Positions 1 to 28,347 of a DNA stretch of 28,347 nucleotides are shown in pieces. Source of the DNA: a virus (lineage: Duplodnaviria > Caudoviricetes); the IMG/VR virus record IMGVR_UViG_3300027820_000416, positions 1 to 28,347 of that record. One strand, 5' to 3'. Numbering within the stretch: the first letter of the stretch is position 1; every line of letters begins with the position of its first letter. The position numbers and the translations under genes are program-made. The notes under the pieces are model-generated. The model saw only the letters and a list, made by a program, of their open reading frames with translations. It made no database searches and was not told where the DNA came from.

Positions 1-50
1 GCCACTATTGTTGGTAGTGTGAATGAATGATCAGTGCGGTGGGGACAATC

Positions 51-2129
51 ATGACGAGTGCCGACCGTGGGGCTGAGGCTCGGCGGCGGTGGAACCGTGA
101 GCGGACCGCTGAAGCACAAGAGATTGGTGAGATTCCTTTGCCGCAGGATCCCGACCGTCGGGCTGCGGCGATTGCCGATTATGGGTTCTTTTGCCGGACC
201 TACTTTTCCGCTGCGTTCACACTGCCTTGGTCTCCGTTTCACGAGAAGGCGGCCGACAAAATCAACAAGGCCGTGAAGTCGGGCGGGGTGTTTGCTTTCG
301 CGATGCCGCGCGGCAGCGGCAAGACGACGATGTGCGAGTGGGCCACGCTGTGGGCGATTCTCTCCGGTCAGAGCAAATACGTGTTGTTCGTCGGGGCCAG
401 TGAGGCGACGGCTGACAAGCGTCTCAAGAGCTTGAAATCGGAACTGCGGTTCAACGATTTGTTGCTGGCGGACTTTCCGGAAGTCTGTATTCCGGTGGCT
501 CACCTGGATGGCGAAGCGCGGCGGGCTGCGGGTCAGAAGTTTCGCGGGGAGCCGACCAACATCGAGTGGACGCAAAAGCGGGTGGTCTTGGCCACGATCC
601 AGATTGATCAATGCCTGGCGTCCGGATCTGTGATCGAGGTGATCGGGATCACGGGCGATATTCGCGGCCGCAACCACAAGCTGGCGAGCGGGGAGATTGT
701 GCGACCGTCCCTGGCTGTCTGCGATGATCCGCAGACGCGGGAGTCGGCCATGTCGGTATCGCAGTCCGCCACGCGCGAAGCCACGCTGGCCGGGGATGTG
801 GCTTATCTGGCCGGCCCGGGCAAAGCGATTTCGATTCTGATGCCTTGCACGGTGATCAACCCCGGCGATATGGCGGACAAGATGCTTGACCGGTCGCTGC
901 ATCCGGAGTGGCAGGGCGAACGGACGAAGATGGTGCTCAAGTTCCCCAAGGAGGAAAAGCTTTGGGACGAGTATCGCGAGCTGCGAGAACAGAGCTTTCG
1001 CGACGACGGCAATGGATCCGAGGCGACCGAGTTTTACCGCAAACATCGAGAGCAGATGGATGCAGGTGCGGAGGTCAGTTGGCCCGAACGCTTCAACGAC
1101 GGTGAATTGTCGTCGCTGCAGCACGCGATGAACCTGCGGTTTCGCGACGAAGCGGCATTCTTCGCCGAATATCAGAACGAACCGTTGGCCACGTTGGACG
1201 AAGAGGATGAGGATCTGCTGACGGCTGATCAGATTGCGGTGAAGACGAATGGGATCAACCATCGGCTTGTGCCGCACGATTGCAGCCATCTGACAGCATT
1301 CATCGACGTGCAGCAAAAGCTGCTCTATTTCGTCGTGATTGCCTGGACCGAGAACTTTACCGGGCACGTGATCGATTACGGCTGTTGGCCGGATCAGAAG
1401 CGGCGGCAGTTTACGCTGCGGGATGCCAAGATTTCGTTGGCGATGAAGTTTCCCAAGGCCGGGTTTGAGGGGTCGATCTACGGTGGGCTGGAAAAGCTGA
1501 CCGATGAACTGCTGGGGGGTGAGTGGCGTCGGGATGATGGGGCCGTGGTGAATGTCGATCGCTGCATGATCGACGCCAACTGGGGCCGTTCGACCGACGT
1601 GGTCTACCAGTTTTGCCGGCAGAGTGCTCACAGCGCGGTCCTGACTCCTTCCCATGGGAAATTTGTGGGAGCGGCCTCGATTCCCTTCTCGGACTACAAG
1701 CGGAAGCCGGGGGAGCGGGTGGGGCACAACTGGCGGATTCCCAACGTGCGCGGCAAACGGGCCGTGCGGCACGTGGTCTATGACACGAACTACTGGAAAA
1801 GCTTCATCCAAGCCCGGTTGTCCGTGTCGATGGGGGACCGGGGCTGTCTGTCGCTCTACGGTCGCAAGCCGCACAGACTGTTTGCGAGTCATTTGGTTGC
1901 CGAATATCGCGTTCGCACCGAGGGGCGGGGTCGGACGGTGGATGAGTGGAAGCATCGCCCCGAGCGACCGGACAACCACTGGTTGGATTGTGTCGTGGGC
2001 TGCGCGGTGGGGGCTTCGATGCAGGGGGTGACTCTGCAGGAAACCGAGGTGACGGCTCCGCAGCCGAAGAAATCACGGACGCGGATGTCGATGGCCGAGC
2101 GGCGAGCTAGGAAGCGAGGTGTGGTGTGA
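51..2129 (+). CDS. Phage terminase large subunit (GpA-like)
   Basis: Walker A MPRGSGKT, Walker B LAVCDD, C-terminal nuclease region (FIDVQ, DNHWLDC); upstream of portal. Start ATG 51 or 27. Confidence 0.88.
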   Translation: MTSADRGAEARRRWNRERTAEAQEIGEIPLPQDPDRRAAAIADYGFFCRTYFSAAFTLPWSPFHEKAADKINKAVKSGGVFAFAMPRGSGKTTMCEWATLWAILSGQSKYVLFVGASEATADKRLKSLKSELRFNDLLLADFPEVCIPVAHLDGEARRAAGQKFRGEPTNIEWTQKRVVLATIQIDQCLASGSVIEVIGITGDIRGRNHKLASGEIVRPSLAVCDDPQTRESAMSVSQSATREATLAGDVAYLAGPGKAISILMPCTVINPGDMADKMLDRSLHPEWQGERTKMVLKFPKEEKLWDEYRELREQSFRDDGNGSEATEFYRKHREQMDAGAEVSWPERFNDGELSSLQHAMNLRFRDEAAFFAEYQNEPLATLDEEDEDLLTADQIAVKTNGINHRLVPHDCSHLTAFIDVQQKLLYFVVIAWTENFTGHVIDYGCWPDQKRRQFTLRDAKISLAMKFPKAGFEGSIYGGLEKLTDELLGGEWRRDDGAVVNVDRCMIDANWGRSTDVVYQFCRQSAHSAVLTPSHGKFVGAASIPFSDYKRKPGERVGHNWRIPNVRGKRAVRHVVYDTNYWKSFIQARLSVSMGDRGCLSLYGRKPHRLFASHLVAEYRVRTEGRGRTVDEWKHRPERPDNHWLDCVVGCAVGASMQGVTLQETEVTAPQPKKSRTRMSMAERRARKRGVV

Positions 2130-2131
2130 TC

Positions 2132-2311
2132 ATGGCTGATGAAAAACCACAAGAAGACCTGAGCTTGCTCTGCCCGAAATGCGGATGTCCTCAGTCGCAT
2201 GTGCGCGATACGCGCAATGGCAGACTCAAAGGTCGCATCGTGCGATATCGGGTCTGCGACAACTGCGAAAACACGTTTCGGACGGTCGAAACGGTCGCTC
2301 AAGAGGGGTGA
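2132..2311 (+). CDS. Ogr/Delta-like zinc-ribbon protein (possible late transcription activator)
   Basis: CPKC...RYRVCDNC..TFRTVE pattern; directly follows the terminase stop. Confidence 0.65.
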   Translation: MADEKPQEDLSLLCPKCGCPQSHVRDTRNGRLKGRIVRYRVCDNCENTFRTVETVAQEG

Positions 2312-2328
2312 CGTCTACCGGTAGACGT
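2311..2328. promoter_or_regulatory. Perfect 18-bp palindrome ACGTCTACCGGTAGACGT, putative operator upstream of head genes
   Basis: Exact inverted symmetry in the intergenic gap before the gpW-like/portal genes. Confidence 0.55.
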
Positions 2329-2421
2329 TGATTTGGAAATCCGCTCGCAAAATCGCTTGAGTCATCTTGTTGCCCCGTTGTTCGTGCGTAAATTTAAGCA
2401 CACGAACACGCGAGGTGAGTG

Positions 2422-2616
2422 ATGACCGACATTTCCGACAGCATTCAAGAGAACGCGACCGCACCGAAAAAGATGTCGGTGGACGGTGCGTCGGCTGAGC
2501 AGCATCCGCTCAAAGATCAGATCGAAGCGGACCAATATCTCAAGGCCGAACAGGCTGCCTCCACCGCGCGACGGGGCCTGAGCTTCTCGCGATTCCGCCA
2601 TCAAGGGACCGTCTGA
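2422..2616 (+). CDS. Head completion protein (lambda gpW-like)
   Basis: About 64 aa between terminase and portal, RBS GAGGTG, stop overlaps portal ATG; assignment by synteny. Confidence 0.6.
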   Translation: MTDISDSIQENATAPKKMSVDGASAEQHPLKDQIEADQYLKAEQAASTARRGLSFSRFRHQGTV

Positions 2617-4160
2617 TGTTTTTCCTGGGTCTGAACAAATTGTTCTCTCGCAGCACGCCTAAACCGGTGGCCGGGCGGACGATGCGTTTGACCAAACGGG
2701 ACATCACCGCTGCCTATGATGCGGCACAAACGACCGAATACAACGCGCGGCACTGGCGAAACGCGGATAATCTTTCAGCAGACAATGCCAACAACCCTCT
2801 GGTCCGCCAGAACCTGAGAAACCGCTCCCGTTACGAGGTGCACGAAGCCAATAGCATCGCGCGGGGAATCGTCTCCACGCTCACCAACGACACGATTGGA
2901 ACCGGTCCTCGGCTGCAGGTGCTGACGGACAACAATACCGTCAATTCTCAGGTTGAGGCGGAGTTTGCTCGCTGGATGCGGGCCACGCGGCTGGCTGAGA
3001 AATTGCGGACAATGCGGACGGCCAAGACCGTGGACGGGGAATCGTTCGGCTTGCTGAAGACCAATCGACGGCTGGCGTTGCCGGTCAAATTGGACCTGCA
3101 GGTGATCGAAGCCGATCAGATTTCTTCGCCGCGAATGTGGTATGAAGACGAAACGCAGATCGACGGAATGCTGCTGGATGAGATGGGCAACCCCATCGAA
3201 TATCACATGCTGCATGCCCACCCGGGCGGACCGCAGATGGGCCGGTCGTCGATGGATTTCAACACCATCGATGCCAGCCAAATGCTGCATATCTTTCGCA
3301 GCGACCGTCCCGGCCAGCATCGCGGCATTCCGGAAGTGACCACGGCCTTGCCGCTGTTCGCGATGTGTCGCGATTACACGCTGGCCGTGCTGAGTTCCGC
3401 GAAGACGGCTGCCAAATTCACGATTCTGCTGGAAACAATCGCGTCGGCCCTGACCGAAGATGGAAACAGCCTCGATCCGGACGTCGATCCGTTTGACGCG
3501 GTGGATATTGACTATGACATGATGGTCGCGTTGCCCAAAGGTTGGCAGGCCAAGCAAATGCGGGCCGAACAACCGACGACGACCTATGAGATGTTTCGCA
3601 ATGCGATTATCAACGAGATTGCGCGTTGCCTCAACATGCCGTTCAACATCGCGGCGGGGAATTCTTCGGCCTACAACTACGCGTCCGGTCGTCTCGATCA
3701 TCAGATGTACTTCAAATCGATCGACGTCGAGCGTTCGCAGTGGGAATGCAACGTTCTCGACCGAATCCTGATGGCCTGGTTCGATGAGGCGATGTGGATT
3801 CGCGGACTGCTCCCCGATGGGCTGGGAATGTTCGCCGAACTGCCGCACACGTGGGTCTGGGACGGTCGCGAGCATGTCGATCCGGTCAAAGAAGCCAACG
3901 CACAGGCCACGAAACTAGCCAATAAAACCACGACCTTGGCGGCTGAGTACGCTCAAAAGGGGCAAGATTGGCAGGAAGAAATCCGCCAACTCTACAAGGA
4001 AAAAGCGTTCCAGAAACAGATGGAAGAAGAGTACGGCGTCACGTTGGATGGTGGCAGTGCTCCCGCGATTGAACAACAGACCGAAGAGGATCCGGAAGAT
4101 CCCGAGGAAACTGATGACGAAGAAACAGAAGAAACAACTGAGGCGGCAGCGGCGGCTTAA
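2616..4160 (+). CDS. Phage portal protein, lambda family
   Basis: AAYDAA, LRNRSRYE..N, RPGQHRGIP, NYASGRLD, HVDPVKEA motifs typical of lambda-type portals. Confidence 0.92.
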   Translation: MFFLGLNKLFSRSTPKPVAGRTMRLTKRDITAAYDAAQTTEYNARHWRNADNLSADNANNPLVRQNLRNRSRYEVHEANSIARGIVSTLTNDTIGTGPRLQVLTDNNTVNSQVEAEFARWMRATRLAEKLRTMRTAKTVDGESFGLLKTNRRLALPVKLDLQVIEADQISSPRMWYEDETQIDGMLLDEMGNPIEYHMLHAHPGGPQMGRSSMDFNTIDASQMLHIFRSDRPGQHRGIPEVTTALPLFAMCRDYTLAVLSSAKTAAKFTILLETIASALTEDGNSLDPDVDPFDAVDIDYDMMVALPKGWQAKQMRAEQPTTTYEMFRNAIINEIARCLNMPFNIAAGNSSAYNYASGRLDHQMYFKSIDVERSQWECNVLDRILMAWFDEAMWIRGLLPDGLGMFAELPHTWVWDGREHVDPVKEANAQATKLANKTTTLAAEYAQKGQDWQEEIRQLYKEKAFQKQMEEEYGVTLDGGSAPAIEQQTEEDPEDPEETDDEETEETTEAAAAA

Positions 4161-6339
4161 AAAGCGAGAAGCTTACCGCAGCCTGCGATGTAACGACGAT
4201 TCGAGCCTGATCGAATTCGACAGCGTGCCCGTTGCCATCGAAGCCGCTGAAGCGAGTGGAGAAGGTGAGGAAAAACGCGTTCCCACGTTCAACATGTTGG
4301 CCTATTCAGGCGGGTTGATGCGGGTGTCGCGGTTTCCCGATCCGGTGGTCGTGGAACTGTCGGGGATCGATTACTCCTCACAACCGGTTTCGATTCTGCG
4401 GAGTCACAACGAATCCCAGGGCGTGGGGCATCCCACACAAATCTCGATCACTGCCGAGGGGTTGCGCGTTGGTGGGACGATCAGTTTCGACAACCAGCAC
4501 ACTCAGGAAATTATCAAAGCGAGCAAGAACAACTTTCAGTGGCAAGCGTCGATAGGCGCCACGCCTTTGGAATACCGCAAGGTCCGCAGCGGGGAAACGA
4601 TTCGGGCGAACGGACGAACGTTCCAAGGCCCGTTGATTTACGTGATGAAAGCACGACTGCGGGAAGTGAGTTTCGTCACCATTGGTGCAGATCACAACAC
4701 ATCGGTCCAAGTAGCGGCCGAGCTTCATTCGAGGGAAATTGACATGAAATTTAATGAATGGCTCACGGCCAAGGGATTTGACTCAGCAGACCTGTCCGAT
4801 GCTCAGCTTTCCAGTCTGCAGGCGATGTACGATGCCGAGCAAAAGGTTGAGCAGGGGGGCGAAACTCCTCCGGTCGAAGCCAGTGGGGGAGCCTCCACCT
4901 CTACGGCCACCGCCACCGAGACGATTGAAGCTCCCGATATCGCTGCCAAGTTGCGGGCTGAAACGGCGGCTGAGTTGGAACGGCAGGAGAAGATCACCGA
5001 GATCTGCGCTAGTTACGACAATCCGTCGATGAAGATTAACGGTAAGGACGAATCGATCCGCGCCATGGCCATCCGCGACGGTTGGACCACGGACCGGACC
5101 GAGTTGGAAGCGTTGCGGGAATCGCGGCCCAAGGCGACTGCCGGGCATGTGGGCAGCCACGCGGGCAGCTGCACGATTGAAGCCATGCAGGGAGCCATGA
5201 TGCTCCGTGCGGGTCTGCGGCTAGACGATGAAGCCTGGCAGTCTGCCGAAGCTCACTCGATGGAGGTGCCGGGGTGGTTGCGGGCCGGGATCAACGATGA
5301 GCAGAAACAACGGGCGATGGAGTATGCTCACCGCTACTCGGACATGTCGCTAGTTGACGTCTGCGCGGAAGCCGTGCGGATGGACGGCAATATGGTTCCC
5401 AGCGGGCGACTCAAGATGATCGAAGCGGCATTCTCCGGATCGACGCTGACGAACATCTTCACGACGAACGTCAATACTCAGGTTCTCAAAACCTATATGG
5501 AGGCTGGCGATTCTACTCAGGGATGGACCAAAACAACCGACGTGGCCGACTTCAAAATCAACGAACGTCCCCGTATGACCAAGGGGCCGGATTTGGATCG
5601 GCTTCCGCCCGGCGGAACTGCCGACGATGCATCTCGGTCCGACATCGGCGAGAGCTATAAGATCGCTCGCTATGCGAAAAAATACAGCATCGATGAGCAG
5701 GATGTGATCAATGATCGCTACAACGCGTTGGCGGACACGCCCATCGAAATGGGATTGGCAGCCAATCGGTTGCGTCCCGACTTGGTCTACTCGATCCTGC
5801 TGGCCAATGCGGCCTTGGCGGACGGTGTGACGTTGTTCCACGCGAATCACGGCAACCTCGATACGTCTTCAGGCTTGGCCGATGCCACTTTGCGGGCGGC
5901 GATCACCGCGATTGCCGTGCAGCAAGAGAACGGCGTCAACTTGAATCTGCGGGCTTCGCATTTGATCGTCCCGTCCGATCTTAAGTTCACCGCTTCGCAA
6001 TTGATCCATTCGTCCGAGGTGCGGGGGGCGACCGGACAGATCGGAACCCGCAACCCGCTGCAGGACGAAAACCTGACGATGGTCAGTGATTCGCGGCTGT
6101 CGAACGGTGTGACCGATCCCGCCACGGGAACGGCTCACTCCGGATCGGTCTCGACCTGGTTCCTGGCGGCGGCGATGGCCCACACGATTGAAGTGGCCTA
6201 TCTGCGGGGAACGGGACGGGCACCGCGCGTGCGTCGGTTCAACCTGGACAAAGGCCAATTTGGCATCGGCTGGGACGTCAGCATGGACATCGGGGCCAAG
6301 TCACTCGACTACCGCGGTCTCCACAAATCCACCGCATAA
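4114..6339 (+). CDS. Fused prohead protease/scaffold - major capsid protein
   Basis: N-terminal protease-like region (AYSGG, WQASIG, LREVSFVTIGAD); C-terminal capsid region (SIDEQDVIND, HLIVP, WFL, IEVAYLRG, DYRGLHKS). Start ATG 4114 with GAGG RBS; start uncertain. Confidence 0.85.
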   Translation: MTKKQKKQLRRQRRLKKREAYRSLRCNDDSSLIEFDSVPVAIEAAEASGEGEEKRVPTFNMLAYSGGLMRVSRFPDPVVVELSGIDYSSQPVSILRSHNESQGVGHPTQISITAEGLRVGGTISFDNQHTQEIIKASKNNFQWQASIGATPLEYRKVRSGETIRANGRTFQGPLIYVMKARLREVSFVTIGADHNTSVQVAAELHSREIDMKFNEWLTAKGFDSADLSDAQLSSLQAMYDAEQKVEQGGETPPVEASGGASTSTATATETIEAPDIAAKLRAETAAELERQEKITEICASYDNPSMKINGKDESIRAMAIRDGWTTDRTELEALRESRPKATAGHVGSHAGSCTIEAMQGAMMLRAGLRLDDEAWQSAEAHSMEVPGWLRAGINDEQKQRAMEYAHRYSDMSLVDVCAEAVRMDGNMVPSGRLKMIEAAFSGSTLTNIFTTNVNTQVLKTYMEAGDSTQGWTKTTDVADFKINERPRMTKGPDLDRLPPGGTADDASRSDIGESYKIARYAKKYSIDEQDVINDRYNALADTPIEMGLAANRLRPDLVYSILLANAALADGVTLFHANHGNLDTSSGLADATLRAAITAIAVQQENGVNLNLRASHLIVPSDLKFTASQLIHSSEVRGATGQIGTRNPLQDENLTMVSDSRLSNGVTDPATGTAHSGSVSTWFLAAAMAHTIEVAYLRGTGRAPRVRRFNLDKGQFGIGWDVSMDIGAKSLDYRGLHKSTA

Positions 6340-6399
6340 GCGGTGGTGGTGGTCGTCGGACTGGTTCATTTGCAATTTTCATAAACACGAGGCTGAACA

Positions 6400-6621
6400 A
6401 TGGCCAAAGCCAAAAAACGGTATTACACGACGAAGGACATCGTCATCGACGGCGTCCCCTTTGCGGCGGGTGCCGAGCTTGTCGATGTCCCGGACGGGTG
6501 TCTTGAGAGCATGCTCCGTCTGAAGCAAGCGACGGAGGTTCCGCCCGAGGAATGGGAGGGAGATCCCGAACCGTCCGAGGGTGAGCAGGAAACGGCGGAC
6601 GCGGGCAACGACGCGAAGTAA
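6400..6621 (+). CDS. Small head-associated hypothetical protein
   Basis: RBS GAGG, 73 aa, directly after the capsid gene. Confidence 0.6.
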   Translation: MAKAKKRYYTTKDIVIDGVPFAAGAELVDVPDGCLESMLRLKQATEVPPEEWEGDPEPSEGEQETADAGNDAK

Positions 6622-6679
6622 ACCACAACCAACGCGGCCACGGCTGACGTTGAATCACACAATCACGGGAGTTTGAGAC

Positions 6680-7030
6680 ATGACGGCTGAAGCACTTTAT
6701 CTGGGAACGGATGACGAACAGGTCATCACCGCAGCTGCCGCCCTCAACGGTGGAGACATCGTCGATCTGGGTGACGGTCGGGCCGGTGTCGTCCAGGGTT
6801 TGGGATCCTACGCCATCGGTGACAAAGTCAAAGTTGCCACCAAGGGACGGTTCCGCGTATTGGCGGCCACGGGAACGACGTTCACCGTGGGAGCCGTTGT
6901 CGATTGGGACGACACGAACAAGCTGGCGGTCGCTGACGGCGACTTCAACATCGGGCGGGCGGAATTCGCGAAAGGTTCGGGTCCGCTTTATGTCGATGTG
7001 CTGCTGAATGATCGGGCGACCACGACGTAA
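6680..7030 (+). CDS. DUF2190-like capsid cement/decoration protein
   Basis: About 115 aa Gly/Ala-rich beta protein (GDIV, G.F, VGAVVDWD, V.VLLN) after lambda-type capsid gene. Confidence 0.7.
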   Translation: MTAEALYLGTDDEQVITAAAALNGGDIVDLGDGRAGVVQGLGSYAIGDKVKVATKGRFRVLAATGTTFTVGAVVDWDDTNKLAVADGDFNIGRAEFAKGSGPLYVDVLLNDRATTT

Positions 7031-7095
7031 GTCTGAGTCGTCCATCTGACGTCGGTGTTTTCCATTTTACGAATCAATATTGATTGGATGAGCAA

Positions 7096-7302
7096 ATGTC
7101 GAAGCGACAAGACGCGGCGCGGGCGGCCTTGGTGAAGGGATGCCGGACAGTCGCAAAAAATAAAGGTCCACGGGCGATGGTTTCGGTCCGGGCTGCCGAC
7201 GTGGTGTTGGCATTGACCGGCGAGGAGGTCGTTGAAGACGTCGAGGATCTCGAAAAGGAATTTGCGGTCGAGGCTGACGGTAAGCCGGTCGAGACCGAGT
7301 AA
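7096..7302 (+). CDS. Hypothetical phage protein
   Basis: Fills the gap in the structural operon; ATG 7096. Confidence 0.5.
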   Translation: MSKRQDAARAALVKGCRTVAKNKGPRAMVSVRAADVVLALTGEEVVEDVEDLEKEFAVEADGKPVETE

Positions 7303-7307
7303 CTCTC

Positions 7308-7694
7308 ATGGCGAATCTGTTGAAAACCGGGGCCGACTGGTTGGCCGGCCAATTGGAAGACCACGCATCTGAAGTCGTGGAATATGTGCGTGGGACCGCC
7401 GTCTGCAGTCTCAAGGCAGCGCGCGGGTCGTCTGATTTTGAATCGCTGGACGAGTTCGGCGGTGCCGTGTTGATTCGGTCGGTTGACTTTTTGGTTCGGC
7501 GGTCTCGGTTGGATCTCGGTGAGGGTGAAACGGAGCCTGCCGTGGGAGATTTGGTGATTGTCTGTGAAGGACAAAAAACCGTGACCTACGAAGTCACTCC
7601 GTTCGGACCGAACCAACAGCACTTCCGTCCGTCAGATCAAAACAGACAGATGTGGCGGATACATACGCAGCGGGTGATTGTGGCGGGTGGCTGA
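7308..7694 (+). CDS. Head-tail joining protein (gpFII-like)
   Basis: 128 aa, EP.VGD.I motif; position in neck module. Confidence 0.6.
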   Translation: MANLLKTGADWLAGQLEDHASEVVEYVRGTAVCSLKAARGSSDFESLDEFGGAVLIRSVDFLVRRSRLDLGEGETEPAVGDLVIVCEGQKTVTYEVTPFGPNQQHFRPSDQNRQMWRIHTQRVIVAGG

Positions 7695-8128
7695 TGGCGG
7701 ATTTGATCAAAGATGGAGCGGACGAAGTCGTCGCCAGAATCAATGCGGGGTCTTATTCCTATGCGGATTCCTTCACAGCCGCGAGGGCCTACGCTCCGAG
7801 TTGGGACAAAACGGAATTACAAACGGTCAAGGTTTCGGTTGTACCGAGAACGTTGGTCGTGAATTTGGAATCGCGGTCATCGGATCGCGAGTTGATTGAT
7901 ATTCAAGTGGCCGTGCAAAAAGCGGTGGATCCAGCAGCGGTCTCTGATGTTGATGCGTTGATGTTGTTGGTTGAGGAGATTCGATTGCAGCTGCGGAGGT
8001 ACATCCTACCGACAACTCCTCAACTGAATTGGACCGCCGTTGCCAACGATCCCATCTATGATCCGGCGATGCGAGAGAACCGGATTTTTACTTCTGTGCT
8101 GACTCTGACTTATGCGGCGTTTCGGTGA
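7694..8128 (+). CDS. Tail completion/terminator-like protein
   Basis: Coupled TGATG start; C-terminal FTSVLTLTY; synteny. Confidence 0.55.
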   Translation: MADLIKDGADEVVARINAGSYSYADSFTAARAYAPSWDKTELQTVKVSVVPRTLVVNLESRSSDRELIDIQVAVQKAVDPAAVSDVDALMLLVEEIRLQLRRYILPTTPQLNWTAVANDPIYDPAMRENRIFTSVLTLTYAAFR

Positions 8129-8517
8129 TCAAAACCAAGGTGACAACGCGAAGCGAGATTCCGAAGCTGCTGCGAAAGGCGCGGCGAGCGAATATCGAAA
8201 ACATTGGACATGGCGCGGCGGCGATTCGAATTACGGCGCGGCGATCAATTCGGCGACGTAAAAAAGCTTCGGCGGCGGGCAGTCCTCCCAGCACAAAAGC
8301 GGGACGTTACAAGTCGGCAATTTTGTATGCGGTGAATCGTCGGGATGGATCGGCGGTGATCGGACCCTCGGTCAAAGTCGCCGGAACGTCAGCCGCAGCG
8401 CACGAACATGGCGGACGCTACAAGGGTGACAGATTTGATCGTCGGCCTTTCATGGGTCCGGCATTGGCGGCAACGAGAGATCGGTTACCAGCCTTCTGGG
8501 CTGGCTCTGTGAAATAA
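8125..8517 (+). CDS. Virion morphogenesis/neck protein (HK97 gp10-like)
   Basis: Basic protein with HEHGG and RPFMGPAL motifs. Confidence 0.65.
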   Translation: MIKTKVTTRSEIPKLLRKARRANIENIGHGAAAIRITARRSIRRRKKASAAGSPPSTKAGRYKSAILYAVNRRDGSAVIGPSVKVAGTSAAAHEHGGRYKGDRFDRRPFMGPALAATRDRLPAFWAGSVK

Positions 8518-8529
8518 AGGAGAGTTCAA

Positions 8530-8967
8530 ATGGCTTTGATCGGACTGAATGCCAAACTGTACCGCAACACGGGCACGTATGGTTCTCCCACATGGGATGA
8601 AGTCACGAACGTGCGGGACCTGTCGACGAATCTGGAAACGGGTGAAGCGGACGGGTCCACGCGTGGTGGCGGCGGCTGGCGGCAAGTGCTGGCAACGCTC
8701 AAAGATGGGACCGTCGAGTTTGAAATGGTCTGGTCCGCTGGGGACACCGATTTTGAGGCGTTCCGGGATGCCTGGCTCAACGGCACGCTGATCGATTGTT
8801 GGGTGCTGGACGGTTCGAGTTCCACAAGCGGAAATCAGGGATTGCGGGCTGAGTTTGCCGTGTTGAATTTCACGCGAAACGAACCGCTGGAAGATGTGGT
8901 GACCGCCTCCGTCACGATCCGCCCGGGTATTTCTTCCAACGCTCCGGCTTGGGATGAAGTGGCCTAA
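8530..8967 (+). CDS. Major tail tube protein
   Basis: Strong RBS AAGGAG; 145 aa with D.STRG..GW and V.ASVTI.P motifs; precedes chaperones and tape measure. Confidence 0.8.
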   Translation: MALIGLNAKLYRNTGTYGSPTWDEVTNVRDLSTNLETGEADGSTRGGGGWRQVLATLKDGTVEFEMVWSAGDTDFEAFRDAWLNGTLIDCWVLDGSSSTSGNQGLRAEFAVLNFTRNEPLEDVVTASVTIRPGISSNAPAWDEVA

Positions 8968-9005
8968 TTAGCTTTTCAACTTTCGCAATTTGCTGAGGAA
9001 TACAC

Positions 9006-9485
9006 GTGGCGAGTTTTCAGGATGCCGGTGGGAACACGTGGGAAATCGTACTGGACGTGAACGCGGCCAAGCGCGTCCGCGATCACTTGGATCTTTCGCT
9101 GTTTGATTTGCTCGATCCCAAGAAATTCGGTCCGTGGGCCCAAGACATCATTCGCGTGGTGGACACGATCTATGTGATCGTCAAGCCGCAAGCTGATGGG
9201 AAAGGGATCACCGATGAACAGTTCGGCGCGTTGATGCTGGGGCCGGCGATCGACAAGGCGATTGATGCGTTCGTGGAAGCGATCCGGGTTTTTTTGAAAG
9301 GCCGGCGCGGTGGGGAAGCGGCGGCCGAAGCGTTCGGAATCCTGCAAAAGTCGATGGACAAGATCGAAAGCCGGATGACGGAGGAGATGCCGGACCTAAT
9401 GCAGAAATTAGAAAAGGCCGTCGACGCGCAACTGGAGAAAGTGTTTGGCAGTGGATCTACCGCTACGCCGGAATCCTCGGAATAG
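9006..9485 (+). CDS. Tail assembly chaperone (gpG-like)
   Basis: Between tail tube and tape measure; RBS GAGG before GTG start. Confidence 0.7.
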   Translation: MASFQDAGGNTWEIVLDVNAAKRVRDHLDLSLFDLLDPKKFGPWAQDIIRVVDTIYVIVKPQADGKGITDEQFGALMLGPAIDKAIDAFVEAIRVFLKGRRGGEAAAEAFGILQKSMDKIESRMTEEMPDLMQKLEKAVDAQLEKVFGSGSTATPESSE

Positions 9486-9721
9486 ATCCCGGACCATATG
9501 CGTTCTGGGAACTGGCCGAGATGGCGGACGGTCGCGAACGGTCGGAGTGGAATCGGACCTGTGCGGCAATGGCCCTCATGCTGAATCTGAAACGCAAAGA
9601 GGGTGCCCGCTTGGTCAAGGCCGAGGACTTGCACCCGATGAATCGCGATCCGTTGGTGGAGAAGGCCAAGCCGCAGGAATACGGCGACATCACGATTTTG
9701 AAGCATTTTCTGAGGAAGTAG
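9443..9721 (+). CDS. Tail assembly chaperone extension (gpT-like), probably made by -1 frameshift
   Basis: The -1 frame reads VWQWIYRYAGILGIDPGPYAFWELAEMADGR..., overlapping the gpG-like end upstream of the first ATG (9521). Confidence 0.6.
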   Translation, partial: VWQWIYRYAGILGIDPGPYAFWELAEMADGRERSEWNRTCAAMALMLNLKRKEGARLVKAEDLHPMNRDPLVEKAKPQEYGDITILKHFLRK

Positions 9722-9724
9722 GCC

Positions 9725-11725
9725 ATGCCATCGGCACGGGAAATCAGAGCGGGGGCCGCTTACATCGAGCTGTCGACGAAAGATTCCGCACTGGTCCGAG
9801 GGCTGGATAAGGCGGAGAAACGGTTGCGGGGTTTCGCGGCTGCCGCAACGGATCTGGGCAAGCGGTTTGCTGTGTTGGGATCCGCAATCACTGCTCCGCT
9901 GGCCGCGTCGATTGTGCAGTTCGGCAAGGCGGGGGATGCGTTGAATAAAATGTCCGCGCGGACGGGCGTGGCCGTGCAATCGCTGTCCGAATTGAAATTT
10001 GTGGCAGAGCAAAACGGCGCGGCGATCGGCGACGTGGAAAAGGGCCTGAGAGGGATGGTCAAAACGGTCCGTAATGCGGATCGCGGTCTCTCAACGGCGT
10101 CCGATGCGCTCGAGGCAATCGGCCTGTCCTCTAAGAAACTTGCCGGACTCAGCCCCGAACAACAATTCGAGGTGATCGCTGACGGGATCGCGGGAATTGC
10201 CGACGACGGCAAGCGGGCTGCCGTGGCGATGGAAATCTTTGGACGGGCGGGATCGGCATTGCTACCGACGTTGCAAAGCGGTTCGGCGGGAATTGCGCAG
10301 TTGCGAAAAGAGGCGCGGGATCTGGGTATCACGATGGATGGTGAGCAGGCCCAAGCCGCCGCCGATTTTACGGACGCTTGGAACCGCATCACGCAACAAT
10401 TGCGGGCAGCCGTCATTCAAATCGGCGGGGCGTTGGCTCCAGCCATTACAAAAATCTCTTCCGTCATCACGCCGGTCCTCAAGGGTGTGATCGACTGGAT
10501 CAAACAAAACGGCGAACTGATCAAATTGGTGGCGGCTGTGGGGGCTGGATTGCTGGCAGCCGGTGCCGCTCTGATTGCATTCGGTGTCGGGGCTACCGTG
10601 GCGGCAACGGTGCTGGGTGGCATGTCAGCAATCGTTTCAGCCGTGGGCACGGCAATCGGTATCCTGGGGGGTGCCGTGACGTTTCTGCTGTCGCCGGTCG
10701 GCTTGGCCGTGATAGCAGCCACTGCGCTGACGGTGTGGCTGGTGAAGCTGGCTGCCGCGACGGAGCCGGTGCAACGGGCGATTGCCAGTCTGGGGGAAAC
10801 GCTGGGCAATCTCGCAGGGATCGCGAAAACCGCCTTCGGTGGCATCGCTGATGCCTTGGCAACAGGCGACATTTCGGCCGCAATCGAAATCGTCAAGTTG
10901 GGCCTCGTGGCCGCGTGGTATGAAGCGGTCGCGAAGATCCGTGCGCGATGGGCTGATTTTAAGGAATTCTTCCTCAATACGGTGGACGAAATCCGCACGG
11001 GGCTGGCGATGGGAATCGTGAACGCATCCGCGACAGTCGAGAGCGTGTTTGCAAAACTGTCGTCAAGCATGGCGGGCATTTGGGACAACTTGGTGACGAC
11101 GCTCCAGCGGACATTCATCGCGCTGCTGCCGACCATCCTGAATGTGATGAGTAAGGCCGTGGGGGCGATTCAAAGCGTGATCGGAATTTTCGATGAGGAT
11201 TTGGCCGCCAAGATCGGCGCGACGGCGACGGCATTTCAAACTTTGGGTCCATCACTGCAACGCGGAATCGAGGAAGGGCTAGAGCAGCGTACAAAACAGC
11301 GGGCGACCGACCGACAAAATCGCTTGGACCAGATCGAGGCGGGGCGGTCCGGCACGATCGATACGCTGGGTGACGATCTCAACGCGCGTAAGCAAGAACG
11401 GGGCAAATTGTTCGACACGCAACGCGATGCCGCCTTTGCGGATGCCAAAGCAGCCAAGGCGGAACTGGATCGCGCCGTGCAGGCGGCAGCCGATGCGAGG
11501 CAAGCGGTCGAGAATCAACGAGGAGAACAGATTGAGGCGGCTGGGTCGGCTGCCGCTGTGAGTGTGGGGCGTTCTGTGAAGTCGGTCGGATCACTGGGTG
11601 GATTTAGCGGGGCCGATGTCGCGCGAAACATCGGGCTGTCCGGATTCGGTGACAAGCAGGACGAAACGAATCGTTTGCTTGGAAAAGTCGCGAAAAACAC
11701 GAAGCAAAAGCAGAAGTGGAATTGA
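9725..11725 (+). CDS. Tape measure protein
   Basis: 666 aa Ala/Gly-rich helical protein, N-terminal IRAGAAYIEL, central hydrophobic segment, periodic W/F residues. Confidence 0.88.
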   Translation: MPSAREIRAGAAYIELSTKDSALVRGLDKAEKRLRGFAAAATDLGKRFAVLGSAITAPLAASIVQFGKAGDALNKMSARTGVAVQSLSELKFVAEQNGAAIGDVEKGLRGMVKTVRNADRGLSTASDALEAIGLSSKKLAGLSPEQQFEVIADGIAGIADDGKRAAVAMEIFGRAGSALLPTLQSGSAGIAQLRKEARDLGITMDGEQAQAAADFTDAWNRITQQLRAAVIQIGGALAPAITKISSVITPVLKGVIDWIKQNGELIKLVAAVGAGLLAAGAALIAFGVGATVAATVLGGMSAIVSAVGTAIGILGGAVTFLLSPVGLAVIAATALTVWLVKLAAATEPVQRAIASLGETLGNLAGIAKTAFGGIADALATGDISAAIEIVKLGLVAAWYEAVAKIRARWADFKEFFLNTVDEIRTGLAMGIVNASATVESVFAKLSSSMAGIWDNLVTTLQRTFIALLPTILNVMSKAVGAIQSVIGIFDEDLAAKIGATATAFQTLGPSLQRGIEEGLEQRTKQRATDRQNRLDQIEAGRSGTIDTLGDDLNARKQERGKLFDTQRDAAFADAKAAKAELDRAVQAAADARQAVENQRGEQIEAAGSAAAVSVGRSVKSVGSLGGFSGADVARNIGLSGFGDKQDETNRLLGKVAKNTKQKQKWN

Positions 11726-11729
11726 TTCG

Positions 11730-12548
11730 ATGCCAATCGTCATTGAAGAACGATGGTCAAGCCGATCTGAAGAAACCGGACCGGACGCAAAAGCGGAACT
11801 TGGCTACATTGTGACCGGGACTAATACACCTGCCGTTGCTCGGGCCGCGTTGATTGCTGATGAAGAAGCCGCGCCAAACATTTATGAGGATCTGGTTTTA
11901 CAATCGATCGAGTCAGACCGAATATCAAATGATGCATGCCTCTGTGTTGCCAATTACGGCTTGCTCAAACCTCCCCAACTAGGTTCGTCGTCAAGGTCAT
12001 TTTCGACGGGCGGAGGATCAAAACATATCACGCAATCAGTGCAGACACGGCACTCGATTTCGGCCAGCGGCACGGCGCCGAATTTCCGTCGATCCATCGG
12101 TGTGAAACCCGATGGTGTTGCCGGCGTCGATATCCAATCCTCAGATTTACGATTTCAGGAAACACATTCTCTCTCAGCGTTGGCGGTCAATGATTCTTAT
12201 GTGAAGACTTTGGCGAATCTTACGGGCTGTGTGAACCTCGGGCCTTTTCGCGGTTTTTCTTCGGGTGAAGTGCTGTTCCAGGGAGTGGGCGGCAGTGATC
12301 GCCAGTCGGATGAATCTGGAGTCGGGATTGTTGATTTGACGTTTTCATTCGCCGCCAAACCGAACGAATCAAACGTTGTTATCGCGCCGGGAATTACGAT
12401 ACCGACGATTTTCGGATGGGATTACGTTTGGGTCTACTATCAGGAAATCGAAGATTCTGAAAGCGAACGAACGGTTAAGGTTCCTCATTCCGTTTACGTG
12501 GAACAAGTTTATCCGGGCGGTGATTTCAGCAAGCTGGGAATCGGTTAA
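11730..12548 (+). CDS. Tail tip/distal tail-like protein
   Basis: Directly after tape measure; FRGFSSGEVLFQG and GWDYVWVYY motifs. Confidence 0.55.
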   Translation: MPIVIEERWSSRSEETGPDAKAELGYIVTGTNTPAVARAALIADEEAAPNIYEDLVLQSIESDRISNDACLCVANYGLLKPPQLGSSSRSFSTGGGSKHITQSVQTRHSISASGTAPNFRRSIGVKPDGVAGVDIQSSDLRFQETHSLSALAVNDSYVKTLANLTGCVNLGPFRGFSSGEVLFQGVGGSDRQSDESGVGIVDLTFSFAAKPNESNVVIAPGITIPTIFGWDYVWVYYQEIEDSESERTVKVPHSVYVEQVYPGGDFSKLGIG

Positions 12549-13306
12549 TGACGGGAGATCCTTTTTTACCGGTGAAACCTGGAGACGATTTCGTGCCGTC
12601 AGCCGCAGCCTGGAACGGGGCAATGGCTGCCGCGAAGTATGTTGCCGATCGCACCACCGGCAATAGTCCCGGTCGGGTTGGAACACGAGATGCGGGAGTC
12701 GTGCGCGTAAAAAATGTTGGATCTTTGGTCGCGAAAAAGTATTCGGTTGTTTCGGCGTCTGGTTTGTCATTCAATGCCCCACAAATTTCAAAACTGCCGC
12801 CGGAATCATTGGCGCTCGAAGTTCAACCGGGGGGAGAAGCATCTGATCCCGGATGGATGATTGCCCAAGAGGCAATTCTGATCGGTGAACACGGCGCGGC
12901 ATTGGCATCGGGTGTGACGTGGGCGAGGCTGTCTGTCACCGATGAGAATCAACGTTTTTTATTTGCCGATCCGGCATCCTCACCGACGGGTTTTCTTGAG
13001 CCGTCACCATTTGGTTCAGCACAGATTCTTTGGAAGCCAGAGGAGACCGGCGAGGTCTGGGGCGTGGTGCGCGTGGGGATGCCATCCGATATCATGTTGG
13101 CCGGTTACGCGGTGACCGACATTGCAAAAAATGAGTCGGGAATGGTGATGTTTGTCAATGACAGTAACGACACATTTCAAAAATCAGCGACCGCCGAATT
13201 GGGATCCGTGTCTGCTGGGAAGTTGTGTTATGTGCGGCGACGTCTCAAGTTTACTGCTGAGGCGACGATTTCAAGTCTGGTGATCGTAAATGCGGAGTGC
13301 GGATAA
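12548..13306 (+). CDS. Minor tail protein (hypothetical)
   Basis: Translationally coupled in the tail operon. Confidence 0.55.
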   Translation: MTGDPFLPVKPGDDFVPSAAAWNGAMAAAKYVADRTTGNSPGRVGTRDAGVVRVKNVGSLVAKKYSVVSASGLSFNAPQISKLPPESLALEVQPGGEASDPGWMIAQEAILIGEHGAALASGVTWARLSVTDENQRFLFADPASSPTGFLEPSPFGSAQILWKPEETGEVWGVVRVGMPSDIMLAGYAVTDIAKNESGMVMFVNDSNDTFQKSATAELGSVSAGKLCYVRRRLKFTAEATISSLVIVNAECG

Positions 13307-14260
13307 ATGGCAACGCGATACTATATCGGCAACGCGAAAGCCGACAAACAACTTGAGACCCTCACGGTCGGGGGAACAATTGAAACGACGGACGTTTTCA
13401 ATGTGACAATCAACGGGAAAACGATTTCGGTTGTCGGTGGATCAGCAACGGCAGACAACGTCGCGACCGCAATTGCTAATGCGATCAACGACAGCACCTA
13501 CCCGGAATTCTCTGAAGTGCGGGCCGTTGCCGTGGGCAGTTCTTCGGGGCAATTGACTGTCGAATCCAAGGTGGCCGGGCGTCCGTTTACCTTGTCGATT
13601 GAAACGACGGAGACGGGCGGCGGCGCGGCAGACGATCAGACGTTTACAAAGGTCACGACTACGGCGAACAAGGGGCCGAATGTTGTCAATGATGTGGACA
13701 ACTGGGACGGGCAAACATCATTGCCGACCGGCAGCGATGATATTGTTTTCGATCAGCCCGTAGACGTGCTCTATGAGTTGGATCATTTCGCGGCTGTGGC
13801 GTTCTCTTCGGTCACGGTCACGAGTCGGTTTATCAATGCGATTGGATTGCCGGAGAGAAACGCGGGCGGATATGACGAATATCGTCCGACGCATCTGCAA
13901 TTGGGGGCAACGGTGTTGAAGTTGGGAACGGGACAGGGAGCCGGATCGGGACGGTTGAAGTTTGATCTGCAATCGAACCTGATGACGGCGACCGTTTTCA
14001 ACAGCGGATCACCGATTGAGGATGGGATCAAATCCGTGCTGCTCAAATCGACGAACACATCTTCGGCGGTCACTGTGCATGGCGGATCTGTAGGGATTGC
14101 GACTTTTCCCGGAGAGCAATCGACGATTGCGTTGACGCAACATGGCGGCGACGTGGAACTGGGTTCGGGTGTGACTCTGGACGACGTCGACAAGACCGGC
14201 GGCACGCTGCGGGCCAACGGAGTGGCAACCCAGGCGAGTAAAACAATCACTTTGGCATAA
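13307..14260 (+). CDS. Minor tail/fibre protein (beta-rich)
   Basis: Thr/Gly/Val-rich 317 aa in the tail operon. Confidence 0.55.
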   Translation: MATRYYIGNAKADKQLETLTVGGTIETTDVFNVTINGKTISVVGGSATADNVATAIANAINDSTYPEFSEVRAVAVGSSSGQLTVESKVAGRPFTLSIETTETGGGAADDQTFTKVTTTANKGPNVVNDVDNWDGQTSLPTGSDDIVFDQPVDVLYELDHFAAVAFSSVTVTSRFINAIGLPERNAGGYDEYRPTHLQLGATVLKLGTGQGAGSGRLKFDLQSNLMTATVFNSGSPIEDGIKSVLLKSTNTSSAVTVHGGSVGIATFPGEQSTIALTQHGGDVELGSGVTLDDVDKTGGTLRANGVATQASKTITLA

Positions 14261-14273
14261 ATCGAGGCGCGGG

Positions 14274-15815
14274 ATGTTTGGCTGGGGTCTCTGTTGCTGC
14301 GGATGTGATTGGTACGATCCGTTTGAGGATGATCTGGGAGGTTACACGGACTATGAGTTCACTAATCCTCCGTCATCCGAAGCGCCGGAATTTACCGTAG
14401 ATAACGGTCAGCTATCACTTGTCAACGGGACGCCGAAAGCTTCAGGTTCATACTTTCAGACGGTCACGATCCCCGGCATTTCCGATCCTGACTTCTTTTT
14501 GCGAGTGACCTCCACCGTCTTTGATGAATCATCCGAATGGACGGGGATTTTCATCGGTCTTTTCACGGCGTTTTACGCAAGGTGGCACGATGGTGATTAC
14601 GACGTGTACGACGCGGATAGCAACGGCCAAATTGACACTGCGGGCGGAACGAGCATCACCGGTGTTCCCAGCGACGGCGACGAACTGGCCATTGAGCTTT
14701 ATCGCGAAGGGGGGCAGTGGGTCGTTCAATATATTATCAATGGCGTTATTGCCGGGAGAGAAGAAGGCATTACCCCCACTGGCTCGATCGGTGAGACTCT
14801 CAATATCGGTGTGATGGCGGATGAGGGCGGGAGTTGGGGTTTTCTGCAAATCGAATGCAGCGGCGAACCGACGCTGCCGCCGGACCCATGCGATGAAACA
14901 GACTGCATTTCATCTGGGGACGCTTGCATTACTGATTGCGATGAATGCACGGACATGCCGGGTGGCTATGCCGTGGACTTTGGTGGTTTGCTTTCTCCGT
15001 TGGGTGGCGAGACGTGCTGCTCTGAAGCGGGGGGATGGCACTTTCTCTCCCACGTTGGCGGTTGTGCCTACAGAAGCTCGGAATTTGAATGCGGTGGCGA
15101 TTCCGGTTCTTACTGGAGTTTGATCGTCAAACCGACGAATTCCGAATTGAAATTGGTGACGGTCGGCGGCGTGGAAGGTGACGACGTCGTGCTTATCTAC
15201 AGACGCGAAGCGGCGATTGAATGTCTCTGCCGCAATGCATTCACGAAGTACGATGAGTTTCCCGTGTGCGGTGACGGGGCGCCGGACGAGGTTTGCATAA
15301 TTCCCGTGACCGAAAACACGGATATGAGTTGCACGCAATGTTGTGTAATTCCCGTGGCCTACTCTGTAGATATTTCAGGGGTGGTTCCAAACGCGCAAGC
15401 GGGTTGCCAGGATCGATGCGACGAATGGAACAAAACACACGTTTTGAGACTCACATCCTCGACGGGGAATTCGATTTACTGGGTTGATGATGGAGGCGTT
15501 TGGCCGCCTGCTTCCAATCCTGCCATTTCCACGTGCTGTTGCTATAGCTATCTCATCTTTCAATGCGGTCTCAACATTGGTGATGTTTGGGCGTTACGGT
15601 TTCTCGGGGCCGACCACATTTTGAATCCGTACATCATCTCGGATATTGACTTTCGGGAGAACTGCCTTGGCACGCAGGTTTTGACAACAAACAGACCCGA
15701 GTTGGAAATTGGATACAACAAATCTTGCCAAAGCACGCCCGGAACTTGCGCATCTGGAACCAATGGCCGATGTCTCGGATTTCCACAGGAGCTTGAACTT
15801 GTCCCAAGATTCTAA
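14274..15815 (+). CDS. Cys-rich acidic putative tail/receptor-binding protein
   Basis: 513 aa, about 30 Cys, N-terminal CCCGC, lectin-like beta region, two similar Cys modules; RBS GAGG. Confidence 0.6.
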   Translation: MFGWGLCCCGCDWYDPFEDDLGGYTDYEFTNPPSSEAPEFTVDNGQLSLVNGTPKASGSYFQTVTIPGISDPDFFLRVTSTVFDESSEWTGIFIGLFTAFYARWHDGDYDVYDADSNGQIDTAGGTSITGVPSDGDELAIELYREGGQWVVQYIINGVIAGREEGITPTGSIGETLNIGVMADEGGSWGFLQIECSGEPTLPPDPCDETDCISSGDACITDCDECTDMPGGYAVDFGGLLSPLGGETCCSEAGGWHFLSHVGGCAYRSSEFECGGDSGSYWSLIVKPTNSELKLVTVGGVEGDDVVLIYRREAAIECLCRNAFTKYDEFPVCGDGAPDEVCIIPVTENTDMSCTQCCVIPVAYSVDISGVVPNAQAGCQDRCDEWNKTHVLRLTSSTGNSIYWVDDGGVWPPASNPAISTCCCYSYLIFQCGLNIGDVWALRFLGADHILNPYIISDIDFRENCLGTQVLTTNRPELEIGYNKSCQSTPGTCASGTNGRCLGFPQELELVPRF

Positions 15816-16209
15816 ACTCCCAGAGTGTCGTCATCGGAGAACGGTTTCCGATGATCGGCATTTCTGCAATTCAAATCGGCTGGTCAAGCTGAATGTTTTC
15901 GTAACAGATGAAGTTTGTCGCCAGTGCGCCGTTGCCGGCGGCTGCGATTTGCCGAACCTTACGGACGGTCGTGGTGCGTCGAATATGGCGCACGGGATGC
16001 TCTACGAACTCTCCAAGGACGCCGAGCATCTGGGACTGGGAGATATGATTGAGAAGCTCGCGAAGTTCACCGGCTTGAGCAAGCTCGCCGAAGTCTACGA
16101 GCGATTGACCGGGAAGCCGTGTGGGTGTTCAGAACGCCGGGAGAAGTTGAATAGGTGGAAGATTCGCGGTCTGTTTCGGGGTTTGTTTGGACGAAAACTA
16201 CCCGAGTGA
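15799..16209 (+). CDS. Cys-containing hypothetical protein with GLGD...CGC..R..KLN motif
   Basis: RBS AGGAG 7 nt before TTG 15799 (start uncertain); motif common in small phage proteins. Confidence 0.6.
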   Translation: MSQDSKLPECRHRRTVSDDRHFCNSNRLVKLNVFVTDEVCRQCAVAGGCDLPNLTDGRGASNMAHGMLYELSKDAEHLGLGDMIEKLAKFTGLSKLAEVYERLTGKPCGCSERREKLNRWKIRGLFRGLFGRKLPE

Positions 16210-16220
16210 ACTGAGGGGTG

Positions 16221-16808
16221 TTACGACTCAGACGAAGTCGATGCTTCGATGCTGGCCAATAACTCAGCCGTCTTCGTCATCGACAGCGACATATCGATCA
16301 TCAAATTAACGATCGATCCGAACGCGAAGAATATCAGACCGAAAACGAATCCAGCCGCCAACTGGGCGAGCGTTTGAGCCAATAAGATTATAGCGGCGAG
16401 GAACCCACCACCCGATCCCGTGGATATCGCGGCGACTCCCAATCCAGCCGTGATCAATGCCCCGAACCCCGCGAAAACCCAGATCAACAAAGCCACGATG
16501 TGCAGGACCGACGACACCACGGGAAGACCGTGCTTCGAACCCGTCTTGAAGATTCGCCGCTTGGGCGTTGAATCCTTCTCTTTTTCCACGACATGCGGAA
16601 TGGGTGACACTGCCGGAGGCTCATAGGTGTCGATCAATGGCGGGGTCTCTGGTTGCGAGACGCTGTATTCGCTCGTATCCGTCTCTTCCGCGGAGGGAAC
16701 GCGGATCGGCTCCGAGCAGCGCGGACAGGACAGAGTCTTTCCGGCGCGCGATGCACCGGCCTTGAGTGATCGTCCACATGCAGGACATTTGAACGCGATT
16801 GCCGTCAT
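16221..16808 (-). CDS. Zinc-ribbon plus two-TM membrane protein
   Basis: FKCPACG...CPRC N-terminus, Pro/acidic linker, long hydrophobic helices; purine-rich RBS before ATG 16808. Confidence 0.75.
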   Translation of the reverse strand: MTAIAFKCPACGRSLKAGASRAGKTLSCPRCSEPIRVPSAEETDTSEYSVSQPETPPLIDTYEPPAVSPIPHVVEKEKDSTPKRRIFKTGSKHGLPVVSSVLHIVALLIWVFAGFGALITAGLGVAAISTGSGGGFLAAIILLAQTLAQLAAGFVFGLIFFAFGSIVNLMIDMSLSMTKTAELLASIEASTSSES

Positions 16809-16961
16809 GAGGTGCCCCCCCTTGGGTTGTTTGTGTGCTGAGTTGCAACACTCCACCCTAAACCCAACGCAGATGCGATGCAAGCGGATCACGGATTCTC
16901 GGTCCTTTCCTTGTTGGAGAGAACCTCAACCAATGAGCGGCCGGCCCCGTTTATTTGGATA

Positions 16962-16997
16962 GAAAAACAGCCCGCACGATGTGGCGGGCTGTTTTTC
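16962..16997. terminator. Bidirectional intrinsic terminator
   Basis: GAAAAACAGCCCGC-loop-GCGGGCTGTTTTTC hairpin with A/T tails, just after the stop of 17004..17567(-). Confidence 0.8.
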
Positions 16998-17003
16998 GTT
17001 TTC

Positions 17004-17567
17004 CTAACGAAGCAATGACTGCTGTCGAGGAGTGAGAGTGTGGTTTCCGAAGTCGTTAGCCACATCCGTCAAAACGTCAACTCTGCACGAAACCCAGCGT
17101 CGAACCTTAACGGCGAAATGCAACGCCCGAAAAACAAACATCAAACATCGTACACAGATTCCAGAAACTCCAGTGAGAAACAGGAATTCAACAAAGACGT
17201 TTGTTGCTCTTTTAGAAGCCTTTGAAAGTTTTTCTTTCAGAGGTCCATCTTCCAGTTTGTCTATTTCGCGTTTTGTCTTTTGGTCACCATCTTCGTCATG
17301 AAAGCAGAGGATCATAGCAATGAACTGAAACGGTCCGATCGTATTCGTGAGTCGCATCAGTCCGTTCATGATGTTTCTGGTTTCTCGATAGGCTGGGCTG
17401 TCGAACGAAAAGTCTTGATCCCTCATAAAGTCAAACAGTTCATCGCGAATGAATCGAATTTGTGATCGACACCATTCAGCCCGTTGACGCCGGATGACCA
17501 AACAGTAAATCACCAACACAAAGACAAAACTGACCCAGCATTGAGCAAAAATGTAACCCTGATTCAT
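17004..17567 (-). CDS. Hypothetical membrane protein (accessory)
   Basis: 187 aa, N-terminal TM helix, AT-richer DNA, 4-nt overlap with upstream gene. Confidence 0.7.
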   Translation of the reverse strand: MNQGYIFAQCWVSFVFVLVIYCLVIRRQRAEWCRSQIRFIRDELFDFMRDQDFSFDSPAYRETRNIMNGLMRLTNTIGPFQFIAMILCFHDEDGDQKTKREIDKLEDGPLKEKLSKASKRATNVFVEFLFLTGVSGICVRCLMFVFRALHFAVKVRRWVSCRVDVLTDVANDFGNHTLTPRQQSLLR

Positions 17568-17986
17568 TTCGAGTCTCCCCTAGAGTGTTTACCGTCTACT
17601 GTAAGACCACTACCAGAGACTTCGGGATCGTGAATTTTCTCGAATTCTCGCAATCTTTTGTCCTTTTCATTCCTCTCTTTTAATCGATGGTGATGCTCTC
17701 TGAACAGGGCAAGTCCCATTGTTGCGGCTGCGCCCCATGCAATCCATACGCTCGTGTTGACGTTCGCGATGAATCCCTGTTTTAAAGAAACAGATGTGTG
17801 TTCCCCAGGTGCAACTGTGACTGGAAGGTAAAACACAACGTAAGCCGTGGAAACAAATGCCGTGCAGATTAAGAAGACTTTGGCAGTCTCCTTAAATGTT
17901 GACCATCTCTGTATGAAAGCCTCGTGAGCACGTTGTTTGTCGGCTTCACTTAGGCGTACCTGCTTGGTTCTTTTGCGCTTGCCCAT
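17564..17986 (-). CDS. Hypothetical two-TM protein (accessory)
   Basis: 140 aa, two hydrophobic helices and charged C-terminus; coupled to downstream gene. Confidence 0.7.
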   Translation of the reverse strand: MGKRKRTKQVRLSEADKQRAHEAFIQRWSTFKETAKVFLICTAFVSTAYVVFYLPVTVAPGEHTSVSLKQGFIANVNTSVWIAWGAAATMGLALFREHHHRLKERNEKDKRLREFEKIHDPEVSGSGLTVDGKHSRGDSK

Positions 17987-18365
17987 GATTTTTAAGATAG
18001 CTCAACGCTCATGCTGCCATCAAGTCAACACTTGTAGTTGCGCTGATCCCAACCCCAAGATTTTGTATCCGGATTCTGTGCGGATTGTGCTTGATATCCG
18101 ACCGTTCTAGTGTTCCAATGTTCACGAATGGTTAAGAAAGGCGTGTGACCATCTGGTGCGATGGTCAACGATAAGGTTCGCGGGATGCGGACCCGTGTTT
18201 GCTCCGCGAAGAGAGTAGCCACTTGCTGTCGGTGAACAGACAGCCTCAACGAGTAGTAGCTTCCTCGTTAATTCTTTCGGTCGGAATGCTCCGACCACTC
18301 CCGAAAACCGCGATCTCGCGTGCGATGATGCTGCGCGCGGATCGCTCATCCTGGAGACCTACACC

Positions 18366-18599
18366 GTGGACACCAAGAAAAAGATTCTGGACTACATCGA
18401 AAAGCACATCCGCACGCGCGGTCACTATCCCACGCCGAACGACATCGCCCAAGGCGTCTGGATGAATCCGGCTGCCGTTTGGTCCTATCTCTGGCAGTTG
18501 AAGATTCAGGAGAGAATCGCGTTCGATGACAGCAGCACGCATGCGGTCAAGCTGTTGCCGGTCAAGCCGGTGTTACCGCATCTCGGGACCGTGAAGTAA
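18366..18599 (+). CDS. LexA-type winged-HTH DNA-binding protein (no peptidase domain)
   Basis: KILDYIEKHIRTRGHYPTPNDIA...V..YLWQL matches the LexA N-terminal pattern; RBS GGAG. Confidence 0.75.
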   Translation: MDTKKKILDYIEKHIRTRGHYPTPNDIAQGVWMNPAAVWSYLWQLKIQERIAFDDSSTHAVKLLPVKPVLPHLGTVK

Positions 18600-18630
18600 C
18601 TGGGATGGTGAGCGGATGAGAGGACCGGAA

Positions 18631-18660
18631 TTGACAAATGTGCAATTGTGCGGGTATGGT
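18631..18660 (+). promoter_or_regulatory. Putative sigma70 promoter
   Basis: TTGACA-N18-TATGGT. Confidence 0.45.
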
Positions 18661-19131
18661 GTTCCATCTCAAAAAGCAGGACGCCGCCAGTGGTTGCACA
18701 CCGACGACGTCCCTAACCAGTCCCCTTGCCGAAACAAGGTTGTGGCTATGAAGTTTCATCGGCGTTACAAGCTGCGCCGTTCTCTTTCTCTTTCCCCGCT
18801 TTCGGGATCGTCAGAATCCGCGTCACCGGACTCTGAATCAAACCCCCTTGAGTTCGCTCGCCCACCTCCATTTCGAGTTGCGCTTGTGGGTTCATTCACG
18901 TAGCGCACGAAAAAACCACCACTCCGTCGCCAAACAAAAGTGGTGGTTTGTACGAAACCCGGCGTTGACCAGGGGGTTTTGCATGCGCACACCCTAACAG
19001 GAGTGTTGCGCGATGTCAAATAAAAAGCCTCCGCGCCGGAAAAAGTTTGTTTGCATTACCAAACGGCGTGCGGGGCCTCACCTGGACAGTTAGACCCGCC
19101 CGCCACTTTCTACCGGACACGGAGGGGCGTG

Positions 19132-19416
19132 GTGAATGATACACAGGCAAGCCCACATGGGCAAAGTGCCAACTGCGGGGTCGTGTTCCCCGACATCTTT
19201 TTCGAACATCTCGACAGCGAAGAGATTCCTTGGATCATGGATCAAGTCGGGCATCCGTGTTTGAATCTCAATGGATTTGCAAAGGTTTTTGGTTACAGCG
19301 AAGACTACATGAAAAAGCTGCCGGTTTCTCAGAGGCCGCAGCCGTTTCCCCGTGAAGGGTTTTACCGATACGGGGAGTTTTTGGAGGCGTGGCATCGTGC
19401 GAAAGTTGACATCTAA
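19132..19416 (+). CDS. Small putative HTH/excisionase-like protein
   Basis: RBS GGAGG; LNLNGFAKVFGYSEDYMKKL...FYRYGEFLEAW resembles a wHTH; overlaps the integrase start. Confidence 0.45.
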   Translation: MNDTQASPHGQSANCGVVFPDIFFEHLDSEEIPWIMDQVGHPCLNLNGFAKVFGYSEDYMKKLPVSQRPQPFPREGFYRYGEFLEAWHRAKVDI

Positions 19417-20506
19417 GAAGCGACCGAACGGGGACGGCAGCATCTTTAAGGTCGGTAACAAGTGGCGGGCCGTCATTTCACTCGGTGTCATCAATGGACG
19501 TCGCGTGAGGCGTTCGAAAACAGCGCGAACGCGCGAAGAAGCGCGGAAGTTTCTGAGGGAATTGCAAGCCAAGGTCGATGCCAGCCAAATCGACGCGAAG
19601 GACATGACCATAGCTGAGTGGTTTCAGTTGTGGTTGTCATCGGTGGTGGACCCGAACCATTCAGAATCGACGCGCTACAGCTATCGTCGCCATGTTGAGA
19701 GATTTCTGATTCCCGCAATCGGTCATTACAAGCTGTCGGCATTAGCTGCAGTCCACATTCGGGAGATGCTGAATTCCATCACCGCGCCGAGTCATCGCGC
19801 GATTTCGTATTCGGTCCTCTTGACCGGATTGACGCAAGCGGTCCAAGACGGACTTCTCTCTGCAAACCCTTGCGACAGCGTTAAGAAGCCACCTTCGGGA
19901 AGGAAGGATATTCGACCATTCACACCCGAGGAGACGCAGAAAATACTTGAGGAGACCGAAGGCAACCGACTTCATGCGTTCTATCGATTGGCTTTGTCAT
20001 TCGGTGTACGACAGGCGGAGCTATGCGGACTGGAATGGAGCGCGGTTGATTTCGAAGAGGGAACTTTCACCATCGATAAACAGGCCGTTCTAGTTCAATC
20101 GGATATCCACTTTCGAAAACCAAAGACGAAGGCTGGCGTTCGAACGATCCGGTTGACCCCTAAGACTGAAAAGGCATTGCAGGAACGCCGGGCCATTGCA
20201 CTGAAGGAAGGACACGCCAGTTCGAAATTGGTCTTCACCAACACGAAGGGTGGAGTCGTCAGTCGCAAATCATTCTGGACGCACAACTGGAAGCCCCTGC
20301 TGGCTCGCCTGGGAATCGAGCACCGCGGATTCCATCACACACGGCACACAGCGGCCACCGCCATGCTCACAGATGGCGTCCCGGTCTTGGTGGTTTCAGG
20401 GATTCTTGGTCATGCCACACCCTCGATAACGCTCGACATCTACGCTCACTATTTGCCGGACCAGCAAGATGCCGCAACCGCATCGGTCACCCGGCTTTTG
20501 GGGTGA
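19397..20506 (+). CDS. int: Tyrosine integrase
   Basis: N-terminal RPNGDGSI arm-binding region; catalytic R (GVRQAE), K (KPKT), HxxR (FHHTRH), LGH and Y (IYAH); GTG 19397 has a GGAGG RBS. Confidence 0.93.
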   Translation: MRKLTSKKRPNGDGSIFKVGNKWRAVISLGVINGRRVRRSKTARTREEARKFLRELQAKVDASQIDAKDMTIAEWFQLWLSSVVDPNHSESTRYSYRRHVERFLIPAIGHYKLSALAAVHIREMLNSITAPSHRAISYSVLLTGLTQAVQDGLLSANPCDSVKKPPSGRKDIRPFTPEETQKILEETEGNRLHAFYRLALSFGVRQAELCGLEWSAVDFEEGTFTIDKQAVLVQSDIHFRKPKTKAGVRTIRLTPKTEKALQERRAIALKEGHASSKLVFTNTKGGVVSRKSFWTHNWKPLLARLGIEHRGFHHTRHTAATAMLTDGVPVLVVSGILGHATPSITLDIYAHYLPDQQDAATASVTRLLG

Positions 20507-20514
20507 TATTGATT

Positions 20515-20735
20515 CTCGTGGCTGTCCGGTGGCTGCCTGCGAGTTGCGAGTTGAATCGCAAGTTGTTTTTTCAAATGAGGTTACAACTCGCAGTGGACAT
20601 TCTTTAGGCTAATGACCCAGATGCTCTTTAGTAGTGTTTAACCCTGTATTTTGTAGGGGTTAAGAGAGCTTCTGCGGTCATTGTAACGACCCAAAATTGT
20701 TCACTTATATTTAGCTCGTGGCTGTCCGGTGGCTG
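20515..20735. other. Putative attP: two exact 21-bp direct repeats (CTCGTGGCTGTCCGGTGGCTG at 20515-20535 and 20715-20735) flanking an AT-rich core with inverted repeats
   Basis: Each repeat holds tandem GTGGCTG units (arm-type sites); lies immediately after int. Confidence 0.7.
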
Positions 20736-20826
20736 TTTCAGGATGGGCCTTAGACGTGGGCTGTTAAATGGTTCCAGTCGCGTCGATTTCTCAATTCTCC
20801 ACGAATGCCGTCAAGGGAGGAATCCT

Positions 20827-20884
20827 GGATAAATCGTGACATTTTTTGCCCGAAACCCAGGTTATTTCGGACAAATCGTGACAT
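20827..20884. repeat. Direct repeat GGA(T/C)AAATCGTGACAT x2 upstream of excisionase
   Basis: 20827-20842 and 20869-20884, 15/16 identical, 42 bp apart. Confidence 0.6.
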
Positions 20885-20958
20885 CTCAGAATCACCAAAA
20901 AATCGTCGGTAAAATATGCCTGCACAAGACGGGACAAGCAAAAAGGTTACCCGAAAAA

Positions 20959-21177
20959 ATGAAACAGAACACCACAGAAAAAGAGTTTGCTCCTGCTGGA
21001 GTGATGACGATCAACGAGGCCTGTGAACGTCTTCGAATGGGGCGAACAAGTCTCTGGAAAAGGCTCAAGTCTGGCCAGATCGATTCTCGCAGGGATGGGG
21101 ATAACCAACGCGCTCGAGTGAAGATCTGCCGTCAATCGGTGGAAGATTATCTCGCAAATCTTCCCGACGCTTATTGA
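20959..21177 (+). CDS. Excisionase-like HTH protein
   Basis: MTINEACERLRMGRTSLWKRLKSGQI...KICRQSVEDYL pattern (HTH_17-like), next to attP. Confidence 0.8.
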   Translation: MKQNTTEKEFAPAGVMTINEACERLRMGRTSLWKRLKSGQIDSRRDGDNQRARVKICRQSVEDYLANLPDAY

Positions 21178-21188
21178 ACAATCAACAC

Positions 21189-21263
21189 CGGGGAGTGGGG
21201 AAGTCTGGTCATCCCGCGTGGCTCATGACCACGAGATCGCAAGTTCAAATCTTGCCTCCCCTA
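21189..21263 (+). tRNA. tRNA-Met(CAT), initiator-like
   Basis: Full cloverleaf: acceptor CGGGGAG/CTCCCCT (C1:U72 mismatch), D stem GGGA/TCCC, anticodon stem CGTGG/CCACG with loop CTCATGA, T arm GCAAG-TTCAAAT-CTTGC; CCA not encoded. Confidence 0.88.
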
Positions 21264-21284
21264 TTTTTCAAACCGGAGCGAACC

Positions 21285-21500
21285 ATGAGCGATTTCATCT
21301 CAATCAACGATGCACTGCCGCCGCTGCACGGAAGACTGCCGGTGACCGGGATCGAAGTTTCGCGGCTTTGCGATGTAAGACTGTCTAACGGTCGTGTTAC
21401 GCAAGCAAAATACTACCGTGACGGCCAATGGGGTGAGAGAGGGTTCGTTCTGCATGGCGTTGTTGCTTGGCGGTTTGCCGAACCGGCAAGCGTGAGTTGA
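21285..21500 (+). CDS. Hypothetical phage protein (DUF551-like N-terminus)
   Basis: RBS GGAG; MSDFISINDALP...VVAWR. Confidence 0.6.
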   Translation: MSDFISINDALPPLHGRLPVTGIEVSRLCDVRLSNGRVTQAKYYRDGQWGERGFVLHGVVAWRFAEPASVS

Positions 21501-21594
21501 TTTTTCACTGCTGAAACAAAAACCAATGAGGCCAACTGCGTGAGAGTTACGTTCATACGGAACCGAAGTCTCATGAGGAGATTAGTTGAAACGT

Positions 21595-21656
21595 GTCATG
21601 GCTAGGAAAGGCGTGGCGAGTCCGGCCCTTTCAGGTCAAGGAAAGGCAAGGTTTTT
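21595..21656 (+). ncRNA. Pentamer-periodic putative guide RNA unit 1 (12 units)
   Basis: GTC at GGC ta GGA aa GGC gt GGC ga GTC cg GCC ct TTC ag GTC aa GGA aa GGC aa GGT tttt. Confidence 0.7.
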
Positions 21657-21673
21657 AATTACAGGAACAAGAA

Positions 21674-22333
21674 ATGCGAAAAATCAAAGTGGCGGAATTG
21701 ACAGAGGATTTCTCTCTGTACCCACGGCAAAGTGTGGATTCTCAACACGTCGCGGAATTATGTGCTGCGATTGAATCGGGGGCGGAGTTGCCAGCTATCA
21801 CAATCGACAAAAAGTCGAAGCGAATCATTGATGGGTTTCATAGGTCACGGGCGGCGGTTCGACTCGATCCTGACAACGCAGAGGTGATGTGCATTGAAAA
21901 AACATACCGCACGGTTGCGGCAATGTTTGAAGACGCAATGCGACTGAATGCTGGCCACGGTCGCAGGCTGACGGCGGTTGATAAGACTCACTGTGCGGTC
22001 AAAGCCGCTGAGTTGGGGGTAGACCCTGAAATTGTTGCTGGCGTTCTTCATGTCGATGCAAGCAAGCTCGGCAAGCTAACGGTGGCGAGGACCGCAAAGT
22101 ACGGAAAGCAGGTTGTCAGCTTGAAGCGTCCGTTGATGCATCTCTCAGGGACAAAACTGACTAAATCTCAGTTCCAGGCGAATAGCGGAGCGGCGGGAAA
22201 CGATCAAAGGTTTCTGGTGAATCAGCTTCTTTCGTTTGTGCAGTCGAACTCGATTGATACGAGCGATGAAAAGCTGATGGCTTCTCTGGATAAGTTGCGA
22301 GATGCACTCAATGGGATGTTGGTTGGGGCGTGA
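21674..22333 (+). CDS. ParB/Srx N-terminal domain protein
   Basis: LYPR...LPAITI...IIDGFHRSRAA motif, then N..HG..LT..D helical region. Confidence 0.8.
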   Translation: MRKIKVAELTEDFSLYPRQSVDSQHVAELCAAIESGAELPAITIDKKSKRIIDGFHRSRAAVRLDPDNAEVMCIEKTYRTVAAMFEDAMRLNAGHGRRLTAVDKTHCAVKAAELGVDPEIVAGVLHVDASKLGKLTVARTAKYGKQVVSLKRPLMHLSGTKLTKSQFQANSGAAGNDQRFLVNQLLSFVQSNSIDTSDEKLMASLDKLRDALNGMLVGA

Positions 22334-22344
22334 AATGACAGGCC

Positions 22345-22597
22345 ATCGCGTCGAGCCTTTGCAATGCATGACGTTGCTCTGTGGGGAGAGGTGAGGCGCT
22401 GCACTCCAAGGCAAGGCAAGGTTTATTGAAACAGCAGAATTAACTGGGCGGGACGGGCCTAGCAGCGGCAAGGCTGGGCGTCGCAAGTCTAGGATTTCCA
22501 AGGCATGGTTTATTGAAACAGTGAAATTAACTCCGTGCCAATCACAGGACTGGCACGGCGGGTCGGGGCGATGACGGGAGTGTCAAGGCAAGGTTTT
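22345..22597 (+). ncRNA. Tandem array of three pentamer-periodic putative guide RNAs (units 2-4) with conserved 26-nt linkers
   Basis: Tracts 22345-22422, 22447-22509, 22532-22594; linkers GGTTTATTGAAACAG(CAG/TGA)AATTAACT at 22420-22445 and 22507-22532. Confidence 0.75.
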
Positions 22598-22620
22598 CTC
22601 TTACTTAAAGGACGCGAAGA

Positions 22621-23196
22621 ATGGCGATTGTGAATCACGTATTCCGGATCACTGGGGTCAGTCCCCTGTTGCAGAACAACCCAGCGGAGACGCTAGTTGA
22701 CAACGACGAAGGTCAGATCAAAGCGAAGAAGAAAAAGTACAACGATGCAGATGAGGCCAAAATGCGGACCTACAAAGAAGGCCGCAATTACGTGCATCCA
22801 TCAGCCGGATTTCGAGCGGGAATTTTACGGGCTGGAGTGGGAAGAAAAATCGGGAAAACCGCAGCGAAAAGCGTGCTAGCTGGTGCGGTTTTCCCGATTG
22901 AGGAGTTTGTGGTTCTCATCGATCCGAAGACGGGCAAGCCTTTGAAATCCTATGAGATTGACAAACGTCCGGTCGTCATTGGCACAAGCAGAATCCTGCG
23001 TTGCCGTCCCAAGTTTACGCCGTGGGCGTGCGACTTGGCAATGGAGATTGATGAAGACTTTGTCAGTGAGGAAACGGTTGCGGAAATGCTGAATATTTCA
23101 GGACGCATTTGCGGTCTTGGAGATTTCCGACCGGATACGAGCGGTGGAAAAAACGGCTGTGGAACGTTTGGGAGGTACACGGCGAAAGTTAAGTAA
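22621..23196 (+). CDS. Stand-alone Cas7/RAMP-like protein (putative effector of the pentamer-repeat RNAs)
   Basis: RAMP hallmarks: first strand FRITGVSPLL, VHPSAGFRAGILRA (cf. IPGSSLKG), RCRPKF..W, Gly-rich C-terminal loop GRICGLGDFRP...GCGTFGRY; RBS AAGGA. Confidence 0.72.
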   Translation: MAIVNHVFRITGVSPLLQNNPAETLVDNDEGQIKAKKKKYNDADEAKMRTYKEGRNYVHPSAGFRAGILRAGVGRKIGKTAAKSVLAGAVFPIEEFVVLIDPKTGKPLKSYEIDKRPVVIGTSRILRCRPKFTPWACDLAMEIDEDFVSEETVAEMLNISGRICGLGDFRPDTSGGKNGCGTFGRYTAKVK

Positions 23197-23208
23197 GAAA
23201 CATTTCTG

Positions 23209-23276
23209 GGACGGCAATGGCGAGACGTAGAGCGCCTCGTTTAGGAGCGTCTAGGTAGGTCAAGTCAAGGCTTTAA
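23209..23276 (+). ncRNA. Pentamer-periodic putative guide RNA unit 5 (13 units)
   Basis: GGA cg GCA at GGC ga GAC gt AGA gc GCC tc GTT ta GGA gc GTC ta GGT ag GTC aa GTC aa GGC tttaa. Confidence 0.68.
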
Positions 23277-23356
23277 CGCGGTTGGCATGGTGCCGAATCA
23301 CCCAAGGGCCTCATAAGCCTTTCGGAGATTCGCCGGATCGTTACCGGCAACCGCAC
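23277..23356 (+). tRNA. Atypical tRNA-Met(CAT)-like element
   Basis: Acceptor CGCGGTT/AACCGCA (C1:A72), anticodon stem AGGGC/GCCTT with loop CTCATAA, T stem GCCGG/CCGGC but non-canonical loop ATCGTTA and irregular D arm. Confidence 0.6.
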
Positions 23357-23390
23357 TGTCACCGGGGGTTTGTCTCTGGGTTGATGCGGG

Positions 23391-23427
23391 CTGCATGGAC
23401 GCGGGCGGTCGTCGTATGACGGAACAT
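23391..23427 (+). promoter_or_regulatory. Putative CsrA-binding GGA hairpins in the csrA leader
   Basis: CTGC-ATGGAC-GCGG and ATG-ACGGAA-CAT stem-loops with ANGGAN hexaloops. Confidence 0.55.
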
Positions 23428-23483
23428 CGAGCGCACGACGGCCGCCACTCTTTTAACAGGAATCTTATTTCAAGGAGGAAACC

Positions 23484-23669
23484 ATGTTGGTTTTGACGAG
23501 AGGTTGCGACGAAACGGTTGTGATTGGTGAAGACGAAATTCGAGTGACGGTCGTGGAAGTTCGCGGTGACAAGGTGAAGCTTGGCTTCTCTGCTGCCAAG
23601 ACGATCCCGATTCATCGAGAGGAAGTCTACGACGCGATTCAGCGTCAGGAATCATTGCCGTGCGGATAA
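23484..23669 (+). CDS. csrA: Carbon storage regulator CsrA/RsmA homolog
   Basis: MLVLTR...IG..I.VTVVEVRGDKVKLG..A...IPIHREEVY; RBS AAGGAGG. Confidence 0.93.
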   Translation: MLVLTRGCDETVVIGEDEIRVTVVEVRGDKVKLGFSAAKTIPIHREEVYDAIQRQESLPCG

Positions 23670-23693
23670 ACGGAACCGCATGACGCGGTTTCA

Positions 23694-23737
23694 CAGCAGG
23701 GATGGTGGCTCACGGTCGGGTCCGGTCAGGGATGACC
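23694..23737 (+). promoter_or_regulatory. Putative CsrA-binding CAGGGATG hairpins downstream of csrA
   Basis: CAGC-AGGGAT-GGTG (imperfect) and GGTC-AGGGAT-GACC (perfect). Confidence 0.55.
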
Positions 23738-23840
23738 TTTTCAATTTCTGGAACAAAACAAAAGGCATCCCCATGATCATCGAACTTTTAATCATCGCGA
23801 TCGCGTCTGTCGTGATCGATCTCTACAGAGGGAGGATTGT

Positions 23841-24629
23841 ATGACGGTTACCACAGAACAACCGACCGCCGAAGTTGAAACCGAACAACAATCACCCGCA
23901 TCGTTGTTGCGTTCACTATTCAAGGCTCAAAAAGCAATCGAACCGATTGTGAAGGATGCGGAGAACAGTCACTCACGATATCGCTACGTCAGTGCTGAGT
24001 TGATCATCACCGAATCCCGTGCAGCACTGCTGGGAGCCGGCCTAGTGGCCCGCCGCGCGTCCTGGAGTATCGAGAAGGATACTTTCGACGGCTACGCAAT
24101 GGTGATGATGCGTTTCATTCTCACAGATGTCGAAACCGGAGAGCAAATCGAAAACAACGTCTGCTTCCCGGCGCGTGAACGGAACGGCATGCCCTTAGAC
24201 AAAGCGGTCGCCGCTGCACTCACTGGAGGCTTCGCCTACTGGCTGCGTGACCTGCTGTTGATCCCACGCGTGGATGAGGAGATGGACCGGCGCAACGATG
24301 CGGATTTCAACCCGCAACAAGAACAGCAGGGACGACATCACGAACAGCAAACGCAACAGCAGCCACAAAATCATCAGCAGAAAACTGAGGAACCGCCAAG
24401 TTCGAAATTGGTTTGGTGGAATTGGTGCAAAGAGCGGAACTTCTCCGTTGATGACGGCAAAGGTTGGTGGCAGATCATCGAGCAATTCAACGTTCCCGTT
24501 GAAGAGGCTCAAAAGATTGCCGTTCAAACCATGAACGATGACGGCACTTACAGCTTCCCGAAGTGGTGTGATTTGGTCGAGTCGCGCTACTCGCAAAAGC
24601 AGACTGAGACTGAAGGAGCGGCGCAGTGA
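23841..24629 (+). CDS. ERF-family single-strand annealing protein
   Basis: L.KAQ..I..I.KDA.N....Y.Y...E and A...ALT....Y.L..LL.IP...E.D motifs. Confidence 0.78.
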   Translation: MTVTTEQPTAEVETEQQSPASLLRSLFKAQKAIEPIVKDAENSHSRYRYVSAELIITESRAALLGAGLVARRASWSIEKDTFDGYAMVMMRFILTDVETGEQIENNVCFPARERNGMPLDKAVAAALTGGFAYWLRDLLLIPRVDEEMDRRNDADFNPQQEQQGRHHEQQTQQQPQNHQQKTEEPPSSKLVWWNWCKERNFSVDDGKGWWQIIEQFNVPVEEAQKIAVQTMNDDGTYSFPKWCDLVESRYSQKQTETEGAAQ

Positions 24630-25582
24630 AAGCCACTATTGAAGAACGAAATCCCAAAGACCTGAAGAACCACCATGACAACATCGGCTTGTACGGTGAC
24701 AAACCGGACCAGGAGTTTATCGAGAAGGTCGCCAAGCACGGAATTACGACCCCTTTGACGATCCTGCCCGACAACACTGTTGTCTGCGGTCACCGTCGTC
24801 GTCAGGCCGCGATGATCAACAAAATGAAGACGGTCCCGGTATTCGTCCGCCATGATCTCTCCGATCCGTTGGACATCCAAGAGCTTCTTGTGCTGGACAA
24901 CGCGCAGCGGGTGAAGACAACCGAGCAGAAAGCTCGGGAGTATAAGTTGCTCAAAGAGATCGAAGCGGAACGGGCCAAAGGGCGTCAGTCTCATGGAGAA
25001 ACCGCCCCCGGCAAACGCTTAGGGGAAAATTCCCCTAAGCGTTCAAAGGGCAAAAAAACAGGGAAAAAAGGTAAATCCTCAGATGCAGCCGCTGAAAAAG
25101 TCGGCATGTCGAGCAAGACGGCCGAAAAGGCAGCAAAGGTCGTGGACGCGATCGACGAAGCCGAAGCGGCGGGTGACACCGAGAAGGCTGACCAACTGCG
25201 TGGAACATTGAACAAGAACGTTTCAGCCGCACATCGTGAAGCTCAACAGGAACCAGGACGGGAAGAGATTCCGGAAGATGACCTGGCGGTTCTGATTCCC
25301 AACTGGGCGAAGGGTTTTGACCGGCTGTCTCGTGAATTCACGAAGTTGCTCAAAGAGGCGGAATATCTGGGCAAGTCTGAAGGGGGCGAGCATCTCGACT
25401 CGAATCGGATTCAAGAACTGACAGCAAAAGTTAAAAGCTGCCAAGCCGTCATCAAGGCATGCAAACCGGCTGCCGTCTGTCCCTACTGCGAAGCCGACAT
25501 TCGCAAGGTTGCGAAATGCGATCCCTGCCGTGGGGCAGGATATGTCACGAAGGTCATCGCCGAAGCTGCTCCCCGGAAATAA
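24626..25582 (+). CDS. ParB-like domain protein with C-terminal zinc finger
   Basis: GITTPLTI...VVCGHRRRQAA, N.QR motif, HTH-like AAEKVGMS, C-terminal CPYC/CDPC. Confidence 0.8.
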   Translation: MKATIEERNPKDLKNHHDNIGLYGDKPDQEFIEKVAKHGITTPLTILPDNTVVCGHRRRQAAMINKMKTVPVFVRHDLSDPLDIQELLVLDNAQRVKTTEQKAREYKLLKEIEAERAKGRQSHGETAPGKRLGENSPKRSKGKKTGKKGKSSDAAAEKVGMSSKTAEKAAKVVDAIDEAEAAGDTEKADQLRGTLNKNVSAAHREAQQEPGREEIPEDDLAVLIPNWAKGFDRLSREFTKLLKEAEYLGKSEGGEHLDSNRIQELTAKVKSCQAVIKACKPAAVCPYCEADIRKVAKCDPCRGAGYVTKVIAEAAPRK

Positions 25583-25594
25583 AGACCAGAACCA

Positions 25595-27376
25595 ATGCAA
25601 CTTTCACTCTTAGACAATCCGATCGAGAAGGGATTTGAGTCTCTGTATCGACCGCGCGACTACCAGCATCGGGCGATCCGGAAATTCTACAGCCTGATCG
25701 ATGGCGGTAGTCCGGGCGCAATCGTGCGGATGCCGACTGGTTCCGGCAAGACCTTCTTGGGGACGTGGATTGCGGATGAGTGGACGCGGCGCGGAAGCGA
25801 TCACTTTGTGATGATCTTAGCCCATGAACGGCAGCTGGTCTCACAGTTTGCCGAAGAAGTCGAAGATCTTCTCGGAGAAAGCCCAGGACTCGAGATGTCG
25901 ACCGATGGCCGTGTGGACTTTGGACCGCGAGCACCGCAGATCATCGTCGCATCGCGGGCAACGCTCGGGTTGGACCGAAAAGGTCGGTCGAGACTGTACA
26001 AATTCAATCCAAACCTGAATTGGCTGGTCATCTTCGACGAAGCTCATCGTTACAAGTACGGGATGACGAGCACGCAACACATCGTCGATCACTTCGAGCA
26101 AAACCCAAACAGCAAGCGACTCGGTCTGACGGCCACCCCAGAACGTGGAGACGGTGTCTCACTGGAGCGACTATTCCCGGACGTCGCTCTGGACTATCGA
26201 TATTTTGAAATCAGTGGCGGTCCGTGTGCTGTGAATGACGGCTGGGCGGTGGAGTACGACCAACGCTTCGTTCATGTGCATGGCGTGGACTTCAAGAAGC
26301 TCAACGAAGTTGCCGGTGATTTTGACAAGGATGAATTAGAAGCCGTCCTCAGTGAGCGTGAGACGTTACTGTCGATGGTCAAGCCGACGATCGATCTGGT
26401 TGAAGATCGACAGACGATCATCTTCAACCCGACCGTAAACATGGCCAAATGGGTCGCTCACACTCTCAATGAGTTTGTTCCCGGTGGGGCACAGAGTTTA
26501 GACGGCAGCTGCCCGGACGATCAGCGTCGGGACGTCTTTCGCCGGCATCAACGTGGTGAGTTTCAATTCCTGTCGGTCTGCGGACTTTGCCGAGAAGGTT
26601 ACAACGACCCCAACATCGGTGCGGTGGCTGTGTTCAGGCCGACGAAGTCACGTTCATTGGCAGAACAAATGAAAGGCCGCGGCTGTCGTCCGCTGCGTGG
26701 ATTGGTTGATGGTTTGGAAACGGCGGAGGAGCGTCGCGCGGCAATCGCAGCATCCGAGAAGCCCAACTGCATGATCGTCGATCTCGTGGGCGTTTCCGGT
26801 CTTCCTGCTGTGGCAACGACGGCACACCTTTTAGCGACTGGCAAGCCCGATGCCGTGATCGACCGTGCCAACAAGAACGCGATGGAAGCGGACGGGACCG
26901 TTGACATGGCCGAGGAAATCACCAAAGCAGAAAAGCAGATTGCCGATGAGGAAGCGGCCAAAGCCCGGCGCGAACGTGAAGAGCGGGAAGCGGCGGAGCT
27001 TCGTGAAGCAGAGAGGCGAGCCAAGCTCAAAGCTGAAGTTTCCTACAGTTCCGAGCGCGTCTCGATAGGGCGACCTGTTGGATCACAAACGGCGGTAACG
27101 CGATCACCAGCTGCACTCGCAACTGAGAGGCAGATTGCAGCACTGGTGAGAATGGGCGTACCTCGTGAAACGTCGGAGGGCTATTCCAAGCGGCAAGCGT
27201 CAGCCGTGATTGCTTCGATGCGAAAGCAAAAGTCCAGGCAGCAATTCACCGGGCAAGCAACCGAGCGTCAGCGACACGTTTTGGAAAAGCATGGCTATCG
27301 AGCCGACGTCAGCGCAGCGGAAGCGGCACGGATCATTGTCGAAGAAATCAACCCCAAACTACAGGCGGTGAGGTAA
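25595..27376 (+). CDS. SF2 DEAD/DEAH-box helicase
   Basis: RDYQ, MPTGSGKT, DEAH, LTATP, EGYNDP, QMKGRG motifs. Confidence 0.9.
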   Translation: MQLSLLDNPIEKGFESLYRPRDYQHRAIRKFYSLIDGGSPGAIVRMPTGSGKTFLGTWIADEWTRRGSDHFVMILAHERQLVSQFAEEVEDLLGESPGLEMSTDGRVDFGPRAPQIIVASRATLGLDRKGRSRLYKFNPNLNWLVIFDEAHRYKYGMTSTQHIVDHFEQNPNSKRLGLTATPERGDGVSLERLFPDVALDYRYFEISGGPCAVNDGWAVEYDQRFVHVHGVDFKKLNEVAGDFDKDELEAVLSERETLLSMVKPTIDLVEDRQTIIFNPTVNMAKWVAHTLNEFVPGGAQSLDGSCPDDQRRDVFRRHQRGEFQFLSVCGLCREGYNDPNIGAVAVFRPTKSRSLAEQMKGRGCRPLRGLVDGLETAEERRAAIAASEKPNCMIVDLVGVSGLPAVATTAHLLATGKPDAVIDRANKNAMEADGTVDMAEEITKAEKQIADEEAAKARREREEREAAELREAERRAKLKAEVSYSSERVSIGRPVGSQTAVTRSPAALATERQIAALVRMGVPRETSEGYSKRQASAVIASMRKQKSRQQFTGQATERQRHVLEKHGYRADVSAAEAARIIVEEINPKLQAVR

Positions 27377-27379
27377 CGG

Positions 27380-27832
27380 ATGGCGAGTTTCAACAAGGTA
27401 ATCATTGCAGGTCATCTCACGCGAGATCCGGACGTCCGCTACCTTCCCAACGGGACAGCGGTTTGCGATTTCTCAGTGGCCGTCAACCGCAAGTGGTATG
27501 ACCAGCAGTCCAACACCACGAAAGAGGAAGTCTCATTTGTTGATCTGACCGTATTCGGGAAACAGGCCGAGAACCTCCAGCAGTATCAGTCCAAAGGCGG
27601 CAACGTTCTGGTTGAAGGTCGTTTGAAACAGGAAACCTGGAACGACAAACAAACCGGACAAGCAAGGAGCAAGCTCAAGGTGATCGCGGAAGGCGTGACT
27701 TACCTTGGGTCGAAAAGCAACAACTCGGGTGGCGGTGGTCAGTCGTCACAGTCGGGAGGGAACTACGGCAGCGACGGTCATGGAGGTGGAGAGAATCCTT
27801 CGGCTGGTCCGGATCAAGACGTTCCCTTTTAG
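27380..27832 (+). CDS. ssb: Single-stranded DNA-binding protein
   Basis: FNKVII.G.LTRDP.VRY, VEGRL...W, Gly-rich linker, C-terminal DVPF. Confidence 0.95.
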   Translation: MASFNKVIIAGHLTRDPDVRYLPNGTAVCDFSVAVNRKWYDQQSNTTKEEVSFVDLTVFGKQAENLQQYQSKGGNVLVEGRLKQETWNDKQTGQARSKLKVIAEGVTYLGSKSNNSGGGGQSSQSGGNYGSDGHGGGENPSAGPDQDVPF

Positions 27833-27875
27833 GTTTCAGAATGACTACTGGTCATCCAGCAATCAGAGGAGAGAA

Positions 27876-28220
27876 ATGCGAATGGTAGAGAGAACAATTG
27901 CCAACGCAACAATCAGTTCAACGAAACTCGGATTCGATAGAGGCGTGTTTCTTTGTGCGTGGCTACATCTGAACTATGGAGGAAGTGGTCAGGGTTTCGG
28001 CGGATTCGTTCTTGATAACTCATCAAAGCCAATCGGCGAGAACTACGCTGGTAGATACTTGACGCAACTCCTGGAAACAGTCGGTGTCGAGAAGTGGGAG
28101 GATCTTGAAGGCAAGCACGTGCGAGCGGAATTCGACAACAGCAGAGTCTATCGAATAGGTCACATCATCAAGGACAAATGGTTTGACCCTGAAGAACTCA
28201 ACAAGGCTGCGAAGACGTAA
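27876..28220 (+). CDS. Hypothetical phage protein
   Basis: RBS GAGGAG; GSGQGFGG...VGVEKWEDL.GK..R...IGHII.DKWF. Start 27876 or 27882. Confidence 0.7.
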   Translation: MRMVERTIANATISSTKLGFDRGVFLCAWLHLNYGGSGQGFGGFVLDNSSKPIGENYAGRYLTQLLETVGVEKWEDLEGKHVRAEFDNSRVYRIGHIIKDKWFDPEELNKAAKT

Positions 28221-28253
28221 TGACAACTAGACAACCTGCGTTCGGGGTTTGAA

Positions 28254-28347
28254 ATGAACGACGATGACTTACTGAAGTGCGAGCGTTGCGGGTCCACCGA
28301 GGAGACTAGGATGGTCAAGCCGCGCAAGTCGTGGGGAGCAGCCGGGC
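28254..28347 (+). CDS. Partial hypothetical protein with CxxC (runs off window)
   Basis: MNDDDLLKCERCGS... open to the window end. Confidence 0.4.
   Translation, partial: MNDDDLLKCERCGSTEETRMVKPRKSWGAAG

Follow-up and report, generated by a model that had tools for sequence, protein, structure and literature searches.

Genes and features of the locus

The window, by which we mean the whole 28,347-nt stretch of DNA that was analysed, is the record of a temperate phage, with genes for terminase, portal, capsid/protease, tape measure and integrase, an HTH excisionase-like gene and a tRNA-Met; the early region lying 3' of the tRNA-Met holds Erf, ParB-like, helicase and SSB genes. The source of the phage is marine sediment. 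This work concerns a module in which a 287-nt gap between two open reading frames, at 21674-22333 and 22621-23196, contains three repeat units. The features are as follows.

21189..21263, + strand: tRNA-Met gene (ARAGORN; Rfam tRNA 57.9 bits, E 3e-10), between the excisionase-like gene and the VIPR module
21597..21656, + strand: candidate vrRNA U0, 11 pentamers, NNNGG in register in 7/11 (register parse)
21674..22333, + strand: accessory gene, vap candidate, 219 aa (phrog_1033, E 8.5e-11)
22334..22421, + strand: unit 1 (U1), of which only the last 8 pentamers, 22382-22421, resemble a repeat tract (6/8 in register)
22422..22445, + strand: linker copy 1, 24 nt, 25% G+C, a T-run followed by ATTGAAAC and further bases
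22444..22508, + strand: unit 2 (U2) tract, 13 pentamers, 7/13 in register
22509..22532, + strand: linker copy 2, 24 nt, 21% G+C, 21/24 identical to copy 1
22529..22593, + strand: unit 3 (U3) tract, 13 pentamers, 7/13 in register
22594..22620, + strand: T-rich leader, 27 nt, carrying the vipr ribosome-binding site, in the position of a third linker
22621..23196, + strand: vipr gene, encoding a 191-aa Cas7-like RAMP, homolog of SUSP1 Vipr (phrog_4652)
23206..23275, + strand: candidate vrRNA U4, 13 pentamers, 5/13 in register, ending in CAAGTCAAGG and then CTTT
23277..23356, + strand: tRNA-like cloverleaf (ARAGORN only), immediately 3' of U4

The tRNA-Met gene marks the 5' border of the VIPR module. 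The tRNA-like cloverleaf has a minimum free energy of -36.5 kcal/mol (z -3.64; none of 200 shuffles folds equally well) and is without an Rfam match; it is possibly an RNase P-type processing signal or the remnant of an att site. Over 21150-23850, an Rfam search at E <= 10 returned the tRNA and one match at E 9.2, and nothing more. A CsrA homolog, encoded 900 nt downstream at 23484-23669, lies outside the module, since none of 50 related loci has CsrA.

The proteins of the module

VIPR systems were first described in 2026 as CRISPR-like silencers of DNA and, as presented in the preprint text, comprise a RAMP protein of about 20 kDa (Vipr), usually an accessory gene (vap), and vrRNAs in which 9-16 YNNGG repeats are followed by an invariable 3' tail; seven types have been published (10.64898/2026.04.26.720920). 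The NN dinucleotides are described there as reading double-stranded DNA with one skipped base per unit, and the complex, tested in SUSP1 and P. fulva, as silencing competing phages and satellites at the level of transcription (10.64898/2026.04.26.720920).

The 191-aa protein aligns over its full length in BLASTP with the protein of Escherichia phage SUSP1 that a follow-up preprint names Vipr (YP_009199429; 27% identity, E 7e-18); the SUSP1 record was also matched, at E 1.4e-12. A profile of the family matches the PDB entry 36pp, 'SUSP1 Vipr protein', at E 3e-22, with positions 4-185 of the profile aligned to 2-190 of the chain, and a glycine-rich C-terminal loop is seen in the alignments of vipr products. 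An AF2 model of the protein (pLDDT 85, pTM 0.80) gave 76 PDB matches at E <= 0.001 in Foldseek, the best at E 7e-6 with a TM of about 0.5, and the 39 top-ranked of these, with similar chains omitted, are all type VII Cas7, type III Csm3 or gRAMP. The RAMP fold expected of a Vipr protein comprises an RRM core, a thumb and a glycine-rich loop, with no second RRM; as modelled, the 191-aa protein has a Cas7-like RAMP fold.

The accessory gene carries its ParB-like label by virtue of one PHROG name, that of phrog_1033. NCBIfam returned Noc (0.015) and ParB (0.065) for its product, both far under cut-off; Pfam gave no match, a profile search of the PDB found nothing significant, and neither did an hhalign comparison with the other ParB-like protein of the window. 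Of 25 close loci, 20 have a homolog of this gene next to vipr, before or after it, and the five loci in which it was not seen are short contigs or have their match at a contig end. Both vipr and vap are intact and conserved.

Repeat units of the window and their common end

The units of the window are degenerate arrays of 5-nt YNNGG (or GGY/NN) repeats that flank the gene for the 191-aa protein. Taken over the five units, GG stands in register in 32 of 58 pentamers, U4 being the weakest unit; the 5' part of U1 has no clear register, and in U2 a 1-nt shift improves the fit of the first four pentamers. The units have their register and end motif in common, and their NN positions are identical at only 3-9 of 22 between units. 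No significant structure is predicted for any of them, though the 5' part of U3 (22533-22558) is predicted to be able to form an 8-bp hairpin. Some of the units may have decayed or lost their activity, in particular U4 and U1 in its 5' half. The sequence recurs with no difference at all in contigs from three runs of DNA sequencing, which therefore yield no population-level variation of the NN positions; no RNA run was found to contain 21500-23700.

The end that the units share is a 13-nt motif, CAAGGCAAGG followed by TTT. With at most one mismatch it is found at four sites, 21642, 22412, 22499 and 22584, all on the plus strand, whereas the same threshold gives no site on the reverse strand and none for a reversed-pattern control. 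Two mismatches admit six sites, five within 21642-23273 and one inside the terminase gene (1454), and three admit 14 matches, against 7.5 +/- 2.4 expected. The copy at U0, with one mismatch, reads CAAGG and then a T-run, 22 nt ahead of the start codon of the vap candidate; a fifth and weaker copy is found at 23261, and CAAGGCAAGG with its T-run thus clusters in 21.6-23.3 kb. The spacing of the unit ends, 87 and 85 nt in the original prediction, is borne out by the GG ahead of the T-run at 22421, 22508 and 22593. That prediction also pointed to related motifs ahead of the other units, namely GTTGAAAC (21585-21592), GTGAAAT (22330-22336) and AAGAAAC (23195-23201). These are present as written but carry little weight: the window has 107 copies of GAAAC, 9 of TTGAAAC and 5 of ATTGAAAC, with two of the ATTGAAAC copies in coding sequence (13379 and 13598), and two of the three related motifs overlap stop codons of flanking genes.

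Arrays in related loci

Searches with the 191-aa protein gave 84 homologous proteins, and 45 loci in metagenomes, 4 in viral collections and 3 in collections of genomes. In the close set of 25 loci, whose protein is 36-58% identical to that of the window, the intergenic regions around vipr and its partner gene consist of tandem 5-nt C-N-N-G-G repeats. In 22 of these loci (67.8 kb, one caller), 61 arrays run in the sense of vipr and none in antisense; L012 and L013, with a different triplet, and L018, with no array, were left out of this count.

When 59 arrays are aligned at their 3' ends, the C is kept in 47-53 and the GG in 53-59 of them, and the NN positions of the 5' units are near-uniform in base use. 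Towards the 3' end, two or three final units converge on C(A/G)AGG, the very last being CAAGG in 35 of 59, and T follows the array at +1, +3, +4 and +5 in 36-44 of 59 and at +2 in 32 of 59. Counted over 54 distinct arrays, a T-run (at least 4 T in the first 6 nt) follows 37. The arrays have a median of 13 units and range from 7 to 20; the array calling described in the VIPR preprint takes at least 4 units, with 9-16 typical (10.64898/2026.04.26.720920). At least 90% of the pentamers are in register in the relatives, compared with 32/58 in the window.

Tandem arrays are a regular feature of the group, with linkers of 18-47 nt in L014, L015, L017, L024, L025, L027, L028 and L031: after 16 of 54 distinct array ends the next array begins within 60 nt. 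The layout seen at the 3' end of the window's tandem, an array and then a T-rich leader with the ribosome-binding site of vipr, also recurs in relatives.

The linkers

The two linkers of the window, taken as 22420-22445 and 22507-22532, are identical at 23 of 26 positions, just as had been noted, and at 21 of 24 without the leading GG. They belong to a complete repeat of 34 nt, 22412-22445 and 22499-22532, of which 30 positions agree, and the 15-mer of the junction has exactly two copies in the window, where 0.56 matches would be expected at three mismatches or fewer. From its position, copy 1 is likely the 3' tail of U1 together with the spacer to U2. The two copies have different minimum-energy structures (z -1.2 and -0.4) and are predicted to be weakly structured or unstructured, with no significant or shared fold. 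No ribozyme or other Rfam family was found in the intergenic regions, nor in the linkers even at E <= 10, and no promoter-like or terminator-like site is predicted in the linkers.

Among related loci, the linker sequence differs from phage to phage. A search of IMG/VR with the junction pattern of the window found only a near-identical contig (40.9 kb), which has 1 mismatch against the window over 7.6 kb, and one match within a coding region, which we judge to be chance. A different picture emerges within a phage: over six array pairs from four phages, the sequence that follows the array is 92% identical and the scaffold 92%, whereas the NN positions agree no more than at random (21%, 19/92); for the pair in the window the linker agrees at 19 of 22 positions and NN at 1 of 10. 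Because linkers are so alike within a phage while NN is at the level of chance, the linker must be under constraint or kept homogeneous, whereas the information in the guides is replaced. The proposed growth of the array by duplication of a unit followed by diversification of NN fits these figures. As to the conservation of the linker in related loci, this is seen within a phage but its sequence is not conserved between phages.

The linker is most likely a 3' tail or spacer, short, unstructured and peculiar to each phage, where guides transcribed together would be parted from one another; tail, spacer, leader and cleavage site are alternatives that its sequence does not tell apart.

Identity of the system

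The homology to Vipr, the RAMP fold, the 61 arrays found in sense only, the hypervariable NN and the invariant last units with their T-run together make it likely that the locus is a VIPR system, a kind already known, here with a ParB-like accessory gene. In SUSP1, the arrays of GGY/NN pentamers are experimentally established, according to the preprint text, as guide RNAs of VIPR (10.64898/2026.04.26.720920), and the preprints give the length of vrRNAs as about 100 nt and describe their co-purification with Vipr. That the units here are guide-like and serve the adjacent RAMP, as originally proposed, agrees with 22621-23196 encoding a Vipr homolog and with their GGY/NN arrays, which are like those of the SUSP1 guide RNAs. 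We consider it probable that 22345-22597 is the vrRNA array of a phage VIPR system, with the 24-26-nt AU-rich linker as the 3' tail or spacer that separates the guides. Of the earlier picture of a mini-array of guides joined by a processing linker, the guide-like units and their duplication with NN diversification are retained, and the likening of the linker to a CRISPR handle finds no support.

The closest comparison is with the type II system of SUSP1 (Vipr, vap1 and four vrRNAs), whose record shows pentamer arrays around vipr that are in register in 12/12, 14/16, 11/15 and 6/7 units. Both belong to a phage and have a homologous Cas7-like effector of about 190 aa with a G-rich C-terminal loop, a single small accessory gene and, on either side of vipr and in its sense, arrays of about 12-16 YNNGG units whose NN is hypervariable, with several guides following one another in tandem. 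The differences are as follows. The accessory protein here shows no similarity to vap1 and is ParB-like by its PHROG name; the pyrimidine of the repeat is almost always C here and mostly T in SUSP1; the last two or three units and the T-run are invariant in the present clade; its arrays are placed right in the vap and vipr 5' leaders; and the arrays of the window are more degenerate. Between tracts there are 24 nt here, AU-rich and predicted to be unstructured, but about 70 nt in SUSP1, including a tail of about 40 nt that forms a pseudoknot and is said to cap the 3' end. The SUSP1 structures, so far as the preprints describe them, show a filament of about 12 protomers with a capped 3' end (10.64898/2026.04.26.720927, 10.64898/2026.10.15.759431), and in SUSP1 and P. 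fulva one Vipr protomer per pentamer holds GGY (2026 VIPR preprints). Other VIPR architectures, namely staggered arrays, the hammerhead-interspersed types I and V and single-guide forms, are likewise described with several vrRNAs per intergenic region that need separation (10.64898/2026.04.26.720920); here, unlike in those, no hammerhead or Rfam ribozyme lies between the units and the units do not overlap.

The arrangement also resembles class 1 CRISPR, in having a Cas7-like RAMP as the effector and a short conserved element (24-26 nt) that alternates with a variable guide at a period of 85-87 nt. It differs from it in several respects: according to the preprints the target of VIPR is double-stranded DNA read with a 1-nt skip, the 'spacer' is here itself a scaffold of pentamers, each with only 2 informative nt, there are no cas genes and no repeats besides the two linker copies, and the handle-like 8-mer is not conserved in relatives.

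A further parallel is offered by TRAP. The trp leader RNA winds 11 GAG/UAG triplets, spaced 2-3 nt apart, around the protein ring. As in that complex, the period here is 5 nt, made up of a conserved triplet and two free bases, with one subunit per repeat; the fold, however, is unrelated, and the RNA bound by TRAP is the leader that it regulates, whereas in the present arrays it is the variable bases that have the function, as guides. A TRAP-like ring, considered as a candidate, is superseded by the VIPR preprints.

Alternative explanations

The feature that suggested CRISPR-like processing is the 8-mer in the linker: many crRNAs of types I and III have ATTGAAAC as their consensus 5' handle. 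On this explanation the linker would be a miniature CRISPR repeat in which a Cas6-type enzyme, be it the Cas6 of the host or the RAMP, cuts to leave an 8-nt 5' handle, and it gains from this resemblance, from the RAMP nature of the effector and from the linker being kept while the guide parts vary. Yet ATTGAAAC is present in 2 of 54 distinct post-array segments, both belonging to the window, and in 0 of the 52 from relatives, while within the window some of its five copies fall outside the linkers and in coding sequence. The shorter GAAAC follows 7 of 54 arrays where 3.5 +/- 1.7 would be expected, a count reached by 26 of 500 shuffles and so at most marginal, and it is not among the k-mers enriched before arrays. 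No cas gene was found among the 13 plus 22 ORFs scanned, no ribozyme was detected, and in SUSP1 the invariant part is a 3' tail rather than a 5' handle, as described in the preprint text (10.64898/2026.04.26.720920). We regard such processing as very improbable. Since ATTGAAAC occurs in no relative's linker, the likeness to a handle is probably due to chance, a caveat that the original prediction had itself attached to it.

The T-runs could instead mean that the units are independent small genes, each with its own transcript, for which the T-run after CAAGGCAAGG would be a terminator or 3' end and the linker would hold the start signals of the next. A T-run does follow 37 of the 54 distinct arrays, one terminator-like site overlaps the end of U0, and the host may use another type of promoter. 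The G-rich tracts, however, have no complementary strand with which to form a terminator hairpin, the linkers hold no promoter- or terminator-like site and, at 18-47 nt, are too short for a full sigma-70 promoter. Similar T-runs also lie 22-27 nt upstream of the start codons of vap and vipr, where transcription must therefore read through for the genes to be expressed, and we hold separate transcripts to be unlikely. The low register of the window, 32 of 58 pentamers against at least 90% in relatives, would fit a decaying relic, in which the three units would be what erosion has left of vrRNA arrays, unable by now to load onto Vipr, with only the duplication of the linker still visible. Against this, vipr and vap are intact and conserved, the 3' ends and linkers are well kept, and the contigs of three runs carry no difference from the window; internal degeneracy of vrRNAs is moreover frequent according to the preprint text (10.64898/2026.04.26.720920), and SUSP1 arrays go down to 11/15. 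A relic of this sort seems to us quite improbable.

The repeats might also bind some other protein, either as DNA iterons for a ParB-like protein or as a CsrB-like sponge for a CsrA homolog; in favour are the ParB-like neighbour in 20 of 25 loci, the CsrA gene 900 nt downstream and the abundance of AGG in the units. Against it, the arrays are strictly strand-specific, 61 to 0, and the 5-nt period together with a RAMP partner is that of the Vipr-vrRNA filament, reported in the preprints as solved, with one protomer per pentamer. A sponge of the CsrB/RsmZ type is rejected, because CsrA is absent from all 50 related loci and the conserved triplet is GGC, not GGA; the units, besides, have no significant structure. 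Binding of another protein of either kind is the least credible of the explanations considered.

Proposed expression and maturation of the guides

No sigma-70-like promoter is predicted on the plus strand between 20500 and 24000. From this, and from U0 and U3 ending 22 and 27 nt ahead of the start codons of vap and vipr, respectively, we infer that the arrays are co-transcribed with both genes. If the SUSP1 structures are taken as a model, in which the preprints place one protomer on each pentamer, Vipr would coat each tract of about 55-65 nt with 11-13 protomers. The sequence C(A/G)AGG-CAAGG-U-run would probably serve as the invariant 3' element, and the AU-rich linkers, left exposed, could be cut or trimmed by host single-strand RNases to give guides of roughly 65-85 nt.

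A bolder reading, which we put forward as speculative and rather unlikely, is that this clade is a compact variant of VIPR built like a CRISPR array. A phage-specific 'repeat' of about 24 nt would alternate with guides of about 60 nt, which would lie in the 5' leaders of and the spacer between vap and vipr and would mature without a ribozyme or pseudoknot; Vipr would autoregulate its own mRNA, and the linker would be the counterpart of a CRISPR repeat. The invariant CAAGG-CAAGG-U-run might then act as a signal for assembly or for stopping, and the tRNA-like element at one end as a signal for RNase P. If this were true, the linker would be a functional counterpart, and possibly an evolutionary forerunner, of the CRISPR repeat.

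DNA targets and significance of the clade

A search for DNA targets read with a 1-nt skip found no match above the controls with skips of 0, 2 and 3 nt, in 175 kb of local sequence and 79 kb of sister-phage loci. Searches for such sister phages, made with the portal and helicase proteins, gave three non-identical loci only. The scans of collections for targets covered U2, U3 and U4 as exact patterns: in IMG/VR the guides of U3 and U4 gave no match and that of U2 gave five, on contigs of 30-39% G+C and extending to 19-22 of 26 positions only, which we judge to be chance.

The 2026 preprints propose VIPR systems as the ancestors of the CRISPR RAMP effectors and as a new programmable code for DNA recognition. 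The present locus is explained by that known system. The phage and about 25 relatives form a clade in which the accessory gene is ParB-like, the scaffolds are almost purely GGC, the 3' end with its T-run is invariant, and the guides are set apart by very short linkers that are predicted to be unstructured. Since the text of the VIPR preprint, supplements aside, does not cover how guides are separated in such compact arrays, the clade makes a convenient test case for the maturation of vrRNA and for what a 'tail' must be.

L012 and L013 have GTC where the others have GGC, and because of this a G-quadruplex, entertained as another candidate, was dropped. In the sister lineage with GTC/NN repeats, Trp or Phe replaces the thumb arginine, which provides a natural experiment on the recognition of the scaffold.

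Scaffold variation among Vipr relatives

Arrays built on GTC/NN (CNNGT) rather than GGC/NN are found in two of the related loci that encode homologs of the window's Vipr protein, a 191-amino-acid Cas7-like RAMP:

L012, 23-87: GTC/NN array
L012, 695-744: GTC/NN array
L013, 1433-1588: GTC/NN array
L013, 2322-2371: GTC/NN array

The Vipr proteins of these two loci are 47-50% identical to that of the window and, in the alignment, carry Trp or Phe at the position of window R129, the arginine that aligns with the thumb arginine of the SUSP1 'SYRP' motif. The structural preprint describes the second G of the repeat as salt-bridged by a thumb arginine, numbered there as R136; assuming an offset of two residues between the numbering schemes, we infer that the 'SYRP' arginine, and so R129 of the window, is this residue. 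The change of scaffold and the loss of the arginine in L012 and L013 may represent only a single evolutionary event.

More distant Vipr-like proteins (L033-L054, L056 and L057) are only 24-30% identical to the window protein, and the same array caller found sense-strand NNNGG arrays in 0 of these 24 loci. Several of these loci encode proteins about as identical to the window protein as is that of SUSP1. The distant loci may use other repeat consensus sequences, as a further preprint reports for non-canonical VIPR clusters (bioRxiv 10.64898/2026.10.21.760802).

The most CRISPR-array-like case among the loci examined is that of L014, whose guides are joined by a near-identical linker of approximately 25 nt and repeat with a period of approximately 77 nt:

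L014, 1759-2054: four guides in tandem

tRNA-like elements beside the arrays

Two tRNA-like elements, both reported by ARAGORN, lie beside guide arrays:

Window, 23277-23356: cloverleaf with a CAU 'anticodon', ARAGORN only
L019 (= L020), 1025-1085: minihelix 3' of the array downstream of vipr, ARAGORN 'tRNA-SeC'

The window cloverleaf starts 7 nt past the final pentamer of U4, the weakest of the five candidate guide units, and its predicted fold (-36.5 kcal/mol, z -3.64) was equalled by 0 of 200 shuffles. It gave no Rfam match, and clear similarity to the true tRNA-Met (21189-21263) was not found. The element might serve the guide as an RNase P-type processing signal; alternatively, it might be the remnant of an att site. 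The L019 minihelix comprises a 7-bp acceptor-like stem and a T-arm with a UUCGA loop; its matches in Rfam are weak (tRNA-Sec, E 4; mascRNA, E 0.28) and its fold has no advantage over shuffles.

Other features of the window

Window 21500-23700 recurs with zero letter differences in contigs of three marine-sediment DNA sequencing runs from three studies; one of the three runs may be the source sample. Past the VIPR module lie the following:

23484-23669: CsrA homolog, 61 aa (Pfam CsrA, E 1.1e-20), in the phage early region directly past the module
23696-23745: short tract of 7 pentamers, of which 6 keep the register, after the CsrA gene

The CsrA homolog was not found in any of the 50 related loci examined. 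The pentamer tract, which ends in a small hairpin and T-run (terminator-like site, 23724-23737), may be either a remnant array or simply a terminator. After it comes a 21-nt repeat that is led by a T-run and has other copies at 21501 and 21652.

In 21264-21596, the approximately 330 nt between the tRNA-Met gene and the first candidate guide unit (U0), neither a convincing ORF nor a clear pentamer register was found; the listed ORF 21174-21500, for which no family match was found, overlaps the tRNA-Met gene. Within the 5' part of guide unit 3 lies a further element:

22533-22558: predicted 8-bp hairpin with ACAGGA in its loop

The terminator scan gives this hairpin 11 pairs, on the minus strand, and it occupies the position where the first five pentamers of the unit would otherwise lie.
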